Assembly (NCBI GenBank): GCA_015069135.1
Contig: SVJE01000006.1
Location: forward strand, 19,643 to 83,642
Direction: 5' to 3'
Length of the DNA stretch: 64,000 bases
Origin: Oscillospiraceae bacterium
GTDB taxonomy: Bacteria > Bacillota > Clostridia > UBA1212 > SIG427
In this document: positions 1 to 64,000 of the stretch, one piece after another
Layout of the letters: each line of letters begins with the position of its first letter
How positions within the stretch are numbered: position 1 is the first letter of the stretch
Program-made: the position numbers and the translations under genes
Notes under the pieces: model-generated
What the model was told of the DNA's origin: nothing
Databases searched by the model: none
What the model saw: only the letters and a program-made list of their open reading frames with translations

Positions 1-177
1 ATCATTGATAAGTATGGTGATAATCCTATTTCTATGCGAGATGCTGGAATCGTATATGCTGCCCAGCAGATTTCAGATTTGATAGCCAATGGGGTGAAGG
101 GAATACATCTTTACACAATGAACAATCCTGCAGTGGCAAGAAAAATAACACTTTTAATTGAAAATTTGATGGAGTAA
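1..177 (+). CDS. metF: Methylenetetrahydrofolate reductase, C-terminal fragment (5' end outside window)
   Basis: In-frame translation ends ...GVKGIHLYTMNNPAVARKITLLIENLME*, a MetF-like C-terminus. It lies directly upstream of metH. Confidence 0.55.
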   Translation: MIDKYGDNPISMRDAGIVYAAQQISDLIANGVKGIHLYTMNNPAVARKITLLIENLME

Positions 178-187
178 GTATAACAGT

Positions 188-1498
188 ATGAAACGCTTTG
201 TATGCTTTGGCTTAAGTTTACTGCTCCTCTTAAGTATTTCTTTTGAAACTCCTGTTATGGCCAAAAGTCCTTTGATGACTTTTGCCATAATGAGTGATAC
301 CCATATTGGAGGAGAAAAGCATATAGACAATAATAGTTTAATATTAAAGCGTGGACTTGAAGATATAAGGTCATATGAGGGAAGTACGGATGCTCTTATT
401 ATTGCGGGAGATTTAACCGACAAAGGTAAAGCATCAGAGTATGAAAATTTTAGAAGAGTGCTTTCAGGCTCACCAATAGATGAGATTTATCTTGTTATGG
501 GAAACCACGATGCCGGTCGAGATCTTACCGGAGGCTATGAAGAAGCTTTTGATAAATTTAAAAAATATTGTAGTGGATATGGTATAGATTCAGATGCCCG
601 GGTTCCTTATTATGATACATGGATAAAAGGGTATCATTTTATATTTTTATGTACCGAGGATGACACACCGGACAAGGCGTATATTTCAGAAACACAACTG
701 AAATGGTTTGAAGCACGATTGGCAGAAAATGCTGAGCTGTACAAACCAATTTTTGTAATCAGTCATAATCCTTTAAAAAATACTTTTACAAGAACGCACA
801 AAGATAATGAAAATATTGGACCACAGAGCGATCAAATTAAAGCATTGATTGAAAAATATCCTCAGGTAATATTCATGAGCGGGCATGTACATAATGGTTT
901 TGGATATTTGTCCCAATATATAAACGAAGAAAAAGGTGCATTTGTCAACATTCCTCCTGTTATAGGTGCTGATTACGGTTATGAAGCAGATTCTGTAATG
1001 TACTATACGGAGGTTTATAAAGACAAAGTTGTATTCAGAGCCCGGGATTTTGGAAAGGGTGTCTGGTTAGATCATTTTGATATTGTAGTAGCACTGAATA
1101 GGCCTGTTTATGAAGAATTTGCTCTTAAAGAAACATCTGACTATCGCCCCAGAGGCAGTTATGTAGTGGGGGTAAAATCAAAAACAAACGTTAAGGAATT
1201 TCTTTCAAATTTCAGTTATGCAGAATCTTTGGTGTGTGAGGTTTCGGATAATTTTATTGGCACAGGGGATAAACTGTTTAACAAAAAAAGAAAAAGGAGT
1301 ATAATTGCCATTATAGATGGCGATGTGGATGGCAATGGTATAATTACCACGAAAGATTATTTTGCTGTAAAACGCGCCGTTTATAATAAGGTGGGTGATT
1401 TTAAACCATGGGGAAAATATGCTGCAGACGCTGACAATGATGGTTGCATTTCATTTTACGATTGCCTTATAATTAAAAGAAAATTTTTAGAGGTATAA
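188..1498 (+). CDS. Secreted calcineurin-like metallophosphoesterase with C-terminal dockerin
   Basis: Signal peptide. Phosphoesterase motifs MSDTHIG, IAGDLTDKG, GNHD and SGHVHNG. C-terminal DGDVDGNGIITTKDY...DADNDGCISFYD matches a type I dockerin duplicated calcium-binding loop. Confidence 0.75.
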   Translation: MKRFVCFGLSLLLLLSISFETPVMAKSPLMTFAIMSDTHIGGEKHIDNNSLILKRGLEDIRSYEGSTDALIIAGDLTDKGKASEYENFRRVLSGSPIDEIYLVMGNHDAGRDLTGGYEEAFDKFKKYCSGYGIDSDARVPYYDTWIKGYHFIFLCTEDDTPDKAYISETQLKWFEARLAENAELYKPIFVISHNPLKNTFTRTHKDNENIGPQSDQIKALIEKYPQVIFMSGHVHNGFGYLSQYINEEKGAFVNIPPVIGADYGYEADSVMYYTEVYKDKVVFRARDFGKGVWLDHFDIVVALNRPVYEEFALKETSDYRPRGSYVVGVKSKTNVKEFLSNFSYAESLVCEVSDNFIGTGDKLFNKKRKRSIIAIIDGDVDGNGIITTKDYFAVKRAVYNKVGDFKPWGKYAADADNDGCISFYDCLIIKRKFLEV

Positions 1499-1503
1499 TA
1501 ATA

Positions 1504-3828
1504 GTGTTAATTAACAAAAACTTGATTTTTGATGGTGCTATGGGCACCATGATCCAACAAAGCGGAGTGGAGATGGGAGAGAATCCTGAACTTCTTAATT
1601 TTACCCATCCGGAGATAATAATTGAAATACATAGGAAATATATAGCCGCAGGGGCAGATGTGATTACTACAAACACTTTTGGGGCTAATTCCTTTAAGTT
1701 AGCAGGTACAGGCTATACTCCTTGTCAGGTAATTGCTGAAGGTGTAAAGCTGGCATCAGACGCCGGTGCCTCTCTTGTGGCAGCAGATATAGGACCTATC
1801 GGAAAGCTTTTAGAACCTTTAGGAGATCTGACTTTTGACGAAGCTTATGAAGCTTTTAAAGAGCAGGCTGTGGCTGCAGAAAAAGCCGGAGCTGATATTT
1901 TGTTGGTAGAAACTATGACTGACTTAGGGCAGATGCGTGCAGCTCTTTTAGCTTGTAAGGAAAACACAGCACTTCCGGTAATAGGTACAATGAGCTTTGA
2001 AGAAGGTGGACGAACATTTACCGGTTGTTCCATTGAGGTTATGGCCCTTACCATTTCACCATTAGCAGACGCCGTGGGAATTAACTGCTCCTTAGGACCA
2101 AATGAGATGTTGCCAATGGTAGAGCGCCTGGTTAAAGTAACAAATAAGCCAATTTTAATACAGCCTAATGCAGGTCTTCCTTGTTTCGAAAATGGTTGCA
2201 CACACTATCATGTAACACCTGAAGAATTTAAGGAAAGCATGAAAAAAATTGCAGCTCTTGGCGTGGAAATGTTGGGTGGTTGCTGTGGTACAACTCCTGA
2301 TTTCATAGCTGCTATAAAAGATTTAGAGAGAGGCAAAAGGGCGGATAGCGACAGAAAATTAAGCCTTTGTTCTGCCACAAAAGTTGTGGACATAGATGGC
2401 GTCCGCGTTATAGGTGAAAGAATAAACCCTACCGGTAAAAAGCTCTTTAAAGAGGCACTTCGTAACAATGATATGGCATACATTTTACAGCAGGCCGTTT
2501 CTCAGGTTGAAGCAGGAAGCGATATTTTAGATGTAAATGTAGGGCTTCCTGAAATTGATGAGCCGGCCATGATGAAGGCAGTTGTTTCAAATTTGCAGGC
2601 AGTAACTGATTTACCTTTACAGATTGACTCTTCTGACCCTGTGGCCATAGAAGCAGCTCTTCGTATATACAACGGGCGGGCTATAGTAAACTCAGTTAAC
2701 GGTGAGACTAAGGTAATGGAGAATATTTTACCGTTAGTGAAAAAGTACGGTGCTTGCGTGGTCGGACTTACTTTAGACGAAAAGGGAATTCCCCAAAGTG
2801 CAGAGGAACGCCTGGAAATTGCAAAGCGTATTGTGGCTAAAGCAGAAAGTTTTGGAATACCGAGAGAAGATGTGTTTATTGATTGCCTTACTTTAACTGT
2901 TAGTGCACAGCAAAAAGATGCAGCGGAAACCTTAAAAGCAGTTTCGATGGTAAAATCACAGTTAGGACTTAAAACTGTTTTGGGTGTTTCTAATATTTCT
3001 TTTGGTCTGCCAAGACGTGATATTGTAAATGAAACATTTTTAGCTGAAGCTTTAGTTGCTGGTCTTGATTTACCTATAATTAATCCTAATGCAGAGGGCA
3101 TGATGAGCAGAATAGATGCACACAGGGTTTTGTGGGCGCAGGATGCAGGTTGTGTAAAATATGTGGAAAAATATTCAGACAGCACACTTTCCAAGGTTGT
3201 GGCTGTTGACAAAACACCTGACCTGGAGGCTTGTATATTAAAGGGTCTTAAAGATAAAGCATCGACTGCTACTGAAACCTTACTTGAGACAATGAAAGAA
3301 CTTCAAATTGTGGATGAGGTTATAATTCCCACACTCAATAAAGTAGGAGAAGATTATGATAAAGGTAAAATATTTTTACCACAACTGTTACTGGCTGCCG
3401 AAACCGTACAGGAAGCTTTTTCAATAATAAAAAGCAGATTACCGGCGGACACATCCATTAGCAAGGGCACAATTATAATGGCTACAGTGAAAGGGGATAT
3501 TCACGATATAGGTAAAAATATAGTTAAAATTATTCTGGAGAATTACGGATATACTGTAATTGATATGGGAAAAGACGTACCTGCTGAAGCAATTTTGCAG
3601 AAAGCTGAAATGGAAGATGTACGATTAGTTGGTTTAAGTGCTCTTATGACCACAACTGTAAAAAGCATGGCGGATACAATTAATTTACTCAAATGTAACA
3701 AGTCGGATGTGAAAGTAATGGTAGGTGGAGCGGTGTTGACTCCTGAATACGCCAGCGCCATTGGTGCGGACTTCTACGGCAAAGATGCCAAGGCTGCTGT
3801 AGAAATAGCAAATAAGGTTTTTGATTAA
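1504..3828 (+). CDS. metH: Methionine synthase (homocysteine S-methyltransferase + pterin-binding + B12-binding domains; short form lacking activation domain)
   Basis: GTG start. Homocysteine-binding, pterin-binding and C-terminal cobalamin-binding (DIHDIGKNIV, MVGGA) regions are recognisable. Length is 774 aa. Confidence 0.85.
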   Translation: MLINKNLIFDGAMGTMIQQSGVEMGENPELLNFTHPEIIIEIHRKYIAAGADVITTNTFGANSFKLAGTGYTPCQVIAEGVKLASDAGASLVAADIGPIGKLLEPLGDLTFDEAYEAFKEQAVAAEKAGADILLVETMTDLGQMRAALLACKENTALPVIGTMSFEEGGRTFTGCSIEVMALTISPLADAVGINCSLGPNEMLPMVERLVKVTNKPILIQPNAGLPCFENGCTHYHVTPEEFKESMKKIAALGVEMLGGCCGTTPDFIAAIKDLERGKRADSDRKLSLCSATKVVDIDGVRVIGERINPTGKKLFKEALRNNDMAYILQQAVSQVEAGSDILDVNVGLPEIDEPAMMKAVVSNLQAVTDLPLQIDSSDPVAIEAALRIYNGRAIVNSVNGETKVMENILPLVKKYGACVVGLTLDEKGIPQSAEERLEIAKRIVAKAESFGIPREDVFIDCLTLTVSAQQKDAAETLKAVSMVKSQLGLKTVLGVSNISFGLPRRDIVNETFLAEALVAGLDLPIINPNAEGMMSRIDAHRVLWAQDAGCVKYVEKYSDSTLSKVVAVDKTPDLEACILKGLKDKASTATETLLETMKELQIVDEVIIPTLNKVGEDYDKGKIFLPQLLLAAETVQEAFSIIKSRLPADTSISKGTIIMATVKGDIHDIGKNIVKIILENYGYTVIDMGKDVPAEAILQKAEMEDVRLVGLSALMTTTVKSMADTINLLKCNKSDVKVMVGGAVLTPEYASAIGADFYGKDAKAAVEIANKVFD

Positions 3829-3837
3829 GAGGGTGAA

Positions 3838-4398
3838 ATGAAAGATAAGATGAGAAAAGTTCTGCAACTTTTTTTAGTGTTTTTTAAAATCGGTGCTTTC
3901 ACATTCGGTGGTGGTTATGCTATGATTCCTCTTATACAAAAAGAAGTTGTAGATAATAAAAAGTGGATAACAGATGATGATATTTTGGAAATTATTGCTA
4001 TTGCGGAAAGCACACCGGGGCCTATTGCTATTAACTCTGCAACTTTTGTAGGTTACAGAACCTGTGGCTTTTTTGGAGCATTTTTTGCTACATTAGGTGT
4101 TGTGCTTCCGTCTTTTGTGGTTATCTTACTGATTTCTTTTGTTTTGAGAGAGTTCCAGAACTTAAAGGCCGTAAAATATGCTTTTAATGGTATAAGGGCA
4201 GGTGTGTTGGCACTTCTTATTAAGGCTTTGTGGGGTATGTACAAAAAATGTCCTAAAGGCTGGGTTTCTTATGTGATAATTGGTACAGCTTTTGTAGTGG
4301 TAGCTTTCTTAAAGATTAATGTTCTTTATGTGATTATAGGCTGTGCTGCATTCGGTCTTGTTACTTCTCTTGTTGCAGAAAGGAGGAGCAGGACATGA
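3838..4398 (+). CDS. chrA: Chromate transporter (CHR family) half-size subunit
   Basis: FKIGAFTFGGGYAMIPLIQ and ESTPGP CHR motifs. Polytopic membrane protein. Confidence 0.8.
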   Translation: MKDKMRKVLQLFLVFFKIGAFTFGGGYAMIPLIQKEVVDNKKWITDDDILEIIAIAESTPGPIAINSATFVGYRTCGFFGAFFATLGVVLPSFVVILLISFVLREFQNLKAVKYAFNGIRAGVLALLIKALWGMYKKCPKGWVSYVIIGTAFVVVAFLKINVLYVIIGCAAFGLVTSLVAERRSRT

Positions 4399-4982
4399 TA
4401 TTCCTAGAATTGTTTCTTACGTTCTTAAAAATAGGAGCTTTTACATTTGGTGGTGGTTATGCAATGCTTCCTCTAATTCAGGAAGCGGTTTTAGCGCGTG
4501 GCTGGATTGATGAAACTTCTCTTATTAATTTTATTGCTGTAAGTGAAAGCACACCGGGCCCTTTTGCTATAAATATGGCTACTTATGTAGGTTCTGAAGT
4601 TGGTGGGGATTATGGCCTTTTAGGAACTGTTTTTGGTTCTTTTTGTGCAACTTTAGGGGTTGTGCTTCCGTCTTTTGTAATTATTCTTATAGTTGCAAAA
4701 ATATATGATATGTTTAAGAAAAGCAAAATTGTGAAAGGATGCATGACCGGTCTTAAACCTGCTGTCATTGGTCTTATCGGAGCAGCTATTGTTTCTGTTG
4801 CTCAGACTGTGTTTGTGCCGACCGGTTTTTCCTTGGCAATATTTGCTTCGCCGCTTCTTTATGTTTCTTTGTGTATATCAGCAGGATCATTAGTCATGGC
4901 ATTTAAGAAGGTTCATCCTATTGTTATAATATGTATTTCTGCGGCAATAGGTATTGCCACAGGATATATTTTTGAATTTTAG
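4395..4982 (+). CDS. chrA: Chromate transporter (CHR family) second half-size subunit
   Basis: Paralogous LKIGAFTFGGGYAMLPLIQ and ESTPGP motifs. Overlaps the previous gene by 4 nt (ATGA). Confidence 0.8.
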   Translation: MIFLELFLTFLKIGAFTFGGGYAMLPLIQEAVLARGWIDETSLINFIAVSESTPGPFAINMATYVGSEVGGDYGLLGTVFGSFCATLGVVLPSFVIILIVAKIYDMFKKSKIVKGCMTGLKPAVIGLIGAAIVSVAQTVFVPTGFSLAIFASPLLYVSLCISAGSLVMAFKKVHPIVIICISAAIGIATGYIFEF

Positions 4983-5000
4983 TTTATATCATTAGTTAAC

Positions 5001-5028
5001 ACCACGGTATTTGCCGTGGCTTTTTTGT
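5001..5028 (+). terminator. Rho-independent terminator after chrA pair
   Basis: Hairpin CCACGG-tatttg-CCGTGG followed by TTTTTTGTTT. Confidence 0.7.
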
Positions 5029-5067
5029 TTATACAGAGGTTAAAATGATATAAAATAAAAGAAAGAA

Positions 5068-5115
5068 ACACAATATATTGTGTTTGTGAAAAAATAAATA
5101 ATCAATATTTTGTGC
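5068..5115 (+). promoter_or_regulatory. Tandem NrdR boxes
   Basis: Perfect 16-bp palindrome ACACAATATATTGTGT at 5068-5083. A second imperfect copy AATCAATATTTTGTGC at 5100-5115. The 32-bp offset equals three helical turns, as is typical of NrdR operators upstream of nrd genes. Confidence 0.7.
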
Positions 5116-5123
5116 ACGAACTG

Positions 5124-5152
5124 TTGACAGCCTTGTTTCAGGGTGTTATACT
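5124..5152 (+). promoter_or_regulatory. Sigma-A type promoter for nrdD
   Basis: TTGACA, 17-bp spacer, TATACT, about 85 nt upstream of the nrdD ATG. AGGAGA RBS at 5225. Confidence 0.55.
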
Positions 5153-5238
5153 TCAAAGTACTTAAGTATTAAACTGGTGGCTGATGTCTGTGCCGCCTTG
5201 AATGTGAAAATAAATATTTACAAGAGGAGAAAACGGTT

Positions 5239-7608
5239 ATGTACAAAGTTATCAAACGTGACGGTAAAGTTGTGGACTTTAACCTGTCAAAAATCAGCGA
5301 AGCTATTACAAAGGCTTTTGAAGCAATTGACAAGCAATACAATCAGGACATTATTGATTTATTGGCTCTTAAAGTTACCTCCGACTACGAAAAGAAAGTT
5401 CAGGACGGTTTAGTATCTGTGGAAGCAATTCAGGACAGCGTAGAGGATGTATTGGTACAGGCAGGTTATGCAGATGTAGCAAAATGTTATATCCTTTACA
5501 GAAAACAGAGAGAAAAAATAAGAAACATGAAGTCTACAATTCTTGACTACAAGGAATTGGTAGATAGCTATGTGCATCTTACTGACTGGAGGGTTAAGGA
5601 AAATTCTACAGTTACATATTCAGTTGGTGGACTTATTTTATCTAACTCAGGTGCAATAACTGCCAACTACTGGCTTTCTCAGATTTATGATGAAGAAATA
5701 GGAAAGGCCCACAAAGAAGCTGATATTCATATACATGACTTGTCCATGCTTACAGGTTATTGTGCAGGATGGTCTCTTAAACAGCTTATTCAGGAAGGTT
5801 TAGGTGGTATTTCAGGTAAGATTACATCTGCACCTGCTAGTCATCTGGCAACCCTTTGTAATCAAATGGTTAACTTCCTGGGTATTATGCAGAATGAATG
5901 GGCAGGAGCACAGGCATTCTCTTCTTTTGATACATATCTGGCACCTTTTGTTAAGGTAGATAATCTATCATATACGCAGGTTAAAAAATGCATAGAATCC
6001 TTTATTTACGGTGTAAATACTCCCAGTCGTTGGGGTACACAGGCTCCATTCTCCAACATCACATTAGACTGGACAGTTCCTGCAGACTTGGCAGAACTTA
6101 ATGCTATTGTGGGCGGAAAGGAAATGGACTTTAAGTACAAAGATTGTAAGAAAGAAATGGATATGATCAACAAGGCCTTTATTGAGGTTATGATTGAAGG
6201 TGATGCTAACGGCAGAGGCTTCCAGTATCCTATCCCTACATACTCAATTACAAGTAACTTTGATTGGTCTGAAACAGAGAACAACAAGCTTCTCTTTGAG
6301 ATGACATCAAAGTATGGTACACCTTACTTCTCTAACTACATTAACAGTGATATGGAGCCAAGTGATGTAAGAAGTATGTGTTGCCGTCTACGTCTTGACT
6401 TAAGAGAACTTCGAAAGAAATCCGGTGGCTTCTTTGGTAGTGGTGAGAGCACGGGTAGTGTTGGTGTTGTAACTATTAATATGCCTAGAATTGCTTACCT
6501 GGCTGAAAACGAAGAAGCATTTTACAAGAGACTTGATAAAATGATGGATATAGCTGCAAGATCTCTTAAGACAAAGAGAACAATTATATCCAAGCTTTTA
6601 GATGAAGGTCTGTATCCATATACAAAGCGTTATCTTGGAAACTTTGACAGCCACTTCTCCACAATCGGTCTGGTAGGTATGAACGAAGCTTGTTTAAATG
6701 CTAAGTGGATAGGTCAGGATTTAACAAACGAAAAGGCTCAGAAATTTACTCAGGATGTTCTTAACCATATGAGAGAAAGACTTTCTGACTATCAGGAAAT
6801 GTACGGTGACCTCTACAACTTGGAAGCAACACCTGCAGAGTCCACATCTTATCGTCTTGCAAAACATGATGTTAAGAAGTACCCTGACATTATTACAGCT
6901 TCTGAAGGAGATGATACACCTTACTATACCAACAGCTCACACTTACCAGTTGGCTATACTGAGGATATTTTTGAAGCTCTTGATATTCAGGATGAATTAC
7001 AGACTCTTTACACATCGGGTACAGTATTCCATGCATTCTTGGGTGAAAAGCTTCCTACGTGGCAGGCTGCTGCGACATTGATCCGTAAAATTGCAGAGAA
7101 CTATAAGCTTCCTTACTATACATTATCGCCAACATATTCAGTGTGTAAGAATCATGGTTACATAACCGGGGAAGTATATGAGTGTCCTGAATGTGGAGAA
7201 AAAACAGAAGTTTATAGCCGTATTACAGGTTACTATCGTCCTGTTCAGAACTGGAATGATGGTAAGACTCAGGAGTTCAAGCACAGAAAGCTTTACGATA
7301 TTGCCAACTCCAAATTAAAGAGAGAGGGCAGACCTGTAGAGAAAATTGATGTAACTCCCGCTTGTAACTGCAATGAAAGTGTAACACTTCTTTTTACCAC
7401 CAAGACTTGTCCTAACTGTAAAATGGCTAAATCCTTCCTGGATAAAGCAGGCGTAAACTACAAAGTCGTTGATGCCGAAGAAGAACCTGAATTGGTTAAG
7501 CAGTTTGGAATTACCCAGGCGCCTACATTAATTGTAGCAGAAGGGGAAAACTATGATAAGTATGTAAATGCTTCTAACATTAAGAGATTTACGGAGAATT
7601 GCGGTTAA
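5239..7608 (+). CDS. nrdD: Anaerobic ribonucleoside-triphosphate reductase (class III) with C-terminal glutaredoxin/NrdH-like domain
   Basis: N-terminal ATP-cone. Zn-ribbon CKNHG...CPECG. Glycyl-radical motif SRITGYY. An extra ~100 aa follows: LFTTKTCPNCKMAK...TQAPTLIV, i.e. a CxxC thioredoxin fold with a cis-Pro strand. Confidence 0.9.
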   Translation: MYKVIKRDGKVVDFNLSKISEAITKAFEAIDKQYNQDIIDLLALKVTSDYEKKVQDGLVSVEAIQDSVEDVLVQAGYADVAKCYILYRKQREKIRNMKSTILDYKELVDSYVHLTDWRVKENSTVTYSVGGLILSNSGAITANYWLSQIYDEEIGKAHKEADIHIHDLSMLTGYCAGWSLKQLIQEGLGGISGKITSAPASHLATLCNQMVNFLGIMQNEWAGAQAFSSFDTYLAPFVKVDNLSYTQVKKCIESFIYGVNTPSRWGTQAPFSNITLDWTVPADLAELNAIVGGKEMDFKYKDCKKEMDMINKAFIEVMIEGDANGRGFQYPIPTYSITSNFDWSETENNKLLFEMTSKYGTPYFSNYINSDMEPSDVRSMCCRLRLDLRELRKKSGGFFGSGESTGSVGVVTINMPRIAYLAENEEAFYKRLDKMMDIAARSLKTKRTIISKLLDEGLYPYTKRYLGNFDSHFSTIGLVGMNEACLNAKWIGQDLTNEKAQKFTQDVLNHMRERLSDYQEMYGDLYNLEATPAESTSYRLAKHDVKKYPDIITASEGDDTPYYTNSSHLPVGYTEDIFEALDIQDELQTLYTSGTVFHAFLGEKLPTWQAAATLIRKIAENYKLPYYTLSPTYSVCKNHGYITGEVYECPECGEKTEVYSRITGYYRPVQNWNDGKTQEFKHRKLYDIANSKLKREGRPVEKIDVTPACNCNESVTLLFTTKTCPNCKMAKSFLDKAGVNYKVVDAEEEPELVKQFGITQAPTLIVAEGENYDKYVNASNIKRFTENCG

Positions 7609-7612
7609 TAAA

Positions 7613-8527
7613 ATGATGTATGATATTTTAATTGTTGGTGGAGGCTGTGCAGGATTGACAGCCTCCATATACGGTGCGAGAGCCGGTATGAAAGTTTTGG
7701 TTATAGAGGGAAGCTCCATAGGTGGACAGATCAGTTCATCACCAAAGGTGGAAAATTATCCGGGCTTTATGGAAATAAGCGGTATGGAATTTTCAGACCG
7801 CTTGTATGAGCAGGCTATGAACTTAGGTGTAACTCTTGAATTTGACACGATACAGAAAGCTGAAAAACTTAATGAAGGTTTTAAGCTTACCGGTGAGTAT
7901 GGCGAATATGAAGGTAAGAGTCTTATAATTGCTACAGGGGCCAAACACAGACATTTGGGAGTCCCCGGGGAAGAAGAGCTTTCCGGCAAAGGCGTTTCCT
8001 ATTGTGCTGTGTGCGACGGTGCATTTTATCGGGGGAAAATTGTAGCTGTTATAGGTGGTGGCAGCAGTGCTTTACAAAGTGCTGAGCTTATGGCAGGCTA
8101 CTGTGAAAAGGTTTACCTTATTCATCGGCGTGACGAATTTCGAGGTGAAACTGCTTTGGCAGAGCGCCTTAAAACGAAAGAAAATGTGGAGTTTTTACTT
8201 TCTTCTGTCGTTGAAGAATTTGTAGCAGGGGAAGACGGAAAGTTGGATACGTTAAAGGTAAAATGTCTGATTTCCGGTAGTGTTTCTGACGTGGTTGTAA
8301 ACGGTGCCTTTATTTCCGTTGGTCAGCAGCCTGATAACGAAGTTTTTAAAGATCTTGTATCTTTGGACAGCACAGGTTTTGTAGTGGCAGGAGAGGACTG
8401 TAAGACTACCTGTGAAGGTGTGTGGTGTGCAGGAGACTGCAGAACCAAGGCCATAAGGCAACTTTCCACAGCGGCGGCTGATGGTACTGTGGCAGCATTA
8501 AGTGCAGCCGAGTATTTAAGAGGATAA
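7613..8527 (+). CDS. trxB: Thioredoxin-disulfide reductase
   Basis: FAD motif IVGGGCAG, redox-active CAVC, NADPH motif GGGSSA. Start chosen at ATG 7613 (MMYDIL) rather than the upstream in-frame TTG that would overlap nrdD. Confidence 0.85.
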   Translation: MMYDILIVGGGCAGLTASIYGARAGMKVLVIEGSSIGGQISSSPKVENYPGFMEISGMEFSDRLYEQAMNLGVTLEFDTIQKAEKLNEGFKLTGEYGEYEGKSLIIATGAKHRHLGVPGEEELSGKGVSYCAVCDGAFYRGKIVAVIGGGSSALQSAELMAGYCEKVYLIHRRDEFRGETALAERLKTKENVEFLLSSVVEEFVAGEDGKLDTLKVKCLISGSVSDVVVNGAFISVGQQPDNEVFKDLVSLDSTGFVVAGEDCKTTCEGVWCAGDCRTKAIRQLSTAAADGTVAALSAAEYLRG

Positions 8528-8537
8528 AAATAAAAGT

Positions 8538-8578
8538 TGTCCGGAGAGATTTTAAAAATCTTTCCGGATTCTTTTATT
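8538..8578 (+). terminator. Rho-independent terminator after trxB
   Basis: TCCGGAGAGATTTT/AAAATCTTTCCGGA hairpin followed by a T-rich run. Confidence 0.7.
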
Positions 8579-8697
8579 GTTACCTTTTGTAAGAGTATCA
8601 CGTCTGGAATAAATATAAGGACAATAAGTTTTCTGGGAGGGGCTCTTCTTGCGATATGATTCGGGAGAAAATAACCAATATTATTGATTGAGGATAA

Positions 8698-9177
8698 TTA
8701 ATTATACACACCATCAATATGAATATATCTGATATTTCCGTATGTATAAGAGGACAATGGTCTGTCTAAGGCATCAAAACTATGTGCGGTGACCAGTGTT
8801 TTAGGCGTGGTTTCAGTTATAACGGAAGTATGGTAGAATGTTCCGCTTCCTGTGCCAAGTTGTACTATGTCTCCGGGCTGAACTTGATTTCTGCTTACAA
8901 CATGACCGAAGGGTCCCGGCCCTTTGTTTTTTGTAAGAAACTCATAAAGATAATTTACTCCTGTCCAGGCTGCGGTACGGTCTTCTGTATTACGATAATA
9001 CCAACCGGTTATTTTTGTGTAATTCATTACACCTGCACCTGCATAAATGCATTGTGAAGCAAAATTTGTGCAGTCTCCGCCAATTTTTTCGAAATCATAA
9101 TATTTTGAGTTTCTGTCCAGAGCCCACCTACGGGCATAAGCAACAGCTGAATAACGGTTGTAGGGTGTCTCGTACAT
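8698..9177 (-). CDS. Putative amidase-domain protein (papain-like Cys/His fold, Amidase_6-like)
   Basis: GGDCTNFASQC and YHTSVI motifs resemble the 'putative amidase domain' family. 159 aa, no signal peptide. Confidence 0.45.
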   Translation of the reverse strand: MYETPYNRYSAVAYARRWALDRNSKYYDFEKIGGDCTNFASQCIYAGAGVMNYTKITGWYYRNTEDRTAAWTGVNYLYEFLTKNKGPGPFGHVVSRNQVQPGDIVQLGTGSGTFYHTSVITETTPKTLVTAHSFDALDRPLSSYTYGNIRYIHIDGVYN

Positions 9178-9411
9178 ATTAAACCTCCTGTCTGTTAATA
9201 TGTATATGTAGGTGAGGATGGATTATTAATTACGATGAGAAAGTTCGCAACAGTGAGAAAAACGGAGTTTGTGGTGGGGTTGAGAAAAAGTCATCGACGA
9301 ACATATATGTTTTGGTAAAATGTCGGCGAGTTCTGAAAAAAGTCGCCGGAAAAGTTTGATTTTACCTTATCTGTCGGCGAGTTTACAATAATATCAGTAT
9401 TTTTGTAAAAA

Positions 9412-9442
9412 CAAAAAGCCGCGAAACCGCGGCCTTTTGATA
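9412..9442. terminator. Bidirectional hairpin terminator
   Basis: GCCGCG-aaa-CCGCGGC flanked by an A-run and a T-run. Lies at the 3' end of the minus-strand ABC operon. Confidence 0.6.
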
Positions 9443-9459
9443 ATTCTTATCAGCTTATA

Positions 9460-10188
9460 TTATTTTGCTAAAGCAATTGATGTGATATGTGGGTTAACAC
9501 CATCATACCAGTAAACGAAACCTTCAACGTCTACAACATCACCGGCTTTAAGAGTACCTACAGTCTTGTAAACATCACTGTCAGGACCTGTCAGATAAGC
9601 TTCAACACAGAAGTTGTAGTCTGCACCGTCTTTAGTAAATGTTACGTAGATATCATTGCCATCACCTGGTTCACCGTTTTTATATTCAATAGACTTCAAT
9701 GTTAAGCCCTTGAAAGCAGCTAACTCGTTTTGATGATCAATAAGTTCATCTTTTCCTAAAAGGGAAGTAAGATCAATTGCTTCTGCAATGTATGTATCGC
9801 CTTCAATAATTTCGAATGTAGCATCCATGATTTCAACTTCGCCTGCCCATGCACCCTTGAAGCCTTTAACTTTAATCTTAGTTCCTGGAACCAATTTAGC
9901 TGCATCTGCTTCTGCACAAGCCATTTCATAAATGAAGTAAGCACCGTCTTTGCTCTGAGCATAAACTGTAATTTTGTTGTCCCACCAAGACTGTGTAGCC
10001 TGAACGTAAGTTTCAACAGTTACTTCTGTTTCGAGCTCTGCGTTAACATATGCTTCGTGAGTGATAACACTAGGGTCTGGTGTAACTGCAGGTGTAGGTT
10101 CAGCAGTTGGCTTTACTTCATCGTTACCGCAAGCTGCAAAGCAGAATACCATAACAAAAATCAATAACAAAGAAATAATTTTTTTCAT
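9460..10188 (-). CDS. Lipoprotein of unknown function (last gene of ABC operon)
   Basis: MKKIISLLLIFVMVFCFAACG signal peptide plus lipobox, then an Ala/Pro/Thr linker. No recognisable catalytic motif. Confidence 0.5.
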   Translation of the reverse strand: MKKIISLLLIFVMVFCFAACGNDEVKPTAEPTPAVTPDPSVITHEAYVNAELETEVTVETYVQATQSWWDNKITVYAQSKDGAYFIYEMACAEADAAKLVPGTKIKVKGFKGAWAGEVEIMDATFEIIEGDTYIAEAIDLTSLLGKDELIDHQNELAAFKGLTLKSIEYKNGEPGDGNDIYVTFTKDGADYNFCVEAYLTGPDSDVYKTVGTLKAGDVVDVEGFVYWYDGVNPHITSIALAK

Positions 10189-10249
10189 TTCAAAAACTCC
10201 TTTTGATTAATAATTAACAAACCATATTATACAACTTTAAACTAAAAAA

Positions 10250-11830
10250 TCAACTTTTTTTCTTTTTTATTTGATTTTTTATCCAAAAAGCTATAATACC
10301 AAGCCAGCAGACACCTAATGAAACCATGAGAATAACGGCACCGGAAGGTAATTTCCCAAGGTTTATTTTACCTGTAGCAAGGTTAATTTGGTCAAGTCGG
10401 TAGAGTGATGTTATTTCGGTAAAAAGATTATCCAGATACTCATTGTTTACTGTTTCATGTCTTCTTACTGATTTTGTTACTTCCTCCACCAACTGGCCTG
10501 CTGCGTTTCTTAAAGAAGCAGAACCGTTAAAAACAGGTGTTACAAAAGTGTTTTCTGTATTATCCATAAGAAGCTTGGCTGCTTGAATTTTAATGGGGTA
10601 GTAGAAATCATTATCTTCACCAATACGACTTAAGTAATCCTGATATTCATTGCTATTTTGTGCTTTATTTGTTACAGGAACATAACCTTCCGTCTGGGAA
10701 TATGAAATCTGCACATTGTTTGTAAGCATAAATTGTGCAAACAGCCAGGATGCCAAAACTTCCTGTGAATCTGCTTTGTTAAATACACAAAGTGATGGTC
10801 CCTGGGAAATCATTTTGGGATTATCAAGATCATATTGAGGAATAGTCATAACCTTAGTTTCAAACTGTACAAGCTTGTCTTCACTGATGTCTAAAAGGGG
10901 TGCATCGGAACCCATCCAGGTAGCGCCTGCTGTTGAGTCAATGGCAAAAATGCATTGTCCTGCATTTAAAAAGTTGGCGGGATAGCTGGAAATCTTAAAT
11001 GTGGAAAAGGCCTTTGTTTCGCCGTGTTTTGCAATTTCAGCAAGTATTTCTTTTGTGGTGTCGTTAAAGATTGCTATTTCACCCATATTAGAAGAGTATC
11101 CTGCGTTTTGTTGTTTCAACATGGAGATCATCATATTATCGGTGGATTTGTATATAAAAGGAATCATGGTTTTCTGACCGTTAACAATGAAATTTCCGTC
11201 TTTATCTTTTTTAGTTGCAGCCTCAGATACTTCCCATATAAAATCCCAGGTTAATGCTTCAGGAAGCTCATAGCCCAACTTCTCCACAAAGGTCTTATTT
11301 ACATAACAAGCTTCTGTAGAACGCATATATGGAAGGGCATAATAGGACCCTGAAAACTCACATTCTTCTAAAAACTTCGATATGATTTCATCCTTTGTAG
11401 GAGAGTCGAAAAGGACTTCGCTGCCACCCAAACCATACTTTTCATCAACCATAAGTTCATTCAAGGGTACAACAGTATCTTTACCTGTTAAGTAAGTTGC
11501 AATATGGTCCGGATATGTTATACAAACATTAGGAGTAGTATCTGTTGAAATGTTAGTAATAACATCGTTATATATCCTTCCGTAATCTGTATAAAGTTTC
11601 AGGGAAACTTTAACGTTAGGATACAGTGCCTCAAAATCAGCAATAGCCTTTTTATATATTTCTACCTGTGTAAGGTTTGTGTCATTTTTTGCCCAGAAAG
11701 ATATTTCGTAATTACGGGATGTATCAAATTCTTCCGGAATGGTAAAAACTTTTTCTTCTTTAGCACCGTGGCAACCGGTAAAAGTCAATACGAGAGCAAT
11801 AATAAGAAGTAGGGATATAATCTTTTTCAT
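10250..11830 (-). CDS. ABC transporter extracellular solute-binding lipoprotein (family 1, carbohydrate) with C-terminal TM anchor
   Basis: Lipobox LTFTGC. ~500-aa SBP_bac_1-like body. Hydrophobic C-terminal helix GAVILMVSLGVCWLGIIAFWI followed by KKKKS. Confidence 0.7.
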   Translation of the reverse strand: MKKIISLLLIIALVLTFTGCHGAKEEKVFTIPEEFDTSRNYEISFWAKNDTNLTQVEIYKKAIADFEALYPNVKVSLKLYTDYGRIYNDVITNISTDTTPNVCITYPDHIATYLTGKDTVVPLNELMVDEKYGLGGSEVLFDSPTKDEIISKFLEECEFSGSYYALPYMRSTEACYVNKTFVEKLGYELPEALTWDFIWEVSEAATKKDKDGNFIVNGQKTMIPFIYKSTDNMMISMLKQQNAGYSSNMGEIAIFNDTTKEILAEIAKHGETKAFSTFKISSYPANFLNAGQCIFAIDSTAGATWMGSDAPLLDISEDKLVQFETKVMTIPQYDLDNPKMISQGPSLCVFNKADSQEVLASWLFAQFMLTNNVQISYSQTEGYVPVTNKAQNSNEYQDYLSRIGEDNDFYYPIKIQAAKLLMDNTENTFVTPVFNGSASLRNAAGQLVEEVTKSVRRHETVNNEYLDNLFTEITSLYRLDQINLATGKINLGKLPSGAVILMVSLGVCWLGIIAFWIKNQIKKKKS

Positions 11831-12660
11831 CCTTTTATACCTCCTCGTGAAACACCGGACATTATCTTTTTACGGAAGATAAGGAAAATCACGATTAAAG
11901 GTGCTGAGATAACACAAACAGCTGCCATCATAGCAGGTATGTTTTCACGACCAAAACCGTTTTCTCGAATTTCCTGAATACCGTTAGACACCAAATAGTA
12001 AGCCTGGTCGTCAGTAATTAATCTTGGCCAAACATATGAATTCCAACACTCAATTACCTTAAGGATTGTAATTGTTATTATGGTTGGTTTACATATTGGA
12101 ATCATAACCTTGAAAAGATACTTAAGGTCTGAAGTTCCGTCTACCTTAGCTGCGTAATACAGTTCATCGGGAATCTGTGAAAAATTTTCTTTAAGAAGAT
12201 AAATGTAGAAAACAGATGTTACCGAAGGCAGTATAAGACCTAAAAATGTATTGCGAAGATTCATGTCGGTAATTGTTACAAAATTAGTTATAACCACCAA
12301 TTCTGCCGGAATCATCATTAAAGACAGGAATATGGTAAAAACAATATTTTTACCACGGAAGTTAAGTCGGGAAAATGCAAATGCTGCCAACACAGTTACC
12401 ACCAACATAATAGCCGTGGTTGCAATGGTAAAAATAATTGTATTTACAAAGTAATTTGCTAATGGTACCTGAGTGAAAGCATCCAGGTAGTTTTTTAGTG
12501 TAGGAGAAAAGGTGTAAAGCTTAGGGATCCATTCGCTGTTATAAGCACTGTAACTTTTTACTGATGTAAGTATCATCCAGTAAAAAGGGAACAATACCAT
12601 TAAGGCCCAGACGCTTAACAGTGCATAGGTGATGATTTTTGAAATGCTTATTTTTTTCAT
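11827..12660 (-). CDS. Carbohydrate ABC transporter permease (MalG-like)
   Basis: Six TM segments. An EAA-like loop (YYAAKVDGTSD) is typical of binding-protein-dependent permeases. Confidence 0.8.
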   Translation of the reverse strand: MKKISISKIITYALLSVWALMVLFPFYWMILTSVKSYSAYNSEWIPKLYTFSPTLKNYLDAFTQVPLANYFVNTIIFTIATTAIMLVVTVLAAFAFSRLNFRGKNIVFTIFLSLMMIPAELVVITNFVTITDMNLRNTFLGLILPSVTSVFYIYLLKENFSQIPDELYYAAKVDGTSDLKYLFKVMIPICKPTIITITILKVIECWNSYVWPRLITDDQAYYLVSNGIQEIRENGFGRENIPAMMAAVCVISAPLIVIFLIFRKKIMSGVSRGGIKG

Positions 12661-12673
12661 AATCCCACCTCCT

Positions 12674-13564
12674 TTAGTAGTGAACGTGCTTTTTACTTAC
12701 CAGCAAGTTAATACAAGTAATGGTCAGCACAATGACAAATAGAATAATGGCTGCTGCTGATGCATAGGAAGGATAGCCTCCCGAATCACCATACAGCATA
12801 TCATATATATAGCCCACAATGGTATTCATTTCTTTTGAGTTAAGATCTGTGCCGAATAAGGCCACAGCGTCTGAATAAGCCTTGAAGGCTCCTATAAAGC
12901 CTGTTATCACCAGGTAAAATACAGTAGGGGAAATCATAGGCAGAGTAATCTTTGTAAACATTCTTGTTTTTGAAGTACCATCTATTTTTGCAGCGTTGTA
13001 ATATGTTTCGTCTACAGAAGCCAGGGCGCTGGTTAATATAAGCACCTTAAATGGCATTACTACCCATATTGTATAGAAACACAGTACAAACATTTTTGCC
13101 CAGTAAGGACCATCAATAAAGTCTACAGGACCTGCACCGAACCAACCAAGAATCATGTTGGCAAAACCATCGGAGTAGGCCGTTTGCTTAAACAAAATCA
13201 TAAATACCATACCTACTGCCAAAGTGTTTGTTACATATGGTAAAAAGTATATTGTCTGGTACAGTTCCTTAACTTTATTTATGGAACTTAGGCCCAGAGA
13301 AATTAAAAGGGCAATCCCTGTTGAAAGGGGAACTGTTATAAATACCAGTATAAAAGTGTTTTTCAATGCCTGTAAAAAGTATGGGTCGTGCAGCACATAA
13401 GAAAAATTATATGTACCTACGTCAAAAAATGTCTGGGATGCAAAGTTATATCCTTCTTCAAAGGAATATATAAGTACATCTATCAGAGGATATACCAAGA
13501 ATACACCAAGAAACAATATTGCAGGCAACAAATAAAGCCAGGCTTTTTTATTGTTATTTTCCAT
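12674..13564 (-). CDS. Carbohydrate ABC transporter permease (MalF-like)
   Basis: TM-rich. EAA-like loop YNAAKIDGTS. Start set at MENNNKK (ATG 13564), overlapping the ATPase end by 11 nt. The alternative is ATG 13624. Confidence 0.75.
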   Translation of the reverse strand: MENNNKKAWLYLLPAILFLGVFLVYPLIDVLIYSFEEGYNFASQTFFDVGTYNFSYVLHDPYFLQALKNTFILVFITVPLSTGIALLISLGLSSINKVKELYQTIYFLPYVTNTLAVGMVFMILFKQTAYSDGFANMILGWFGAGPVDFIDGPYWAKMFVLCFYTIWVVMPFKVLILTSALASVDETYYNAAKIDGTSKTRMFTKITLPMISPTVFYLVITGFIGAFKAYSDAVALFGTDLNSKEMNTIVGYIYDMLYGDSGGYPSYASAAAIILFVIVLTITCINLLVSKKHVHY

Positions 13565-14654
13565 AATATATCCTTTCTTCTGATTCTTTTTTAAATAAGA
13601 ATATTTTACCGGACTTAAGGTCAAATTTTACAGTAGCGCTTGATACGTTTACGCTGTTTTCTGAGCTGATAATTGAGCGTATGCTTTCGTTGTGGCACTC
13701 AGGGTGAGTTGATACTACGCTAATATCACGTCCCATAACTTCAACTCGTGATAAATCACAGGTAAGTTTACCTTCCTCGGAAAGGATAAAGCCTTCAGGA
13801 CGGACTGCCACGTAAACTTCTGCGTTTTCCAGACCTTCTGTGTCCAAAACAGCTTCGTCACCTATGTAAAGTTTTTGATCTTTAATTTTTCCATCAAAAA
13901 CATTGATAGGTGGAGTGCCTAAGAATTTAGCTACAAAAAGATTTACAGGGTTGTCGTAAACTTCCTGAGGCTTTCCAATCTGCTGTAACACACCGTCTTT
14001 CATTACCACAATAAGGTCTGAAATGGACATGGCTTCGTCCTGATCATGGGTTACGAAGATAGTTGTAATTCCTGTTGATTTTTGAATGCGACGAATTTCT
14101 TCTCTTGTCTGAAGTCTCAGTCTTGCATCTAAGTTGGAAAGAGGCTCGTCCAACAGGAGTATACGAGGCATTTTTACCAAAGCTCTTGCTATGGCAACAC
14201 GCTGCTGCTGACCACCTGATAATTCGTTTGGTTTTCTTTCCATAAGTTCATCAATCTGTACAAGCTTTGCCACTTCCAAAGCCTTTTCTTCTCTTTGCTG
14301 TTTTGTAAGCTTGTCTTTACCTTTAAGATTTTCTAATGGAAATGTTATATTTTGTTTTACGGTAAGGTGGGGGTAAAGTGCATAGTTCTGGAACACTAAA
14401 CCAACACCTCGGTTTTCAGGTGCTATATCTGTTACATCTTCTTCGCCGAAGTATATTTTACCTTCTGTAGGTGAAAGGAGACCTGAAAGTAAATTGAGAA
14501 GTGTGGACTTACCGCAACCGGAAGGACCTAAGAGGCCTATAAGCTTGCCGTCAGGTATTTCAAATGTAAAATCGTTTACTGCAATTACATCTTTTTTTTC
14601 TTTCTTATTTCGGTTAGGAAACTTTTTTGTAAGGTTTTGTAAAACTACTTTCAT
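13554..14654 (-). CDS. ABC transporter ATP-binding protein (MalK/UgpC-like)
   Basis: Walker A GPSGCGKST, signature LSGGQQQRVAIARAL, Walker B ILLLDEPLSNLD. C-terminal TOBE-like regulatory domain. Confidence 0.85.
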   Translation of the reverse strand: MKVVLQNLTKKFPNRNKKEKKDVIAVNDFTFEIPDGKLIGLLGPSGCGKSTLLNLLSGLLSPTEGKIYFGEEDVTDIAPENRGVGLVFQNYALYPHLTVKQNITFPLENLKGKDKLTKQQREEKALEVAKLVQIDELMERKPNELSGGQQQRVAIARALVKMPRILLLDEPLSNLDARLRLQTREEIRRIQKSTGITTIFVTHDQDEAMSISDLIVVMKDGVLQQIGKPQEVYDNPVNLFVAKFLGTPPINVFDGKIKDQKLYIGDEAVLDTEGLENAEVYVAVRPEGFILSEEGKLTCDLSRVEVMGRDISVVSTHPECHNESIRSIISSENSVNVSSATVKFDLKSGKIFLFKKESEERIYYGK

Positions 14655-14751
14655 GTAAAAACATTCCTTTACTTTGTGATGTGATAATTATAGATTATGG
14701 GGAAGTGGTTTTCAAGAGACTTCGAGGTTACTGGTTTGACTTATAGAGCGT

Positions 14752-14936
14752 AAAAGAATACACCCATAACTGTTAAGAATCGATTATTGGGTGTATATTT
14801 TCAGGTTTGTCATGCGTTTTTTGCAATTTTTATTGATTTTTCTACACCCAGGCAAATCTTTTCTTGCGTTTTGGGTGTGAAAATTTTTGCTTTTTACACC
14901 CATTAAGCCATTTGAAAAAGTTTTGGGTGTAGATTT
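14752..14936. repeat. Three copies of a long-loop inverted repeat TACACCCA-N21..27-TGGGTGTA in the ABC-operon promoter region
   Basis: ACACCCA at 14757, 14844 and 14897. The partner TGGGTGT sits at 14791, 14872 and 14925. A fourth copy is at 24125-24159. Confidence 0.6.
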
Positions 14937-14971
14937 TTTAACACCGTAATCCACATAAACAAACATAACAT

Positions 14972-15006
14972 GAAAAAAACAGAGATTACCTGATGGTATT
15001 CTCTGC
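14972..15006 (-). terminator. Terminator following tRNA-Ala
   Basis: Minus-strand hairpin CAGAGA...TCTCTG followed by TTTTTTT. Confidence 0.6.
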
Positions 15007-15009
15007 TTT

Positions 15010-15085
15010 TTGGTGGAGCATAGGGGATTCGAACCCCTGACCCCCACACTGCCAGTGTGATGCGCTCCCAGCTGCGCTAATGCCC
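15010..15085 (-). tRNA. tRNA-Ala (anticodon GGC)
   Basis: 76-nt cloverleaf on the minus strand. G3:U70 Ala identity pair. Anticodon loop CUGGCAG. T-loop TTCGAAT. Encoded CCA. Confidence 0.85.
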
Positions 15086-15107
15086 CGAGTAATTTTATTG
15101 ACTCGTG

Positions 15108-15136
15108 TATTTTATACTATAGAATTGTGTTTTGCA
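15108..15136 (-). promoter_or_regulatory. Promoter for tRNA-Ala
   Basis: Minus strand TTGCAA, 17-bp spacer, TAAAAT, about 22 nt upstream of the tRNA 5' end. Confidence 0.55.
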
Positions 15137-15159
15137 AGTTGTTATTTTTTAAAATCAAA

Positions 15160-15678
15160 TCATTTTTTTGCTGAAATTTTCTTAAGTATTACATCTAGAT
15201 TAGCCTGGCAGTTTTCAGTACCATACCCATAAAGCCAACAGGTTCCTACGCCGGCAACACCAACAGCAACCAGTTCCCAGAAGGGGTCAAAAGAAAAATC
15301 AGTAAACATAAATTCAGAGAACTTGTATACGGCAAAAAGACTGCCAATATACCATAAATAAATCAAAATTTGCAGAGATTTCTTTCCGGATTTTCGAATA
15401 AAATAGGTTACAACAGGCTGAGGGCCCATGAATATAATAAATCCCAGCATGTAGAAAAACTGAGAAGGTTGCAGTATTAAACATAATAGAGAAATTGTTG
15501 CGTAACAAAGAAGCCCATATTTTACCCCTGCGGTTGAAATTGTAGACATAACACACATTACACCCACAAACATCCAGAAAAACTGCCCGAAACCTAAGAA
15601 ATATCCCAGAGTGATTACAGCAGTACCAAGAGAGGCAAATATTGCGGCAAGAACCATTTTGTAGGTGTTACCTTGCAT
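15160..15678 (-). CDS. Integral membrane protein of unknown function
   Basis: 172 aa with about 5 TM helices. Overlaps plsC by 11 nt, so is probably co-transcribed. Confidence 0.4.
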   Translation of the reverse strand: MQGNTYKMVLAAIFASLGTAVITLGYFLGFGQFFWMFVGVMCVMSTISTAGVKYGLLCYATISLLCLILQPSQFFYMLGFIIFMGPQPVVTYFIRKSGKKSLQILIYLWYIGSLFAVYKFSEFMFTDFSFDPFWELVAVGVAGVGTCWLYGYGTENCQANLDVILKKISAKK

Positions 15679-16267
15679 CGGTTGCCTCCTTCATTTTTTT
15701 TATTGCTTCAAATATCTTTTTATTAAATTCTTCAATTTCTTCTGTAGTAGCATGGGGGTTATGTTTAGGATAAATAGGATCTCCCATGGCAAGCCCTATT
15801 CTCTTGAAAAAACCGTAATTTCCGTCAGTGTAGAAAGGTACTACCGGTACACCTGTTAACATAGATACTGTAGCTGCACCAGGTTTAAAAGGAAGAAGTT
15901 CACCATTATGGGAAATTCTGCCTTCCGCATAAACAGTAAGAATCTCTCCGTTATTAACTACTTTCATCATATCATTTATGGCTTTGACACCGGGCCTTTT
16001 TCTGTCTACTACAACAATCCCCATCTTTTTAACAAACCAGGTTGCAAGACTACCACCGGACAACACTTTAGGGTCAGCGGAGAAGATAAGGCGACGGGTT
16101 CTAAAAATGTACGTCAATAAAACGGAATCTGTATTTGATGGATGATTACATACAAGAATAGCAGGTTTCGGTAATTTTTTCTTTTTATATTCTTTTGTCC
16201 AGCGTTGTTTGAAAAACGGATAAAACAAAACCGCAGCTGTGTATTTTACAAACCAGACAAACAGCAT
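15668..16267 (-). CDS. plsC: 1-acyl-sn-glycerol-3-phosphate acyltransferase
   Basis: N-terminal TM helix. HX4D motif NHPSNTD. Second acyltransferase block YAEGRIS. Confidence 0.7.
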   Translation of the reverse strand: MLFVWFVKYTAAVLFYPFFKQRWTKEYKKKKLPKPAILVCNHPSNTDSVLLTYIFRTRRLIFSADPKVLSGGSLATWFVKKMGIVVVDRKRPGVKAINDMMKVVNNGEILTVYAEGRISHNGELLPFKPGAATVSMLTGVPVVPFYTDGNYGFFKRIGLAMGDPIYPKHNPHATTEEIEEFNKKIFEAIKKMKEATDAR

Positions 16268-16413
16268 AAAATTGTACTCCTTTTTAACAATAACAGAAAA
16301 ATTTTATCATTTGAAAACAGGGTATGTCAATGAATATCAGGGAATAAACAAAAACATAATTAAAGGGGCTGTCTGTTATTACAGTACAACCCCTGTCTGT
16401 TTAAATATAGTTT

Positions 16414-18204
16414 TTATTCTATAGGCTCAAAATCTGAAGCCCCGTGTTTACATAAAGGACAGATATAGTCATCCGGTAAGGTGTCACCTTCGTAAACATA
16501 ACCACAGATTTTACATACAAAGCCTTTCTTGCCTTCTGTTTCAGGCTTTGGTTTTACATTGTTGTAATAGTAGTTATATGACATGGTTTCTGTATCAGAG
16601 ATAACACGAGCCTCGCTTATTGTACAGATAAACATTCCGTGGGTATCTAAGTCTACATAACTTTCTACATTTAATGACATAAATGCGTTAATGTATCTGT
16701 TAAGGAATACAAGACCATTATCAGAACGAAGTACTTCAGTACCTGCAAACTTGTCAGTGTTACGACCACTATGGAAACCAAACGTCTCAAATACGCTAAA
16801 TGGTGCATCAGTGGACAAGCAGTTAAGATTCATTTTACCGGTTTGCTTAATTACATGGTGAGAGTAGTTTTCCTTATTAATGGTAACAGCAATACGATTC
16901 GGGGTATTTGTAACCTGAGTTACAGTGTTTACAATAAGTCCGTTGTCTTTCTTGCCATCGTTGGAAGTAACTACATAAAGTCCGTAACCAATATTAAAGA
17001 GAGCAGAAAGGTCATTCTTATCAGCGGTAGCATCTTGCTGAGCCAGATATTCCTTACAAAGTTCATCAGCTAAATTTTCAAGCTGTGCAGAGCTGTCTTC
17101 ACTAAGTGCAGACATGATTTTTACTGTTGTATCGGTAAAATGAATGTTCTTACAACCTTCCAACATTCCTTTCATAACCTTAGCAGCAGTTGGTGCCCAG
17201 CTTCCGTTTTCTATTAAACCGATAGTACGGTTTCTGTAGTTACGCTCTGTAAGGTGATTTATAAACTCTCTCATGAATGGGAAAATTTCTGAATTGTATG
17301 TTGTAGTAGCCAGAACCATTTTACCGTAACGGAATGCATCTTCTACTGCTTCTGCCATATCACAGCGAGCCAGGTCGTTAACTACAACTTTAGGACAACC
17401 TTTGGATTTCAACATTTCAGCTAATTTTTCAACTGCTTTCTTTGTGTTGCCGTAGACAGAAGTGTAGGCGATTACAATACCATCAGATTCAACTTCATAA
17501 GAAGACCAGATGTTATAGAGATTAAGGTAGTAACCTAAATTTTCTTTAAGCACAGGACCATGGAGAGGACAGATTGTCTGAATGTCAAGAGTAGCTGCCT
17601 TTTTAAGGAGTGCCTGTGTCTGTGCACCATATTTACCAACAATACCAATATAGTATCTTCTAGCTTCACAAGCCCAGTCTTCTTCTACATCTAAAGCACC
17701 GAATTTACCGAAACCGTCAGCAGAAAAGAGCACTTTGTCTGTTACATCATAAGTTACAATAACTTCAGGCCAGTGTACCATTGGAGCAGTAACAAAAGCC
17801 AGAGTGTGTTTACCTAAGGAGAGCGTGTCGCCTTCACAAACAACGACCTGCTTATCTGCAAAATCTGTGCCGAAGAAATTTTTCATCATGTTGAATGCTT
17901 TAACTGAAGATACAATTTTTGCATCCGGATATGCTTTGGTAAAATTAAATATATTTGCAGAATGGTCAGGCTCCATGTGCTGAACTACCAGGTAGTCAGG
18001 TTTTCTGTCACCTAAAGCATTCTGTATGTTGTCCAGCCACTGATGGGTAAAACGAGCGTCTACTGTATCCATTATTGCAATTTTTTCGTCTATGATGGCA
18101 TATGAGTTATATGACATTCCATTAGGAACTACATACTGACCTTCAAACAAATCAACTTCATGGTCATTTACGCCTATATACTTAATATCATTAGTTATGT
18201 TCAT
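16414..18204 (-). CDS. Multidomain flavodiiron protein (metallo-beta-lactamase-like diiron + flavodoxin + flavin-reductase-like + C-terminal rubredoxin)
   Basis: HxExDH-type diiron site (HMEPDHS). Flavodoxin-like segment. Flavin-reductase-like block. C-terminal CKICGYVYEG...CPLC rubredoxin. Start at ATG 18204 with a GGAG RBS. Confidence 0.8.
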   Translation of the reverse strand: MNITNDIKYIGVNDHEVDLFEGQYVVPNGMSYNSYAIIDEKIAIMDTVDARFTHQWLDNIQNALGDRKPDYLVVQHMEPDHSANIFNFTKAYPDAKIVSSVKAFNMMKNFFGTDFADKQVVVCEGDTLSLGKHTLAFVTAPMVHWPEVIVTYDVTDKVLFSADGFGKFGALDVEEDWACEARRYYIGIVGKYGAQTQALLKKAATLDIQTICPLHGPVLKENLGYYLNLYNIWSSYEVESDGIVIAYTSVYGNTKKAVEKLAEMLKSKGCPKVVVNDLARCDMAEAVEDAFRYGKMVLATTTYNSEIFPFMREFINHLTERNYRNRTIGLIENGSWAPTAAKVMKGMLEGCKNIHFTDTTVKIMSALSEDSSAQLENLADELCKEYLAQQDATADKNDLSALFNIGYGLYVVTSNDGKKDNGLIVNTVTQVTNTPNRIAVTINKENYSHHVIKQTGKMNLNCLSTDAPFSVFETFGFHSGRNTDKFAGTEVLRSDNGLVFLNRYINAFMSLNVESYVDLDTHGMFICTISEARVISDTETMSYNYYYNNVKPKPETEGKKGFVCKICGYVYEGDTLPDDYICPLCKHGASDFEPIE

Positions 18205-18300
18205 AAGTTTGTCTCCTTTTCTTTTTAGACTTAATAAGTGTATTTTACCCGAATTGTGAGATAATAACAACTATTTTACTTGTTATTTAATAGAGTTTGC

Positions 18301-18981
18301 TTAAGAAAAATATTTCTTGATTTTAAGTCCATCTTTGAAATCCCAAAGTTTGTCATATGTTTTACCCAGAAGACCTATCAACGTACCATTAAGAAGGGCG
18401 CAGACAACGGTTCCTGCTTTAACTCCTTCAAAATGTCCGAAACCAAAAAATAAAAATGAAAGAACAATTGCTAAAAGGCAACTTGATACGTCGTAAGTTG
18501 TCTTTGTTTTCGGAATAGAAAAACCGAAATTGTCGGAAACTTCTTTAACTATAAGTTCGTAAACCTCAGGTGAAATGTAGGTGCGGAACATGAATGCAAT
18601 CCCGGCTGCTCCTAAAATCATACCCACTGTAAAAAGTATAATTCTGGCTGCTATGTTGTTTGCTTCGATGGGAGATAGCAGGAACATGACGCAGTCCAGT
18701 ATGCAACCGTAAATAACCGCGGTTATAAAAGAAAAAAGATATGAGATCTTAAATTTCCTTAAGACCATACATGTGAGAATTAACAACAAGGCTTGAAATG
18801 TATAACCAGCCATACCGAATGTAAAAAACGGCAGAAACTCTGAAATTTTAAGGTGTAATATGTATGCGGGTGCAACCACCATGGAAAGTCCTAAGTCGGC
18901 TTTTTCCATAAGGGTTGTGCCTATGGCAAGTACAATAAGCCCGGTAAAATATGCAATTTCACTGTAAAATGCTTTTTTCAT
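18301..18981 (-). CDS. YczE-like polytopic membrane protein
   Basis: Six TM helices. GGAGG RBS upstream of MKKAFYSEIAYF. Confidence 0.4.
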   Translation of the reverse strand: MKKAFYSEIAYFTGLIVLAIGTTLMEKADLGLSMVVAPAYILHLKISEFLPFFTFGMAGYTFQALLLILTCMVLRKFKISYLFSFITAVIYGCILDCVMFLLSPIEANNIAARIILFTVGMILGAAGIAFMFRTYISPEVYELIVKEVSDNFGFSIPKTKTTYDVSSCLLAIVLSFLFFGFGHFEGVKAGTVVCALLNGTLIGLLGKTYDKLWDFKDGLKIKKYFS

Positions 18982-19052
18982 ACATCCTCCCAAAAATAAA
19001 AAGAGCTTAAGGCGTTTGATACAGAAACGCCAAAAGCTGGAGTTATTTTATA

Positions 19053-19955
19053 CTATTTGTTGACACAATGCAAGAAAATTTGCTGTTTATTTACCAAAGG
19101 AAAAGTAATAAGAGTTTTGCTGTCCGGTTTTGTTTTGTTAATATCAACAGCGGAAATTTGTCGGTTTTCGTAAGTGGTGTAATAATAGATTCCTTTATGC
19201 TGATTCATGCAGGAAGTATATCTTGTGGTTACGTATTTTCCATTCTTTACATTAATCCCTTCCACCTGAGAAACTGTATCCATAATGTGAAAAAACTGTG
19301 TTACACTGTCAGTTTCATTTTTACCGGGGACAGACTTTGATTTAATATATGCAGCCCGGGTAAATCTGGAAGGTGATTCAAAATCTCCGGGAAGAGTGGA
19401 AATATTGTCTGTAACATTAAGTTGCTGTAAGTAAAATGGCGGATTGTTAGCAAGGACTCCTATAGAGTTATCATAAATCATAAGACCGCCTGCTGTGGAT
19501 TCTACGGTAATAGCTTCTTTTTTGTCAGCAATTATCCAATGAAGTGGTGTGTTTGGATATCTGGCACTAAAAGGTGTATCTGTAATGTTAATATTTTTCA
19601 ACTGTTCACGGACATCGGTCATGTTTTTACACCGGCGTAAAATCCAGGGAATAAACTCAAAAGGCGCTATGTTGGTAAAATCCTTTTTTTCAGCAAAATA
19701 CTCTGCATTTCCCGGAAAATTTAATGCAGCCATAGCAACCCCATGGTTGTTCATTGCATCATAGTAGAGAGGATAACCATTAACAACAGTTGCCATCCCT
19801 ATAACAGGAAAAAGTCTACGGGGTGTTTTTTCGTGACGAAATGTAAACTTGTAGTTTTTAGGTGTTATAACCACCTGTTCGTCATAACCGTACTCAAGGT
19901 CCAGGGTACGGCCGAAATATGAGTTTTTGTTTTTAAGAAAAATTGCTGTACACAT
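19053..19955 (-). CDS. Choloylglycine hydrolase / linear amide C-N hydrolase (Ntn-hydrolase, BSH/PVA family)
   Basis: Begins MCTAIF, the N-terminal nucleophile Cys2 characteristic of the BSH/PVA family. 300 aa. Confidence 0.7.
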   Translation of the reverse strand: MCTAIFLKNKNSYFGRTLDLEYGYDEQVVITPKNYKFTFRHEKTPRRLFPVIGMATVVNGYPLYYDAMNNHGVAMAALNFPGNAEYFAEKKDFTNIAPFEFIPWILRRCKNMTDVREQLKNINITDTPFSARYPNTPLHWIIADKKEAITVESTAGGLMIYDNSIGVLANNPPFYLQQLNVTDNISTLPGDFESPSRFTRAAYIKSKSVPGKNETDSVTQFFHIMDTVSQVEGINVKNGKYVTTRYTSCMNQHKGIYYYTTYENRQISAVDINKTKPDSKTLITFPLVNKQQIFLHCVNK

Positions 19956-20043
19956 GGAAGTAGTATGTGTTGTACTTCAAATAATATTCAAATTTGAAAA
20001 ATTTTGATATAATGAAAACACTACTTACATTAAGAGGTGTTAT

Positions 20044-21231
20044 ATGCAGGAAATTAAATGTCCTAAATGCGGAGAAGTGTTTCAGGTAGACCAGGCTGGC
20101 TATGCAGCTATTGTAAAGCAAGTAAGGGATACTGAATTTAATAAAGAGCTTTCAGAAAGAGAAGGCTTACTTAAAGAGCGTCAGCAGACTGCGGTTAAAC
20201 TTGCCCAGGCAGAAACTGCAGAAAAACTTAATGAGAAATTAAGTGAAAAAGAAAAGGAAATTGCTGAGCTTAAGGCTAAGCTTCTGGCCAGTGAAACTGA
20301 AAAGAAACTGGCAGTTACTGAAGCTGTAGCTTATAAAGATCAGGAGATTATAACCCTTAACAGTAAGATTCATACCAGTGAACAAGAAGCAAAACTTAAA
20401 GAACAGAATCTTAAAGAAAGTTATGAGCTTAAGCTTAAGAGTAAAGACGAGGAAGTGGCATTTTACAAAGATCTTAAAGCAAAGCAATCCACTAAGATGG
20501 TGGGGGAAACTCTTGAACAACATTGTGAAATTGAATTTAACAGGTTAAGAGCTACCGGCTTTAAGAATGCCTATTTTGAAAAAGATAACGATGCCAGAAG
20601 TGGTAGTAAAGGTGACTACATTTTCAGGGATTTTGATGATAACAGAATGGAGTTTATCTCAATTATGTTTGAAATGAAAAATGAAATGGATGAAACTGCC
20701 ACAAAACATAAAAACGAAGATTTTCTTAAAGAGCTTGATAAGGACCGTAGAGAGAAAAACTGTGAATATGCTGTTTTGGTTTCCTTACTGGAAGCAGACA
20801 GTGAGCTGTACAATTCCGGTATTGTTGATATGTCTCATCGCTATGAAAAAATGTATGTTATCCGTCCCCAGTTCTTTATTCCTATGATTACACTGCTTCG
20901 TAATGCGGCACTTAATTCTTTGGAATACAAACAGGAATTGGTAACAGTGCAGAATCAGAATATAGACATATCTAATTTTGAAAATGAAATAAATGATTTC
21001 AAAACAAAATTTGCATACAACTACAGACTTGCCAGTGATAAGTTTAAAAAGGCTATAGACGAGATTGATAAGACTATTGACCATTTACAGAAAACAAAAG
21101 AGGCTTTATTGTCATCAGAAAATAATTTAAGATTAGCTAACAACAAAGCTGAGGATTTGACTATTAAAAAGCTTACAAGAAATAATCCTACAATGGCTGC
21201 TAAGTTTGCTGAATTAAAAGAGGAAGAATAA
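20044..21231 (+). CDS. DUF2130-family protein (N-terminal zinc ribbon + long coiled coil)
   Basis: [28 protein letters not shown] followed by a Glu/Lys-rich heptad region. First gene of a five-gene operon. Confidence 0.55.
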
Positions 21232-22227
21232 ATGCCATTAAAAATAATCAGACAGGATATAACTAAAATAAAGGCAGATGCCATAGTAAACCCCACCAAC
21301 AAGTATATGAGGCCCGGTGGGGGAACTGATGCTGCCATTCATAAAGCTGCCGGCAAGAAACTTATGATGGAATGTATTTCTTTAGGCGAATGTCCTGAAG
21401 GAGAGGCTCGAATAACAAAAGGCTATAATCTCCCAAGTAAATACGTTATACATACTGCAGGTCCGGTGTGGAGAGACGGGCAGTGTGGTGAAAAGGAAAT
21501 TTTGGAATCTTGCTATAGAGAATGTCTTAATTTAGCTGCTGAATATAAATTAGAAAGCATTGCTTTTCCATTAATATCTTCGGGGTTGTATGGTTTTCCT
21601 AAAGACAGTGTGCTTAAAATAGCTATACAAGTTATAGGTCAGTTTTTGTTTGAAAATGAGATTGATGTATATATAGTTGTGTTTGATAAAACTGCTTATC
21701 AGCTTAGTGAGAAACTTTTTAAGGATGTTACTTCATACATTGATGATAACTATGTGGATGAACATTCGGATTGTTTTGCAAGAACTTATAGTATGCCTTC
21801 AGTTGGAATGGCTTATAGTTGTCCTTCTCCGGTTGACTGTTGCAGCGTAGAAAAAAAGGCAGATTTAGATTCCATGCTTGACAACTTAGATGAAAGTTTT
21901 TCTCAGATGTTGCTTCGCAAAATAGATGAAAAGGGCATGACGGATGTACAGTGCTATAAAAAAGCAAATATCAACAGAAAACTTTTTTCGAAAATCAGAA
22001 GCGATGTAAACTATAAGCCCAGCAAACCTACCGTAATTGCTTTTGCTGTTTCTCTGGAGTTAACACTTGAGGAAACAGAAGAAATGCTTAAAAAGGCTGG
22101 TTTTGCCCTTTCTCACAGCAATAAGTTTGATATTATAATTGAATTCTTTATAACTAACGGCAAATATGATATTTTTGAAATAAACGAGACTTTATTTGCC
22201 TTTGACCAAAGTTTGTTAGGAGCGTGA
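21232..22227 (+). CDS. Macro-domain protein (ADP-ribose binding / O-acetyl-ADP-ribose deacetylase-like) fused to C-terminal XRE-type HTH
   Basis: Macro motifs NPTN...GGGTDAAIHKAAG, KYVIHTAGPVW and IAFPLISSGLYGFP. The C-terminal ~90 aa (LLRKIDEKGMTDVQCYKKANINRKLFSKIRSD) resembles a Cro/C1 HTH. The start codon abuts the previous stop. Confidence 0.7.
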   Translation: MPLKIIRQDITKIKADAIVNPTNKYMRPGGGTDAAIHKAAGKKLMMECISLGECPEGEARITKGYNLPSKYVIHTAGPVWRDGQCGEKEILESCYRECLNLAAEYKLESIAFPLISSGLYGFPKDSVLKIAIQVIGQFLFENEIDVYIVVFDKTAYQLSEKLFKDVTSYIDDNYVDEHSDCFARTYSMPSVGMAYSCPSPVDCCSVEKKADLDSMLDNLDESFSQMLLRKIDEKGMTDVQCYKKANINRKLFSKIRSDVNYKPSKPTVIAFAVSLELTLEETEEMLKKAGFALSHSNKFDIIIEFFITNGKYDIFEINETLFAFDQSLLGA

Positions 22228-22231
22228 AAAT

Positions 22232-22582
22232 ATGGTTAAATTTATTTGTTATCCCAAATGTACTACTTGTCAGAAAGCTAAAAAATGGCTGGATGATAAT
22301 AGTGTTGAATATGAATTAAGAGATATAAAGCTTGATAATCCTTCTCTTAAAGAATTGGAGCATTGGTATAAATTAAGCGGACAACCATTAAAGAAGTTTT
22401 ATAATACCAGCGGTCTTTTATACAAGTCCATGGCCATTAAAGATAAACTTCCTTCTATGAGTGATGAGGAAATGCTTAAACTTCTGGCTTCAGACGGAAT
22501 GTTGGTTAAAAGGCCTTTGGTCATAGGAGATGATTTTGTTCTTATAGGCTTTAAGGAAGCAGAGTGGAAATGTCTCCTGTGA
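22232..22582 (+). CDS. ArsC/Spx-family thioredoxin-fold protein
   Basis: MVKFICYPKCTTCQKAKKWL has an N-terminal CxxC like Spx, YffB or ArsC. 116 aa. Confidence 0.6.
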   Translation: MVKFICYPKCTTCQKAKKWLDDNSVEYELRDIKLDNPSLKELEHWYKLSGQPLKKFYNTSGLLYKSMAIKDKLPSMSDEEMLKLLASDGMLVKRPLVIGDDFVLIGFKEAEWKCLL

Positions 22583-22672
22583 AGCGACCTTTTGTATTAA
22601 TATAACCTGTAAAATGTGATTGTAAGGTTATTAAACCTGCAATCACATTTTTATTTTATCGGAGGTTATATT

Positions 22673-23323
22673 ATGAAAAACAACATTACTGAATTAGTAT
22701 TTATTTTGGACAGAAGCGGTTCTATGGCAGGATTGGAAGCTGACACTATCGGTGGATTTAACTCAATGATTGAAAAGCAGAAGAAACTTGATGATAAGTG
22801 TTATGTATCAACGGTGCTTTTTGACAGTGTTAGTGAAGTGCTTCACGACAGAGTGGAACTTAGGGATATTAAGCCTATGACGGAAGACGAATATTTTACC
22901 AGAGGATGTACCGCACTTCTTGATGCCATTGGCGGTGCCATTCACCATATAGGAAATATTCACAAATATGCCCGCCCTGAAGATGTGCCTGAGCACACAA
23001 TGTTTGTAATCACCACAGACGGAATGGAGAATGCCAGTCACAAATATTCTTCAAGAAAAGTTAAGGCAATGATAGAAAGACAGAAAGAAAAGTATGGCTG
23101 GGAGTTTATATTCATAGGTGCAAACATTGACGCTGTGGAAACAGCAGCCAGGTATGGAATAGCACCTGAACGAGCTGTTAATTACAACGCAGATAAAGAA
23201 GGCACCAAGGTTTTGTATCAGACTGTTTCTAAGGCAGTGGGCCAGGTAAGATGTTCTGCACCGTTAGATGACAGCTGGAGTATGGACATTGATAATGATT
23301 ACAAAAAGAGAGGGAAGAAATAA
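22673..23323 (+). CDS. von Willebrand factor type A domain protein
   Basis: MIDAS motif DRSGSM plus downstream T and D positions. GGAGG RBS in front of ATG 22673. Confidence 0.6.
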   Translation: MKNNITELVFILDRSGSMAGLEADTIGGFNSMIEKQKKLDDKCYVSTVLFDSVSEVLHDRVELRDIKPMTEDEYFTRGCTALLDAIGGAIHHIGNIHKYARPEDVPEHTMFVITTDGMENASHKYSSRKVKAMIERQKEKYGWEFIFIGANIDAVETAARYGIAPERAVNYNADKEGTKVLYQTVSKAVGQVRCSAPLDDSWSMDIDNDYKKRGKK

Positions 23324-24141
23324 TGAAGAAAACAAAATTAGCAGGTGAAATTTTAGGAGATGTTGTAGGATCTGTGTATGAATTTGATAACATTAAAACA
23401 AAAGAGTTTCCTTTGTTTGGCAAGTATTGTATGTTCACTGATGATACAGTTCTTACATTGGCAGTAGCCAAGTCTTTGTGTGAGACTGATGCTCATAAGG
23501 ATATTGAAGATTTTAAGAAGAGGTTGGTTTATAATATGCATCTTTTAGGACATGAATATCCTGATGCAGGTTTTGGGGGAAGATTTATGAATTGGCTGGA
23601 AACAGGAAACAAGGAACCGTATAACAGCTGTGGTAACGGCTCTGCTATGAGAGTTTCTCCTGTTGGCTGGTATGCTGAAAGTTTAGAAGAGGCAGAAGCC
23701 CTTGCTACAGCCTCTGCAGAAGTTACTCATAATCATCCTGAAGGAATTAAGGGTGCCGTTTCAGTGGCAGGAGCTATTTATCTTGCAAGAACAGGGGTCG
23801 GTAAAAAGGAAATCTATGAATATTGTAAAAAGTTCTATAATCTTGATTTTACTTTAGATGAAATCAGACCCACATATTATTTTGTGGAAACTTGTCAGGA
23901 AAGTGTACCTCAGGCATTAGTAGCTTTTTTTGAAAGTGAATCATTTGAGGATGCCATAAGAAATGCAATTTCTATAGGTGGTGACAGTGACACTATAGCT
24001 GCTATTACAGGATCTATAGCAGAGGCATTTTACGGCATTGACGAAGATCTTGAAGAAGCAGCCCTTTCATATCTGGATGAGAGATTGCTTAATATTGTGG
24101 ATTTGTTTGCAGATAAAATAAGGGACACCCAAAACCGATAA
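23323..24141 (+). CDS. ADP-ribosylglycohydrolase (DraG/ARH family)
   Basis: GDVVGSVYEF, CGNGSAMRVSPVG and GGDSDTIAAITG blocks are typical of the ARH fold. Start overlaps the vWA stop (TAATG). Confidence 0.75.
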   Translation: MKKTKLAGEILGDVVGSVYEFDNIKTKEFPLFGKYCMFTDDTVLTLAVAKSLCETDAHKDIEDFKKRLVYNMHLLGHEYPDAGFGGRFMNWLETGNKEPYNSCGNGSAMRVSPVGWYAESLEEAEALATASAEVTHNHPEGIKGAVSVAGAIYLARTGVGKKEIYEYCKKFYNLDFTLDEIRPTYYFVETCQESVPQALVAFFESESFEDAIRNAISIGGDSDTIAAITGSIAEAFYGIDEDLEEAALSYLDERLLNIVDLFADKIRDTQNR

Positions 24142-24172
24142 AAATATGATTTGGGTGTGATTTTAAGACAAA

Positions 24173-24221
24173 AAGGAACCCAAAGTTGTAAAGTTTTACT
24201 TCGTTGGGTTCCTCTTTTTTT
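24173..24221 (+). terminator. Terminator of the five-gene operon
   Basis: GGAACCCAA, 20-nt loop, TTGGGTTCC, followed by T8. Confidence 0.6.
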
Positions 24222-24242
24222 GAGCTTTTAGGCGTTTTTTCG

Positions 24243-24288
24243 GTAAAAAGGAACCCAAATGTGGTGCTTTTTTTGTTTTGGGTTCCCT
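24243..24288 (-). terminator. Terminator for the minus-strand GTPase-like gene
   Basis: Minus strand GGGAACCCAAA...TTTGGGTTCC followed by TTTTT. Confidence 0.6.
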
Positions 24289-24299
24289 AAATACTGATA

Positions 24300-24827
24300 T
24301 TATTTTTCTAAAATTACATTAACTAATTCTTCAATTGAATCTCCCCAGTTTTCATCAGGGAATGAGATGGCTTTTTCTGCAGAACCACGGACTATTGGAG
24401 CTTTGCCGGTATAGCCGTATTCTTCCAACAGGTTTTGCACATCTTCAGGAATGGCATCGTATAAAAATTCATCCTCATAAAAATCTTCCTGAAATATATC
24501 ATATTTGCTTAAGTACATTACAATTTTATTTATACCATTTTCAAGGCACAGCTTTATTTGTTGTCTGGTACCTCCCATGGCACCTTCTGCCTGTGGGCAT
24601 ACCAAAACTACAACATCAATATCACATTTGTAATTTTCAAAGAAATCTTCGTATTGATAGTCCCCTGAAAAATCAAAAAAATTAAGCATTTTACCCTTTA
24701 AGCTAAGGGTAGTTAAAGAAGTGCCTTCCATAGGCTCGTTAACCCGTATGGTTTCCGAATCAAGTCCCAATCTTTTGTTAAGTACAACTGAAATTGCTTT
24801 GTTAAGAGTTGTTTTGCCATGATCCAA
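24300..24827 (-). CDS. Stand-alone EF-Tu domain-I-like GTP-binding protein (G domain only)
   Basis: Aligns to the EF-Tu G domain: G1 (GN)LDHGKTTL, G3 DFSGD (EF-Tu DCPGH), G4 SKYD (EF-Tu NKCD), G5 SAEKA. Ends where EF-Tu domain I ends. The only canonical start is TTG 24827, inside the P-loop. An in-frame ATT/ATA lies 2-5 nt after the upstream stop. Confidence 0.55.
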   Translation of the reverse strand: MDHGKTTLNKAISVVLNKRLGLDSETIRVNEPMEGTSLTTLSLKGKMLNFFDFSGDYQYEDFFENYKCDIDVVVLVCPQAEGAMGGTRQQIKLCLENGINKIVMYLSKYDIFQEDFYEDEFLYDAIPEDVQNLLEEYGYTGKAPIVRGSAEKAISFPDENWGDSIEELVNVILEK

Positions 24828-24847
24828 ATTACCGCAAATTAAAATAT

Positions 24848-25459
24848 TTATTGATTAAATCTACCTTCTTCTAATGTTTTGTTTCTGTAATAATATTTTT
24901 TATCTTCCTCAGTTATTCTACGGATAACTTTACAAGGATTTCCTAAAGCCAGGGACCACTCTGGTATATCTTTTGTAACAACACTGCCGGCCCCGATTAC
25001 TGAATTGTCTCCAATGTGAACCCCGGGACATATTACTACATTTCCGCCAATCCATACGTTATTACCAATTGTGATTTCCATACCGTATTCGTAACCTGTA
25101 TTTCTTATATCAGGATGAAGTGGGTGACCTGCAGTATAAAGGGAAACATTTGGTCCAAGCATACAGTTGTCACCAAATGTAACTTTCGCATTATCTAAAA
25201 TAACACAGTTGTAGTTTGCAAAGAAATTTTTACCTACAAATATATTTGAACCATAGTCACAACAAAAAGGGGGATTTATAAATGTGGTTTCGTCAGACTT
25301 ACCTAAAAGTTTGTTTACTATTGAACGGATTTTATCAAAATCTGCTCTGTCCACAGTGTTCATTTCCTGTGTAAGTCTGCGGGTTTCTTTCATTTCTGCC
25401 CAATCATCCTGGTCAGGAAAGAATAAAAGGCCTTTGTTTCTTCTGTCTCTGGTGCTCAT
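24848..25459 (-). CDS. Hexapeptide-repeat O-acetyltransferase (maltose/galactoside O-acetyltransferase family)
   Basis: Left-handed beta-helix repeats and conserved ...YTAGHPLHPD...IGNNVWIGGNVVI. Start at MSTRDRR. Confidence 0.75.
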   Translation of the reverse strand: MSTRDRRNKGLLFFPDQDDWAEMKETRRLTQEMNTVDRADFDKIRSIVNKLLGKSDETTFINPPFCCDYGSNIFVGKNFFANYNCVILDNAKVTFGDNCMLGPNVSLYTAGHPLHPDIRNTGYEYGMEITIGNNVWIGGNVVICPGVHIGDNSVIGAGSVVTKDIPEWSLALGNPCKVIRRITEEDKKYYYRNKTLEEGRFNQ

Positions 25460-25614
25460 ATAATGCTCCTCTTTATAAATATTTTTAATAATTATCTGTG
25501 TTTTTTTAGTCCATGTCAATGAATTTATAGTTATGTGACTTTATCACAGAAAGGATATAAAAGTTTGGATATAATATAACCATAAAAGAAAACAACTTAT
25601 AGGAGGTACAAACA

Positions 25615-25920
25615 ATGTTTGCATTAGAAATTAATAAAAATAATTTTCACGAAGAAGTAATGAATTCTGATAAACCGGTGCTTTTGGACTTCTGGGCACC
25701 ATGGTGCGGACCTTGCCGTATGGTGGTTCCCATAGTTGAGGAAATTGCTAAAGAGCGAGAAGATATAAAGGTGGGTAAAATCAATGTAGACGAAAATCCT
25801 GAGCTTGCTTCTGCATTCGAAATAATGAGTATACCTACACTGATGGTTATAAAAAACGGAGAAGTGGTAAACCAAATCTCCGGTGCCAGATCTAAAAATC
25901 AGATTTTAGCAATGGTGTAA
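25615..25920 (+). CDS. trxA: Thioredoxin
   Basis: WAPWCGPCR active site. 101 aa. Confidence 0.85.
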   Translation: MFALEINKNNFHEEVMNSDKPVLLDFWAPWCGPCRMVVPIVEEIAKEREDIKVGKINVDENPELASAFEIMSIPTLMVIKNGEVVNQISGARSKNQILAMV

Positions 25921-26539
25921 TTTCAATAGTACCACGGGATAATTTTACAAGGCCTTCCTCCTGAAAATATTTAAGCATTCTGGTGACTACTTCTCTGTGA
26001 GTGCCTAAATGGTTAGCAATAATCTCGTGTGTTATTTTAAGTGTATCAGAGTTTTCTAAGGTTGCCTCTTCCAAAAGGAATGAGGCAATTCTTTTGTCTA
26101 AACTTTTCCAGAGTATTTGCTCTATAAGCCACATTACTTCAGAAAAACGGCTGGCTATTATTTCATTGGTATAGTTGGCTAAAATTGCAGACTCTGCCAT
26201 TATGTTTTTGTAAATTTCCGGAGGAATAATAAACATTTCTGTGTCTTTTTCTGCTTCAATAGTTATATCAAACTGAATGGAATTCATAATGCATGAAGCG
26301 GAGAATAGGCAAATGTCGTATTCAAAAAGTCTGTATATTGTAATTTCACGGCCTTCTTCAGACAGAATGTAAGCCCGGAGGCGACCGCTTTTTACCAGCA
26401 CAAGACCGGTACAGTCATTGCTTCCGTTATGAATAACTGTGCCTTTTGGAACTGTGCGGGAAATTGCAGCTTCGGATATTTTGTTTTGTTGGTCAGAAGT
26501 TAGTTTCTGCCAGATGGGAAAGTAGTCTTTAATATTCAT
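25892..26539 (-). CDS. Crp/Fnr family transcriptional regulator
   Basis: cNMP-binding beta-roll followed by a C-terminal HTH (ITHEIIANHLGTHREVVTRMLK). Its 3' end overlaps trxA convergently by 29 nt. Confidence 0.7.
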   Translation of the reverse strand: MNIKDYFPIWQKLTSDQQNKISEAAISRTVPKGTVIHNGSNDCTGLVLVKSGRLRAYILSEEGREITIYRLFEYDICLFSASCIMNSIQFDITIEAEKDTEMFIIPPEIYKNIMAESAILANYTNEIIASRFSEVMWLIEQILWKSLDKRIASFLLEEATLENSDTLKITHEIIANHLGTHREVVTRMLKYFQEEGLVKLSRGTIEITPLLKSDF

Positions 26540-26644
26540 AAGAGGATTATATCATGAAAAAACCAAGCGGGAAAGTAAGTTGATTTCATTTTATAATAAG
26601 TATAAAATATTAATAGCATTTGTTGGTCTTTTGGAGTGAATATT

Positions 26645-29608
26645 ATGGATATTATACATACAGTTGCTAAACAAAAGTGGGAGCTTAAATCAGGACTGGG
26701 CAATCATCGCTTTATTGTAAAATGTGAGGCAAGTCCTTATGTTAAAGCTGTGCTTCCCTGGCGTCGCCGTGATTTTGATTATGATGATACCGGGATAGTG
26801 GTAAAATGTACTGCTACAGGTAACTTTGTTTCAAATGTTTTCATAGAAAGCTCCTGTATGAAAGAAGGCAGGATTGTTTTTGAAGCTCCGGAATCAGGTC
26901 TTTATGAGATTTACTATATGCCTTTTAATTTAATAGATGAGCCTTGGTACAGCCCTCATACAGAATATCTGACCAGAGAGATAATTAAGCCGGCTTTAGA
27001 ATGGCTTTCAGGTAAGGCAATCGCTGAGATTAAAGAAGCGAAAGTTCTAAGATATGAAAGTCGCACGGAATTTGATTCATTTTACCCAATGGAATTTCCT
27101 ATGACTGAAGAAGAACGGGAACATTTTACAGAGAATAAACCTTTTACCTTGGTGGTGGAGTCCAGAGTTCGGCCCGTAAGAATGAAATACATGCTTCCGT
27201 ATATATGGCTGAATAAGTCTTATGAAGAGCATACTACACTAAAAGATACGGCCTGTAAAAATGAGCACTATGTATTTCAGATTGCTGTGGTGGCGGAAGA
27301 AAATCTTGAAAATATAAAGGTTAAGTTTAATCAGGAAAATTGCCAGTGCTTTAACCTTACAGGCAGAGATGTTGACGGTAAAATATTTGATATAAAAAAA
27401 GATGCAGCTGAAGGTGAAGTGGTTTCACTTTGGTGTGGCGTTGATTTAGAAAATTTTAATTTTGCAAGGGGAGAGATTTTTTCTGTTGAGGCGGAAGTTT
27501 CGGCAGATAATACTTCCTATAGTGAAAAAATAAAGGTTATTCTTAATATTACAGATGAAGAGCTACCTAATAACGGAGATGATGACCTGTGGCGTATGAG
27601 CAGGCTTTTCTGGCTTAATTCTGATATTGGCATAAATGATAATCCTGTTAAGCCATATAAGCCAATAGATATTTCAGAAGATTTAACTATGGATATAATG
27701 GGAAAAAAGTTGCGCCCGGGACCTATGGGGCTTCCTTCTTCCTTTGTTTCTCATTACGGCTACGACTGTCAGATAATGGATGAAAAAACAGAAATCCTTG
27801 CATTTCCAATTGAGCTTTTTGTAGAGAAAACTACGCCGGCTGTGAAAAAAAGGGAAGATATTTCTTTACACGGAGAAACTAAAAACAAAGTACATACTGT
27901 TATTTCTTCTGAAACTTTGAGAAATGATGTGGCTTTATGCGGTTCAATTGATTACGAGGCTGACGGGCATGTAGATTGTCATTTTGATCTGGAAGCTCTT
28001 GAAAAGGGCGAATATGTTTTCAGGTTAGCTATACCTGTGGCTAAAGATGCTGCCCGGATGATGATGGGTATGTGTTATCAGGGGGGACGTGTGCCTTCTT
28101 ACTGGGAATATAGCTGGGACGAAAGATATGTGGGAAATCAATTGTGGCTTGGTGGTGTAAAAGGTGGCATTCAAGTTAAATTAATGCCGGAAGATGATGT
28201 GTGGGGTAGGTCTGTAGCTTTCAATGCTCTCTGGAAACAAGGGGGTAAAATGTCAGTGAGAAAGACTGAAACTGCTGTTTTGTTCGAAGCCACTACAGGT
28301 AAGATTCCCATGAATAAAGGACAAAAAGAACACCTTCATTTTCATATTATAACTACACCTTTCCATCCCATTGATAAGGAGAGACATTTTAAAGAGCATA
28401 TTTATCATGTAGCTTGTTGGAATGAAGAACAGGTGCCGGATCTTAATAAAGCTAAAAGTTTAGGTGCCACTATGGTTAATCTTCATCAGGGTGGAGTTCT
28501 TAATGAAAATATTAATTATCCTTTTCTGGAGGCAAAGAAGCTTAAAGAACAGGTGGACAAGGCTCATAGTATGGGGCTTAAGTATAAGATGTATTATACA
28601 GTTCGTGAACTTTCCAATTATTGTGCAGAAATATGGGCCTTCAGAGCTTTAGGAGATGAAATATACGCACCTTGTTCTGAGTTTTCTTTTGTGGCGGAAC
28701 ATTTTACCAAGGAAAGAAATAAAGTGAAAGGGAAGGCCGGTGGTCCCTGGCTTAATGAACATCTGGTTGAGGGCTTTGTAGGGGCATGGCACCAGTTTTT
28801 ACATGACGGGGAATATGACTGTGCTGTGGCAACCCAACCTGTTTCAAGGCTTCACAACTATTACCTGTGTGGTCTTGACTGGCTTATTCGAAATGTGGGC
28901 ATAGATGGTCTTTATCTTGATGGTATAGGCTATGACAGAAGAATTATGAAGCGGGTTCGCAGAATTATGGAGGCTGCCGGTAAAAAGTGTGATATTGATA
29001 TTCACAGCGGTAATGACCATGATGTTGATTGGGGATATTTTTCTCCGGGAAATGAATATTTAGAGCATTTTGCTTATGCTGATTCTTTGTGGTTGGGAGA
29101 GGGCTTTGAATATGACAATATGTCTCCTGAGTATTATTTGATCGAATCTTCCGGTATTCCTTTTGGCCTTATGGGTGAAATGCTTCATGGGGGAGGAAAT
29201 CCATGGAAGGGTATGGTATATGGTATGACTGCCAGATTAGGTTGGCAGCAGGGTGGTCTTTCTCATGAAATATGGAAGATATGGGATCAGTTCGGAATTG
29301 CTGATTCTAAGATGATGGGTTGGTGGGATGATTGTTGTCCTGTTAATTTTGAATCCGATTATGTAAGGGCTACTTGTTATGTAAAGGATTCCGGTGATGT
29401 TCTGGTAGCTGTGGCTTCCTGGGCGCCTTATGATGGGAAATATATGGTGTCGGTAAATAAGGAGGCTCTAGGGATTAGTGGTTCTTATGATCTTTATGCT
29501 CCTTTTATTGAAGGTATGCAGGAAGAATGTCTCTTTAAGGAAGGTGAGTTTATTCCTGTGGAAGGGAATAAAGGGTGGATGTTCTACTTAAAATCGAGTG
29601 ATTTTTAA
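26645..29608 (+). CDS. Large cytoplasmic protein, possible TIM-barrel glycoside hydrolase (family not resolved)
   Basis: About 988 aa, no signal peptide. GGAG RBS before ATG 26645. No motif could be matched with certainty. Central block ...VNLHQGG...YYTVRELS.... Confidence 0.35.
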   Translation: MDIIHTVAKQKWELKSGLGNHRFIVKCEASPYVKAVLPWRRRDFDYDDTGIVVKCTATGNFVSNVFIESSCMKEGRIVFEAPESGLYEIYYMPFNLIDEPWYSPHTEYLTREIIKPALEWLSGKAIAEIKEAKVLRYESRTEFDSFYPMEFPMTEEEREHFTENKPFTLVVESRVRPVRMKYMLPYIWLNKSYEEHTTLKDTACKNEHYVFQIAVVAEENLENIKVKFNQENCQCFNLTGRDVDGKIFDIKKDAAEGEVVSLWCGVDLENFNFARGEIFSVEAEVSADNTSYSEKIKVILNITDEELPNNGDDDLWRMSRLFWLNSDIGINDNPVKPYKPIDISEDLTMDIMGKKLRPGPMGLPSSFVSHYGYDCQIMDEKTEILAFPIELFVEKTTPAVKKREDISLHGETKNKVHTVISSETLRNDVALCGSIDYEADGHVDCHFDLEALEKGEYVFRLAIPVAKDAARMMMGMCYQGGRVPSYWEYSWDERYVGNQLWLGGVKGGIQVKLMPEDDVWGRSVAFNALWKQGGKMSVRKTETAVLFEATTGKIPMNKGQKEHLHFHIITTPFHPIDKERHFKEHIYHVACWNEEQVPDLNKAKSLGATMVNLHQGGVLNENINYPFLEAKKLKEQVDKAHSMGLKYKMYYTVRELSNYCAEIWAFRALGDEIYAPCSEFSFVAEHFTKERNKVKGKAGGPWLNEHLVEGFVGAWHQFLHDGEYDCAVATQPVSRLHNYYLCGLDWLIRNVGIDGLYLDGIGYDRRIMKRVRRIMEAAGKKCDIDIHSGNDHDVDWGYFSPGNEYLEHFAYADSLWLGEGFEYDNMSPEYYLIESSGIPFGLMGEMLHGGGNPWKGMVYGMTARLGWQQGGLSHEIWKIWDQFGIADSKMMGWWDDCCPVNFESDYVRATCYVKDSGDVLVAVASWAPYDGKYMVSVNKEALGISGSYDLYAPFIEGMQEECLFKEGEFIPVEGNKGWMFYLKSSDF

Positions 29609-29618
29609 CAAAAAAGTC

Positions 29619-29652
29619 ATTGACAAAAGCTTTCTAAAAGATTATCATCCAA
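29619..29652 (+). promoter_or_regulatory. Sigma-A type promoter for CPA2 antiporter gene
   Basis: TTGACA, 17-bp spacer, TATCAT, about 35 nt upstream of the TTG start. Confidence 0.5.
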
Positions 29653-29686
29653 TACGATTTGTTTTATTTGAAAGAAGGCGTTTATT

Positions 29687-30979
29687 TTGTCATCGACAGC
29701 GACTATTTTATTAAGTTTATCTATAGCACTTTTGGCAGGACTTTTGTTGTCAAGACTTGCAAGAAAATTAAAACTTCCTGCAGTAACTGCATATTTGATT
29801 TCCGGTGTTTTAATCGGTCCATTCCTTTTAGGTGCAATTAATATTCCGGGTATAGGTATTACACATACTCAGTTGGAAAGCTTCGGAATCATTTCTGATT
29901 TGGCTTTAGGCTTTATTGCTTTTTCAATGGGTAATGAATTTAGACTTGCTCAGCTTAAGAAGATTGGTAAGCAGGCTACTATAATAGGTGTGTTCCAGGC
30001 TATATTTACTACTATAATAGTGGATGTGGTCTTAATCGGATTACATTTCATAATGCCTGATAAATTATCTTTATCTGCAGCCCTTGTTTTAGGTGCAGTT
30101 GCCACAGCTACAGCCCCTGCTGCCACATTGATGGTTGTTAAGCAGTATAAAGCAAAGGGACCTGTTACAGATATACTGTTACCTGTAGTTGCCCTGGATG
30201 ATGCTGTAGGTCTTGTTGTTTTCGCAATATCATTTGGTGTGGCAAAATCCTTGAATTCAGGTGCAATTGATGTTCTTTCTGTGGTGCTTGAGCCTGTAAT
30301 TGAAGTTATTGCTTCTTTGGCATTGGGTGCAATAATGGGTGCATTGTTTACATTTTGTGAAAAGTTCTTCCACTCAAGATCCAAACGTATGGCAGTTTCA
30401 GTAACTTTTGTAATGATGACTGTTGCTATTTCCAGCTTGAAATTTGAAGTGTTTGGTGTACATATTGGCTTTTCGTCATTATTGGCTTGTATGATGCTTG
30501 GTACAATGTTCTGCAATTTCTGTGAAGTTTCAGAAGAGTTAATGGACAGAGCAGACAGGTGGACAGCGCCGATTCTTGTTCTTTTCTTTGTTATAAGCGG
30601 TGCAGAGTTAGAGCTTTCAGTATTTGCTGACTGGGCTGTTGTGGTAATTGGTCTTGTATATATTGCTTCTCGTTCCGTTGGTAAATATTTTGGTGCAGGT
30701 ATCAGTGCAAGGGCATCTAAATGTGATGAGAATATTATAAAATACTTAGGTATTACTTTGCTTCCTCAGGCAGGTGTTGCTTTAGGAATGGCTATAAAGG
30801 CTACAGAGTTAGGCCCTGATGGTAATATTGTTCGTAACATTACTTTGTTTGCAGTTCTTGTTTATGAACTTGTTGGTCCTTATCTTACTAAGGTTGCTCT
30901 TACTAAGGCAGGAGATATTAAGGAACATGAGCGTAGTGACGCAAGAAAAGAGCATCTGGAGAGCAAGGCTGCTAAGTAA
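29687..30979 (+). CDS. Cation:proton antiporter (CPA2 / Kef-type Na+/H+ exchanger family)
   Basis: TTG start. About 12 TM helices. Na_H_Exchanger-like N-terminus LSLSIALLAGLLLSRLARKLKLP. Confidence 0.75.
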   Translation: MSSTATILLSLSIALLAGLLLSRLARKLKLPAVTAYLISGVLIGPFLLGAINIPGIGITHTQLESFGIISDLALGFIAFSMGNEFRLAQLKKIGKQATIIGVFQAIFTTIIVDVVLIGLHFIMPDKLSLSAALVLGAVATATAPAATLMVVKQYKAKGPVTDILLPVVALDDAVGLVVFAISFGVAKSLNSGAIDVLSVVLEPVIEVIASLALGAIMGALFTFCEKFFHSRSKRMAVSVTFVMMTVAISSLKFEVFGVHIGFSSLLACMMLGTMFCNFCEVSEELMDRADRWTAPILVLFFVISGAELELSVFADWAVVVIGLVYIASRSVGKYFGAGISARASKCDENIIKYLGITLLPQAGVALGMAIKATELGPDGNIVRNITLFAVLVYELVGPYLTKVALTKAGDIKEHERSDARKEHLESKAAK

Positions 30980-31000
30980 ATATTTAGTGTAAAGTAAGAA

Positions 31001-31037
31001 GGGCAGACTCGAAAAATATCGGGTCTGCTTTTTTTAT
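31001..31037 (+). terminator. Rho-independent terminator
   Basis: GCAGACTCG...GGGTCTGC followed by TTTTTTT. Confidence 0.7.
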
Positions 31038-31090
31038 TGTTAAAAGTGATATAATATGCTTATGGTAAAAAGAAAGGATGGGAAGATATA

Positions 31091-31483
31091 ATGAAACGAA
31101 TATATGATTTTCTTAAAAAAGCAGAGGTTTATTACTTAGCAACAACTGAAGATGATCAGCCAAGAGTAAGACCTTTTGGTACTGTAATTGAATTTGAAGG
31201 AAAACTTTACATACAGACCGGTAGAATAAAGCCTGTAAGTAAACAGCTGGCCATAAACCCAAAGGCAGAAATTTGTGCTTTTTGCGATGGTACATGGGTG
31301 CGTATTGCCTGTGAGCTTATAGAGGATGACAGTTACGATGCCAGAAAGGCTATGTTAGACAGCTATCCTAATCTTCGTGGGATGTATGATGAAAATGACG
31401 GGAATACACTGGTTCTTTACATGAAAGATGCGGTGGCTACAATAAGTGGTTTTGGTAAAGAAGATGTGGTTGTGAAGTTTTAG
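31091..31483 (+). CDS. Pyridoxamine 5'-phosphate oxidase-like FMN-binding split-barrel protein
   Basis: 130 aa. YYLATTEDDQPRVRPFG is typical of the PNPOx-like superfamily. Confidence 0.55.
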   Translation: MKRIYDFLKKAEVYYLATTEDDQPRVRPFGTVIEFEGKLYIQTGRIKPVSKQLAINPKAEICAFCDGTWVRIACELIEDDSYDARKAMLDSYPNLRGMYDENDGNTLVLYMKDAVATISGFGKEDVVVKF

Positions 31484-31507
31484 AGTGATATAATAGCTTT
31501 GAGTAAA

Positions 31508-31537
31508 AAAGGGTGCTGTGAGGCATCCTTTTTTTGA
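31508..31537 (+). terminator. Rho-independent terminator
   Basis: AGGGTGC-tgtgag-GCATCCT followed by TTTTTTT. Confidence 0.6.
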
Positions 31538-31644
31538 ATAAAATTGCCGTTATCGGCAAAAATAGAAATAATGTATGCCCTTGCAATATTGAAATCTTGC
31601 CGATGGTATGATATACTGATAACAATGATTATGGAGGTTGGCTT

Positions 31645-32553
31645 ATGAAGTTTTTATCCGTTAAAGAGGTGGCGAAAATATGGAACACATCTGAGCGAAG
31701 TGTTCGGAATTATTGTTCTACAGGCCGTGTTCCCGGTGCTTTCCTAACAGGTAAGACCTGGAGTATTCCGGGAAATGCCGAGAAACCTGAAAGAAGTAAT
31801 AAAAGTAAACCTGCACCGCAAACCTTACTTGATATATTAAGAGAGGAAAAGCGTAGCCAAGTTCACGGCGGTATTTATCATAAAATACAGATTGAGCTTA
31901 CCTACAACTCCAATCATATTGAAGGAAGCCGACTTACCCACGATCAGACACGGTATATCTTTGAAACCAATACTATTGGTATTACTGATGAAGGTATTCG
32001 TGTGGATGATATTATAGAAACATCTACTCATTTCCGCTGTATAGATGAAATTATTGAAAATGCAAAAGTACCACTTTCCGAAAAGTTGATAAAACACTTG
32101 CATTTTATATTAAAGACCGGCACAAGTGATGCAAAAAAAGAGTGGTTTGTGGTTGGCGATTACAAAAAACTGCCTAACGAGGTAGGGGGCAAGGAAACTA
32201 CACTTCCTGAAAATGTGTCGAAGGAAATGAGAAAACTTCTTGACGAGTATAACAGTAAGGAAAACAAAACTCTTGAGGATATCATAGACTTCCACGTACG
32301 GTTTGAGAATATCCACCCATTCCAAGATGGTAATGGTCGTGTTGGCAGGTTGATAATGTTTAAGGAATGTCTTAAATATGGTATTGTTCCGTTTATTATT
32401 GAAGATAAAATAAAAATGTTCTATTACAGGGGCCTTAAAGAGTGGGAGCAGGAAAAAGGATATCTTATGGATACATGTCTTACGGCTCAGGATACATTTA
32501 AAAAGTATTTAGATTATTTTAGGATAACATATAACAACGAAACTGAAGTGTGA
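31645..32553 (+). CDS. Fic family protein (AMPylator fold) with N-terminal excisionase-type HTH
   Basis: Fic motif HPFQDGNGRVGR. Candidate auto-inhibitory motif SNHIEG (S/TxxxEG/N, class II). N-terminal HTH_17-like MKFLSVKEVAKIWNTSERSVRNY. Confidence 0.8.
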   Translation: MKFLSVKEVAKIWNTSERSVRNYCSTGRVPGAFLTGKTWSIPGNAEKPERSNKSKPAPQTLLDILREEKRSQVHGGIYHKIQIELTYNSNHIEGSRLTHDQTRYIFETNTIGITDEGIRVDDIIETSTHFRCIDEIIENAKVPLSEKLIKHLHFILKTGTSDAKKEWFVVGDYKKLPNEVGGKETTLPENVSKEMRKLLDEYNSKENKTLEDIIDFHVRFENIHPFQDGNGRVGRLIMFKECLKYGIVPFIIEDKIKMFYYRGLKEWEQEKGYLMDTCLTAQDTFKKYLDYFRITYNNETEV

Positions 32554-32562
32554 GGAATGAAT

Positions 32563-35334
32563 ATGAAAGATACAGAACAACGTATAGCCGCAAAGGCATT
32601 TTCTGAATATTGGCAAGGTAAGGGATATGAAAAAGGTGAAAGTCAATCCTTTTGGTTGTCTCTTCTTCGTGATGTCTTAGGCGTTTCACAACCTGAAAAG
32701 TTTATTACTTTTGAGGAGCAGGTTCGTCTTGACCATACAAGCTTCATAGATGGTGTTATTCCTTCTACTCATGTACTTATAGAGCAGAAAGGACGAGGCA
32801 AGGATCTCAGAAAGCCTATTAAACAGTCTGATGGTACTCCTCTTACTCCTTTTCAGCAAGCCCAGCGTTATTCTGCTGTTTTGCCTTATTCTCAGCGCCC
32901 CCGTTGGATTGTGACCTGTAACTTTGAAGAGTTCCTTATATATGACATGGAAAAGCCTAATGGTGAGCCTGAACAGATATTCTTAAAAGACTTGGAAAAA
33001 GAATATTATCGCCTTGGATTTTTAGTGGATACAGGTAACGAAAATATCCGCCGTGAAATGGAAGTTTCTATTCAGGCAGGTAATCTTGTAGGTGTTCTTT
33101 ATGATGCTATTCTTAAACAATATAAAGACCCTGAAAATGAGGAAACTCTTAAGAGTCTTAATAAGCTTATAGTTCGTCTTGTTTTCTGTTTATATGCAGA
33201 AGATGCGGGCATTTTTGGCAGTCATACAAAGTTCCACGACTACATAAATTCTTTCCCTGCAAGTGGCATGAGAAAGGCTTTGATAGAGCTTTTTAAGATT
33301 CTTGATACTAAAACTGAAGATAGGGACCCTTATGAAGAAGAAATGTTGTTGGCTTTCCCTTATGTAAATGGTGGTCTTTTTGCTGATGAAAATATTGAAA
33401 TTCCTCAGATGAGTGATGAAATCCGTGATTTGCTTTTAAGAAAGGCCAGCGAAGATTTCGACTGGAGTGCTATCAGTCCTACTATCTTTGGTGCTGTTTT
33501 TGAAAGCACATTGAACCCTGAAACCCGTCGTAGTGGTGGTATGCACTATACATCCATAGAGAACATACATAAGGTTATTGATCCTTTGTTCCTGGATGAG
33601 CTTCGTGAAGAATTAGAGGAGATCAAAGATATTAAAGTTACTAAAACAAGAGACGGTAAAATACATCAATTCCGTGAAAAGTTAGGTAGCCTTACATTCT
33701 TAGACCCTGCTTGTGGTTCCGGTAACTTCTTAACTGAAACATATATTTCTTTACGTCGTCTGGAAAATGAAGCTATAGCTATTATGACTGATGGTCAGAT
33801 GCTTATAGATGTAAGTGATATTATTAAAGTTTCTATAGGGCAGTTCTATGGTATTGAAATAAATGACTTTGCTGTTACTGTTGCAAAGACTGCTCTCTGG
33901 ATAGCTGAAAGCCAGATGATGAAAGAAACGGAAGATATTGCAAGGGTGAACCTTGATTTCTTACCGTTAAAATCTTATGCCAATATTGTGGAGGGTAATG
34001 CTCTTAGAATTGATTGGGAGAGTGTAGTGCCGAAGGAGAAGCTTAATTATATAATGGGTAATCCGCCGTTTGTGGGACAGGCGATGCGTACGAAGGAACA
34101 AGCAAATGATATTCAAGATGTCTTTGCACCATCGCCAGCAGGTGGTAAGTTAGATTATGTTGCAGGCTGGTTCAAGAAATCGGCTGACATTATGAAAAAT
34201 ACAAAGATTCAGGCATCATTTGTATCGTCAAATTCGATATGCCAAGGTGAGTCTGTCCAATTGTTATGGGAAATGCTTTTAGGGGATGGTATTTTTATCA
34301 ACTTTGCTCATTCTACATTTTTGTGGACGAGCGAAGCAAAGGATAAAGCGGCGGTTATGTGTGTAATAGTTGGATTTTCTTATATTGAACGAAAACACAA
34401 ATTACTTTTTGTAGGAGAGCAATACAAGGTAGTAAACCATATAAATGGTTACTTGAAAGATGCACCCGATGTATTTATTAAAAATCGTAGCAAAAGTATT
34501 AATGCCGGTGGGGCAAAAGTTGTGCAAGGCAGTCCTCCAGCGGATGACGGAAGACTTCTTTTATCGGCAGAAGAACGTAGAATTTTGCTTGAAAAATATC
34601 CGGAATTAGAACCTGTTATTAAACCTTTTATAGGTAGTAGGGAATTCATAAATGATACATCATATAAACGATATTGTTTTTGGTTTGTAGATGAATCTCC
34701 CCATAAATATCAACATATTCCTGAGTTGATTGAACGATTCAATTATATTCGTGAGTATAGACTAAAAAGTCCAGTTGATAGAATACAAAAAACAGCAAAT
34801 AAGCCATATTTGTTTACCCAAAATAGACAACCAAAAACAGAGTATTTGATTATACCTCGTGTGTCATCTTCGAACAGAAAATACATTCCGATAGGATTCC
34901 TGCCAGCAAATGTTATCGCAAGTGATTCGGCTGTATTAGTTTACAATGCTACACTATATGATTTTGGTATTATTTGTTCGAATGTTCATAATGCTTGGAT
35001 GAGAACGATTGCTGGTAGATTAAAAAATGACTATCGTTATGCTCCGTCAGTGTACTATAATTTCCCATTTCCAATTGTTGAAGAAAATGACAAGGTGAAA
35101 ATATGTAAAACTGCACAAGCAATTTTGAATGCAAGAAAATTATATAAGGATAAAAGCTTGGCGGATATGTATGGCGATGCTATGTATTTATATCCTGAAT
35201 TATTGCAGGCTCATCAAGAAAATGACAGGGCTGTAATGAAATTGTATGGTTTTGATATTAAAACAACAACGGAATCTACCTGCGTAGCAGAGTTGATGAA
35301 GATGTATCAAGAATTGGTGAAAGAGAAAGGTTGA
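32563..35334 (+). CDS. MmeI-family type IIL restriction-modification enzyme (endonuclease + N6-adenine MTase + TRD in one chain)
   Basis: Blocks match MmeI: PD-ExK-like D...EQKGRGKDL, AFPYVNGGLF, HYTSIENIHKVIDPLFLDEL, SAM site LDPACGSGNF, catalytic NPPF. About 923 aa. A 4-nt gap separates it from the Fic stop. Confidence 0.85.
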   Translation: MKDTEQRIAAKAFSEYWQGKGYEKGESQSFWLSLLRDVLGVSQPEKFITFEEQVRLDHTSFIDGVIPSTHVLIEQKGRGKDLRKPIKQSDGTPLTPFQQAQRYSAVLPYSQRPRWIVTCNFEEFLIYDMEKPNGEPEQIFLKDLEKEYYRLGFLVDTGNENIRREMEVSIQAGNLVGVLYDAILKQYKDPENEETLKSLNKLIVRLVFCLYAEDAGIFGSHTKFHDYINSFPASGMRKALIELFKILDTKTEDRDPYEEEMLLAFPYVNGGLFADENIEIPQMSDEIRDLLLRKASEDFDWSAISPTIFGAVFESTLNPETRRSGGMHYTSIENIHKVIDPLFLDELREELEEIKDIKVTKTRDGKIHQFREKLGSLTFLDPACGSGNFLTETYISLRRLENEAIAIMTDGQMLIDVSDIIKVSIGQFYGIEINDFAVTVAKTALWIAESQMMKETEDIARVNLDFLPLKSYANIVEGNALRIDWESVVPKEKLNYIMGNPPFVGQAMRTKEQANDIQDVFAPSPAGGKLDYVAGWFKKSADIMKNTKIQASFVSSNSICQGESVQLLWEMLLGDGIFINFAHSTFLWTSEAKDKAAVMCVIVGFSYIERKHKLLFVGEQYKVVNHINGYLKDAPDVFIKNRSKSINAGGAKVVQGSPPADDGRLLLSAEERRILLEKYPELEPVIKPFIGSREFINDTSYKRYCFWFVDESPHKYQHIPELIERFNYIREYRLKSPVDRIQKTANKPYLFTQNRQPKTEYLIIPRVSSSNRKYIPIGFLPANVIASDSAVLVYNATLYDFGIICSNVHNAWMRTIAGRLKNDYRYAPSVYYNFPFPIVEENDKVKICKTAQAILNARKLYKDKSLADMYGDAMYLYPELLQAHQENDRAVMKLYGFDIKTTTESTCVAELMKMYQELVKEKG

Positions 35335-35645
35335 TTAGATAAGAGCAAAAAAAGTGTAATATATTAAGCGAGAAAGAAATTTTTTTAGTTAAAAGTTAAG
35401 CAGTTAAGCTTTATTTATTACTTTTGAATGTAGTCCTATATTTATAGATACATAGGTTGTGCTCTTTTGGATTTTTCGTACATTCAAATTCAATTGGACT
35501 AGAAGAGTTTCATAGCCGTAGACACAACACAAGCAAATGTCAAATGATATGTATGCATGAGTAAGAAATATTATGTTGAATTTAAAAGTATAATTTCTTC
35601 ATTTCTGTGGTTTAAATTTATACGCTTGAATCCAGTAGAAAAAAT

Positions 35646-35682
35646 GTTGAGACAAAAGATTGTCTCAACATTTTTTGCTTTT
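35646..35682. terminator. Bidirectional terminator
   Basis: GTTGAGACAA-aagat-TGTCTCAAC with an A6 run on one side and a T6 run on the other. Confidence 0.65.
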
Positions 35683-35691
35683 AGACCAATA

Positions 35692-36618
35692 TTAAGTATC
35701 AAGTTTGCTTCCGTACACTGTAACATCTAACTCATTGTCGCTCAATTGCAATGCTGAATATTTATTAGTTACTATAGTTTGATACTGTTTGAGAAGATTT
35801 TCATTCTTTTCTGAAAAATCTTTAATAATTTCTAATGCACTGCCGTATTTCTGAATTAATTGTTCCCTGACCTTTTCTTTTGCTAAAGGCCTTATTTCTT
35901 TTTTTGTTGTATTATCATAATAAGCCGCATCATCACAAATGTTTTGAACTATTACGCTTCGCAGATAATTATCCACTGTAAATTTAAAGTTTTTTTGCAC
36001 TATTTCTTTTGGGATTAGTAAGTGACTTTTCCCTTCCACGACTAATGAATGTCCTGTGTATTTTTCCCAATTATGTGTTTGATAGCTCCAATAATATCTT
36101 TCGTCTGGGCACATAGATGTTTTTATTTTGTACTTTTGACATATTTTAAGTGTGAAGTCAGAAAGTTCTTTATATAACACGTTTGTTATTAAATCCGACA
36201 TACCGTCTTCGGCAAAGTTGGGGACAAATAGTACAAGTTCAAAAATTCTCGATATTTTGATTCTTTTTATATAATCCTCAACTCCACTAAAAATTTTCAT
36301 TAGCCCATCATCGGTGTTTCCGTGCCCGTATTTATTTGCATAGCCCATGTGTGAATCATTGATTTCCTTTGCGTGAGATAATAAGTCTTTTTTTCTTGTA
36401 TTATCATTATCTATAAAGTAAGCCTTATAAAATTCCTTGAAAAAATCATCCAATACGAGCTTAGCCTTTGTGCAAAAATCTGTTTTTCCGACTTCGATTA
36501 ATACTGGGTCGATAAATAATCTGATGTCTCCGGAAATATTTGAGTTTACAAATTCGATATCCTGATGGGAAGGTGAATTTTCTTTGATTAAAATAGAACT
36601 TATTTTTTTGTTAAACAT
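35692..36618 (-). CDS. Hypothetical protein (orphan, in AT-rich island)
   Basis: 308-aa ORF in the most AT-rich part of the window. No recognisable motif. Flanked by a terminator and island genes. Confidence 0.4.
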   Translation of the reverse strand: MFNKKISSILIKENSPSHQDIEFVNSNISGDIRLFIDPVLIEVGKTDFCTKAKLVLDDFFKEFYKAYFIDNDNTRKKDLLSHAKEINDSHMGYANKYGHGNTDDGLMKIFSGVEDYIKRIKISRIFELVLFVPNFAEDGMSDLITNVLYKELSDFTLKICQKYKIKTSMCPDERYYWSYQTHNWEKYTGHSLVVEGKSHLLIPKEIVQKNFKFTVDNYLRSVIVQNICDDAAYYDNTTKKEIRPLAKEKVREQLIQKYGSALEIIKDFSEKNENLLKQYQTIVTNKYSALQLSDNELDVTVYGSKLDT

Positions 36619-36675
36619 TGAATTTCTCCTTTAATAAAATTCCGCTCCCTGCTTTTTACAGAGAGCGGTGTGGTT

Positions 36676-36885
36676 TTAACCAAGATTGTTTTTTGCTTTG
36701 TTATCGGGTTTACTACACGGAGTTGGAATACCGTTTATATTACGTACATAGTAATCGTTATAGCCCCCAGCTTTTATCTTGCGAACAAATTGCTGCCTGG
36801 TCATATCATTTCCGGTTACATTGTCGTGAAAATGTGTATTTCTTCCGGTGTCAGATTCCCGAGTAACAGTGACTCTTTTAATCAT
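36676..36885 (-). CDS. Small conserved protein, DUF3892-like
   Basis: 69 aa, AAAGGAG RBS. THFHD...YNDYYVR...DNKAKNNLG resembles the DUF3892 family. The overlapping plus-strand 82-aa ORF lacks an RBS and looks non-coding. Confidence 0.4.
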   Translation of the reverse strand: MIKRVTVTRESDTGRNTHFHDNVTGNDMTRQQFVRKIKAGGYNDYYVRNINGIPTPCSKPDNKAKNNLG

Positions 36886-37217
36886 TACACTGCGCTCCTT
36901 TTCTCGCCGGTAGCATAAAAATAGGCATTGAAATTCAATGTGTTTTATGGTAACATATCTCTTGTCACGGGGATATGCGTTGGCTCAGCCGGCGTATTCC
37001 TATTATGAGTGAGCTTACGCTCGCTCTTTTTTTATTGAAAGAAGTAGTCCTTCAATTTCTTAATTATTATATAACTGATACGTATATCCTGTCAAGTGGA
37101 TTTTACGATTTTTTCGTAAAATGAACGACCGAAAGCGGGAACGTTAAATATTATTTGATTTCCTATTGCATTTTTTTCGTGAATGGGCTATAATTTATTT
37201 CGTTAGGAGTGACGAAT

Positions 37218-38555
37218 ATGCTAATCAAATTTAAGGTTTCAAACTTTTTGTCTTTTGAGAAAGAAGAAATATTTGATTTATCTGCCGGGAAAGGCCGAAG
37301 TTTTAATGAGCGTGTTTTACAAGATAGTAGATCAAAAATATTAAAGTTTTCTGCACTGTTTGGGGCAAATGGGTCTGGTAAATCGAATTTTGTAAAAGCA
37401 ATTCAATTTTCTAGAAGTTATATTACAAGAGGGAATAATAGAGCTACAATACAAAAATATTATAAATTAAAACACGAATATAAAGAAATGCCGTCGTTGT
37501 TTGAGTATAAAATAAAATTAAACAATTTAACCTACACATACGGTTTTAAAATTATTTTATCCAAAAATGAAATTGTAAACGAATGGTTATTTTTAAATAA
37601 TAAAAATAATGAATTGATATTTGAGCATGATAGAGCTAACAACGTTTTTAATTTGGGTAAATATTTTAAAAGCGGTAGTTTACAAGAAAAACTTAGATTA
37701 TACGCTGAGAGTTTGGACTCTGGAAATAACTCTTTATTTTTAAGTTCCATAAGCAGATATAATAATTTGTTTGCAGAATATGAAGAAGCAGTTATTCTAA
37801 GAAATGTGTATAATTGGTTTTTGAACAAATTAAAAATAAAATTTCCAGATAGATTTATTACAAATTATGCTTATTTCATGTCAGAAAAGAATCTGGATAA
37901 AGTTTTGACATTTTTTAAGGATTTTGATATTTCTATTTCTTCATATAAATTTATACAGTGTCCAAAAGAACATATTGCTATGAAATTATCAAAGGAGATT
38001 TTTGATGATTTTATTTCTACTCTCGAAAAAGACTTGTTATCTAGTGAAGATAATGAAGGTAATACGGCGATGTTTGGATTAGAAGATGATTTTTATATCG
38101 CTAAAGTTTTAAACGAACAAATTGTTTTTGAAACCATTCAGTTTTATCATGAAGAAACGGATGTTCCTTTTTCGATATCTGAAGAATCTGACGGAACAAA
38201 AAAAATACTTAAACTTTTGGAGATACTTTTTCAAGATGAGGAGGATATCGTATATATTGTAGATGAGATTGATAGATGCTTGCACCCATTATTGACTTAC
38301 AACTTTGTTAATGCATATTTAGATAAAGCAAAACAAAACAATTGTCAGTTGGTTGTTACTACTCACGAATCATTGTTATTGGATTTCAATCTTTTAAGAA
38401 AAGATGAGGTTCGAGTAGTTTCTAAAATGAATGGCAGTTCTAGAATTGAATCTATTGGAGATACCCAAATTCGTTCCGATAAAAAATTGGTAAAGGAATA
38501 TTTGCTAGGTAGTAAAGGCGTTCCTAATATAAAAGATAATGCTTTTTCAAATTAA
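37218..38555 (+). CDS. AAA_15/AAA_21 (ABC-like) family ATPase, abortive-infection type, stand-alone
   Basis: Walker A FGANGSGKSN, Walker B IVYIVDEIDRCLHP, TTHES. N-terminus KFKVSNFLSFEKEE is typical of AAA_15. TATAAT -10 and GGAG RBS upstream. No nuclease domain. Confidence 0.7.
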   Translation: MLIKFKVSNFLSFEKEEIFDLSAGKGRSFNERVLQDSRSKILKFSALFGANGSGKSNFVKAIQFSRSYITRGNNRATIQKYYKLKHEYKEMPSLFEYKIKLNNLTYTYGFKIILSKNEIVNEWLFLNNKNNELIFEHDRANNVFNLGKYFKSGSLQEKLRLYAESLDSGNNSLFLSSISRYNNLFAEYEEAVILRNVYNWFLNKLKIKFPDRFITNYAYFMSEKNLDKVLTFFKDFDISISSYKFIQCPKEHIAMKLSKEIFDDFISTLEKDLLSSEDNEGNTAMFGLEDDFYIAKVLNEQIVFETIQFYHEETDVPFSISEESDGTKKILKLLEILFQDEEDIVYIVDEIDRCLHPLLTYNFVNAYLDKAKQNNCQLVVTTHESLLLDFNLLRKDEVRVVSKMNGSSRIESIGDTQIRSDKKLVKEYLLGSKGVPNIKDNAFSN

Positions 38556-38602
38556 CACAATGGGGCTGGCTCATATAAAAATTGAGTCAGCCCTATCTTT
38601 TT

Positions 38603-38691
38603 TGGCGGAGACGGCGAGATTCGAACTCGCGTGCGATTGCTCGCAAACTGATTTCGAGTCAGCCTCGTTATGACCACTTCGATACGTCTCC
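38603..38691 (-). tRNA. tRNA-Ser (anticodon CGA)
   Basis: 89 nt with a long variable arm, anticodon loop CUCGAAA, discriminator G, encoded CCA. Confidence 0.85.
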
Positions 38692-38758
38692 ATATATATT
38701 TTACCCACAAAAAGGGCTTGCCCATTATAACACGGCAAAGCCCCTGGGTCAATTTATT

Positions 38759-39451
38759 TTACCCTTTAAGAACCCGGTCAAGCACCGGCCTTAATGTAGC
38801 TTCCATTCTGTTGTAACCTAAAAAGTTTGGATGTGTACCATCCACACTGTAATCCCAGCTCATGGACACATTGTCAGCTCCCAAAAGCTTGTCGTGGTAG
38901 TCAGCCAAAGGAATGTTTTTCTCAGCACAAATTTCCCTTAATTTAGCATTAACTTTGAATATAAGAGTGTTGACTTCCGGTGGCCAGAGAGTAGGGGTAA
39001 GAGTGCAGAAAATAACCTTCTGATTAGCTTTCTCGCACTGTTCCATAATATCCAGCCAACTGTTAACTATAGTATCATAAGCATTCTGCTCAGCAGCATA
39101 GAACTCAGGAGTAGTCTTGTCCTCAAATTCTTTAAGCACCAACATATTATTAAATCCAATAAGAACTACAACAACCTTTGGCTTAAGCTGCAGAGCATCT
39201 GCCTCAAATCTTTTAGCCAAAATGTGAGCCATATCACCGCCTATACCACGGTTAATAACCACACCATAATCTCTGAAAGTAACTCCTGTTTCCCAGAAGT
39301 GAGTAATAGAGTCACCAATAAAACAAATATCTACAGGAATTTCATTTGCATAAATAGTTCCGTTCTTTATATCAAACTCATAGCGTCTGGTATCGGCAAA
39401 AGCTCCGTCACCAAACTCACCGGGTTTAATAAGTGTACTTAAGTCAGGCAT
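38759..39451 (-). CDS. SGNH/GDSL family hydrolase
   Basis: Block I CFIGDSITHFW, block III GFNN, catalytic DGTHP. GGAGG RBS before MPDLST. Confidence 0.65.
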   Translation of the reverse strand: MPDLSTLIKPGEFGDGAFADTRRYEFDIKNGTIYANEIPVDICFIGDSITHFWETGVTFRDYGVVINRGIGGDMAHILAKRFEADALQLKPKVVVVLIGFNNMLVLKEFEDKTTPEFYAAEQNAYDTIVNSWLDIMEQCEKANQKVIFCTLTPTLWPPEVNTLIFKVNAKLREICAEKNIPLADYHDKLLGADNVSMSWDYSVDGTHPNFLGYNRMEATLRPVLDRVLKG

Positions 39452-39562
39452 AATGTACCTCCGGTAAAATATCATTCTTTCTAAAGATTATATCACTTGT
39501 CCTTTATTTTGAGAAGTTTTAGGTGTAAAATATAACTGGTTTTAATAAAGAGAGGTATTTTT

Positions 39563-39730
39563 ATGCAGTGTGAAGAATGCGTATATTACTATTACGACGA
39601 AGATTATGAAGAATACATATGTACCATGGATATGGACGAAGATGAGTATGCTGGTTTTTGCCAGCGAAACTACAAGGGTTGTCCTTACTTCAGGGACAAT
39701 GATGAATACAAGACAGCAAGAAAGCAGTAG
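39563..39730 (+). CDS. Small acidic cysteine-containing protein (55 aa), not in supplied ORF track
   Basis: RBS AGAGAGG 8 nt upstream. Translates to MQCEECVYYYYDEDYEEYICTMDMDEDEYAGFCQRNYKGCPYFRDNDEYKTARKQ. Its TAG stop is embedded in the AGGAGG RBS of the next gene. Confidence 0.35.
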   Translation: MQCEECVYYYYDEDYEEYICTMDMDEDEYAGFCQRNYKGCPYFRDNDEYKTARKQ

Positions 39731-39739
39731 GAGGAAAAT

Positions 39740-40237
39740 ATGTTCAGAGAAATGAGAAGAAAAGCCCAACTGTTGTCACATGAGGAAGCTGTTGCTATTT
39801 TGGAGAAAGGTTCTTCAGGTGTTCTGGCAGTATCAGGAGATGATGGTTATCCTTATGCAGTACCACTTAGTTATCTGTATAAGGACAATGTGATATACTT
39901 TCACTGCGCTAAGGTGGGTCATAAAATAGATGCTGTTATGAAAGAACCAAAGGTTTCCTTTTGTGTAATTGATCAGGACCAGGTGGTACCGGAGGAATAT
40001 ACTACATATTTCAGGAGTGTTATTGCTTTTGGCAAGGCTTATATTATAGAGGATGAGAAAGAAAAAATGCAGGCTATAAGGGTGCTGGCGGAGAAGTATT
40101 CTCCCGGCAGAGATGACGTGGACGTGGCTATTGCACGAGAATATGCAGGCCTTTGTATGATCAGGATGGATATTGAACATTTAGCAGGTAAAGAGGCAAT
40201 AGAGCTAAAAAAACAACATAGGGGTCTGACCCCATGA
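39740..40237 (+). CDS. Pyridoxamine 5'-phosphate oxidase-like FMN-binding protein
   Basis: GSSGVLAVSGDDGYPYAVPLSY and HCAKVGHK blocks of the PNPOx-like split barrel. Confidence 0.6.
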   Translation: MFREMRRKAQLLSHEEAVAILEKGSSGVLAVSGDDGYPYAVPLSYLYKDNVIYFHCAKVGHKIDAVMKEPKVSFCVIDQDQVVPEEYTTYFRSVIAFGKAYIIEDEKEKMQAIRVLAEKYSPGRDDVDVAIAREYAGLCMIRMDIEHLAGKEAIELKKQHRGLTP

Positions 40238-40379
40238 AAGATAGTGGTGTTTTGGGTAATATTTTTCCTCGCTGTATTTCTACGGATTCAAACATATTTT
40301 GCTATGATTACAGCCAGATGTTTGTCGAATGTTAGTTTTTTTGGGAAATAAAGCCTGCCCCCTGTCTTTGATTTCAGAA

Positions 40380-40421
40380 CGAAAAAAAGGAACTGGTTCA
40401 CGAAAATGAATCAGTTCCTTT
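40380..40421 (-). terminator. Terminator for trpB (shared convergent hairpin)
   Basis: AAGGAACTG...CAGTTCCTT hairpin with a T7 run on the minus strand. Confidence 0.6.
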
Positions 40422-40438
40422 ATCGTTATATCGATAAA

Positions 40439-41668
40439 TTATTTAATATCTCTGATACCGTAGTTCTCAAGAATATAGTCCATATCTTTGTCTCCACGAC
40501 CGGAAAGGTTAATGAGGATTGAACCGTGTTCCATGGTCTTAGCAAGTTTCATACCGTAAGCTACAGCATGGGAACTTTCAATAGCAGGAATGATACCTTC
40601 TAAACGGGCAAGTCTGAAGAATGCGTCGATTGTTTCTTCGTCATCAATAACGTCATATTTTACACGACCGATTTCCTGAAGGAATGCGTGTTCAGGACCG
40701 GATGAAGGATAGTCAAGACCGCTGGCTACTGAATAAACCGGAGCAGGTTCACCATTTTCGTCTTTTAGCATAATGCTGTTAAAACCGTGCATAACACCTT
40801 CTGTACCATATTTAAGGCTGGCAGCATGATCACCAAGTTTAGGTCCTCTTCCGAGAGGCTCAACCCCGTAAATATCAACAGGATCATTTAAGAAACCTGC
40901 GAAAAGTCCTGCTGCGTTGGAACCGCCACCCACGCAGGCAACAATTGCACTTGGTAAATGTCCTGTCATTTCAATAAACTGATCTCTTGCTTCAATACCT
41001 ACAACGCTCTGGAAATCACGAACCATCATAGGGAATGGGTGTGGTCCTAATACAGAACCGATACAGTAAATTGAATCCTTATACTCTTTACTGTAAGCAT
41101 CGAATGCAGCATCAACTGCTTCCTTAAGTGTCTTAAGTCCGTGAGTTACTTCCACAACATTAGCACCCAGAATTTTCATTCTTGCAACGTTTGGAGCTTG
41201 CTTCTTAATATCAACAGATCCCATATAAATGTCACATTCAAGACCGAAGTATGCAGCAGCAGTAGCTAAAGCAACACCATGCTGACCGGCACCTGTCTCG
41301 GCGATAATTTTCTTTTTACCCATATACTTTGCTAAAAGAGCTTCACCCATGCAGTGGTTAAGCTTGTGGGCACCTGAGTGGTTAAGGTCTTCACGCTTTG
41401 CATAAAGCTGAACCTTTCCGCCTAAAGCATCTGAAAGTCTTTCTAAGTGAGTAACCGGTGTGGGACGACCCTGGAACTCTTTTCTGATTCTGCGAAGCTC
41501 AGCAATAAATTTTCTGGATTGGCAGATAGAGTAGTAAGCTTGAGTAATTTCAGCCATGGCAGCTTTTAACTTGTCATCAATATACACACCGCCGTATTTT
41601 CCAAAGTAACCATTCTTATCAGGATAGTTCTGTAAATAAGTATCAAAATTTATTCCGTTAAATTCCAT
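40439..41668 (-). CDS. trpB: Tryptophan synthase beta chain (stand-alone, no trpA adjacent)
   Basis: PLP-Lys motif [28 protein letters not shown]. 409 aa. AGGAGG RBS. Confidence 0.8.
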
Positions 41669-41761
41669 TTTTATTTCCTCCTTTAAGGTTTATATATAAA
41701 TTGAATATTTGTTTTGTTTTAGTGACAGCCTCGCCATCGTTTAGATAATAACATTTTTATC

Positions 41762-42045
41762 TCCTCCTGTAAAATAAAACGTCCTTAACAGACGTTTCTT
41801 GTCTGTCAAGGACGAATAACTCTTTATCCGCGGTGCCACCTTGAATTCACAATAACTTGTGCGCTTTTTAAGATACCAACATATCCCCGGCAACTGACGT
41901 GTGCCTTACGTTGCAGAATACTTTGTGAAATATAATCACATTTGACTGCACCCTCCGCGGTCCATTTGACAACTTGTTTCTTACCTGACTCTCAGCATCA
42001 CAGGCTCTCTGTAAGGGCATCATTGCCGTTATCTCCGCATCAACG
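41762..42045 (-). promoter_or_regulatory. T-box leader (tRNA-Trp specifier) controlling trpB
   Basis: Minus strand carries the T-box sequence AAGGTGGCACCGCGG and AGAGAG (GA motif). Putative specifier AAAUGGA (UGG=Trp). Terminator CGTCCTTGACAGAC...GTCTGTTAAGGACG followed by TTTTATTTT competes with the antiterminator. Confidence 0.7.
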
Positions 42046-42239
42046 GTTTATAATATATACTTATGTAGAAAAATATATCACTGTGAGTATGGTTTGTCAA
42101 GAGTGGGACATGCCGTTAGAATAAAACCATACAGTGTTTTAATGATTTTGGCGAAAATCACTGTATGTTTTAGCTTCTTTTTTGCAAATTCACACAGTGT
42201 TTTTTAAAAAAGCTAATAAACACTGTATGGTGCAATACT

Positions 42240-42470
42240 TGCAACCCTCTCGGGTCCGAATCGGTCCGCTGATGCAGCGTACCTGAAGGCCACAACGCTG
42301 ATGCAGCGTACCTGAAGGGTTCGTCGTCCGTTCACGAAAGTGAACGTCCTAACTGCTTGAAGCATAGCTTCTGCGCGATGTCGTGGCGGCAACTGCCACC
42401 GGCAGTTATCGTAATCCACGACACCCTCACGGGTCCGAATCCCTTCATCGTGAACACAATAAAAAAATCA
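42240..42470. repeat. Structured repeat region containing tRNA-Arg 3'-end-derived direct repeats
   Basis: CGCTGATGCAGCGTACCTGAAGG occurs twice in tandem (42278-42321). GCGTACCTGAAGGG matches 14 nt of the tRNA-Arg 3' end 180 bp away. Two GGGTCCGAATC(C/G) units are present. Nested inverted repeats. Confidence 0.5.
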
Positions 42471-42497
42471 CCGTCTCCGATGAGACGGTGATTTCTT
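42462..42497 (-). terminator. Terminator after tRNA-Gly/tRNA-Arg
   Basis: ATCACCGTCTC-atcg-GAGACGGTGAT followed by T7 on the minus strand. Confidence 0.7.
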
Positions 42498-42574
<77 letters not shown>

Positions 42575-42578
42575 AAAA

Positions 42579-42652
42579 TGGAGCGGGTGAAGGGAATCGA
42601 ACCCTCACGACCAGCTTGGAAGGCTGGGGTTCTACCATTGAACTACACCCGC
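42579..42652 (-). tRNA. tRNA-Gly (anticodon TCC)
   Basis: 74-nt cloverleaf, anticodon loop CUUCCAA, T-loop TTCGATT, encoded CCA. Confidence 0.85.
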
Positions 42653-42676
42653 TCGTGTGTCCTAAGGACGAATGAC

Positions 42677-42705
42677 ATTATACCCAATAAAAACGGCAAT
42701 GTCAA
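42677..42705 (-). promoter_or_regulatory. Consensus sigma-A promoter for tRNA-Gly/Arg
   Basis: Minus strand TTGACA, 17-bp spacer, TATAAT, about 25 nt upstream of the tRNA-Gly 5' end. Confidence 0.65.
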
Positions 42706-42826
42706 TACAAAAATAAAAATATTTTTTGTAAAATAAATGACAAAATTTCATTGAAATAAATTTGCCGATATAGTAACATAAACCTATAGAAAATATATCG
42801 TATATAAGTAGAAGGAGAATTATATT

Positions 42827-44527
42827 ATGATACCAAGACCTGAACATCCCAATCCTCAGTTTGAGAGAGAAAATTGGATTAACTTAAACGGAGAATGGGA
42901 GTTTGAATTAGATTTATCAAACAGTGGTTACCATAGAAATTATGGAGCTGAAGATAAGCACTTTAAAGATAAGATAATAGTACCTTTCTGTCCTGAAAGT
43001 AAATTGTCGGGCATTGGGTATACAGACTTTATTCCGGCTTGCTGGTACAGAAAAGATATTGAGCTAGGCAAAACTCCGGAAGATACAGATATTATAATCC
43101 ATGTCGGAGCCTGTGATTACGAATCAAGAATATTTGTAAACGGTATTATGGTAGGAGGTCATATAGGAGGTTATACATCATACAGTTGTAATATAACAGA
43201 TTTTGTAAGAGAAGGAAACAACTGCATAATAATCAGTGTTGAAGACGACACCAGAAGTCCTATGCAGGCAAGAGGCAAACAGAGTGAAAACTATTATTCC
43301 CATGGATGTGACTATACAAGAACAACGGGGGTGTGGCAGACAATATGGCTTGAATATGTGCCAAAAACAAGAGTAGAATGGGTGAAATTTTATCCTAATA
43401 TAAATGGAAGCGTAAATATCCAGGCAAAAGTAACAGGACAGGATGTACTGAGTATTAAAGCATACTTCGATGGAAAACTTATGGGTGAATGTACAGAAAA
43501 AGCAGCGGGCGTTGTAGACCTTCACATAGACCTTGCAGAAACACATCTTTGGGAGGTTGGTAACGGCAGACTTTATGATGTGGAAATTACATTCGGTAGA
43601 GATAAAGTAAAATCATATTTTGGTCTCAGAAATATCAGAATTGAAGGAAAGAAAGTTCTTATCAATGAAAAGAAAGTATTCCATCGTCTGGTACTTGATC
43701 AGGGCTTCTATCCTGATGGTATTTACACAGCCCCTACAGAAGAAGATATGATTAAAGATATTCGGATTTCTTTGGATGCAGGTTTCAACGGTGCAAGACT
43801 TCACCAGAAGACTTTTGAACCAAGATTTTTGTATCATTGCGATAAAATGGGTTACATAGTTTGGGGTGAATATGGTAACTGGGGCGCTGATCATTCAGAT
43901 TTCAACATTATGGCAGATTACATCCAAGGGTGGATAGAGCAAGTGAACAGAGATTTTAACCATCCTTCAATTGTTACATGGTGTCCGTTTAACGAAACCT
44001 GGGACTATGCCGGAAGAAGACAAAATAGCAAAATTTTAGCAGACATTTACTTCATTACAAAGGCAATTGATCAGACAAGACCTTGCGTTGATACCAGCGG
44101 TAACTTTCACGTGATTACTGATATTTTTGACCTTCACGATTACGAACAGAATCCGGTTGTTATGAAAGAGCGTTTTGAACCATTTAAAAATGGTGGTATG
44201 CCATATGATCATGAAGGTCATAGACAGCGTTATGGTGGTCAGCCTTTTAATATGAGTGAGTATGGCGGAATTAAGTGGTCTGATGAAAAAGACGGAGCCT
44301 GGGGTTATGGTGATGCTCCTAAGACGGAAGCGGAATTTATTGAGAGATATCGTGGTCTTACAGATGTATTTCTGGATAATCCTAACTGCTACGGTTTTTG
44401 TTACACTCAGCTTTACGATGTAGAACAGGAACAGAACGGGCTTTATCGTTACGATAGAACACCAAAATTCGACATGAATATTTTCAAAGAGATTAACGGT
44501 AAAAAGGCCGCTTACGAGGAAACGTAA
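42827..44527 (+). CDS. Glycoside hydrolase family 2 protein (sugar-binding, Ig-like and TIM-barrel domains)
   Basis: GH2 N-terminal jelly roll (WYRKDIEL, DYESRIFVNG). TIM-barrel blocks FNGARLHQKTFEPRFLYHCDKMGYIVWGE and TWCPFNET. No signal peptide. Confidence 0.7.
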   Translation: MIPRPEHPNPQFERENWINLNGEWEFELDLSNSGYHRNYGAEDKHFKDKIIVPFCPESKLSGIGYTDFIPACWYRKDIELGKTPEDTDIIIHVGACDYESRIFVNGIMVGGHIGGYTSYSCNITDFVREGNNCIIISVEDDTRSPMQARGKQSENYYSHGCDYTRTTGVWQTIWLEYVPKTRVEWVKFYPNINGSVNIQAKVTGQDVLSIKAYFDGKLMGECTEKAAGVVDLHIDLAETHLWEVGNGRLYDVEITFGRDKVKSYFGLRNIRIEGKKVLINEKKVFHRLVLDQGFYPDGIYTAPTEEDMIKDIRISLDAGFNGARLHQKTFEPRFLYHCDKMGYIVWGEYGNWGADHSDFNIMADYIQGWIEQVNRDFNHPSIVTWCPFNETWDYAGRRQNSKILADIYFITKAIDQTRPCVDTSGNFHVITDIFDLHDYEQNPVVMKERFEPFKNGGMPYDHEGHRQRYGGQPFNMSEYGGIKWSDEKDGAWGYGDAPKTEAEFIERYRGLTDVFLDNPNCYGFCYTQLYDVEQEQNGLYRYDRTPKFDMNIFKEINGKKAAYEET

Positions 44528-44528
44528 A

Positions 44529-45677
44529 ATGAAAAGATTATTGGTAAAAGTTCTGGTTTTTACATTGGTTTTGTGTAATTTGTTTACACACATCTCCTGC
44601 AACGCAAATCTTGCAGGAGATGTAAATAGTGACGGCAAAATATCAACAGTTGATTATTTTATCATTAAAAAATATGTTTTAGGCGTAAAAGAGCTTACAA
44701 ACAATCAACTGTCCAGGGCAGATTCCGATGGTGATGGAAAAATAGACCAGGCTGATTTTATAGCACTTAAACCTATTCCACAGGACAACTCATCAGCTAC
44801 AATATATCAACTGTCTACATCAGACGACGCACTGATGATGTCCTATCTGATAGTAACCGGTAATGGAAATGTTATTATGATAGATGGTGGCATGACCGGG
44901 TCGTCATCCTATAATATTCTTTACAATCAACTGAAGAGATATGGGAAAATAAAGGACAGAGACAATGTTGTTGATGCGTGGATTTTCACACACCCTCATA
45001 ATGACCATGTGAAAGCATTTTGTTATATTTGGCAGCAACATCCGGAACTTGAAATCAAAAACTTTTATTACAACTTCCCCACAGAGCAGGAAATATTGGC
45101 TATGCCAAAAGAAGAACATGTATACACAGAAGATCTTGCTTTCTTTATAAACACATTTAATAAAAACAAGGAAAGCGACACCGCTTTCGATGAATATCCA
45201 GAAGTACAAGAGGGAGATAGCTTTACCATTGACGGAGTTAAATTTGAGATTTTGCAGACATATGAATCATGGAGTTCTCTTTGTAAAAACGTAGACGACA
45301 GTTCCATGGTTGTTAAAATGACAGCGGGAGGCCAGAGCGTTCTGTTCCTGGGAGACTTAAGAGAAGATGGTGGTAAAATTCTTCTGGAAAAATACAGTGA
45401 CGAACTTAAATCTGATATTGTACAAATGTCCCGTCACGGCCAGAACGGAGTAGAGAAAGAGGTTTATGAAGCTATAAATCCACAAATTTGTTTGTGGCCA
45501 ACACCTTTGTGGGTATGGGAATCCAATGTCAGCACTAAAGAAATAAAAGGATGGATGCAGGATATAGGTGTAAAATATCACAACACCATGAGGGAAGGTT
45601 GGATGGATGAGAAATATAATTCTCTCAATTTATCCGAAAATAGTATAGCAATTCCATGTGAATATGTGGTAAAATAA
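44529..45677 (+). CDS. Secreted MBL-fold hydrolase with N-terminal dockerin
   Basis: Signal peptide. Dockerin GDVNSDGKISTVDY...DSDGDGKIDQADF. HxHxDH motif FTHPHNDH. Confidence 0.65.
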   Translation: MKRLLVKVLVFTLVLCNLFTHISCNANLAGDVNSDGKISTVDYFIIKKYVLGVKELTNNQLSRADSDGDGKIDQADFIALKPIPQDNSSATIYQLSTSDDALMMSYLIVTGNGNVIMIDGGMTGSSSYNILYNQLKRYGKIKDRDNVVDAWIFTHPHNDHVKAFCYIWQQHPELEIKNFYYNFPTEQEILAMPKEEHVYTEDLAFFINTFNKNKESDTAFDEYPEVQEGDSFTIDGVKFEILQTYESWSSLCKNVDDSSMVVKMTAGGQSVLFLGDLREDGGKILLEKYSDELKSDIVQMSRHGQNGVEKEVYEAINPQICLWPTPLWVWESNVSTKEIKGWMQDIGVKYHNTMREGWMDEKYNSLNLSENSIAIPCEYVVK

Positions 45678-45717
45678 ATTATTACGAAAGAAATTGTTTG
45701 TTTAAGGAGTTTTTTAT

Positions 45718-47163
45718 ATGGCTGATAATAAAAATAAAGGAAAACAAGTTGAAGCAATTACTTCAATGGATCAGGATTTTGCCCAGTGGTATACAGACGT
45801 AGTTCTCCGTTCTGAATTGGTTGACTACTCATACGTAAGAGGTTGTATGATTTTAAGACCTTACGGATATGCAATCTGGGAGAATATACAGCACGGTTTG
45901 GACAAGATGTTTAAAGAGACAGGACATGAAAATGTTGCTATGCCTATGTTCATTCCTGAGAGCCTTTTACAGAAAGAAAAAGATCATGTTGAAGGTTTTG
46001 CTCCTGAAGTTGCATGGGTTACTCACGGTGGTACAGAGCCTTTGGCTGAAAAGCTTTGTGTAAGGCCTACATCTGAAACTTTGTTCTGTGATCACTATTC
46101 AAAAATTATCCAGTCATACAGAGATCTACCTAAGAAATATAACCAGTGGTGTTCTGTAGTTCGTTGGGAGAAGACCACACGTCCTTTCCTTCGTTCAGTA
46201 GAGTTCTGGTGGCAGGAAGGCCACACTGCTCATGCTACAGCAGAAGAGGCACAGGAAGAAACATTGCAGATGCTTGATGTATATGCTAAATTCTTTGAAG
46301 AAAAATTGGCTATTCCTGTAATCAAAGGCCGTAAGACTGATAAAGAGAAGTTTGCAGGTGCTGAAGCTACATATACAATTGAAGCTATGATGCATGACGG
46401 TAAGGCATTACAGTCAGGTACTTCTCATAACTTCGGTGATGGTTTTGCAAAAGCTTTTGATATCCAGTATACAGATAAGGAAAACAAACTTCAGTATGTT
46501 CATCAGACATCATGGGGTGTAAGTACAAGATCAATTGGTGCTTTGATTATGGTACATGGAGATGATAATGGTTTGGTGTTGCCGCCTTTCGTCGCACCAA
46601 TCCAGGTTGTTATTGTGCCTATTGCTGCTCATAAGCCTGGTGTTCTTGATAAAGCAAATGAAATGAAACAGACATTAGCTGAGAAGTTCCGTGTTAAACT
46701 GGATGATTCTGACAAGATGCCCGGTTGGAAGTTTGCGGAATACGAAATGAAAGGTGTGCCTCTCAGAATAGAGATTGGACCAAGGGATATGGAGAATAAC
46801 CAGTGCGTATGTGTTCGCAGAGACAACGGAGAAAAGACAATTGTTAATCTTGATAACCTTGAGGCAGAGGTTGAAAGACTTTTGCAGGCTGTAAGAGATG
46901 GTATGTATCAGAAAGCTCTGGAATCAAGAGAATCAAGAATTTATAGTGCCGTTGATTATGATGAGTTTAAAGATATGATTGCTAACAAGCCGGGCTTTGT
47001 TAAAGCAATGTGGTGTGGAGACGAAGCATGTGAGCTTAAGATAAAAGAGGATACAACTGCAACATCACGTTGTATGCCTTTTGAACAGGAGGAGATTTCC
47101 GGAACTTGTATCTGTTGCGGAAAGCCTGCAAAGAAAATGGTAGTTTGGGGTAAGGCTTATTAA
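45718..47163 (+). CDS. proS: Proline--tRNA ligase (archaeal/eukaryote-like short class IIa form)
   Basis: Class II motifs, anticodon-binding domain and C-terminal zinc-binding region [18 protein letters not shown]. 481 aa. Confidence 0.9.
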
Positions 47164-47200
47164 TAAATATTTGCCGATAGGCAGAAAGGAACATTTAGTT

Positions 47201-49165
47201 ATGAAAAAGAGATTACTTTTTGCTGTTATTTCTTTGGTTGTATTATTAACAGCGACAATGGTGTTTACATCAACGGCTGCTGATTCTCCATTGGTGTCCA
47301 ACACAAATCTGGAGCTTGACGGGGAATATATTAAAAAGATACCGCTCAAGGCTACAGGCATCGAACTAAAGAAAAATTTCGTGTCAGAGGTAACCGGTAT
47401 TGCTGATAGCGATCTTGTGAAAACAGGCACAGGTGTTGTTTCCGGTGGAAACACCTGGTATCTGGTTGTTCTTGGTGACGTGAACGGTGACGGTAAATTA
47501 TCTACAATCGACTATATGAGCATCAAGAAATCAATTGATGGTTCTCGTCCTTTGGCAGGTGCCAATTATGAAGCTGCTGATTTAAATGGTGATGATAATT
47601 TAGGTGTAGCCGATTATATGAGACTTAAAGCAGCTTTCCAGGGTGATGATTTATATACTGGTATGTATATTACTCCCGGTTATGGAATTACTATTACTAA
47701 CAAAAATTCCGGTGGTAACGTTTATGAGGATAATGGCCTGTTGAAAGCTACAGTTAATAGTGGTTACCGCATTAAGTACATTACAGCAGACGGTTCAAAT
47801 ATTTATCTTACAGACGGTACTTATGATCTTAATAAAATCCGTGGTGCAAAAGTTGTTGCTGAATTTGAAGCTGTTCCAAGTGCAACTGCTTCAAACACAA
47901 CTCCTACTTCTGTAACAAATACATTTTACAATTCAGAAGCAGATGTATATGGCGTTAACTGGAGAAGTGTAGCTTCTGCATTACCAACACTTAAATATAT
48001 TGAAGCAGGTAATGTTTCTGCGGCTAATGCTGATTTTACTAACGCTAAGGTTGTTACCGGATATACAATGCTGGCTTCAGGATCCAATAAAAACACTGCC
48101 ACAATGGAAGACCTGGAATATGGTGTTAAATACTACTATATTGTAGGTGACGCTAAGACAAATAAATGGAGTGAAGTTTGTAGCATTACACCAAATGACC
48201 CTGATGACGGAAAGATTACATTCTTCCACATGTCTGATAGCCAGGATGCAACTAATCAGGGAACATTGTGGGCTATGGATCTTAAAGCGGCTTTTGGCGC
48301 ATACCCGGATGCTGATTTTATTGTACACACAGGTGATATAGTTCAGGAAGGTGGTATTGAATCTGACTGGACAAATATGTTAGGTAATGCGTCTGCATAT
48401 CTTAAGGACACTGTATTAGTTGGTGTTGCAGGTAACCACGAATATTGGCCTGATCTTATGTATGGCAACAGTGCTTGTACATATGCACATTTTAATGTTG
48501 CGTTACCTAATAAGCAGACTCCAGACTATGGTATGTACTATTCCTTTGATTATGGTAACGTTCATATTGCCGTTGTTAATACAGGTGACTCAGTTCTTAC
48601 ATCCGATGGTGCTTTGTCAGAAGCTCAGTACAACTGGTTGAGAGACGATATGACAGCTACCGACAAACAGTGGAAGATTATTGCTTTGCATAATCCATTA
48701 TACTCAGGTGGTAAATACGGCAGTGATGCATCATACAATGCAGTTGCTTTGGCCTTGAGAGCACAGCTTAGCGGATTGTTAGTAGCTTGTGACGTTGACC
48801 TTGTGCTTAACGGTCATGACCATGTATATTACATGACATATCCTATGGATGCATCAGGTGCAAGAATTACTACTACAACAAAAGAAACTATTGATGGTGT
48901 TGAATATCTTGTAAATCCTGCAGGCCCAATTCATTTACAGTCAGGTTGTGCAGGCGAGCAGGGTAGAGCTAACTTGCCGGCTGGTAGAAGAAATGCAATC
49001 AAGTATATTGATATGGCTGCATCTAATGGTGGTCAGAGAGTTTCTTATTCTGCAATTACTGTTGAAGGTAACAAACTCACAGTTAACTTCTACACAATTC
49101 CTACAACCGGAACTAACGCAGGACAGCAAACATTACAGCATTCATGGGGAATTATTAAGAAGTAA
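47201..49165 (+). CDS. Secreted purple-acid-phosphatase-like metallophosphoesterase with N-terminal dockerin
   Basis: Signal peptide. Dockerin GDVNGDGKLSTIDY...DLNGDDNLGVADY. PAP N-terminal FN3-like domain. Phosphoesterase blocks FHMSDSQD, HTGDIVQEG, GNHEY, GHDHVYY. Confidence 0.7.
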   Translation: MKKRLLFAVISLVVLLTATMVFTSTAADSPLVSNTNLELDGEYIKKIPLKATGIELKKNFVSEVTGIADSDLVKTGTGVVSGGNTWYLVVLGDVNGDGKLSTIDYMSIKKSIDGSRPLAGANYEAADLNGDDNLGVADYMRLKAAFQGDDLYTGMYITPGYGITITNKNSGGNVYEDNGLLKATVNSGYRIKYITADGSNIYLTDGTYDLNKIRGAKVVAEFEAVPSATASNTTPTSVTNTFYNSEADVYGVNWRSVASALPTLKYIEAGNVSAANADFTNAKVVTGYTMLASGSNKNTATMEDLEYGVKYYYIVGDAKTNKWSEVCSITPNDPDDGKITFFHMSDSQDATNQGTLWAMDLKAAFGAYPDADFIVHTGDIVQEGGIESDWTNMLGNASAYLKDTVLVGVAGNHEYWPDLMYGNSACTYAHFNVALPNKQTPDYGMYYSFDYGNVHIAVVNTGDSVLTSDGALSEAQYNWLRDDMTATDKQWKIIALHNPLYSGGKYGSDASYNAVALALRAQLSGLLVACDVDLVLNGHDHVYYMTYPMDASGARITTTTKETIDGVEYLVNPAGPIHLQSGCAGEQGRANLPAGRRNAIKYIDMAASNGGQRVSYSAITVEGNKLTVNFYTIPTTGTNAGQQTLQHSWGIIKK

Positions 49166-49177
49166 TTTCTCTAAAAC

Positions 49178-49222
49178 AAAATTTTAAATAACCGTTTCGT
49201 TTAGAAACGGTTATTTATTTTT
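49178..49222 (+). terminator. Rho-independent terminator
   Basis: AACCGTTTCG-ttta-GAAACGGTT followed by a T-rich run. Confidence 0.65.
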
Positions 49223-49243
49223 AGCTTTAAGAAAGGTTACATT

Positions 49244-51193
49244 ATGAAGAAGAATGTTTTTGTTTTATTTATAATATTACTGTTATCTGCTATGTCACTA
49301 TGTTCATTTGCAGCTACAAATTCTCCTTTGGTGTCAGATACGAATCTTATTTTGGATGGAGAATATATTAAGAGGATTCCCATTAATGCAACAGGTGCTG
49401 AATTCAAAGAGAATTTTACAGCTTCTGTTACCGGCATTAATGATAATGAAATTGTAAAAACAGGAATGGCGGTTGTAACTCCAAGCGGAACATTTTATCC
49501 GGTTATTAGGGGCGATGTTAACGGCGACGGAAGACTTTCTACTGTTGATTACATGCTTACAAAGAGAGCTATTGATGCATCGCGTCCATTAGAAGGCGCA
49601 TATTATAGAGCTGCTGATATTGATGAAAACGGTATCATTCAGGTGAAAGACTATATCAAACTTAAAAAAGTTTTTTTAGGCTTTGATTTGTATGGAGACA
49701 TGTATATTTTACCGGGAAAAAATATTGATTTGAAAATCCTGGGAGATGGTGGCCTCGTATATATTGAAGGTGATTTCCTCAAAGCTGAGTCAGAAAGCGG
49801 ATATCGAATTAAATATATTACAGCAGATGGTGTGAATGTATACCTTACAGACGGAAAGTTTGATATAAAGAATATGCGTGGAGTAGATATTGTAGCTGAG
49901 TTTGAGACCGTCCCTGATGCTGACGCAGCAAACACAAAACCAACAACTATAATAAATACATTTTATAACTCTGATGCGGATGTTTATGGTGTTAACTGGC
50001 GTTCTGTTGAGTCTGCAAGACCTACACTTAAATATGTGGAAGCGGGCAATGAGACTCCGGAAAATGCTGATTTTAGTCAGGCAAGTATAGTTACAGGCTA
50101 TACAACCATTATGTCAGGGTGCTGTAAGAATACTGCCACCATGGATGATCTTGAAGTTGGAGTTAAGTACTATTACATTGTTGGTGATGAGGTTACTGAC
50201 ACATGGAGTGATGTTTGCAGTATTACTCCGGCAGATCAGAATGATGGAAAAATAACTTTCTTCCATATGTCAGATACCCAGGACTATACAAATCACGGTG
50301 CGTACTGGAATATTGCTCTTGAAAAAGCTTATTCAACATATCCGGATGCGGATTTTACTATTAATACGGGTGATATTGTTCATTATGGTGGCTTGGAAAG
50401 CGAATGGACTCAGATGTTTAACAGTGTATCAAAGTATACACATAATAATGTGTTGGTTGGAGTTGCAGGTAACCACGAATATTGGGATTCATATTTGTAC
50501 GGAAATTTGAATTGTACATACGCTCACTTTAATATCGGACTTCCTGATAACCAGACTACACAGCACGGAATGTATCACTCTTTTGATTATGGCAATATAC
50601 ATTTTGCCGTTGTAAATACGGGAGATACGGTTACTAACAATGATGTTCTTTCAGAGGCACAGGTTGAGTGGTTAAGAAAAGACTTGTTGGCTTCCGATGC
50701 ACAGTGGAAGATAGTTGCAATGCATAATCCTATGTACTCCGGTGGACGATATGGTACACAAATAGGTTACAGAGAAACAGCATATGCATTAAGAGCTCAG
50801 TTACACGATATGATGGTAAAATACGATGTTGACTTAGTGCTTAATGGACATGATCATGTATATTATTTATCATATCCGATTGGTACAGGTGGCACTGTAG
50901 ACAGGAAATATACCAAGGAAACTATCGGAGGTATAGAGTATATTGTAAATCCTACAGGAATTGTACATCTGCATTCCGGATGTGCCGGAGAGCAGGGTAG
51001 AGCTGCTCAGCCTGCAGGTAGAGCTACTGCTATAAAGCAATTGTCAATTACTCCTGCACAAATGGTTTCATATTCTGCAATTACGGTTGAAGATAACAAA
51101 CTTACCATTAATTTCTATACTGTACCTACTACAGAGGAAAATATGGGTGAGACACAGACATTGGAACACTCATACGGAATAATTAAGAAATAA
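49244..51193 (+). CDS. Secreted purple-acid-phosphatase-like metallophosphoesterase with N-terminal dockerin (tandem paralog)
   Basis: Same architecture as 47201-49165. Dockerin GDVNGDGRLSTVDY...DIDENGIIQVKDY. Blocks FHMSDTQD, NTGDIVHYGG, GNHEY, GHDHVYY. Collinear with its neighbour. Confidence 0.7.
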   Translation: MKKNVFVLFIILLLSAMSLCSFAATNSPLVSDTNLILDGEYIKRIPINATGAEFKENFTASVTGINDNEIVKTGMAVVTPSGTFYPVIRGDVNGDGRLSTVDYMLTKRAIDASRPLEGAYYRAADIDENGIIQVKDYIKLKKVFLGFDLYGDMYILPGKNIDLKILGDGGLVYIEGDFLKAESESGYRIKYITADGVNVYLTDGKFDIKNMRGVDIVAEFETVPDADAANTKPTTIINTFYNSDADVYGVNWRSVESARPTLKYVEAGNETPENADFSQASIVTGYTTIMSGCCKNTATMDDLEVGVKYYYIVGDEVTDTWSDVCSITPADQNDGKITFFHMSDTQDYTNHGAYWNIALEKAYSTYPDADFTINTGDIVHYGGLESEWTQMFNSVSKYTHNNVLVGVAGNHEYWDSYLYGNLNCTYAHFNIGLPDNQTTQHGMYHSFDYGNIHFAVVNTGDTVTNNDVLSEAQVEWLRKDLLASDAQWKIVAMHNPMYSGGRYGTQIGYRETAYALRAQLHDMMVKYDVDLVLNGHDHVYYLSYPIGTGGTVDRKYTKETIGGIEYIVNPTGIVHLHSGCAGEQGRAAQPAGRATAIKQLSITPAQMVSYSAITVEDNKLTINFYTVPTTEENMGETQTLEHSYGIIKK

Positions 51194-51204
51194 TGATAAA
51201 GATA

Positions 51205-51253
51205 CAAAATAACCCCCGACAGACTTCAAAATCTGTCGGGGGTTGTTTCGTTT
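51205..51253. terminator. Bidirectional terminator
   Basis: CCCCCGACAGA-cttcaaaa-TCTGTCGGGGG flanked by A-rich and T-rich runs. Confidence 0.7.
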
Positions 51254-51264
51254 AAAACCAAGAA

Positions 51265-52875
51265 TTACATCTTAATCATAGATTCATCCCAGTTGTCATT
51301 TTTCTCAACACCAAGTAAATCTGCAACAGTAGCTGCAATGTTGGAAAGACCGAATGTGCCTTCTTTAACAGTGTAGCTTGTTTTGTTTTCTGTGTTGTCG
51401 TAGAAGTAGCAAGGAACCGGATTCAATGTATGTGAAGTTTTAGCCTTAGGACTTCCGTCTTCGTTATACTTAATCTGACCTTTCTTAACTTCGTACATTT
51501 CATCTGCATTACCGTGGTCAGCAGTAATCATAGCCATACCACCTAAAGCGTCGATAACAGGCAGGATACGTGCCAGACACAAGTCAACAGTTTCAACAGC
51601 AATAACAGCTGCCTGCATATTACCTGTGTGACCAACCATGTCGCCGTTTGCCAAGTTAATACGAGCATATTTGTATTTGCCTGTTTTAAGTTCTTCAATT
51701 AAAGCATCTGTAGCTTCTGCAGCTTTCATCCAAGGTCTCTGCTCAAAAGGAACTACATCAGAAGGAACTTCGATATATGTCTCAAGCTCTTCATTGAACT
51801 TACCGCTCTTGTTACCGTTCCAGAAATATGTTACATGACCGAATTTCTGTGTTTCAGCAACTGCCAACTGAGCCATGCCTTTACTTGCAAGCAATTCACC
51901 TAATGTGTTTTTAATTGAAGGTGGGTTAACCAAGAAGCGGGAAGGAATGTGAAGGTCACCGTCATACTGAAGCATACCTGCGTAGCAAACCTTAGGGAAG
52001 TACTTTCTGTTGAAAGTATTAAGGTCTGCATCTTCAAATGCACGGCTGATTTCCTGAGCTCTGTCACCTCTAAAGTTGAAGAATATAACACTGTCATTGT
52101 CGACTATTTTACCAACAGGACCATTGTCGTCAGCAATGACAAAAGCAGGAAGATCCTGGTCAATTACACCTGTTTCAGCTCTGTAAGTTTCAATAGCATC
52201 TTTAGCAGAAGCAAATGTTCTTCCTTCACCCATAACATGAGTATTCCAACCTCTTTCAACCATGGACCAGTCAGCTTCGTATCTGTCCATTGTGATGTTC
52301 ATTCTACCACCACCACTGGCAATCTTAACATCAAAACTGTCGTCCCTTACGGAAGATAAGAACTCCTCAAAAGGATTTACATATTCAAGGGCAGATGTTT
52401 CACCAACATCACGACCGTCTAAAAGAATATGAATTCTTACTTTGCTTACACCTTCAACCTTAGCTTGAGAAATCATAGCCTTAAGGTGATTTATATGAGA
52501 ATGTACATTACCGTCAGAGAAAAGTCCCATAAAGTGAAGGGTAGAGTTGTTGGCTTTTACATTTTCGATAATTTCTCTCCAGCCGGAAGCCTTGTACATA
52601 TCGCCGCTTTCGATGGATTCGTTAACTAATTTAGCACCCTGGCTGTAAACAGCACCAGCACCTATAGCATTGTGACCTACCTCTGAGTTACCCATATCGT
52701 CATCAGAAGGAAGACCTACTGCTGTACCGTGAGCTTTAAGAGGAATCATAGGATATTTTTCAGCCAGCATGTCCATAACGGGAGTTCTGGCAATAGCAAC
52801 GGCATTTCCGTCAACTGTTTTGTTGATACCGATACCGTCCATAACAATAGTTACTATTGGTCCGTTGTATTTCAT
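51265..52875 (-). CDS. gpmI: 2,3-bisphosphoglycerate-independent phosphoglycerate mutase
   Basis: MKYNGPIVTIVMDGIGI N-terminus and metalloenzyme blocks (SDGNVHSH, ADHGN). Start at ATG 52875 behind an AAAGGA RBS. The upstream ATG lies inside the RBS. Confidence 0.9.
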   Translation of the reverse strand: MKYNGPIVTIVMDGIGINKTVDGNAVAIARTPVMDMLAEKYPMIPLKAHGTAVGLPSDDDMGNSEVGHNAIGAGAVYSQGAKLVNESIESGDMYKASGWREIIENVKANNSTLHFMGLFSDGNVHSHINHLKAMISQAKVEGVSKVRIHILLDGRDVGETSALEYVNPFEEFLSSVRDDSFDVKIASGGGRMNITMDRYEADWSMVERGWNTHVMGEGRTFASAKDAIETYRAETGVIDQDLPAFVIADDNGPVGKIVDNDSVIFFNFRGDRAQEISRAFEDADLNTFNRKYFPKVCYAGMLQYDGDLHIPSRFLVNPPSIKNTLGELLASKGMAQLAVAETQKFGHVTYFWNGNKSGKFNEELETYIEVPSDVVPFEQRPWMKAAEATDALIEELKTGKYKYARINLANGDMVGHTGNMQAAVIAVETVDLCLARILPVIDALGGMAMITADHGNADEMYEVKKGQIKYNEDGSPKAKTSHTLNPVPCYFYDNTENKTSYTVKEGTFGLSNIAATVADLLGVEKNDNWDESMIKM

Positions 52876-52937
52876 AGTTGAATTTCCTTTCAATTAAGTA
52901 TTTTTATCTAACCTTGAATATTCTACTATAATTTTCA

Positions 52938-52981
52938 CCAAAAGAAAAGCGGTACATTCCTGTAAAAAGAATATACCGCTG
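52938..52981 (-). terminator. Terminator after minus-strand SGNH hydrolase gene
   Basis: Minus strand AGCGGTATATTC...GAATGTACCGCT followed by TTTTCTTTT. Confidence 0.6.
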
Positions 52982-52988
52982 TAAAAAA

Positions 52989-53645
52989 TTATTTAAGTTT
53001 TAATGAAATTCCCAAAGCTTTGAAAAAGGCTTTTGCAATCAAGACACAACCCGTTCCGGAGGGATGGATTCTGTCCCATGTGATATATGAAGAATGTCTT
53101 ACCTTAAGGTAGTCATCAAAAACCTTCTGAAGATCTACAAACTTTGTGCCATACTTTTCAGCAAGCTCTTTGCAGATAGCTCCGTATTCGTCCATTCTTG
53201 CTCGCATCATGTCTTTCTTAAGAGGTTCCATGTAGTAAGGACTCATAACAACAATGTCCTTTTTAACAGCCTTTTTTGCAGACTCAAGCATATAGTCAAG
53301 ATTTTCCCTGTATTCTTCCGGTGATACATGGTCATAGGTAAGGGAAGGTTCATCGAACTGGCGCCATACGTCGTTTATGCCAATACATACACAAAGATAG
53401 TCAGGCTTAAAGTTAAGCATATCTCTTTCCCAACGCTCTCTTAAATGTCTTGTGGTGTTTCCGGAACAACCTGTGTTGGAAATTCTTAAATTAAGCTCAG
53501 GATAAAAAGCATTTAATAAGCTGTCAATATATCTTACAAAACCATTACCTACACCTTGCCACAAACCTTCTCCTATAGGGTGTTTTCTGTCTGCATCAGT
53601 AACAGAATCGCCGGTGAAAAGGATAAAATCGTTCTTTTCAAATAA
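52989..53645 (-). CDS. SGNH/GDSL family hydrolase
   Basis: FTGDSVTDA block I, GIND block III, C-terminal DRIHPS. GGAGG RBS. Confidence 0.6.
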   Translation of the reverse strand, partial: LFEKNDFILFTGDSVTDADRKHPIGEGLWQGVGNGFVRYIDSLLNAFYPELNLRISNTGCSGNTTRHLRERWERDMLNFKPDYLCVCIGINDVWRQFDEPSLTYDHVSPEEYRENLDYMLESAKKAVKKDIVVMSPYYMEPLKKDMMRARMDEYGAICKELAEKYGTKFVDLQKVFDDYLKVRHSSYITWDRIHPSGTGCVLIAKAFFKALGISLKLK

Positions 53646-53740
53646 CATTATAATGACCTCCAAAATCAAATTACAGATATTATAGCATAAATTGACAAAC
53701 TGTGCATATTATTTTACCAGCAAAAAAAGGGGGTACCTTT

Positions 53741-55219
53741 ATGGAAAACTATAACGTGTATAAAGACATACAGACCCGTACGGGAGGCCAGATTTACGTA
53801 GGAGTTGTAGGCCCTGTAAGAACGGGAAAATCAAGTTTTATCAAAAGATTTATGGAGCTGTTGGTGCTGCCAAATATTGCCGACAGTTATGAAAAAGAGA
53901 GGGCTACGGATGAGCTTCCTCAGAGTGCAGCAGGAAGAACCATAATGACCACAGAACCTAAATTTGTACCTAATGAGGCAGTTAAAATTTCTGTGGGAGA
54001 AAATATTTCTCTTAAGGTAAGATTGGTGGATTGTGTAGGATATCTTATTGATAATGTACGGGGTCACATGGAAGATGATATGCCAAGAATGGTAGCAACA
54101 CCTTGGAATGAGGATAAAATTCCTTTCCAACAGGCGGCTGAAATCGGTACTGATAAGGTTATAAAAGAACATTCTACAATTGGTGTTGTGGTTACTACTG
54201 ACGGAAGCATTACAGATATAGGAAGAGGCGACTACATAAGTGCAGAAGAAAAAATTATTCAAGAAATGAAAATTTCAGGAAAGCCTTTTACCATTATCCT
54301 TAACAGTATAAATCCTAAAGGGGAGGAAGCTTTAAAACTGGCCGCAGAATTAGAAGAAAAATACTGTGTTCCCGTGACGCCTATGAATTGTGTAACCATG
54401 GGAATGGAAGATTTGTCAAAAGCTATGGAATCTGTTCTTTATGAATTCCCGGTAAGAGAAATTGGAATTAATATTCCTGAGTGGGTTTCTGTTTTGGGCA
54501 ATGATGAAGATGTAAAAACTGAACTTATTTCTTCTGTAAAAGACATTTTTGATGGTTTATCCAGACTTAGTGATGTTAAATGTTGTGCAGAAAAACTACA
54601 GCAATTGGAATACATAAAAGCAACACATATTGAAAGTGTTGATGCAGGTACAGGAAGCGCCCTTATATCTCTTGATATGCCGGATAAATTGTTTTTTACA
54701 GTGTTGTCCGAGCGGTCAGGACTGGATATAAGTGACAACAGAACATTGGTTACAATGATTAAGGATTTAGGAAGAATCAAAAGAGAACATGAAAGACTGG
54801 AAGCTGCACTTAAAGAAGTAGAGATGAAAGGTTATGGTATTGTAATGCCTGAACCAGAAGATATGACATTAGAAAAACCTGAAATAGTTAAACAGGGAAA
54901 TCGTTTTGGTGTAAGACTTAAAGCCAGTGCACCTTCCATACACATGATAAGAGCCAATATTGAAACTGAGATTTCTCCTTTCGTGGGCACAGAAAAACAG
55001 TCTGAAGAACTGGTGGATTATATCTTAAGTGAGTTTGAAGAAGAACCGGAAAAAATGTGGAACTCAAATCTTTTCGGAAAACCTCTTAATGAGTTGATGG
55101 GCGAGGGATTACAAAGTAAATTGGGACGTATTCCCGATGAAGAAAGGGTTAAAATACAAGAGACCCTGCAACGTGTCATTAATGACGGTGGCAATGGTCT
55201 CATATGTATTATCCTTTAA
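53741..55219 (+). CDS. spoIVA: Stage IV sporulation protein A (spore coat basement-layer ATPase)
   Basis: MENYNVYKDIQTRTGGQIYVGVVGPVRTGKSSFIKRFME is the highly conserved N-terminal Walker A region. About 492 aa. Confidence 0.9.
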   Translation: MENYNVYKDIQTRTGGQIYVGVVGPVRTGKSSFIKRFMELLVLPNIADSYEKERATDELPQSAAGRTIMTTEPKFVPNEAVKISVGENISLKVRLVDCVGYLIDNVRGHMEDDMPRMVATPWNEDKIPFQQAAEIGTDKVIKEHSTIGVVVTTDGSITDIGRGDYISAEEKIIQEMKISGKPFTIILNSINPKGEEALKLAAELEEKYCVPVTPMNCVTMGMEDLSKAMESVLYEFPVREIGINIPEWVSVLGNDEDVKTELISSVKDIFDGLSRLSDVKCCAEKLQQLEYIKATHIESVDAGTGSALISLDMPDKLFFTVLSERSGLDISDNRTLVTMIKDLGRIKREHERLEAALKEVEMKGYGIVMPEPEDMTLEKPEIVKQGNRFGVRLKASAPSIHMIRANIETEISPFVGTEKQSEELVDYILSEFEEEPEKMWNSNLFGKPLNELMGEGLQSKLGRIPDEERVKIQETLQRVINDGGNGLICIIL

Positions 55220-56597
55220 ACTTCAGTTTTATTGCTGCAACCACAATTATTAAAAAAGAAACAACCAACATAAATATTGCAATAAAAGTCTTTTTACCGG
55301 TAGCTTCCTCCGGACTTCTGGGATTGTCTTCGGAAGTAACGGGGGGAGTCGGTTCTTCTGTAGGTAATGGCTCCGGTGTAGGGTCGGGATAGGGAGTTAT
55401 ATTTTCCATAAAATCGTTTTTACCTGTATCGTAACCGACTGTTGTTTTGTAAAGTCCGTAATTACAAGGTGAATATTTTGTGATATCGGATGCCTTGTTG
55501 ATACCATCACCTTTAAGCCATTTAGTGAACCAGGTCCAGTGCTGGGAATCATGACAGGCATAGCCAAGCTTTGATACCTCATAAGCAGTCTTGTTACCGA
55601 ATGAAGACAGTGGCTGATCCCAGTTCATGGTGATTTTATTTTCAGACCATAAGTGAATATATGTTTTTGGTACTTTCCATGCAGACATTTCCAATGCCTT
55701 TTGTAGAGACCAAGTGTTAGCCATATGAGCTCCATGATGGTATTCACCCTCTGTATCATGGGCGATTATAACCTGTGGTTTAAATCTTTCCAGCATTTCC
55801 ACCTGAAAATCAAGGAGTTTCTGTTCTCCGAAAATTTCAACAGAGCGTTTCAGCGTGTTTTCAACGGCCTCTCCACCTTTGCTTAAAGTGTCTGCGTCAT
55901 CAGGAAAAGGTCCTACAACGGGATAGTTTTTTACACCTACTGCCCAAAGACCATTGATTTGTTCGTGGGGTCTGTTGATTGTGTCCCAGTGATTTGTCAT
56001 ATAAACAACCTGAACCTTCAGCTTTCTTTCTGCTGCATAGGTTGGAAGAATGCCTGCAAAGAAAAGATGCTCATCATCTGAATGGGTAGAAAGAAGCATT
56101 AAGTCAGCTTTTTCACAGGGAGGGCTCCAGGTTTGCACCCAACCCGGCAGTTCACCTTCTGTAAAAACATATATTGAACAAATTTTACTGGTTATTTCCG
56201 GTAAAATTATTGTTATTTCAGTAGACGGGTTTTCTATGGCTACATATTCGTGGAGAAAACCGTTTTTACCACAGAGTTGAGTGATTTCTCCGGAAACTAA
56301 ACTCCATTCACCATAAATTTTTTGCCATATTACATAAATACCGGTAAGCTTTTCAGTGTGACTTATTGTTATTTTTTCTCCCGGGGAAAATTCTGTGGCA
56401 GTGTATGAATATCTTCCGTTGGGATTTTCTTCTTCAACAGGATTCTCATCTGTAAGAAGAGAAAGGTCTTTTGAACCGGAAGTGATTTTTGCAAGAGAGG
56501 TTACTTCTTCTCCGTTAACCTGAAAAGGGAGCGCTGCCATTAAAGTCAGTAATATTGTCAGTATGGCGATAACATAAATAAATGTTTTTATTTTCAT
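55209..56597 (-). CDS. PIG-L/LmbE family deacetylase, secreted with C-terminal membrane anchor
   Basis: Signal peptide. LLSTHSDDEHLF (HxDDE-like). Pro/Thr/Glu-rich linker. C-terminal TM FIAIFMLVVSFLIIVVAAI. Confidence 0.5.
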   Translation of the reverse strand: MKIKTFIYVIAILTILLTLMAALPFQVNGEEVTSLAKITSGSKDLSLLTDENPVEEENPNGRYSYTATEFSPGEKITISHTEKLTGIYVIWQKIYGEWSLVSGEITQLCGKNGFLHEYVAIENPSTEITIILPEITSKICSIYVFTEGELPGWVQTWSPPCEKADLMLLSTHSDDEHLFFAGILPTYAAERKLKVQVVYMTNHWDTINRPHEQINGLWAVGVKNYPVVGPFPDDADTLSKGGEAVENTLKRSVEIFGEQKLLDFQVEMLERFKPQVIIAHDTEGEYHHGAHMANTWSLQKALEMSAWKVPKTYIHLWSENKITMNWDQPLSSFGNKTAYEVSKLGYACHDSQHWTWFTKWLKGDGINKASDITKYSPCNYGLYKTTVGYDTGKNDFMENITPYPDPTPEPLPTEEPTPPVTSEDNPRSPEEATGKKTFIAIFMLVVSFLIIVVAAIKLKFKG

Positions 56598-56683
56598 TGG
56601 TAAAATTCTCCTTCCTTTCTAACAGTATAACAAAAAAATTCCTATTTGCCCATGAGTTTTTTATATGGTAAAATTCTAGTGTT

Positions 56684-57424
56684 ATGGATAAGAAAACAAT
56701 ACTTATTAAAAACATAATAATAGGAGTTATGCTGGCGGTGGTAGGAGTGGTTCTTACAATACAGATACGCAGCATAAGAATTGCCAAAAAAGAAGAGACT
56801 CGTCGTGACGCGATTAAATTACAAGAACTCAACCAACAGCTGACTTCTCTTGAGAAAGAAATGCAGGTTCTTAAAGAAGAATATGAAATTAATAACAGTA
56901 AGTATCTGGAGTTGTTGAATGAACTTGCTAAAAATGACAGTTCTTTCTATGAAACACTAAAAACATATCATGACAATATTTCAGAAATGAAGGATAATGC
57001 CGGGCTTACAGAAGTAACCGGCAGCGGTATAGTTGTTACATTATCTGACTCTTTAGTAGCAGGGGATGAATACACATCGGGTTCACTGGTGCATGACACC
57101 ACTATATTAAGCATTGTAAATCAGCTTAAACTTGCAGGAGCTACTGCTATATCTGTAAATGATGAAAGAATTCTTGCCATGAGTGAATTTATATGTGTAG
57201 GACCTGCAGTTAAAGTAAATGATACAAAATTGTTTGCACCCTATGTAATTAAAGCCATAGGAAACAAGGTTATGTTGGAAACAGCTATAAAAAACAGTAA
57301 TGCTGTAACAAATGCCAATGTTAACATTAACATTTCTGTGGAAGTTCAGAATGAAGTTACTGTTCCGGCCTACAACAAAAACTATCAGAACAGTATTAAT
57401 TTGTTAAAGAATTTTGAGGGATAG
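56684..57424 (+). CDS. DUF881 (YlxW/YlxX-like) membrane-anchored protein
   Basis: N-terminal TM, coiled coil, conserved C-terminal region LAGATAISVNDERI. Confidence 0.6.
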   Translation: MDKKTILIKNIIIGVMLAVVGVVLTIQIRSIRIAKKEETRRDAIKLQELNQQLTSLEKEMQVLKEEYEINNSKYLELLNELAKNDSSFYETLKTYHDNISEMKDNAGLTEVTGSGIVVTLSDSLVAGDEYTSGSLVHDTTILSIVNQLKLAGATAISVNDERILAMSEFICVGPAVKVNDTKLFAPYVIKAIGNKVMLETAIKNSNAVTNANVNINISVEVQNEVTVPAYNKNYQNSINLLKNFEG

Positions 57425-57433
57425 GAGTTTGAA

Positions 57434-58144
57434 ATGGATAATAAAGAAAATAGAAAATTCCCCGGTTTAGGAAAACGTGCAATACAAACTATGGTAATGA
57501 CACTTGCCTGTGTTTTAGTAGGAATTGTTATAGCCATGCAGTATAAAACAATGAATGCCTCAAAAGATTACAGTCAGGCAGCCACAATTACAGAATACCA
57601 GTCACAAATTATAAATTTATCCAACCAGATAGATTTGCTTAAGGTTGAAAACGACCAGTTGCAGGCTAAAATAGATACAATTAACAGCGGTACTAATGAG
57701 GAACAAATTGCAACACTACAGAAAGAGCTGGATGACTTAAAGAAGTTTGCAGGGCTTTCTACCGTAACCGGAGAGGGTGTGCACCTCACTATAAATTTCC
57801 CGGAGGATCAGAGTGTAGGAAATGCTTTTGCTGCCATACAGCTCCTTGTTAATGAAATTAAAGCCTGCTATCCTCAGGCCATGTCCATAAACGGTCAACG
57901 TATTGTGGCTATGAGTGAAATAAGAGCTGTAAGTAACTATAACTTTATAATTATAAACGGGGAAACCTGTACAATGCCTTTGGATATTTTTATTATAGGT
58001 AAACAATCAAATCTTAATAGCATGCTTAATATGGCAGGCGGTCCTGTAAGTATTTTGGAGAAGAATTACAAAGCTACAGTGGAAATTAAAAATGAAAGCG
58101 AAATTACAATCGGTGCATATACCGGACAATATCTTTGGGAGTGA
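57434..58144 (+). CDS. DUF881 membrane-anchored protein (tandem paralog)
   Basis: Same architecture as the previous gene. Conserved C-terminal block [17 protein letters not shown]. Confidence 0.6.
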
Positions 58145-58149
58145 TAAAA

Positions 58150-59400
58150 ATGAATCAGTATCTTGTAAACATAGGAATTAAGGCAAAAGAAGCTTCCCGT
58201 AAAATGGCTCTTTTAGGTGTTACTGAAAAAAACAGAGGTTTAATGGCTGTAAGCAGAGCGCTTAAGGAAAACATGGAGCCTATTATGGCAGCAAACAGCA
58301 TAGATGTTAAAATTGCTGAGGAAAAAGGTGTCAAGGCTTCTCTTATTGACAGACTTAAAGTGAATGAAGGTCGTATACTTGCTATGGCTGAAGGTATAGA
58401 CCAGGTGGTAAGCCTTTCTGATCCGGTGGGTGAAATAAAAAACACAATACTTCGTCCTAACGGCCTTATGATTGGTAAAAAGGTTGTTCCTTTAGGTGTA
58501 ATAGGAATTATATATGAATCAAGACCTAATGTTACTGCTGATGCGTTTGCGCTTTGTTTCAAAACCGGAAATGCTGTTATATTAAGAGGCGGTAGTGATG
58601 CTATTAATTCTAATCTGGCTATTACCAAAGTAATTAAAAATGCTTTAAGAGAAGAAGGACTTCCGGAAGATGCAATTAACCTTTTGGAGGACACGTCCAG
58701 AGAGACTGCAAAAGAACTTATGAGACTTAATAAATATGTAGATGTTCTTATTCCCAGAGGAGGAAGTGGCCTTATAAAAACTGTGGTTAATGAAAGTACT
58801 GTTCCTGTAATAGAAACAGGTACAGGAAACTGCCATGTATATGTGGACGAGTTTGCGGATATAAATATGGCAACAGAGATTATATTCAATGCAAAGACAC
58901 AGCGCCTTGGTGTATGTAATGCTTGCGAGTCTTTGGTTATTCATTCAAAGGTACTGGAAAAAGCCTTGCCTGTAATTGTTGAAAAGCTCTGGGCTAAAGA
59001 TGTTCAGGTCAGAGGCGACGAAAGAGCAGTTGCTGTGAAAAAAGGTATTTTACCGGCCACAGAAGAAGACTGGGGCGCAGAATACTTAGATTCAATTATC
59101 TCTGTAAAAATTGTCGACTCCATTGAAGACGCTATAGCACACATTAACAGGTATAATACAGGTCACTCTGAGGCTATAATAACGGACAACTATTTTAATG
59201 CTCAGAAATTCCAGAACGAAATAGATGCTGCTGCAGTATATGTAAATGCGTCAACACGTTTTACCGACGGATTTGAGTTTGGTATGGGAGCTGAAATCGG
59301 TATCAGCACACAGAAGCTTCACGCCAGAGGACCAATGGGTCTGGAAGCACTTACAACAGTAAAATATATTATTTCCGGACAGGGACAAATCAGAGAATAA
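58150..59400 (+). CDS. proA: Glutamate-5-semialdehyde dehydrogenase (gamma-glutamyl phosphate reductase)
   Basis: Aldehyde dehydrogenase fold with catalytic Cys in [10 protein letters not shown]. 416 aa. Confidence 0.9.
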
Positions 59401-59459
59401 ATAAAGAGATACAGGCATATATACTCTATGTATATTTTGTAAAAGCAAGGAGAAATTTC

Positions 59460-60311
59460 ATGGAGTATGCCGGAAAGTTTTATGTAATAGCGTCAGCATT
59501 GCTTTTGGTTGCAGTGCTGGCGTTTCCTGTTATTGGTCATTTTGCAGGGGATAAAGATATGCCTGTTGCATATGTGGAGGAAGTGACAGAAACAACAGAA
59601 GCAGCTTCTTCCGGTAAAATTTGTTGGGGACTTAAAAGGGGTACAAACGGAAACCCTCCTGAGGTTGGCTCTGTGGCTTCAAAACTACTTACTGAACATA
59701 ATGGTCTCTACATAGGTAATGTTAAGGAGAAATATATTTATCTTACTTTTGACGAAGGATATGAAAACGGATATACAGACGATATTCTGGACACATTACG
59801 TGAGAAAAATGTTAAGGCAATTTTCTTTATAACAGGAGACTATTTTCAGAAATGTCCTGAGCTTATAAGACGTATGGTGGAAGAAGGTCATGAAGTTGGA
59901 AATCATACTGTGAATCACCCGTCTTTAGCTGATATCTCCAGGTCTGAGGCAGAATATGAAATTCTTGAACTTTCAAGGCAATTTAAACATAAATACAATA
60001 AAAATATGCGATTTTTAAGACCCCCAAAAGGAGAATATGATGAGGCGGTAATGGAAATTTCGGAGAATCTTTCCATGAGGTGTCTTATGTGGAGTTTTGC
60101 TTACCAGGACTGGCTTACAAATAAACAGCGAGGCAGTGATTATGCTTTGAAAATGGTAACCGAAAACTTGCATAACGGAGCCGTCCTCTTGCTTCATGCG
60201 GTTTCCTCTGATAACACTGAAGCACTTGGTGATATTATTGATGCAGCCCGGAAAAAAGGTTTTGAATTCGGCACTCCGGACCAACTTTATGGACTTTCTT
60301 CAAGGGGGTAA
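59460..60311 (+). CDS. Polysaccharide deacetylase, NodB-homology (PdaA/PdaB-like, sporulation-associated)
   Basis: N-terminal TM. NodB motifs LTFDEGY, HEVGNHTVNHPSL, LLLHAV. Confidence 0.7.
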   Translation: MEYAGKFYVIASALLLVAVLAFPVIGHFAGDKDMPVAYVEEVTETTEAASSGKICWGLKRGTNGNPPEVGSVASKLLTEHNGLYIGNVKEKYIYLTFDEGYENGYTDDILDTLREKNVKAIFFITGDYFQKCPELIRRMVEEGHEVGNHTVNHPSLADISRSEAEYEILELSRQFKHKYNKNMRFLRPPKGEYDEAVMEISENLSMRCLMWSFAYQDWLTNKQRGSDYALKMVTENLHNGAVLLLHAVSSDNTEALGDIIDAARKKGFEFGTPDQLYGLSSRG

Positions 60312-60313
60312 AA

Positions 60314-60571
60314 ATGAAAAATATTTTATGTGATAAAAGTTTTGTACCCATAATGGATGCTGTGGGCTGTATTCCTTCTGTGAGGATGATCGGTAAAAGT
60401 ACCACTGAAATCACTAATCATAAAGGTATTAAGTCTTTTGATGATAAACAGATTGTAATTGTGACTATGGTTGGTCTTCTCTTTGTTGAAGGTTTTAATC
60501 TGGATGTGGCAGGTATTTCACAGGACAACATAAAGATAACCGGGGATATAAGGAGGATATTTTACCAATGA
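60314..60571 (+). CDS. yqfC: Sporulation protein YqfC (YabP family)
   Basis: 85 aa. ITNHKGIKSFDDKQIVIV is the YabP/YqfC core. Precedes yqfD as in Bacillus. Confidence 0.7.
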   Translation: MKNILCDKSFVPIMDAVGCIPSVRMIGKSTTEITNHKGIKSFDDKQIVIVTMVGLLFVEGFNLDVAGISQDNIKITGDIRRIFYQ

Positions 60572-61722
60572 ATTGGGTGACCTTAGAGATAAGCGGACCT
60601 ACAGGGGTAAAATTTATGAATATCTGTGCCCATAGAAACATTCCTGTTAAGGATATATTCAGAGTTTCTGATAATTTGTACAGAGTTAAAATACCAATAA
60701 GAGAATTCAGAAAAAATGGAAGATATATTGCCAGAAAAGCCGGCTGTAAAGTGCATGTTGTAAAAAAGACGGGTATAGGAATAACTTTGCACAAATATAG
60801 AAAACGCCTTGTGATGTGGATTGGTATTCCTCTTTTGTTTTTGTTTATTTTTTATTTTAATTCAGTTATCTGGCAGATTGATATAAATGGTGGTAGTAGT
60901 CAGACCAGAGCTGCCACCAGAAATATTTTAATGGAAATGAATGTGCGGCCGGGAAGCTTTTTTATGTCCTTTGATAATAGAGAGCTGGCTGATGATTTAT
61001 TAATGCGTCAGCAGGATTCTCTTTGCTGGGTTGGTGTTCACAGAAAAGGTACTGTGCTTGAAGTTGAGTTGGCTGCAGGTAAGTTCTATGATGGAGATCC
61101 TAAGATACCTTTGGAGACTGCTTGCAATGTTGTGGCAGGAAAAAGCGGCGTTATTACAAAGATTCTTACAACAGCCGGAACCAACATGGTTAAGGTGGGA
61201 GACGTTGTAAAAGAAAATCAGGTGCTTATTTCCGGCACTGTAATTTTGGACGATGAAATAGTTACGGGAAGGCCTCAGATAAAAACGCATGCCATAGGAG
61301 AAGTGTATGCTATTGTTACATATACAAGAAAGGTGCCTGTGGAAGTTTCTGTAGAGAAAAGGGTAATGACAGGAAATATAAAAAAAGAATATGTTTTGTA
61401 TTTACCCGGATTTTCTTTGAAACAACCACTTTTTAGGGGGACAGACTTTAAGGAATATGATGTGATATATAAGGACAGCTTTCTTAAAGGTCCTTTTGGT
61501 ATAAGAGAAATTTCATATGTGGAAACAAAGAATGAGCTTAAGACTTTAACCGAAGAAGAGGCTGTGATTTATGCAGAAGAACAGGCTGTTTCTATGATTA
61601 ATGATGATATACCGGATAATGCTATAGTGCTGAACACAAGCATATCTGTAAGCGATGGGTATGTTACTGCAACTACAGAATGTGTAGAAAATATCGGAGT
61701 TTTGTCACCTATTGACGAATAA
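60568..61722 (+). CDS. yqfD: Sporulation protein YqfD
   Basis: 384 aa with a single TM after ~90 aa. Start overlaps the yqfC stop (ATGA). Conserved synteny yqfC-yqfD-phoH-ybeY. Confidence 0.75.
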   Translation: MNWVTLEISGPTGVKFMNICAHRNIPVKDIFRVSDNLYRVKIPIREFRKNGRYIARKAGCKVHVVKKTGIGITLHKYRKRLVMWIGIPLLFLFIFYFNSVIWQIDINGGSSQTRAATRNILMEMNVRPGSFFMSFDNRELADDLLMRQQDSLCWVGVHRKGTVLEVELAAGKFYDGDPKIPLETACNVVAGKSGVITKILTTAGTNMVKVGDVVKENQVLISGTVILDDEIVTGRPQIKTHAIGEVYAIVTYTRKVPVEVSVEKRVMTGNIKKEYVLYLPGFSLKQPLFRGTDFKEYDVIYKDSFLKGPFGIREISYVETKNELKTLTEEEAVIYAEEQAVSMINDDIPDNAIVLNTSISVSDGYVTATTECVENIGVLSPIDE

Positions 61723-61821
61723 AATTATTTCCCGGGAAATAGTGTTCTTTTCAGAGACGTAGTATAATAGGTAACCCAACGGATGACATTGGTTGCTCCT
61801 TAAAGGAGGAGGTGGTGTCAG

Positions 61822-61896
61822 ATGAACTTAGAATTTGTACTTCTTGTGCTGATTTTTGTGTTTCTGATATTAGCGTTATTAAAAAGTAAATTTTAA
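61822..61896 (+). CDS. Possible 24-aa hydrophobic micropeptide
   Basis: Strong RBS AAAGGAGGAGG 8 nt upstream of ATG. Translates to MNLEFVLLVLIFVFLILALLKSKF*, a single TM helix. Weak hairpin follows. Confidence 0.25.
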   Translation: MNLEFVLLVLIFVFLILALLKSKF

Positions 61897-62119
61897 TTTC
61901 CTGATTTTTCTTTTTACATAGAAATAGAAAAACCGCCCAACCATTACCCCAGGCGGTGCGGCATTTCCACAGACTATAAATCTTTGAGGAATGACCGGCC
62001 GATCCAAAGGTAAGTCATCCGTCGGTTAATAATATACCATAATGCAAATTTTTATGCAAACAATTTTGATTTATGGTAGAATAATAACCAAGTATATATT
62101 TTACCCAGGAGGAAGTATT

Positions 62120-63106
62120 TTGCCCCAGAGAATTATAACACCGGGAAACATAGATAAAGCCCGGGATGTGTTTGGAAATAACGACGGAAATGTGTCCTTA
62201 ATTGAGGACGCTTTTATGGTTAAAATAATGCTGAGAAGCGATGAAATAGTAATAGGCGGAGACAAAGAAGAAAACTGTGTACAAGCTGAAAATGTGCTTC
62301 TTAAGCTTTTTGAAATGATTGGAAACGGTGAGGTTATCTCAAGACAGATGGTGGGGTATTTTACCGATTTAGCAGCAGAGGGAAGCCTTCAGGTAGTGAG
62401 AAACTATTCTGCTGACGTGGTCTGTATGACTGCAAAAGGAAGACAACTTAAAGCAAAAACAGCAGGCCAGAAAAAGTATATTGAAGCTATGAAGAATAAC
62501 TCAGTTACTTTCGGTATAGGACCTGCCGGCACAGGTAAGACATATCTTGCTGTGGCTATGGCGGTTACTGCTTTTAAGAATCACGAGGTGTCAAGAATTA
62601 TACTGACCCGTCCTGCCGTTGAAGCAGGAGAAAAATTAGGTTTTCTTCCCGGCGATTTACAGAATAAAGTAGATCCGTATTTAAGACCTTTATATGATGC
62701 GCTGTACGACATCATGGGCATGGAAAGTTATATGAGAAACTTTGAAAGGGGTGCTATTGAAATTGCTCCTTTGGCATATATGAGAGGCCGTACTTTAGAT
62801 GATGCTTTTATTATCTTAGACGAGGCCCAGAATACAACTCAGGAACAGCTTAAAATGTTCCTTACAAGAATAGGTCAGGGTTCTAAAGCTGTGGTAACAG
62901 GTGATGTTACTCAGGTGGATTTGCCGGCTGATAAAAAATCAGGTCTTAAGACAGTAGGCGCAATTCTTAAGGGAATACCGGGAATTGAGTTTGTTAAGCT
63001 TTCTGACAGAGACGTGGTAAGACATGAATTGGTACAGAAGATTATCAAAGCTTACGAAAAGTTTGAAGAAAAAAAGGAAGCAAGGAGAAAAAATAATGAG
63101 GGTTGA
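62120..63106 (+). CDS. phoH: PhoH family ATPase
   Basis: Walker A GPAGTGKTYLA. PhoH blocks ILTRPAVEAGEKLGFLPGD and DEAQN. Start uncertain: TTG 62120 behind an AGGAGG RBS, or the upstream ATG 62042. Confidence 0.8.
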   Translation: MPQRIITPGNIDKARDVFGNNDGNVSLIEDAFMVKIMLRSDEIVIGGDKEENCVQAENVLLKLFEMIGNGEVISRQMVGYFTDLAAEGSLQVVRNYSADVVCMTAKGRQLKAKTAGQKKYIEAMKNNSVTFGIGPAGTGKTYLAVAMAVTAFKNHEVSRIILTRPAVEAGEKLGFLPGDLQNKVDPYLRPLYDALYDIMGMESYMRNFERGAIEIAPLAYMRGRTLDDAFIILDEAQNTTQEQLKMFLTRIGQGSKAVVTGDVTQVDLPADKKSGLKTVGAILKGIPGIEFVKLSDRDVVRHELVQKIIKAYEKFEEKKEARRKNNEG

Positions 63107-63599
63107 ACTTGAGTTTGCCGAGAATTTTACCAATCCGGAATGTGATTTTGATTTTACCTCTGTAAAATGCAAAGAGCTTATAGAGAAGGTGCTGACTAAA
63201 GGAGAGGAGATGCTTCCGGCAATAGAAGGCCAGCAGGTGTTTATATTTATTACTGATGATGAAGAAATTCACAGTATCAATAAAGAGCAGCGTGACGTGG
63301 ACAGGGCTACGGATGTTTTATCTTTCCCTATGCTTGAACATAAAGATGGTGTGGGGGAAGTTGATCCTTTAGACAGAGATCCTGAAACAGGGTTGCTTCT
63401 CTTAGGGGATATTATATTATCAGCTGAAAGAGCTGTGGAACAGGCTAAAGAATACGGCCACAGTATTGAGAGAGAATTATGTTTTTTGATTTGTCACGGC
63501 TTTTTACATTTAAGGGGTTTTGACCATATTGAACCGGAGGATGAAAAAGTAATGATGTCAAAGGCAGAGGAAATATTGAAAGGAATTGCAGAAAGATGA
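63096..63599 (+). CDS. ybeY: Endoribonuclease YbeY (rRNA maturation factor)
   Basis: Zn-binding HGFLHLRGFDH motif. AGGAG RBS. Overlaps phoH by 11 nt. Confidence 0.85.
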   Translation: MRVELEFAENFTNPECDFDFTSVKCKELIEKVLTKGEEMLPAIEGQQVFIFITDDEEIHSINKEQRDVDRATDVLSFPMLEHKDGVGEVDPLDRDPETGLLLLGDIILSAERAVEQAKEYGHSIERELCFLICHGFLHLRGFDHIEPEDEKVMMSKAEEILKGIAER

Positions 63600-64000
63600 A
63601 ATCAGGATTTGTAACAGTTGTAGGAAGACCTAATGCAGGTAAGTCCACTTTAATAAATAGATTTATAGGTGAGAAGGTAGCTATTACATCACCTAAACCA
63701 CAGACTACAAGAACAAACTTAAGAGCTATTGTAAACGGAAAGGGTTATCAGCTTATATTCATTGACACCCCGGGTATACATACTCCTAAAACAAAACTTG
63801 GTGAATATATGGTGGAATCTGCAGTAAGTGGTATGGAATCTGTTGATGCCATTATATACATGCTGGATGCAGAGGCCTCCCAAAAAGGCATACAACAGGG
63901 TGATCTTGAAATAGTAGAAAAGCTTAAGAAAATTAAAAATACACCTGTTTTTCTGGCTGTGAATAAAGTAGATGCAGTACCAAAGGAAAGCCTTTTAGGT
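63596..64000 (+). CDS. era: GTPase Era (5' part; continues beyond window)
   Basis: MKSGFVTVVGRPNAGKSTLIN P-loop, TTR and DTPG motifs. Start ATGA overlaps the ybeY stop. Confidence 0.85.
   Translation, partial: MKSGFVTVVGRPNAGKSTLINRFIGEKVAITSPKPQTTRTNLRAIVNGKGYQLIFIDTPGIHTPKTKLGEYMVESAVSGMESVDAIIYMLDAEASQKGIQQGDLEIVEKLKKIKNTPVFLAVNKVDAVPKESLLG

Follow-up and report, generated by a model that had tools for sequence, protein, structure and literature searches.

Five genes in the 64,000-nucleotide stretch of DNA analysed here (the window) are best explained, at a probability of about 0.5, as a modular ADP-ribosylation-reversal cassette that is carried by mobile elements and regulated by a macrodomain-HTH fusion protein (macro-HTH). 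The conserved core of the cassette is a macro-HTH gene followed by a vWA gene, plus a conserved palindromic control site, and this core (the proposed switch, the proposed adaptor and the control site) is widespread on gut-bacterial plasmids, phages and integrative elements.

Gene content and conserved motifs

The cluster consisted of five co-directional ORFs on the forward strand, encoding a DUF2130 protein (20044-21231), the macro-HTH protein (21232-22227), an ArsC/Spx-like protein (22232-22582), a vWA protein (22673-23323) and an ADP-ribosylglycohydrolase of the ARH/DraG fold (23323-24141). The intergenic distances were 0, 4, 90 and -1 nt, and a Shine-Dalgarno sequence was found at every junction. 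All five ORFs and all the domain assignments of the original prediction (DUF2130, Macro, ArsC, vWA and ARH) held up, as did its statement that no ADP-ribosyltransferase was recognisable, none being found within ~6 kb on either side of the cluster. PADLOC gave no defence-system match for the cluster.

The macro-HTH protein comprises a MacroD-type macrodomain (aa 1-165; PF01661, E 2e-40, aa 19-131), a Cys-rich linker and an XRE/Cro-C1-type HTH domain (aa ~212-331) with two extra helices. The macrodomain motifs N-x6-GGG-T-D and S-G-L-Y-G aligned to MacroD2, while in the ARH protein (PF03747, E 9e-40) E20, D40-D41-T and GGDSDT aligned to the Mg-site residues of ARH3, so that the catalytic residues of both proteins, checked by alignment, were intact. 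The Cro/C1-like HTH that had been suspected at the macro C-terminus was backed by an AF2 model of this domain (pLDDT 84.7) and by its best Foldseek matches, C.Esp1396I, SinR, DdrO and 434 Cro. Identity to the copies on elements was 83% for the C-terminal domain versus 61% for the macro domain, and the recognition-helix region NIDRKLFSKIRSD was nearly invariant, which matches the invariant candidate operator described below. The same HTH domain was present in thousands of protein clusters, many of whose top representatives were without a recognisable macrodomain.

The vWA protein is a small stand-alone protein (YegL/TerY-like) starting at the ATG at 22673, an alternative GTG at 22616 being unlikely. 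By sequence it fell under the Pfam cut-offs (vWA-TerF-like, E 4e-5, 24.3 vs 29.4 bits), and its AF2 model was of low confidence (pTM 0.69, pLDDT 64). The predicted fold and MIDAS were nevertheless confirmed by 155 PDB matches in Foldseek at E<=1e-3, each listed match being a vWA domain, and by a complete MIDAS site (D13, S15, S17, T80 and D116) that was invariant in 26 homologues. The ArsC/Spx-MgsR-subfamily protein has a thioredoxin fold with C10-T-T-C13 (TIGR01617, 94 bits, cut-off 75; PF03960, E 5e-16) and matched phrog_16693.

The DUF2130 protein (PF09903, E 1e-92) has a CxxC zinc ribbon at its N-terminus, followed by a PD-(D/E)XK core (GD...E-M-K) between two coiled coils, the second of them C-terminal. 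The suggestion that a novel ADP-ribosyltransferase might be concealed in it was rejected, since the listing of the PD-(D/E)XK superfamily includes the DUF2130 family (PMC3424549) and the motif residues were at least 97% conserved in 79 homologues, indicating a zinc-ribbon/coiled-coil nuclease.

Transcription units and the palindromic control site

The textbook single operon originally proposed is probably divided into two transcription units, DUF2130-macroHTH-ArsC and vWA-ARH, because the 90-nt gap between the ArsC and vWA genes contains a stable hairpin with a U-run, a conserved palindrome and a -10 box. A candidate start of the first unit, from a consensus scan only, is the promoter-like site TTGATA-16-TACATT (20004-20031, + strand) 5' of the DUF2130 gene. 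In the second unit the stop of vWA and the start of ARH overlap in TAATG, and the terminator that had been expected to close the cluster was present 3' of ARH as a hairpin followed by a U-run (24174-24221, + strand; AGGAACCCAA...TTGGGTTCCT, then CTTTTTTT; -22.1 kcal/mol for a 91-nt stretch), overlooked by a simple terminator scan on account of its long loop.

The family-wide palindrome 5' of vWA, GTCGC-N7-GCGAC (extended, GTCGC-N7-GCGACC), was invariant. Its sole match in the window at one mismatch or fewer was GTCTC-N7-GCGAC(C) at 22572-22589, with the mismatch in the left half-site, which extends into the final ArsC codons. Related loci totalling 1.31 Mb contained 75 exact copies, 69 of them 73-136 nt 5' of vWA and none (0/75) 5' of macro-HTH. 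The -10-like hexamer TAAAAT (22610-22615, + strand) lies exactly 20 nt past GCGACC, and a TAnnnT hexamer occupied this offset in 87 of 90 unique leaders, every other offset reaching at most 14/90. Relative to the promoter defined by the -10 box, with its predicted transcription start, the palindrome is centred at about -42; no good -35 box was evident for the vWA promoter.

Both the palindrome and macro-HTH were found in 18 of the 20 vWA-anchored loci with a vWA at least 62% identical, and neither was found in the distant vWA loci with a full upstream flank (5/5) or with the Fusobacterium vWA. A motif-anchored scan recovered the order macro-HTH, motif, vWA in 13 of 18 matches, with ARH next in at least nine of those. 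An extra copy preceded ARH as well as vWA in three loci (L088, L184 and L188), and one locus (L185) had the palindrome and no macro-HTH within 8 kb. The palindrome is a candidate operator to which the macro-HTH protein may bind.

The long hairpin and its U-run (22599-22672, + strand; inner stem 22610-22650) had a dG of -28.9 kcal/mol (z -6.4), and none of 200 shuffles was equally stable. The vWA Shine-Dalgarno sequence, GGAGG (22661-22665), is base-paired with the outer stem of the hairpin, and the -10 box lies inside this probable terminator, which also masks the ribosome-binding site of vWA. Analogous hairpins in related loci differed in arm sequence and kept the Shine-Dalgarno pairing, a weak statistic overall (ribosome-binding-site pairing 88% vs 69% in shuffled controls). 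The hairpin may serve both to terminate transcription and to insulate vWA translation from read-through.

Palindrome and hairpin could instead act at the RNA level, forming the upstream unit's 3' end or terminator, or being recognised by an RNA-binding factor; the HTH would then target something else. Both can fold as RNA, the pairing retained by varying hairpin arms would fit such a role, C-to-T variants of the palindrome (GTCGT in L068, L071 and L085) retain a G-U pair, and the palindrome begins 5-10 nt past the macro-HTH stop codon where the two are adjacent. We nonetheless consider an RNA element unlikely, since the stem sequence is invariant and not covarying, the 22599-22672 hairpin matched no Rfam family, and the strict 20-nt spacing to TAnnnT, whatever the hairpin type, is the behaviour of a promoter and not of an RNA fold.

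Distribution of the cassette

The co-localisation of the genes in other genomes was confirmed for parts of the cluster, the order macro-HTH, (ArsC), vWA, (ARH) recurring in more than 100 loci of other species. At the species level, 64 of 80 loci had a same-strand vWA gene downstream of macro-HTH, any other neighbour reaching at most 12/80, and vWA is probably the conserved regulated partner of macro-HTH. The ArsC-like gene is optional and often present, lying between macro-HTH and the vWA promoter (33/80 species-level loci; 73-80% identity). ARH is a recurrent accessory eraser, found directly 3' or 5' of vWA in more than 15 loci, with vWA-ARH pairs overlapping or a few nt apart in L170, L186, L190, L201, L203, L207, L209-L211, L213, L215 and L216.

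DUF2130 is an accessory, lineage-specific member that joins the cassette only sporadically. It was on its own in 76 of 80 loci; in L217 and L218, the two closest relatives of the window, it adjoined macro-HTH and the order DUF2130-macroHTH-ArsC was kept. The proposal that the five genes form a system stood for the linkage of Macro-HTH, vWA, ArsC and ARH across genomes and failed as an obligate set: DUF2130 was found in 0/80 macro-anchored loci, ARH in about 5-10% of genome loci and ArsC in about 40%.

Proposed mechanism and alternative explanations

In the mechanism that we favor, the macrodomain, catalytically competent by its motifs, would bind or hydrolyse ADP-ribose or ADP-ribosylated substrates, and an HTH dimer would bind GTCGC-N7-GCGAC centred at about -42 of the vWA promoter. 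The macro-HTH protein would thus be an ADP-ribose-sensing one-component regulator of the vWA(+ARH) promoter, a role to which, as part of this explanation, we give even odds. From the palindrome promoter vWA would be transcribed, followed here and in many loci by the overlapping ARH, while the terminator hairpin would shield vWA from upstream transcription and hide its ribosome-binding site in read-through transcripts, leaving it accessible in those started at the promoter. The MIDAS vWA protein is a likely Mg2+-dependent target-binding adaptor, and the ArsC/Spx-like protein and the DUF2130 nuclease would be optional accretions. MacroD-type enzymes remove ADP-ribose from acidic-residue or phosphate esters, and ARH-type enzymes cleave Arg/Ser N- or O-glycosidic ADP-ribose bonds. 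Because no transferase is encoded in the cassette, the modification would come from an outside source, and the cassette probably serves in bacterium–mobile-element conflicts.

The contexts of the cassettes bear on who would benefit. They included relaxase/MobC, integrase, recombinase and phage genes, and plasmids of Selenomonas, Peptoclostridium and Niallia carried the macro-HTH and vWA pair, as did a complete phage genome; the neighbouring cargo (Tag, YjbR, Y-family polymerase, ASCH and methyltransferases) was of establishment, repair and anti-restriction type. Four of the five proteins matched PHROG families, vWA relatives were present in 217 phage records, and the identities across many Clostridia families (56-66% for macro-HTH, about 60-84% for vWA) suggest horizontal spread. 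All this is consistent with element-borne counter-defence, in which the carrier plasmid, integrative element or phage would reverse the action of host defence transferases (such as DarT on ssDNA, or mRNA- or protein-targeting ARTs) or, in a variant, would sense the ADP-ribose that NADase-type abortive-infection effectors set free. Since it concerns the beneficiary, this tentative reading, which we hold to be possible, is compatible with the macro-HTH regulatory mechanism. It is weakened by the lack of any opposing transferase or target among our findings, by a macrodomain of MacroD type and not of the DarG/TARG1 type known to reverse DarT, and by the searched literature on plasmid leading-region anti-defence genes, in which macrodomains were not mentioned. 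Moreover, the window copy and those of L217 and L218 appear to be chromosomal and inherited vertically, and no mobility genes were seen near the window copy. Within the favored explanation, and at the same even odds, the chromosomal copy in this Ruminococcaceae lineage would have fixed all five genes.

Cassettes also adjoined Hachiman, BREX, GmrSD and restriction-modification genes in regions resembling defence islands, pointing to protection, host- or element-encoded, against incoming ADP-ribosylation by phage Alt/Mod-like ARTs or by contact-dependent or type VI ART toxins, with DUF2130 as a back-up nuclease effector and a resemblance to Tri1-type immunity. DUF2130 was separately linked to Macro-PARG fusions and to one macroHTH-vWA-ARH set. 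This is the model proposed by Iyer et al. for ARG-centric systems, and the components equal their list (ARG, vWA, Macro, REase-fold nuclease and sensor-HTH, with no transferase; PMC9503650). We find it somewhat doubtful, given that the core is macro-HTH and vWA instead of ARG, phosphatase and a Nudix/WYL transcription factor, that ARH and the nuclease are optional, that PADLOC was negative, and that complete phage genomes carrying the cassette fit host defence less well.

A housekeeping or stress module with no conflict role, clearing O-acetyl-ADP-ribose, ADP-ribose-1''-phosphate or endogenous redox-linked mono-ADP-ribosylation as in the SirTM/macro/GcvH-L operon, with the ArsC/Spx-like protein as a thiol-redox link, appears improbable. 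The best NCBIfam matches were O-acetyl-ADP-ribose deacetylase models, the Spx/ArsC-family insert is frequent, and redox genes (flavodiiron protein, thioredoxin and a Crp-family regulator) neighbour the window cluster; however, all the NCBIfam equivalog scores were under their cut-offs, no sirtuin or endogenous transferase was seen in any neighbourhood inspected, and carriage on mobile elements with highly variable flanks is atypical of housekeeping genes. Chance adjacency of the five genes, for which solitary DUF2130 genes and those variable flanks might be cited, is very improbable and already contradicted for four of them by the order shared among more than 100 loci, the abutting or overlapping start and stop codons, the joint presence of four of the five genes in L186 and in L170, and the order kept in L217 and L218.

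Comparison with known systems

Lambda cI at PRM and the controller (C) proteins of restriction-modification systems, among them C.Esp1396I, are XRE/Cro-C1 HTH dimers that act on a palindrome overlapping a weak -35 box, cI at OR2 lying at about -42. The palindrome-promoter geometry is the same here, and C.Esp1396I was among the top structural matches, whereas those regulators have no enzymatic sensor domain and different operator sequences, and the corresponding function here is proposed from sequence. NrtR is a Nudix-HTH, ADP-ribose-responsive repressor of NAD metabolism whose Nudix domain is usually catalytically dead; here the sensor is instead a macrodomain with intact motifs, the DNA-binding domain is XRE and not a winged helix, and the predicted regulon is vWA/ARH and not NAD biosynthesis.

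In DarTG, a toxin-antitoxin and defence system, the DarG macrodomain is, to our knowledge, always paired with DarT. Reversal of ADP-ribosylation by a macrodomain in a conflict setting, as proposed here, would be common to both, but the DarG macrodomain is of another clade and neither DarT nor another ART occurs here. The SirTM/macro/GcvH-L/LplA2 operon of Staphylococcus and Streptococcus needs a sirtuin writer and a lipoyl-carrier target; it shares a MacroD-type hydrolase in a compact Firmicute operon and a link to redox stress with the cluster, which has neither the sirtuin nor the target. The ARH fold with an intact di-metal site recalls DraG/DraT and Tri1/Tre1, in which the ARH enzyme undoes the work of one particular transferase, although the ARH protein scored far below the equivalog cut-offs (71 vs 337 bits and 54 vs 490 bits) and no partner transferase is present. 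The small cytoplasmic MIDAS vWA protein resembles YegL/TerY of the TerY-P triads, one source naming a homologue 'YegL', but it lies below the Pfam cut-off and is without an associated kinase or PP2C phosphatase.

The closest precedent is the set of predicted ARG-centric counter-ADP-ribosylation systems (Iyer, Burroughs, Anantharaman and Aravind 2022, Viruses 14:1977, section 3.8; PMC9503650), which qualifies the original claim that the combination was undescribed: systems joining ARG, vWA, Macro, REase and an ADP-ribose-sensor-HTH had been predicted there, while the macro-HTH fusion is not mentioned in that paper and no prior description of the macro-HTH, vWA and control-site core was found in the literature. 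Shared features are the ADP-ribosylglycohydrolase, the vWA 'chaperone', an optional Macro, REase-fold nucleases, a one-component transcription factor with an ADP-ribose-recognising sensor (the role proposed here for macro-HTH), the absence of a cognate transferase, and a conserved core with variable accretions. Their core is ARG, a phosphatase and a Nudix- or WYL-HTH regulator, in actinobacteria, planctomycetes and proteobacteria (PMC9503650), whereas here the phosphatase is absent, ARG is optional, and the core is macro-HTH and vWA with a specific palindromic promoter element, hosted by Firmicute plasmids, integrative elements and phages.

Organization of the five-gene cluster

Five co-directional ORFs were located on the + strand of the window as the original prediction had described them, encoding a DUF2130 protein (20044-21231; PF09903, E 1e-92), a macro-HTH protein (21232-22227; Macro PF01661, E 2e-40), an ArsC-like protein of the ArsC/Spx-MgsR subfamily (22232-22582; TIGR01617, over cut-off), a vWA protein (22673-23323; assigned by predicted fold and MIDAS residues, with Pfam below cut-off) and an ARH (23323-24141; PF03747, E 9e-40). 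The terminator said to close the cluster was present on the same strand at 24174-24221, as judged from sequence and fold. The TAA of the DUF2130 gene is followed directly by the ATG of macro-HTH (0 nt), 4 nt containing an AGGAG ribosome-binding site separate macro-HTH from ArsC, 90 nt separate ArsC from vWA, and the vWA and ARH genes share 1 nt (TAATG). A GTG further upstream, at 22616, is unlikely to be the vWA start because the homologues start at the same MKNN. The same cluster was found, identical, on 23 contigs, and the organism is a Ruminococcaceae MAG.

Downstream of the ARH gene, two back-to-back terminators (24174-24213 and 24250-24286) separate it from a GTPase-like gene; their stems have nearly the same sequence, GGAACCCAA(A)...TTGGGTTCC, and may represent a small repeated element. 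The GTPase-like gene (24300-24827, - strand), convergent to the cluster, is a stand-alone ORF that carries a GTPase domain of the EF-Tu type (PF00009); its length, 175 aa, is unusually small for translational GTPases. A Fic-domain ORF (31645-32553, + strand) lies about 8 kb from the cluster and is 32% identical to Fic/HTH_17 proteins that adjoin macro-HTH cassettes in 8/80 related loci. Integrase and recombinase queries taken from the related loci detected no mobility genes in the window, this distant Fic homologue being the only relative found.

Domain assignments and active sites

Four of the five predicted domain assignments were upheld by Pfam or NCBIfam models, and the vWA assignment by predicted structure and MIDAS residues. 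PF01661 matched aa 19-131 of the macro protein over the full profile (138 bits, cut-off 22), and in the alignment with human MacroD2 the macro segment AIVNPTNKYMRPGGGTDAAIH corresponded to AIVNAANASLLGGGGVDGCIH, and ISSGLYGFP to ISTGIYGFP. The MacroD motifs N-x6-GGG-T-D-x3-H and S-G-L-Y-G are kept in the window macrodomain and are conserved family-wide. The score against the YmdB-type O-acetyl-ADP-ribose deacetylase equivalog (NF001664) was 162 bits, under the cut-off of 200, and the protein is MacroD-like without being a YmdB-type equivalog.

No Pfam HTH model matched the window macro protein at E<=0.01, residues ~200-331 being devoid of any Pfam hit, and only a few relatives matched HTH_26, HTH_19 or HTH_3. 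The AF2 model of the C-terminal domain was helical (pLDDT 84.7) and showed a five-helix fold with a helix-turn-helix. Nearly all of the top 50 Foldseek PDB matches were XRE-family HTH proteins, the best including C.Esp1396I, SinR, DdrO, 434 Cro and CapH, with target-normalised TM scores of 0.7-0.8, rmsd of ~2-3 A and, as is usual for so small a domain, weak E-values (0.03-0.4). These models support the Cro/C1-like HTH anticipated at this position: the C-terminus is modelled as an XRE/Cro-C1-type HTH fold whose closest structural relatives appear to be of the lambda cI/restriction-modification C-protein type, and it is predicted to bind DNA, co-occurring with the candidate operator GTCGC-N7-GCGAC.

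This HTH domain occurred in 6610 clusters at 50% identity and was nearly always C-terminal. A Pfam Macro domain was detected in 40 of the best 150 representatives carrying it, and the N-termini among the best representatives were a mix of truncated, degenerate and chimeric forms. The domain (window 21850-22210, aa 207-326) also matched phrog_4031, a phage family without known function, at its C-terminal end (positions 503-623 of 626), and therefore phages carry the module behind other, larger N-terminal regions. In a 549-aa variant (protein P0002, at 6001-7650 of related locus L007), two macrodomains in tandem precede the same HTH domain; it was found on an element that also carries relaxase/MobC, a giant SNF2-family protein, a Y-family polymerase and BREX.

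The vWA protein fell below the Pfam cut-offs of both vWA-TerF-like (24.3 vs 29.4 bits) and VWA (16.5 vs 23.8 bits). Foldseek returned 155 PDB matches at E<=1e-3, each one listed being a vWA domain, including TRAP, CMG2, integrin I domains and BatB, with a query model of modest to low confidence (pLDDT 64, pTM 0.69). The MIDAS residues D13-R-S15-G-S17, T80 and D116 were invariant in 26 sequences, and the protein is modelled as a vWA (Rossmann-like) fold with a MIDAS. A homologue 57% identical, encoded at 4893-5630 of locus L219 (Fusobacterium animalis plasmid pSB029A), has an N-terminal extension resembling a signal peptide, with neither macro-HTH nor palindrome nearby, and may represent an exported form of this family.

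The ARH matched PF03747 with 137.6 bits (cut-off 26.2), and its E20, D40-D41-T42 and G-G-D-S-D-T line up with the ARH3 metal-site residues, which we take to be E41, D77/D78 and D314/D316/T317 in the numbering of that protein. The catalytic residues of both erasers are thus kept. ARH scores were under cut-off for the equivalogs DraG (TIGR02662, 70.8 vs 337 bits) and Tri1 (NF041672, 54.3 vs 490 bits). The ArsC-like protein, which has an N-terminal CxxC (C10-T-T-C13), exceeded the cut-off of the Spx/MgsR-ArsC-related model TIGR01617 (94 vs 75.05 bits) and was under those of Spx proper (NF002459, 56 vs 123 bits) and arsenate reductase ArsC (TIGR00014, 34 vs 106 bits).

DUF2130 (PF09903, 310 bits vs a cut-off of 26.7) belongs to a family listed in the PD-(D/E)XK nuclease superfamily census (PMC3424549). 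Among 79 homologues, the motif G-D(190)...E(209)-M-K(211) with its upstream E, as well as a CxxC zinc ribbon, were at least 97% conserved, and from this motif the protein is predicted to be a PD-(D/E)XK-superfamily nuclease. A sequence search of the PDB gave coiled-coil noise only. The suggestion that a novel ADP-ribosyltransferase hides in DUF2130 is contradicted by this nuclease-motif core together with the lack of any ART family match in Pfam, NCBIfam or PADLOC; the statement that the cluster contains no recognisable transferase holds, and extends to ~6 kb on either side.

Conservation of gene order and mobile-element setting

Gene order was compared in 80 macro-HTH-anchored loci from different GTDB species (56-66% identical). 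Gene presence was defined by tblastn thresholds, and the related loci, many of them from MAGs, were collected by similarity to the window proteins, so that the counts describe a biased sample and not an unbiased census. A vWA gene lay downstream of macro-HTH on the same strand in 64/80 loci, ArsC between the two in 33/80 and an ARH in 3/80; DUF2130 was found in 0/80. Eight of the 16 vWA-less loci break off no more than 450 nt from macro-HTH, and the downstream sequence exceeds 3 kb in only 4/16. No other gene family among the clustered neighbours occurred in more than 12/80 loci, and no conserved genes were detected upstream of macro-HTH or downstream of vWA. The interval between the two genes is a cargo hotspot in genome, plasmid and viral loci, where they were adjacent (n = 22) or separated by ArsC only (n = 7), by ArsC and other genes (n = 21) or by other genes only (n = 37). 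In viral contigs anchored on vWA, macro-HTH was upstream in 18 of the 20 loci whose vWA was at least 62% identical. An ARH-anchored scan of viral contigs, by a method that detects near relatives only, found no close relatives.

One of these viral loci (L186) has the order of the window (macro-HTH, ArsC, vWA, ARH), and another (L170) the order macro-HTH, vWA, ARH, DUF2130. In the two nearest relatives of the window (macro-HTH 84% and 72% identical), DUF2130 (88-90% identical) directly adjoins macro-HTH, with no intervening nucleotide, and ArsC follows. Among 80 DUF2130-anchored metagenome loci, 76 had no ADP-ribose genes near DUF2130, one was L170, and in three DUF2130 was directly followed by a Macro-PARG fusion (L141 2182-3537, L150 8317-9199 and L161 2592-3086). 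Both the macro and the microbial-type PARG catalytic domains were confirmed in L141 and L150, and only the macro part was detected in L161. These neighbours are a second, independent link of the DUF2130 nuclease family with ADP-ribose erasers. A microbial-type PARG gene was also found immediately upstream of macro-HTH, beside Hachiman (HamA and helicase), at 5144-5992 of locus L004, and therefore a third eraser fold can join the cassette.

The full set of five was seen in the lineage of the window only. Elsewhere, sets of four of these genes recur in two arrangements, and the invariant core is macro-HTH plus vWA. Conservation of the neighbourhood was thus borne out for this pair and its optional partners but not for the set of five, and in place of a single five-gene operon we describe a regulatory core of two genes to which erasers, a redoxin and a nuclease are optional additions, the window cluster probably comprising two transcription units.

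The variable neighbours of the cassette in related loci are typical mobile-element and defence-island content, namely tyrosine integrases, serine recombinases, relaxase and MobC; Fic, GmrSD, Hachiman, BREX and restriction-modification genes; and Tag, YjbR, Y-family polymerase and peptide deformylase. The pair was present on Selenomonas pSRC2, on Peptoclostridium and Niallia megaplasmids and in a complete Heliusvirales phage genome. Searches of 90%-identity clusters gave at least 8000 matches each for macro-HTH and vWA, and the vWA family phrog_7371, which has no assigned function, occurs in hundreds of phage genomes.

A conserved element upstream of vWA

The palindrome GTCGC-N7-GCGAC was found upstream of vWA in essentially every locus. 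Exact copies numbered 75 in 1.31 Mb of related loci; 69 of these sit 73-136 nt before the vWA start and none precedes macro-HTH, upstream of which no motif common to the loci, as would point to autoregulation, was detected. A TAnnnT hexamer, mostly TACAAT or TATAAT, lies exactly 20 nt past GCGACC in 87/90 unique leaders (other offsets, at most 14/90), and this offset is kept despite quite different surrounding sequence types. Taking the hexamer as a -10 box places the palindrome centre near -42, and the leaders show no -35 consensus. Around and after the hexamer there is a long, terminator-like hairpin with arms that vary between loci; its 3' side includes the Shine-Dalgarno sequence of vWA, which it would sequester, and a U-run comes next. 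A statistic on ribosome-binding-site pairing was set aside, being only weakly higher than the shuffled control (88% vs 69%).

In the window, the element occupies 22572-22672, with GCGACC at 22584-22589, TAAAAT at 22610-22615 and a hairpin of -28.9 kcal/mol (z -6.4); the geometry is kept, with a single mismatch to the palindrome in its left half, the half that overlaps the ArsC end. Examples elsewhere are L037 12551-12625 and L016 11385-11459, and in three loci (L088, L184 and L188) separate copies precede ARH and vWA. Rfam returned two chance-level miRNA hits for the window and none for L037.

Scanning viral contigs for the motif only gave 18 hits, 13 of which had macro-HTH, then the motif, then vWA, with ARH overlapping the vWA end in at least 9 of these 13. 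Hits in L205, L208, L212 and L214 fall inside GC-rich coding regions and appear fortuitous. At 4811-4856 (- strand) of L200, a contig with neither macro-HTH nor vWA, the full palindrome and -10 pattern lie in AT-rich sequence between genes of a phage tail module and upstream of an ORF of 142 aa; this match may have arisen by chance or mark a further gene that is controlled in the same way. The palindrome was also missing where vWA relatives occur without macro-HTH (five distant viral loci with full upstream flank, and the Fusobacterium plasmid); the exception is L185, where the element is present with no macro-HTH within 8 kb. Orphan copies of palindrome, promoter and hairpin, with vWA lost or replaced, were found at L017 3180-3260 and L033 5464-5540, the latter near integrase genes, and look like decayed cassettes.

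A single-stranded-DNA promoter of the Frpo type, as in plasmid leading regions, was considered for the long hairpin and rejected, since the -10 box is in the loop or 5' arm and not in the gene-proximal arm, and the stems are too short for both promoter boxes.

Proposed regulatory model

The best-supported reading is that macro-HTH would act as sensor and regulator of the vWA(+ARH) promoter, because no other DNA-binding protein travels with the element, conservation is higher in its HTH than in its enzyme domain (83% vs 61%), its recognition-helix region is nearly invariant, paralleling the invariant operator, and lambda cI at PRM and restriction-modification C-proteins likewise act from about -42. 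The ADP-ribose-responsive transcription factor of the original prediction is kept as a proposal for both DNA binding and ligand response: the intact active site suggests that the macrodomain responds to ADP-ribose or ADP-ribosylated substrates. MacroD-type and ARH-type enzymes act on different ADP-ribose linkages. The MIDAS vWA protein would likely serve as a target-binding adaptor, translationally coupled to ARH. Transcripts from the predicted promoter of the element would lack the 5' arm of the hairpin and leave the vWA ribosome-binding site free, and upstream read-through RNA would be terminated or translationally silent at the hairpin.

In its fullest form, to which we give roughly a one-in-three chance (about 35%), macro-HTH would be the first macrodomain one-component transcription factor, in which an active eraser domain senses ADP-ribosylation or NADase-released ADP-ribose and directly switches on the vWA(+ARH) effector via an invariant class-II-type operator, within a very abundant conflict cassette on gut-Firmicute integrative elements, plasmids and phages.

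ADP-ribosylation is an emerging major currency in conflicts among bacteria, phages and plasmids, as in DarTG, CmdTAC, Thoeris and other NADase systems, and phage Alt/Mod. To our knowledge, erasers that have no cognate writer have so far been predicted by computation only. The cassette, abundant and uncharacterised, now has a precise, testable regulatory model and is a concrete, very common test case: its sensor-regulator keeps an intact active site, a candidate operator is defined, promoter and insulator are predicted, and there are two effectors. The sensing and reversal of foreign ADP-ribosylation by cells or mobile elements becomes directly testable, and phrog_7371 would gain a function.

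Comparison with known systems

DarTG, DraT/DraG, Tri1/Tre1, the SirTM operon and all PADLOC systems failed to fit the window cluster, and a PADLOC-DB v2 scan of the five proteins gave one spurious 15.7-bit hit only. The nearest precedent is the ARG-centric systems, anti-ADP-ribosylation systems predicted by Iyer et al. 2022 to combine ARG, vWA or another chaperone, optional Macro/NADAR, REase nucleases and an ADP-ribose-sensing HTH regulator, with no transferase (PMC9503650). No description of a macro-HTH/vWA cassette was found in the open-access literature; this parts list itself had been predicted earlier. Overall, the original observation is confirmed and its interpretation partly supported.

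The window cluster shares with the ARG-centric systems the same parts list, and the association of ARG and vWA without a cognate transferase, its ARH and vWA genes overlapping. It differs in having no coupled phosphatase (rhodanese-phosphatase, calcineurin-like, HD or HAD) and no Nudix- or WYL-HTH regulator, and for these two absences it was classified as a variant and not a member. The cassette also has a different conserved core, on Firmicute mobile elements. In place of the Nudix- or WYL-HTH regulator stands macro-HTH, whose proposed ADP-ribose response would resemble that of NrtR and of the Nudix/WYL regulators of those systems. This kind of system has so far been predicted only, and the window cassette differs from it as a variant built on macro-HTH and vWA.

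What the first reader, a model, noticed from the sequence alone, without database searches (positions are those of the whole stretch)
24300..25459. Stand-alone EF-Tu domain-I paralog with substituted catalytic residues, translationally coupled to a hexapeptide acetyltransferase
The 175-aa ORF aligns along its whole length to the EF-Tu G domain and stops exactly where domain I ends. The key correspondences are:
- GNLDHGKTTL to GHVDHGKTTL.
- SKYD to NKCD.
- IVRGSAEKA to IVRGSALKA.

The catalytic His of the DCPGH motif is replaced (DFSGD). The G4 Asn is Ser. The switch I region is rewritten. GTP hydrolysis and ribosome coupling are therefore probably lost.

The only ATG/GTG/TTG start (TTG 24827) lies inside the P-loop. 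An in-frame ATT sits 2 nt after the acetyltransferase stop. So the gene is either started non-canonically or is P-loop-truncated.

Its neighbour belongs to the same hexapeptide family as the Vat/Cat xenobiotic acetyltransferases. This might be a decoy or sensor for EF-Tu-targeting compounds or toxins, or an EF-Tu-derived regulatory module. I know of no described domain-I-only EF-Tu paralog.
Basis: partly seen in the sequence, partly recalled or inferred. Interest (0 to 1): 0.6.

Follow-up and report, generated by a model that had tools for sequence, protein, structure and literature searches.

The report
Stand-alone EF-Tu G-domain gene, ATA start
This is a real gene from a rare, apparently undescribed family of gut and rumen Clostridia proteins that consist only of the GTP-binding domain of translation factor EF-Tu. 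In this strain its ATG start codon has mutated to ATA, so it is probably made only at low level, if at all.

Summary
On the minus strand, 24300-24851 encodes a 183-codon frame that matches only the EF-Tu G domain (Pfam GTP_EFTU E=4e-18, EF-Tu residues 13-196). It ends where domain I ends. It has DFSGD in place of DCPGH, SKYD in place of NKCD, and a rewritten switch I.

It is not a tuf fragment. It falls in a clade of at least 23 short (170-207 aa) G-domain-only proteins from Oscillospiraceae-type metagenomes (NJ bootstrap 98/100 against EF-Tu). Several have their own SD and ATG. dN/dS against a 91%-identical relative is 0.15.

That relative has an ATGA overlap with the upstream acetyltransferase. 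In the window one G-to-A change gives ATAA, which keeps the stop but turns ATG into ATA. The true N-terminus is therefore the ATA at 24849-24851, not the TTG or the ATT.

The acetyltransferase is Maa/LacA-like, not Vat/Cat-like, and is linked only in this lineage. Other members sit beside other genes.

The residues for guanine-nucleotide binding are kept. The catalytic His and domains II and III are not. Most likely it is a nucleotide-binding, hydrolysis-impaired module rather than a translation factor. The decoy idea is untested and has no support from gene context.

The parts
24300..24851 (-). G-domain-only EF-Tu paralog: 183 codons plus a TAA stop at 24300-24302, read from the ATA at 24849-24851
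   Evidence: homology. (NCBI MBE7057068.1, 183 aa, MNILICGN...). (AF2 pLDDT 86, pTM 0.86). (Foldseek top hits are EF-Tu, TM about 0.8 on the query).
24849..24851 (-). ATA at the position of the ancestral ATG start. It overlaps the acetyltransferase stop TAA (24848-24850), giving ATAA where the relative has ATGA
   Evidence: The same ATA is present in four JGI contigs that are 100% identical to the window.
24825..24827 (-). TTG, the only canonical start codon in the frame. It lies inside the P-loop (GN-L-DHGKT), so a product started here would lack strand beta-1 and the first P-loop Gly
   Evidence: There is no SD-like sequence at usable spacing upstream.
24843..24845 (-). It is codon 3 of the homologous protein (M-N-I)
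24807..24833 (-). G1 / P-loop, GNLDHGKTT (EF-Tu GHVDHGKTT)
   Evidence: G18, D21, H22, G23, K24 and T25 are invariant in 19 of 19 family members.
24660..24674 (-). G3 / switch II, DFSGD (EF-Tu DCPGH). Asp80 and Gly83 are kept; the catalytic His84 is replaced by Asp
24498..24509 (-). G4, SKYD (EF-Tu NKCD). Lys and Asp are kept; Asn is replaced by Ser
   Evidence: Ser is the commonest residue at this position in the family (13 of 19).
24375..24383 (-). G5, SAE (EF-Tu SAL)
24848..25459 (-). Maa/LacA-like hexapeptide O-acetyltransferase, 203 aa, ATG at 25457-25459 preceded by AAAGAGGAG. First gene of the two-gene operon
   Evidence: Hexapep. (galactoside and maltose O-acetyltransferase models, 206 and 190 bits). 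(called as 203 aa in JGI contigs)..
25491..25519 (-). Promoter-like site, TTGACA-17-GATAAT (11 of 12), upstream of the acetyltransferase
   Evidence: consensus match only.
24245..24288 (-). Terminator-like hairpin (GGGAACCCAAA...UUUGGGUUCC followed by UUUUU), 12 nt after the stop of the G-domain gene
   Evidence: -16.3 kcal/mol, z = -3.3. The region is conserved in L003.

Best explanation
The ORF is a genuine gene. It is the second cistron of a promoter - Maa-like acetyltransferase - G-domain - terminator operon.

What it belongs to: a rare, probably monophyletic family of 170-207 aa proteins. The family arose from EF-Tu by loss of domains II and III and of the N-terminal approximately 10 residues. 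So far it has been seen only in Oscillospiraceae/Ruminococcaceae-type genomes and metagenomes.

Shown:
- It keeps the residues that hold a guanine nucleotide: the P-loop G..DHGKTT, Asp80 and Gly83 of G3, Lys and Asp of G4, and Ser-Ala of G5.
- It has lost the catalytic His84 (now Asp) and His118.
- It has lost the canonical switch I.
- It has lost everything needed to bind aminoacyl-tRNA.

Inferred:
- It binds GDP/GTP but is not a ribosome-activated GTPase or a tRNA carrier.
- It acts as a small nucleotide-dependent binding or regulatory module. The likeliest surface is one that EF-Tu domain I normally uses: the ribosomal factor-binding site (SRL and L7/L12, through the invariant D21/H22 and the acidic helix D), or a protein partner made from the same operon.

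In this strain the ancestral ATG start, which overlapped the upstream TGA as ATGA, has become ATA (ATAA), and the SD is one base weaker. Any full-length protein must therefore come from inefficient initiation or re-initiation at ATA. Expression is inferred to be much reduced rather than normal.
For: Homology and domain limits.

Fold.

Family:
- (members).
- (invariant G18, D21, H22, G23, K24, T25, D80, Y87, G110, G126, D138; His84 kept in only 6 of 19).
- NJ bootstrap for family monophyly against EF-Tu representatives: 97/100 and 98/100.
- P0001 alone scores group-b members (89-94 bits) above the best true EF-Tu fragment (82 bits).

Real genes rather than fragments:
- P0002 has its own caggagg-N7-ATG.
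- P0013 and P0014 overlap their upstream genes by 4 nt. One search shows this as AGGAGGG followed by ATGA for P0014.
- dN/dS of the window against L003 is 0.15 (25 synonymous and 17 non-synonymous differences), similar to the flanking genes at 0.18 and 0.07.

Start codon:
- L003 reads CAATGAATATT and the window reads CAATAAATATT.
- The sequence is identical in four independent JGI assemblies.
- NCBI annotates the 183-aa product.

Published background:
- ATA supports reduced but detectable initiation in a Firmicute (PMC13068326).
- Overlaps of -4 nt give termination-reinitiation coupling (PMC10666635).

Operon signals.
Against: - No expression or biochemical data exist. Nucleotide binding is inferred from motifs only, and N135S plus L175E change the base pocket.
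- The window protein is as distant from the other family groups (29-33% identity) as from E. coli EF-Tu (31%). Monophyly rests on NJ trees that are open to long-branch attraction, plus the shared domain limits.
- No partner is conserved across the family, so no target is pinned down.
- Loss of ATG together with a weaker SD (AAGGTAG against AAGGTGG) also fits a gene that has just been switched off.
- The ATA lineage shows no sequence variation among the contigs found, so selection after the start-codon change cannot be measured.
Confidence: 0.65

Rival explanations
1. In this particular strain the gene is a freshly inactivated pseudogene. ATG-to-ATA and the weakened SD abolish useful translation. 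The intact frame only reflects how recent the event is, and the family may be functional elsewhere.
For: - The start codon is lost and the SD has one more mismatch than in L003.
- The only canonical start truncates the P-loop.
- In E. coli ATT, and ATA-type codons generally, initiate at well under 1% of ATG, as cited in PMC10666635 and PMC13068326.
Against: - The 552-nt frame has no frameshift or stop.
- dN/dS is 0.15 over the combined branches.
- ATA gave detectable translation in Listeria.
- The ATAA geometry preserves stop-start overlap, which favours re-initiation.
- The same single change had to keep a stop codon for the acetyltransferase, so it is one of the few tolerated mutations at this site.
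Confidence: 0.25
2. One reading: the protein is a decoy or sensor that soaks up or detects toxins or antibiotics aimed at EF-Tu. One example would be P-loop ADP-ribosyltransferases such as TreTu, which modifies D21. The acetyltransferase, or the nearby macro and ARH enzymes, would be part of the response.
For: - D21 and the whole DHGKT stretch are invariant in the family, even where catalysis is lost.
- TreTu targets EF-Tu D21 (PMC9825190).
- A convergent operon next door encodes a macro-domain protein and an ADP-ribosylglycohydrolase.
- The family is rare and fast-evolving.
- One member lies beside a TnpV-like gene and a transposase.
Against: - PADLOC gives no meaningful match.
- No member was found in viral contigs, phage records or plasmids. 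All hits there were full-length tuf or other GTPases.
- Group c sits in stable chromosomal synteny (ClpC-RidA-...-TetR-ADH/AKR) across several species.
- The macro/ARH and Maa neighbours are seen only in the window lineage.
- From general knowledge: the known EF-Tu antibiotics bind domain II or the domain I/III interface, which are absent here.
- The acetyltransferase is Maa/LacA-like, not Vat/Cat-like.
Confidence: 0.1
3. The G-domain protein is a stoichiometric subunit or regulator of the enzyme it is co-translated with. Here that would be the Maa-like acetyltransferase, and other enzymes in other lineages.
For: - The ancestral ATGA overlap with the acetyltransferase.
- Overlaps of -4 nt are enriched 4.5- to 8-fold for heteromeric complexes (PMC10666635).
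- P0013 and P0014 overlap their upstream genes by 4 nt.
- P0015 carries an N-terminal extension similar to the C-terminus of the gene upstream of P0014 (FDKxxEKEYD). This suggests a fusion.
- P0275 overlaps its downstream gene by 1 nt.
Against: - The partners differ between lineages: hexapeptide acetyltransferase, unknown proteins, NAT_N/GNAT_C acyltransferase, AKR, peptidase M29, or none.
- Maa-type enzymes are not known to need a GTP-binding subunit (general knowledge).
- No interaction data exist.
Confidence: 0.12
4. It is a truncated tuf pseudogene fragment or an assembly artefact.
For: EF-Tu fragments and chimeric assemblies are common in the protein libraries, for example P0016, P0017 and P0276.
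Against: - Only 31% identical to EF-Tu.
- It has clean domain limits, a terminator straight after the stop, and its own family with 23 or more members.
- Purifying selection is evident.
- The sequence is identical in five assemblies.
Confidence: 0.02

Closest known systems
Domain I (G domain) of bacterial elongation factor EF-Tu (TIGR00485; Pfam PF00009)
   Same: - Same fold (Foldseek TM about 0.8 on the query).
- Collinear over EF-Tu residues 13-196.
- The G1, G3 (Asp and Gly), G4 (Lys and Asp) and G5 (Ser-Ala) motifs are present.
- Helix D is acidic.
   Different: - No domains II or III, and no N-terminal approximately 10 residues.
- About 31% identity.
- His84 to Asp, His118 to Gln, Asn135 to Ser, Leu175 to Glu, His19 to Asn.
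- Switch I is shortened and rewritten, and there is a 5-residue insertion before helix D.
- NCBIfam score is 72 against a cutoff of 522.
Engineered isolated G domain of E. coli EF-Tu (Parmeggiani and co-workers, 1987; recalled from memory, not retrieved here)
   Same: A roughly 20 kDa domain-I-only protein. As I recall, it still binds GDP and GTP and no longer responds to aminoacyl-tRNA, EF-Ts or kirromycin. This gives a precedent that such a domain folds and binds nucleotide on its own.
   Different: That protein is a laboratory truncation with wild-type catalytic residues. This one is a natural, diverged gene family with the catalytic His mostly replaced.
Divergent full-length EF-Tu-like paralogs (actEF-Tu / Streptomyces Tuf3 type; SelB, CysN)
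   Same: Lineage-restricted duplicates of the EF-Tu/EF1 family with altered function (PMC4342817).
   Different: Those keep domain II and usually domain III, along with the catalytic machinery. The survey lists actEF-Tu as the only clearly distinct EF-Tu-like subfamily and describes no single-domain form.
Catalytically dead relatives of translational GTPases (e.g. yeast Tsr1, Ski7)
   Same: trGTPase-derived proteins that have lost hydrolysis and serve as binding modules (titles and abstracts).
   Different: They are eukaryotic, multi-domain, and have known partners. There is no evidence of common descent with this family beyond the superfamily.
Maltose/galactoside O-acetyltransferases (Maa, LacA), for the upstream gene
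   Same: Best NCBIfam matches cover the full length (206 and 190 bits). Hexapeptide repeats are present.
   Different: Scores are below both equivalog cutoffs (347 and 314), so the substrate is unknown. It is not a Vat or CatB enzyme (62 and 51 bits against cutoffs of 300 and 350).

Membership tests
Elongation factor Tu (TIGR00485 equivalog) | Three-domain architecture: G domain plus domain II plus domain III, about 394 aa | tested here: not met
   The ORF stops at EF-Tu position about 196. A terminator hairpin and a convergent gene follow.
Elongation factor Tu (TIGR00485 equivalog) | Score at or above the curated cutoff (522.4 bits) | tested here: not met
   72.4 bits.
Elongation factor Tu (TIGR00485 equivalog) | Catalytic His84 in DCPGH | tested here: not met
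   DFSGD at 24660-24674.
Translational-GTPase G domain (Pfam PF00009 GTP_EFTU) | Match above the gathering score over the whole domain | tested here: met
   66.1 bits against 26.5, profile positions 4-182 of 188.
Translational-GTPase G domain (Pfam PF00009 GTP_EFTU) | P-loop GxxxxGK[ST] and guanine-specificity Asp of [NT]KxD | tested here: met
   GNLDHGKT. SKYD has Lys and Asp present and Asn replaced by Ser.
Translational-GTPase G domain (Pfam PF00009 GTP_EFTU) | G-domain fold | tested here: met
   AF2 pLDDT 86 and pTM 0.86. Top 50 PDB matches are all EF-Tu, E about 1e-14.
Translational-GTPase G domain (Pfam PF00009 GTP_EFTU) | Guanine-nucleotide binding and ribosome-stimulated GTP hydrolysis | not testable with these tools
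   Needs a biochemical assay.
   Alignments A4 and A5. The window frame from the ATA aligns Met-for-Met with P0002, P0013 and P0005.
   NJ bootstrap 97 and 98 of 100. Caveats: distance method, long branches. The window group joins P0049 and P0275 in 67 of 100.
   Neighbours differ between subgroups.
Maa/LacA O-acetyltransferases (upstream gene) | Hexapeptide repeats and a full-length match to the Maa/LacA models at their cutoffs | tested here: inconclusive
   Hexapep E=1.6e-15. LacA model 206 bits (cutoff 347) and Maa model 190 bits (cutoff 314). The Mac cap is weak at E=0.0098.
Vat / CatB xenobiotic acetyltransferases (upstream gene) | Score at the family cutoff | tested here: not met
   Vat 61.9 bits against 300. 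CatB 50.6 bits against 350. Only the C-terminal repeats align.
Known anti-phage defence proteins (PADLOC-DB 2.0) | Match to any defence-system model | tested here: not met
   No hit for the window protein, P0002 or the acetyltransferase. Other members gave only chance-level P-loop hits.

The most novel reading that the evidence does not exclude
The short proteins would be a new class of EF-Tu-derived pseudo-GTPases that present the invariant EF-Tu P-loop (D21/H22) as bait. They would act as decoys or guards against toxins that modify or hijack EF-Tu domain I, for example D21 ADP-ribosyltransferases of the TreTu type. In this window the macro-domain and ADP-ribosylglycohydrolase genes next door would reverse the modification. 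Alternatively, the proteins would work as paired G domains, as suggested by the tandem P0049-P0275 genes, and switch partner enzymes by nucleotide-dependent dimerisation.
Probability: 0.08. Interest if true: 0.8.

Novelty: new variant of a known kind. Interest (0 to 1): 0.5.

Why it matters
EF-Tu is among the most conserved and best studied proteins, and its paralogs described so far keep the multi-domain layout. A natural, selected gene family made only of its G domain has several unusual features:
- The nucleotide pocket is kept but the catalytic His is mostly lost.
- Members sometimes occur as tandem pairs.
- Members are often translationally coupled to unrelated enzymes.

Such a family would show that the EF-Tu G domain can be reused as a free-standing nucleotide-binding module. 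It would also give a simple handle on which EF-Tu domain-I contacts (ribosome stalk and SRL, EF-Ts, toxins) can work without the rest of the factor.

The window also offers a clean natural example of one mutation that converts an ATGA stop-start overlap into ATAA. That makes it a test case for re-initiation at a non-canonical codon.

Tried and rejected
- **Acetyltransferase-G-domain fusion by frameshift:** rejected. The frames differ, the G-domain frame has a TAA 2 codons upstream of the ATA, there is no slippery site, and the relative has a plain ATGA.
- **Start at TTG 24827 or ATT 24843:** rejected as the homologous start, because family members and L003 all align their Met with the ATA codon.
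- **Known defence system:** no meaningful PADLOC hits. PHROGs returned only a generic translation elongation factor family for other members and nothing for the window protein.
- **Phage or plasmid origin:**
  - The viral-contig scan gave 53 loci. About 50 are full-length EF-Tu-type ORFs or copies cut by a contig end, and one (L183) looks frameshifted. None is a short family member.
  - The phage and plasmid tblastn searches gave only tuf and other GTPases.
It yielded only two extra Oscillospiraceae loci, L074 and L086.
- **Metagenome-contig scans** with P0005 and the window protein: no relatives found. No outgroup was therefore available to polarise changes on the ATA lineage.
- **The look-up of encoding contigs for P0001:** no exact record. 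Whether the NCBI MAG has ATA or ATG is therefore unknown.
- **afdb50 fold search:** library unavailable.
- **Rfam:** only four tRNAs elsewhere in the window and nothing near the locus.
- **Literature searches** for G-domain-only EF-Tu, bacterial pseudo-GTPases and EF-Tu decoys: nothing relevant found.
- **First tree script:** timed out and was redone.
Full report
**1. What is in the sequence**

The minus strand between 24300 and 25459 holds two genes.

The upstream gene (25459 to 24848) starts at an ATG preceded by AAAGAGGAG. It encodes a 203-aa hexapeptide-repeat acetyltransferase.

The downstream frame is open from a TAA at 24855-24857 to a TAA at 24300-24302. It reads SINILICGNLDHGKTTL.... 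The only ATG, GTG or TTG in its first 10 codons is the TTG at 24827, which lies inside the P-loop. An ATT lies at 24843-24845 and an ATA at 24849-24851. The ATA overlaps the acetyltransferase stop codon (TAA, 24848-24850).

A promoter-like TTGACA-17-GATAAT sits at 25519-25491. A hairpin followed by a U-run (-16.3 kcal/mol, z = -3.3) begins 12 nt after the downstream stop. The anatomy is therefore promoter, acetyltransferase, G-domain gene, terminator.

**2.

- The frame matches Pfam GTP_EFTU at E=4e-18 over profile positions 4-182 of 188.
- It matches the NCBIfam EF-Tu model at E=2.8e-20 over model positions 13-196.
- It matches EF-Tu chains in the PDB down to E=1e-17.
- SelB and EF-1alpha models score far lower, at about 30 bits.
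- The alignment ends at the last helix of domain I.
- An AlphaFold2 model built on an 11-sequence family alignment is confident (pLDDT 86, pTM 0.86). Its best 50 PDB matches are all EF-Tu (E about 1e-14, TM about 0.8 on the query).

The motif readings hold:

| Motif | Window | EF-Tu |
|---|---|---|
| G1 / P-loop | GNLDHGKTT | GHVDHGKTT |
| G3 / switch II | DFSGD | DCPGH |
| G4 | SKYD | NKCD |
| G5 | IVRGSAEKA | IVRGSALKA |

**3. It is not a tuf fragment: a family exists**

A word-indexed search with the window protein found two things:
- An NCBI entry, MBE7057068.1, a hypothetical protein from a Ruminococcaceae/Oscillospiraceae MAG. It is 183 aa and begins MNILICGN.
- A 185-aa protein, P0002, at 36% identity with DYPGY and SKLD.

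Three further searches recovered more short proteins of 170-207 aa:
- An exhaustive profile search of 1.84 billion representatives.
- Two more indexed searches.

All of these proteins start 1-4 residues before strand beta-1 and end at the end of the G domain. Everything else in the hit lists is EF-Tu, either contig-end fragments or chimeric assemblies such as P0016, P0017 and P0276.

In neighbour-joining trees the short proteins form one clade apart from 35-42 EF-Tu representatives, in 97 and 98 of 100 bootstraps. The window pair joins P0049 and P0275 in 67 of 100.

With the window protein alone as query, group-b members score 89-94 bits and the best true EF-Tu fragment scores 82 bits.

There is a caveat. 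The window protein is only 29-33% identical to the other subgroups, no closer than to E. coli EF-Tu at 31%. The trees are distance-based with long branches. Monophyly is therefore probable rather than proven.

Two members carry Oscillospiraceae names from NCBI. Two genome hits are Oscillospiraceae MAGs, one of them from sheep rectum.

**4. The members are real genes**

- P0002 has caggagg-N7-ATG and a clean stop inside its contigs.
- P0013 and P0014 overlap their upstream genes by 4 nt. The P0014 junction reads AGGAGGG followed by ATGA.
- Comparing the window gene with the 91%-identical copy on L003 gives 25 synonymous and 17 non-synonymous differences, dN/dS 0.15. The flanking acetyltransferase tail gives 0.18 and the ADP-ribosylglycohydrolase tail gives 0.07.

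**5. The start-codon puzzle**

L003 reads ...GGATTTAAGCAATGAATATTTTAATTTGCGG.... The acetyltransferase ends in TGA and the G-domain gene starts at the overlapping ATG, the classic ATGA arrangement.

The window reads ...AGATTTAATCAATAAATATTTTAATTTGCGG.... A single G-to-A change keeps a stop (TAA) for the acetyltransferase and turns ATG into ATA. The SD-like AAGGTGG of L003 is AAGGTAG in the window.

Four JGI contigs from different samples are 100% identical to the window over 3-5.7 kb, ATA included. This is therefore not a sequencing error. It also means no variation is available within the ATA lineage.

Gene callers limited to ATG, GTG and TTG call the 175-aa TTG form (P0003, P0004). NCBI lists the 183-aa form.

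Two published results bear on this:
- In Listeria, an ATG-to-ATA change lowered but did not abolish translation, in the order ATG > ATA > ATT (PMC13068326).
- Overlaps of -4 nt drive termination-reinitiation coupling and are enriched among heteromeric complexes (PMC10666635).

I infer that the homologous N-terminus is at 24851. Any full-length product arises by weak initiation or re-initiation at ATA. A TTG-started product would lack beta-1 and the first P-loop glycine and has no usable SD. A very recent loss of expression cannot be excluded.

**6. What the protein can and cannot do**

In a 19-member alignment the following are invariant, in E. coli EF-Tu numbering: G18, D21, H22, G23, K24, T25, D80, Y87, G110, G126 and D138. 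K136 is kept in 16 of 19, G83 in 16 of 19 and S173 in 16 of 19.

The catalytic His84 survives in only 6 of 19. It is Asp in the window and Tyr, Phe, Ile or Asn elsewhere. His118, an EF-Ts contact (from my own knowledge of the EF-Tu-EF-Ts complex), is variable. Switch I is rewritten in groups a and b and largely deleted in group c. Asn135 is most often Ser. Helix D keeps its acidic pattern.

Shown: the phosphate, Mg and guanine-specificity residues are under constraint, and the hydrolytic residue is not. Domains II and III, which are needed for aminoacyl-tRNA binding, are absent.

Inferred: the protein binds a guanine nucleotide but is not a ribosome-activated GTPase or a tRNA carrier. It acts as a small nucleotide-dependent binding module.

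The strict conservation of D21 and H22 goes beyond what plain nucleotide binding needs. Together with the acidic helix D, this makes the ribosomal factor-binding site (SRL, L7/L12) or another domain-I ligand the most plausible target. That step is inference only.

**7. Gene neighbourhoods**

| Member(s) | Neighbours |
|---|---|
| Window, L003 | Maa-like acetyltransferase upstream |
| Group c (P0168, P0165, P0076; L074, L086) | Stable chromosomal block: ClpC-like ATPase, RidA, C39-like protein, G-domain gene, then TetR, ADH and/or aldo-keto reductase |
| P0124 | Follows a peptidase M29 gene |
| P0002 | Between a TnpV-like gene and a transposase |
| P0013 | Overlaps an unknown upstream gene; a TPR protein lies downstream |
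| P0014 | Overlaps an unknown upstream gene; followed by a NAT_N/GNAT_C acyltransferase |
| P0015 | N-terminal extension resembling the C-terminus of the gene upstream of P0014 (a possible fusion) |
| P0049 | Follows an aldo-keto reductase; followed 13 nt later by a second family member (P0275 type, 207 aa, 37% identical to the window protein, sharing YEDFFEN). That gene overlaps a 175-aa unknown by 1 nt, and a beta-propeller-like protein follows |

No partner is common to all members.

Two patterns remain as leads: members are often tightly coupled to some neighbouring gene, and acyltransferases and aldo-keto reductases recur among those neighbours.

**8. The acetyltransferase**

Its best matches are the galactoside (206 bits) and maltose (190 bits) O-acetyltransferase models, aligned over the full length. 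Both scores are below the equivalog cutoffs. Vat and CatB models reach only 62 and 51 bits, on the C-terminal repeats. It is a Maa/LacA-like enzyme of unknown substrate, not a xenobiotic-resistance Vat or Cat enzyme.

**9. Defence, phage and plasmid checks**

- PADLOC has no meaningful match.
- PHROGs gives only a generic elongation-factor family, and only for other members.
- A viral-contig scan returned only EF-Tu-type genes: about 50 full-length or contig-end-truncated copies and one apparently frameshifted one (L183), with no short family member.
- Phage and plasmid tblastn searches returned tuf and other GTPases only.

The window itself looks like ordinary chromosome of a cellulolytic-type Clostridium. 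It carries MetH, NrdD, thioredoxin reductase, GH123 and a dockerin protein, among others.

**10. Comparison with what is known**

The closest thing is EF-Tu domain I itself.

The two trGTPase surveys I could read describe no single-domain EF-Tu relative. Atkinson 2015 names actEF-Tu as the only clearly distinct EF-Tu-like subfamily. Margus 2007 removed proteins shorter than 2/3 of the normal length by design. No Pfam or NCBIfam model is specific to these proteins. Searches for bacterial pseudo-GTPases or EF-Tu decoys found nothing relevant.

From memory, and not retrieved here: a laboratory-made EF-Tu G domain folds and binds GDP and GTP on its own. That makes the inferred behaviour plausible.

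**11. Verdict**

Three points need correction:
- The start is a lost ATG, now ATA, at 24849-24851.
- The neighbour is Maa/LacA-like, not Vat/Cat-like.
- The link to the acetyltransferase is specific to this lineage.

The decoy idea remains untested and has no support from gene context. I rate the finding as a new variant of a known kind, with moderate interest (0.5).

Noticed in passing
window 20044-24141 (+): An operon converges on the G-domain gene. It encodes DUF2130, a macro-domain protein with a long C-terminal extension, an ArsC/Spx-family protein, a vWA protein and an ADP-ribosylglycohydrolase, with abutting or overlapping ends. That puts two ADP-ribose-removing enzymes together, next to an EF-Tu P-loop paralog whose D21 equivalent is the residue ADP-ribosylated by the TreTu toxin (PMC9825190). 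The adjacency is seen only in the window lineage.
   Followed up: partly
window 24142-24299: Three copies of GGAACCCAA / TTGGGTTCC form two hairpins that act as back-to-back terminators for the convergent genes (-16.3 and -20.5 kcal/mol). The region is largely conserved in L003.
   Followed up: partly
L191 2745-6549 (also L192, L193): Two family members sit in tandem (P0049, 183 aa, then a 207-aa P0275-type protein 13 nt later). They follow an aldo-keto reductase. They precede an overlapping 175-aa protein with no Pfam match and a 330-aa beta-propeller-like protein. The arrangement suggests paired G domains working in one operon.
   Followed up: partly
L194 2-1944; protein P0015: P0014 overlaps an unknown upstream gene by 4 nt (ATGA) and is followed by a NAT_N/GNAT_C acyltransferase. 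P0015 (231 aa) carries an N-terminal extension similar to the C-terminus of that upstream protein (FDKxxEKEYD). This may be a gene fusion that points to a physical partner.
   Followed up: no
L012-L017, L074, L086: The 171-173 aa subgroup, most of which keeps the catalytic His but lacks switch I, sits in a conserved block in several Oscillospiraceae. The block runs ClpC-like ATPase, RidA, C39-like peptidase, G-domain gene, then TetR, ADH and/or a ferredoxin-domain aldo-keto reductase.
   Followed up: partly
proteins P0033, P0023, P0038, P0153: Other unusual EF-Tu G-domain derivatives lie outside the family clade. One has an N-terminal transmembrane segment (258 aa). One is 514 aa with long N- and C-terminal extensions. 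Two of about 190-200 aa have altered G3 motifs (DCYNH, DCPSA) and may be cut by contig ends.
   Followed up: no
window 32557-35334 (+): A complete MmeI-type (type IIL) restriction-modification enzyme, with all five MmeI domains.
   Followed up: no
window 188-1498 (+): A calcineurin-like phosphoesterase with a C-terminal type I dockerin. This points to a cellulosome-forming Clostridium.
   Followed up: no
window 25460-26539: A thioredoxin gene (25615-25920, +) diverges from the acetyltransferase promoter region, and a Crp/Fnr-type regulator lies at 25892-26539 (-). With the ArsC/Spx-like gene, the NrdD-glutaredoxin fusion (5239-7608) and a thioredoxin-reductase-like gene (7568-8527), the neighbourhood has a redox flavour. 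Its relevance to the G-domain gene is unknown.
   Followed up: no

Follow-up and report, generated by a model that had tools for sequence, protein, structure and literature searches.

A defence island beside tRNA-Ser(CGA) in a rumen Oscillospiraceae genome: a probable mosaic of Fic, MmeI-family and ATPase/DUF3892/DUF8370 modules

The literature predicts a dsRNA-binding or ribosome-hibernation-factor-like fold for DUF3892. Characterised MmeI-family restriction-modification enzymes act alone (PMC2731914), and one gene of the PDC-S04 candidate family, which the Fic protein described below matches, gave no protection when assayed in E. coli (10.1101/2024.12.20.629700). Relatives of these proteins, together with an AbiLi-like ATPase, are found in a 7-kb stretch of a rumen Oscillospiraceae genome, in which five open reading frames lie between a terminator at 31.5 kb and tRNA-Ser (positions are those of the window, the whole stretch of 64,000 nucleotides that was analysed). 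This block is a real defence island, as a preliminary description had proposed, and consists of immunity-type modules that each occur in unrelated genomes; the five genes, their motifs and tRNA-Ser all lie where that description had placed them. The comparison with PADLOC that it had suggested returned PDC-S04 for Fic (2e-115), REase_MTase_IIG for the MmeI-family enzyme (hereafter MmeI; E = 0), the candidate PDC-M36A for DUF8370 (7.7e-12), and AbiLi (3.8e-66) and AriA (8.7e-27) for the ATPase. The reading preferred here, with a probability of about 0.6, is that the block combines, as a mosaic, three immunity-type modules that move independently of one another, namely Fic, MmeI and an ATPase/DUF3892/DUF8370 cassette, the last acting as one ATPase-effector unit with its own sRNA.

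Borders, composition and inheritance

The left edge of the island is the intrinsic terminator of an upstream PNPOx-like gene (31505..31541, + strand), a 13-bp hairpin of -15.7 kcal/mol followed by a U-run, and the strong terminator reported there earlier is thus borne out. On the right, tRNA-Ser(CGA) (38603..38691, - strand; ARAGORN; Rfam tRNA, 56 bits) has its 3′ end pointing toward the island. Between MmeI and the cassette, an AT-rich spacer (35335..35581, GC 0.27) lies outside the nucleotide homology with the Fic-MmeI locus L016, which effectively stops inside MmeI at 34076, and also outside that with the cassette locus L096, which begins at 35582. Low GC had been ascribed to the whole block; it is confined to 35.3-38.6 kb (spacer 0.27, DUF8370 0.31, AAA 0.275), where the cassette lies 4-7 SD under 15 other long ORFs of the host (0.387 +/- 0.016), whereas Fic (0.373) and MmeI (0.370) are only about 1 SD under them.

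All conspecific contigs that were compared (about 22 per look-up) contain the island, with an identity of at least 99.97%, and the proposed comparison across strains revealed no presence/absence polymorphism among these contigs. No integrase, att repeats, tRNA-derived repeat or empty site was found at the island. This uniformity, the host-like GC of Fic and MmeI and the lack of an integrase or att repeat would fit a stretch of ordinary housekeeping DNA passed on vertically, and not an acquired defence island. That explanation is effectively refuted, because housekeeping families gave no match to any of the five proteins, every module recurs in unrelated genomes and different contexts, the GC of the cassette departs from that of the host ORFs, and the slot that follows Fic-MmeI is variable, being occupied in sister lineages by other defence candidates (PDC-S31 and PDC-S15 in one of them). 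Because each module is found elsewhere in unrelated contexts, all of them are considered horizontally mobile. The earlier proposal of horizontal acquisition stands to this extent, but not as tRNA-targeted integration, for which integrase and tRNA-derived repeat are missing.

The Fic module and its MmeI-family neighbour

The first gene (31645..32553, + strand) encodes a class II Fic protein of 302 aa with an N-terminal HTH (Pfam Fic, 4.6e-18; HTH_17, 8e-6), in agreement with the preliminary description. Its motifs (S89-N-H-I-E93-G; H224-P-F-Q-D-G-N-G-R-V-G-R) are invariant in 24 homologues as HPFQDGNGRVGR and SNHIEG, and among solved structures the Fic protein 4X2E is nearest (3e-24). The protein would be an auto-inhibited class II AMP-transferase. 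Upstream, the promoter region detected by the promoter scan (31544..31617, + strand) is conserved across nine Fic loci and comprises the palindrome TTGCCG-TTAT-CGGCAA (31544-31559), a -35 element TTGAAA (31589) and an extended -10 element TATACT (31612-31617), with a second TTGCCGAT half-site inside the promoter spacer. Operator and promoter are kept in these nine loci of different species, and the DNA upstream differs in each. The promoter overlaps palindromic TGCCG..CGGCA sites, and the palindrome may be an operator through which the protein's own HTH would autoregulate it.

More than 8000 Fic homologues exist, and 80 species-level loci at 67-89% identity lie in unrelated contexts; the 146 immediate neighbours of the recovered loci fall into 164 Pfam families. 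In the six closest loci, nucleotide homology starts at 31529-31537, and in five of them it stops at 32527-32541, just 5′ of the Fic stop codon; in the sixth, L016, it continues into MmeI. Fic is thus an autonomous module of about 1 kb (about 31536-32541) with its own promoter and operator.

The adjoining gene (32563..35334, + strand) encodes a type IIL/IIG restriction-modification enzyme of 923 aa with all five MmeI Pfam domains, which aligns end-to-end (residues 7-920) to the MmeI structure 5HR4 (E = 1e-172), confirming the enzyme of about 923 aa reported earlier. The start at 32563 was set by the junction alignment; an alternative, non-conserved ATG at 32557 would give 925 aa. By its domains and this full-length match it is an intact single-chain type IIL enzyme; a nuclease motif D...EQK and the methylase motifs FLDPACGSGNFL and NPPF can be read in its sequence. 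The specificity residues (R768/D790, S791/R827, K823/D825), read with the published specificity code (PMC2731914), predict the recognition site NNGRAG.

The two genes adjoin, as described before, although the gap, given as 4 nt, is 3 nt to the first ATG of MmeI or 9 nt to its conserved start, and the MmeI Shine-Dalgarno sequence GAGGA overlaps the Fic stop codon. Neither promoter nor terminator occurs between them, and given the 9-nt spacing as well, the Fic promoter probably drives MmeI too, the two genes being co-transcribed. The preliminary description went further and proposed a toxin/RM coupling; read as a dedicated two-gene system, this would make Fic a co-effector or a C-protein-like controller of the restriction enzyme. 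For such a system speak the recurrence of the pair in four related lineages with three different flanking-gene sets (the window; L189, Fic 90% and MmeI 88% identical; L192, 89% and 70%; L016, 89% and 66%), the conserved 9-nt junction with its overlapping Shine-Dalgarno sequence, and the nucleotide identity of 78% that extends unbroken across it; among the genes tightly linked downstream of other Fic orthologues are those for Mrr-type and GmrSD-type nucleases and an AbiJ-like protein. However, MmeI lies within 10 kb of only one of 78 other species-level Fic orthologues and is absent from the other 77, and the five other closest orthologues (L017-L021, 85-89% identity) lack it. Conversely, genes other than Fic lie upstream of the MmeI homologues with 81% and 79% identity. 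Moreover, Fic carries its own operator and promoter, its neighbours elsewhere include the housekeeping genes for YchF, AspRS and PEPCK, characterised enzymes of the MmeI family need no partner, and the four pairs may derive from one ancestral juxtaposition. A dedicated system is hence unlikely, and the pairing of the two modules is recurrent but facultative; of the proposed coupling, the close linkage, the conserved junction and probable co-transcription are retained.

One cassette of ATPase, DUF3892 and DUF8370

The mobile cassette (35582..38563) is delimited by its alignment with L096, which covers precisely these positions at 87.7% nucleotide identity; six other loci are 65-68% identical to it. 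In it, the ATPase gene is divergently transcribed from an operon of DUF3892 and then DUF8370. The ATPase (37218..38555, + strand; 445 aa, or 448 aa from an alternative GTG at 37209) is an AbiLi-like ABC-type protein (AAA_21, 2.9e-25), as the earlier AAA-family call had it, in which Walker A GANGSGKS, Walker B IVYIVDEID and an H-loop TTHES can be read; a terminator hairpin (38560..38596, + strand; -24 kcal/mol, then UCUUUUU) follows the gene. The putative effector (35692..36618, - strand; 308 aa), formerly regarded as unassignable, belongs to PF28123, DUF8370 (precomputed hits), PDC-M36A and phrog_27295 (8.7e-24), with 40 close homologues and 1653 clusters at 50% identity. Its invariant residues are D31, D37, E85, N87, D138, D142 and K204. 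A DUF4435/TOPRIM or other nuclease fold had been raised for this protein, but Foldseek found no fold match to its AF2 model (pLDDT 85.5) in PDB or BFVD. The small protein between them (36676..36885, - strand; 69 aa; phrog_11939, 4e-30) remains below the Pfam cutoff for DUF3892 (19.2 against 22.3 bits); it is, nevertheless, 35% identical to the 71-aa neighbour of distant DUF8370 genes, of the same PHROG 11939, which passes (43 bits, 5.8e-11), and the earlier assignment holds by homology.

A metagenome scan recovered 14 other loci of this type (class A), with DUF8370 49-84% identical, although many metagenome loci are near-duplicates and independent lineages are fewer than such counts suggest. 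The 11 with enough upstream sequence all share the layout ATPase(-)/spacer/DUF3892/DUF8370, and four more loci are cut short or have no ATPase. Fic, MmeI and the flanking genes of the window were absent from all other class-A loci in the scan; neighbours there include WYL regulators, serine recombinases and RHS toxins. On this shared layout, the "orphan" gene, DUF3892 and the "stand-alone" ATPase, which had been treated as an orphan and a partnerless enzyme, are one conserved cassette.

A rival reading separates the ATPase from DUF8370. The ATPase could be the decayed leftover of an AbiL-type system, its TOPRIM partner lost, and DUF3892 and DUF8370 an unrelated toxin-antitoxin or addiction module next to it, regulated by an RNA of its own. 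On plasmids, the genes of related ATPases overlap that of a small partner downstream, annotated RloB in one case; in class B loci the order is ATPase, a 208-aa protein with E...DxD motifs (by eye), and then DUF3892-DUF8370. Since the class B ATPase has this small downstream partner of its own, its link to DUF8370 could reflect defence-island neighbourhood and not shared mechanism. L110 retains the sRNA, DUF3892 and DUF8370 with no ATPase, and solitary DUF8370 genes occur at 10 of 43 distant loci and in many plasmid copies, often adjoining resolvases. The class-A ATPase, however, is full length, shows no signs of decay and accompanies DUF8370 in 11 other loci at 60-94% identity, the identities of the two proteins co-varying across loci, and a single conserved spacer with its palindrome serves both divergent promoters. 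Next to distant DUF8370 genes (31-36% identity) an AbiLi-like ATPase is again found (in 33 of the 43 loci whose upstream sequence spans 3 kb or more), in two other arrangements and hence three gene orders in all; the DUF3892-DUF8370 pairing itself is retained down to about 35% identity. The remnant explanation therefore seems doubtful, and a single ATPase-effector unit is preferred.

The cassette spacer and a proposed mechanism

The cassette spacer is conserved better than the cassette genes and appears, from alignment and predicted folding, to encode an antisense sRNA of about 75 nt (36960..37035, + strand; start coordinate inferred). The candidate is antisense to the 5′ UTR of the DUF3892-DUF8370 operon, and consists of a nearly invariant 12-bp hairpin (hairpin 1; core 36974-37000) and an intrinsic terminator (37007-37026 and a T-run). 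Its promoter (36928..36956, + strand; promoter scan), TTGAAA-17-TAACAT with an upstream TG, has its -35 and extended -10 elements conserved across loci. The covariance model R1 detects the element in the window and the 14 other class-A loci, 15 in all, and nowhere else, and no Rfam match was found. The support comes from eight distinct sequences; since hairpin 1 hardly varies among them, the covariation signal is weak, the observed score being reached by 32 of 500 shuffles.

The operon promoter (37066..37095, - strand), a perfect TTGACA-18-TATAAT (12/12 matches), has an invariant -35 element in nine aligned loci and a -10 element that differs in three. The element lies within the 5′ UTR that this promoter sets, its core can pair through a conserved CGCCGG / CCGGCG complementarity with the Shine-Dalgarno-proximal block, and it is upstream of the ATPase gene on the same strand. 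It might thus belong to the DUF3892-DUF8370 mRNA as a structured cis-acting leader, or attenuate transcription ahead of the ATPase gene. Both are improbable. The consensus fold is weaker on the - strand (-8.4 kcal/mol, versus -20.7 on the + strand; MFE of the element, -31.5 vs -17.7); all substitutions in hairpin 1 but one keep + strand pairing, and several are G-U pairs there and mismatches on the - strand. The conserved A-run before the hairpin makes sense only as the T-run of a + strand terminator, and the + strand promoter elements are conserved at the correct distance. The element is kept in L110, where the ATPase is absent, and beyond the element's terminator the ATPase gene has a conserved promoter for itself (TTGCAT-17-TATAAT, 37166..37194, + strand; read from sequence, hexamers conserved in the alignment). 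An antisense sRNA is therefore the favoured interpretation.

Other conserved signals surround the operon. Between the divergent promoters, the palindrome ATTTTACG-N7-CGTAAAAT (37100..37122), conserved in the aligned loci, is a putative operator. The leader block TGCTACCGGCGAGAAAAGGAG (36898..36919, - strand), which contains the DUF3892 Shine-Dalgarno sequence, is nearly invariant in nine loci. Between DUF3892 and DUF8370, a hairpin with a U-run (36642..36668, - strand; terminator scan, 11 pairs), found in eight of eight aligned loci with compensatory changes in six of nine pairs, is a putative internal attenuator. Downstream of DUF8370, a perfect 17-bp inverted repeat (35639..35676; 100% complementary, -20.8 kcal/mol), with an A-run upstream and a T-run downstream on the + strand, is suggested by its position and symmetry to be a bidirectional terminator.

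In the proposed mechanism, the approximately 75-nt RNA, transcribed convergently from inside the operon 5′ UTR, would keep the DUF3892-DUF8370 operon down by antisense pairing and promoter interference. DUF3892 would be an adaptor or neutraliser, made in excess over DUF8370 because of the conserved attenuator hairpin between them. DUF8370 itself, in view of its unmatched predicted fold and invariant acidic residues, may be a metal-dependent hydrolase. By analogy with AbiL and PARIS, the AbiLi/AriA-like ABC ATPase would sense infection and DUF8370 would be the effector.

Gene content, composition and edges of the island

The defence-type label given to the block in the preliminary description holds, and the ORFs, the tRNA and the gene families named there were reproduced by the ORF list, the tRNA scan and the family searches. 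Downstream of a terminator formed by a 13-bp hairpin and a U-run, the + strand carries a Fic gene (31645-32553; product of 302 aa, matching Pfam Fic at 4.6e-18 and HTH_17 at its N-terminus) and the gene of an MmeI-type restriction-modification (RM) enzyme (32557/32563-35334) with all five MmeI-specific Pfam domains. Next come a 308-aa gene (35692-36618) and a 69-aa DUF3892-like gene (36676-36885), both on the - strand, an AAA_21 ATPase gene on the + strand (37209/37218-38555), and tRNA-Ser(CGA) on the - strand (38603-38691), the 3′ end of which points toward the island.

The low GC content that had been taken as a sign of horizontal acquisition characterizes only part of the block. Relative to a host reference of 0.387 ± 0.016, obtained from the 15 other long ORFs in the window, the spacer after the MmeI gene (0.27), the 308-aa gene (0.313) and the ATPase gene (0.275) lie 4-7 SD lower, whereas the Fic (0.373) and MmeI (0.370) genes are only about 1 SD lower. 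The AT-rich spacer itself (35335-35581; 247 nt; GC 0.27) lies outside both the MmeI block and the cassette at 35582-38563 that contains the ATPase gene.

Of the proposed tRNA-linked acquisition, the adjacency is confirmed, since the end of the island (38563) abuts the 3′ side of tRNA-Ser; the accompanying signs of integration were not found. No recombinase or integrase Pfam domain is present at the island, a repeat search revealed no tRNA-derived direct repeat or att-like repeat at its far edge, and no syntenic relative lacking the island was recovered. Exact-protein look-ups with three queries (left flank, Fic and right flank; about 22 contigs each, from several metagenomes) returned the same gene order in all conspecific contigs, and identity to the window was 99.97% or higher in those compared. 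Within the species the island therefore appears fixed; these contigs all carry it, and no empty site or presence-absence polymorphism was found among them. In Fic loci from two other species, L017 (about 8034-8145) and L019 (about 7612-7675), the Fic module lies 0.3-1.9 kb from a tRNA-Ser-like sequence, on the opposite side of the tRNA, which hints at a tRNA-Ser-proximal hotspot; L019 also has thioredoxin and Crp genes in common with the window. In the right flank (about 42.8-51 kb; comparison loci L176-L178), dockerin domains occur on several neighbouring genes, the carriers including a GH2-adjacent protein of metallo-beta-lactamase fold and purple acid phosphatase-like proteins, which suggests a cellulosome-bearing rumen bacterium. 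The names carried by identical proteins point likewise to an uncultured member of the Ruminococcaceae/Oscillospiraceae from rumen or gut.

The Fic module and its MmeI-type neighbour

By its motifs, the Fic protein belongs to class II (auto-inhibited) and would act as an AMP-transferase. The active site, H224-P-F-Q-D-G-N-G-R-V-G-R235, conforms to HxFx(D/E)GNGRxxR and is invariant in 24 homologues, with a Pfam score of 66 bits against a cutoff of 24. The inhibitory motif S89-N-H-I-E93-G94, which conforms to (S/T)xxxE(G/N), is located in the same chain, 130 residues N-terminal to the active site; S89, N90, H91, E93 and G94 are invariant and I92 varies. The protein matches the PADLOC models PDC-S04 (2e-115) and SoFic (1e-20) and the solved Fic protein 4X2E (3e-24), with which it shares the Fic core and the N-terminal inhibitory (S/T)xxxE(G/N) helix, and differs in its N-terminal HTH_17 domain and conserved palindromic promoter region. 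It is not a SoFic equivalog (NCBIfam NF046030; 27.7 bits against a cutoff of 550). PDC-S04 is a single-gene candidate for which the sole experimental test found was negative (10.1101/2024.12.20.629700).

This gene is an autonomous 1-kb module. Its homologues number more than 8000, the best 120 of them at 78-100% identity. A survey with one genome per species yielded 587 relatives, of which the 80 best (67-89% identity, from many Firmicute families) were kept and searched by tblastn with the window proteins; an MmeI gene stands beside Fic only in L016, and DUF8370 (the family of the 308-aa protein), the 69-aa protein and the ATPase are absent from all 80. Genes directly flanking Fic (n = 146; 164 Pfam families) include no recurring partner. 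Nucleotide homology to the six closest loci starts at 31529-31537 and, in the five closest loci without MmeI, stops at 32527-32541, short of the Fic stop codon; in L016 it continues into MmeI. In the 110 nt common to these loci upstream of Fic, the palindrome TTGCCG-TTAT-CGGCAA is followed by a -35 box and an extended -10 box, with a second TTGCCGAT half-site between the two boxes, and the DNA beyond these 110 nt differs in each locus. The palindrome and the TTGCCGAT half-site (31544-31617) lie within the Fic promoter and are kept in Fic modules of many species. We infer that the HTH domain binds these sites in its own promoter, which would make the gene autoregulated.

Alignment of the junction fixes the MmeI start at 32563, 9 nt past the Fic stop codon, and the ATG at 32557 is unconserved. 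The 4-nt gap initially assigned to this junction is thus replaced by one of 9 nt, while the close linkage stands. The Shine-Dalgarno sequence of the MmeI gene, GAGGA, overlaps the Fic stop codon, and because neither a promoter nor a terminator fits into the 9-nt gap, MmeI is likely to be co-transcribed from the Fic promoter.

The same pair occurs in L189 (Fic 90% and MmeI 88% identical to the window proteins), L192 and L193 (89% and 70%) and L016 (89% and 66%), so that with the window three different sets of flanking genes surround it, and nucleotide identity between the window and L016 runs at 78% straight across the Fic-MmeI junction. Upstream of MmeI homologues at 81% and 79% identity stand genes other than Fic, and the closest other Fic orthologues (85-89% identity; L017-L021) lack MmeI; the adjacency is therefore facultative on both sides, as well as real and recurrent in one clade, and may go back to a single ancestral juxtaposition. 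An obligate pair was rejected in view of the 80-locus survey and the contexts of the MmeI homologues, and what had been presented as an unusual Fic-RM coupling reduces on the same grounds to a lineage-restricted, facultative co-transcription at best. A striking adjacency can, for annotation, prove facultative.

Ten other Fic orthologues are followed by a tightly linked co-directional gene, encoding an Mrr-like nuclease, GmrSD, an AbiJ-like protein, another Fic, a metallophosphatase, a phosphotyrosine phosphatase, YchF, a protein with only a weak PdaC match, or one of two unknowns. A second and weaker reading of the island would see in HTH-Fic a portable, autoregulated leader gene that drives whatever nuclease follows, here MmeI and elsewhere the Mrr-like, GmrSD or AbiJ-like genes. 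The slot after MmeI is occupied by PDC-S31 and PDC-S15 candidates in L189 and by a 332-aa protein and a DUF4238 protein in L192, and such differing cargo after MmeI in sister lineages is a hallmark of a defence-island hotspot. Elsewhere in the window (20044-24141) lie genes for DUF2130, Macro-domain (331 aa) and ArsC/glutaredoxin-like proteins, for a protein of 235 aa and for an ADP-ribosylglycohydrolase; directly downstream of Fic-MmeI, L189 and L192 have homologues of the Macro-domain (66%) and 235-aa (85%) proteins. This Macro/ADP-ribosylglycohydrolase cluster at 20-24 kb has no PADLOC match, and the idea that it is a known defence system was dropped.

Enzymes of the MmeI family (type IIL) characteristically cut at a distance of about 20/18 nt from their site and methylate one strand. 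In the window enzyme, PF20464, PF20465, PF20473, PF20466 and PF20467 all exceed their cutoffs and occur in order, so that a single polypeptide holds an N-terminal nuclease, a helicase-like spacer, a gamma-class N6-adenine methyltransferase, a target recognition domain and a C-terminal domain; no separate MTase, HsdS or HsdM domain was found among the island ORFs. The sequence of the MmeI crystal structure (5HR4) aligns end to end (E = 1e-172; residues 7-920 / 7-902), with the same five domains, and the nuclease motif FID65...IEQK (D...ExK), SAM-binding motif I (FLDPACGSGNFL) and the methylase motif GNPPFVG (NPPF) are intact. The window enzyme differs from MmeI in its nuclease spacing (D-X10-E, against D-X9-E in MmeI) and in the location of its gene 9 nt behind a Fic gene.

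The published specificity code of the family (PMC2731914) was applied to the alignment of the window enzyme with MmeI. Residues R768/D790 (MmeI E751/N773) would specify G at position 3, S791/R827 (A774/R810) R at position 4, and K823/D825 (E806/R808) G at position 6, giving a predicted recognition site NNGRAG, in which A is the methylated base and bases 1-2 lie outside the reach of the code. At the specificity positions the window enzyme has the same residues as the engineered MmeI(3G6G) (E751R/N773D/E806K/R808D), which recognizes TCGRAG. The prediction can be checked against methylome data of rumen isolates. Contigs from at least seven metagenome samples break off, from both sides, within a 110-nt stretch of the target recognition domain (34784-34895; aa ~741-778) that takes in R768; this may reflect strain-level polymorphism of the domain or an assembly problem.

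A mobile cassette of ATPase, DUF3892-like and DUF8370 genes

The 308-aa protein, initially called an orphan, belongs to DUF8370 (PF28123 in precomputed annotation; PADLOC PDC-M36A; phrog_27295), a family with 40 close homologues and 1653 clusters at 50% identity (E <= 1e-3; 1.8 billion representatives). When the DUF8370 alignment was used to scan metagenomes, 80 loci emerged, in four architectures. In class A, to which the window belongs (DUF8370 49-84% identical), a divergent ATPase gene is followed by a spacer of about 300 nt, the 69-aa gene and DUF8370; class B (about 35%) has a 464-aa AbiLi-like ATPase, a 208-aa protein, a 71-aa protein and DUF8370; class C (31-35%) has a 428-446-aa AbiLi-like ATPase directly upstream of DUF8370; and in class D (various identities) no ATPase lies nearby. 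The scan contributed 14 class-A loci, all 11 of which with enough upstream sequence have the window architecture, with ATPases 60-94% and 69-aa proteins 67-88% identical to those of the window; Fic, MmeI and the window's flanking genes are absent from these loci. The closest, L096, is 87.7% identical to the window over exactly 35582-38563. Elsewhere the cassette neighbours a WYL regulator, serine recombinases or an RHS toxin. Because the class-A layout is conserved in these unrelated contexts, the orphan gene, the supposedly stand-alone ATPase and the DUF3892 gene together make up one mobile unit, and the labels "orphan" and "stand-alone" are superseded. Thus neighbourhood comparison alone can merge an orphan and a stand-alone ATPase into one system.

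Of the 43 DUF8370 loci in which 3 kb or more lies upstream, 33 have an AbiLi-like ATPase, a count that includes many near-duplicates. Two observations speak against a single unit: the ATPase is missing from L110, where the spacer elements, DUF3892 and DUF8370 are present, and distant plasmid DUF8370 genes (87 records in PLSDB) are often solitary, next to resolvases. In phage genomes, tblastn found no DUF8370 match, though PHROG profiles exist.

The 69-aa protein scores 19.2 bits against DUF3892 (PF13031), below the gathering cutoff of 22.3, and its counterparts are clearer members: the 71-aa protein of locus L142 reaches 43.1 bits and the class-B 71-aa protein passes at 5.8e-11. The class A and class B small proteins share 35% identity, 15 invariant columns and the same PHROG. 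DUF3892 has been tied to defence in the literature, where its fold is described as resembling a dsRBD or a hibernation factor that might sense viral RNA or ribosomes.

The DUF8370 protein is unlike the nucleases that usually accompany such ATPases. Foldseek matched its AF2 model (pLDDT 85.5; pTM 0.83) to nothing in PDB or BFVD, and its profile (A3) has no PDB sequence relative. The idea that it might be a TOPRIM, RloB or DUF4435 nuclease fails, with no Pfam or PADLOC match to these, an hhalign probability of 0.1% against an RloB protein, and no Foldseek match. The invariant residues D31, D37, E85, N87, D138, D142 and K204 suggest, and do not prove, a metal-dependent hydrolase. PDC-M36A is the sole PADLOC match of DUF8370, both in the window and in distant loci (7.7e-12, 3e-15 and 2e-8), and the window protein covers positions 18-279 of its 457. 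The family occurs in a form of about 300 aa, as in the window, and a form of about 470 aa with a C-terminal extension in which no Pfam domain was found. No PDC-M36B match is listed for the island proteins (for the ATPase, among the best 25 of 55 matches), and no paper naming PDC-M36 was found by full-text search.

For the ATPase, AbiLi is the best of the 55 PADLOC matches (3.8e-66), with AriA (8.7e-27) and PtuA (about 1e-7) also matched, and AbiLi is likewise the best match of the class B and C ATPases. In related plasmid ATPases an overlapping small partner gene comes next, one of them annotated as RloB; downstream of the window ATPase there are only a terminator and the tRNA. Pfam and PADLOC matched no island protein to AbiLii, RloB or AriB, and no model of a PARIS, Gabija or Septu partner (AriB, GajA-fused TOPRIM plus GajB, PtuB HNH) matched in 31.6-38.6 kb. 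In class B, the 208-aa protein that follows the 464-aa AbiLi-like ATPase (L126 6876-7502 and its equivalents) contains the motifs VIVHGKSE and IIMDTDD, an E...DxD pattern that looks TOPRIM-like by eye and has no Pfam, PADLOC or BLAST support; as an RloB it was discarded, BLASTP being not significant.

The spacer between the ATPase and DUF3892 genes was aligned from nine loci, the proteins of which are only 50-94% identical. It contains the ATPase promoter (TTGCAT-17-TATAAT), the operon promoter (TTGACA-18-TATAAT, a perfect consensus in the window with a -35 box invariant across loci) and, between these divergent promoters, a conserved palindrome, ATTTTACG-N7-CGTAAAAT (37100-37122), which is a putative operator. 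Also conserved are an A-run, invariant across loci, and after it a hairpin that shows compensatory changes, a block around the Shine-Dalgarno sequence, and, on the opposite strand, -35 and extended -10 boxes; a 27-nt core, GGAATACGCCGGCTGAGCCAACGCATA, has no more than two mismatches in any class-A locus.

These elements point to a candidate cis-antisense sRNA of about 75 nt on the + strand (36960-37035), with a promoter at 36928-36956, a nearly invariant hairpin of 12 bp and, at 37007-37026, an intrinsic terminator that shows compensatory changes and is followed by a T-run. Its transcription would converge on the promoter of the operon, at a distance of about 110 nt. The + strand is favoured over the - strand both in the consensus fold (-20.7 against -8.4 kcal/mol) and in the single-sequence MFE (-31.5 against -17.7), and in hairpin 1 all substitutions but one keep + strand pairing, several of them by forming G-U pairs where the - strand would be left with mismatches. 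With a covariance model the element is recovered in 15 of 15 class-A loci (the window and 14 others, including the ATPase-less L110) and nowhere else, with no match in distant DUF8370 loci; Rfam gave no match for the spacer at E <= 1, and the core has 0 matches in viral contigs. Statistical support from covariation is weak, since there are just eight distinct sequences and hairpin 1 shows hardly any variation. A peptide encoded by the core was rejected: L104 and L107 have non-synonymous changes there, in a stretch whose nucleotides do not otherwise vary. A further hairpin with a U-run on the - strand (36642-36668), between DUF3892 and DUF8370, is present in 8 of 8 loci with compensatory changes in 6 of 9 pairs; it probably acts as an internal attenuator, which would fix the ratio of the two proteins by lowering DUF8370 relative to DUF3892.

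Possible mechanism and relation to known systems

Among the major themes of bacterial immunity is the pairing of an ABC ATPase with an effector (AbiL, PARIS, Gabija, Septu), and the cassette, which is a variation on it, is more interesting than the Fic-RM pair. It swaps the usual TOPRIM or HNH nuclease for DUF8370 (>1600 clusters; 87 plasmids in PLSDB), adds a small DUF3892 protein that is a predicted RNA or ribosome sensor, and contains a regulatory spacer that is conserved to an unusual degree and apparently encodes an antisense sRNA. At 3 kb with native promoters included, it can be cloned directly, and what two DUF families do thereby becomes open to test.

Gene content, linkage, module boundaries and conserved promoters and hairpins were observed directly in the island, and the mechanism proposed from them is tentative. 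The ATPase would be the sensor or scaffold and DUF8370 the effector, with DUF3892, made in excess, as an RNA-binding adaptor or neutraliser; the sRNA, attenuator and operator together would hold the effector low until infection. In a more far-reaching reading, the cassette may be an uncharacterised RNA-gated abortive-infection system, to which we assign a probability of roughly 0.3, in which the sRNA and the attenuator restrain DUF8370 until the ATPase senses infection and frees it. In that reading the dsRBD-like DUF3892 might bind the sRNA:leader duplex, or else phage or ribosomal RNA. Beside the cassette, the Fic HTH domain would autoregulate a promoter that also feeds MmeI. If the RNA-gated reading is true, the cassette joins AbiL/PARIS-like logic to a non-TOPRIM effector of novel fold and a layer of RNA control.

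The spacer resembles the type I toxin-antitoxin loci hok/sok and Fst par, in that the predicted convergent promoters lie about 110 nt apart and the short, highly structured, terminator-ending candidate RNA would overlie the 5′ UTR of the presumed effector operon. It differs from them in that the regulated ORFs encode a polar/soluble 69-aa DUF3892 protein and a soluble 308-aa DUF8370 protein rather than a small hydrophobic toxin peptide.

[quoted passage not shown] The cassette is like them in its ABC/Rad50-like motifs, its ATPase of about 445 aa, the linked putative effector of about 300 aa, its mobility and its location in defence islands. In contrast to AbiL and PARIS, it has no TOPRIM, RloB or DUF4435 partner, its partner genes are divergent from the ATPase rather than downstream of it, and it adds a DUF3892 protein, a candidate antisense sRNA and an internal attenuator.
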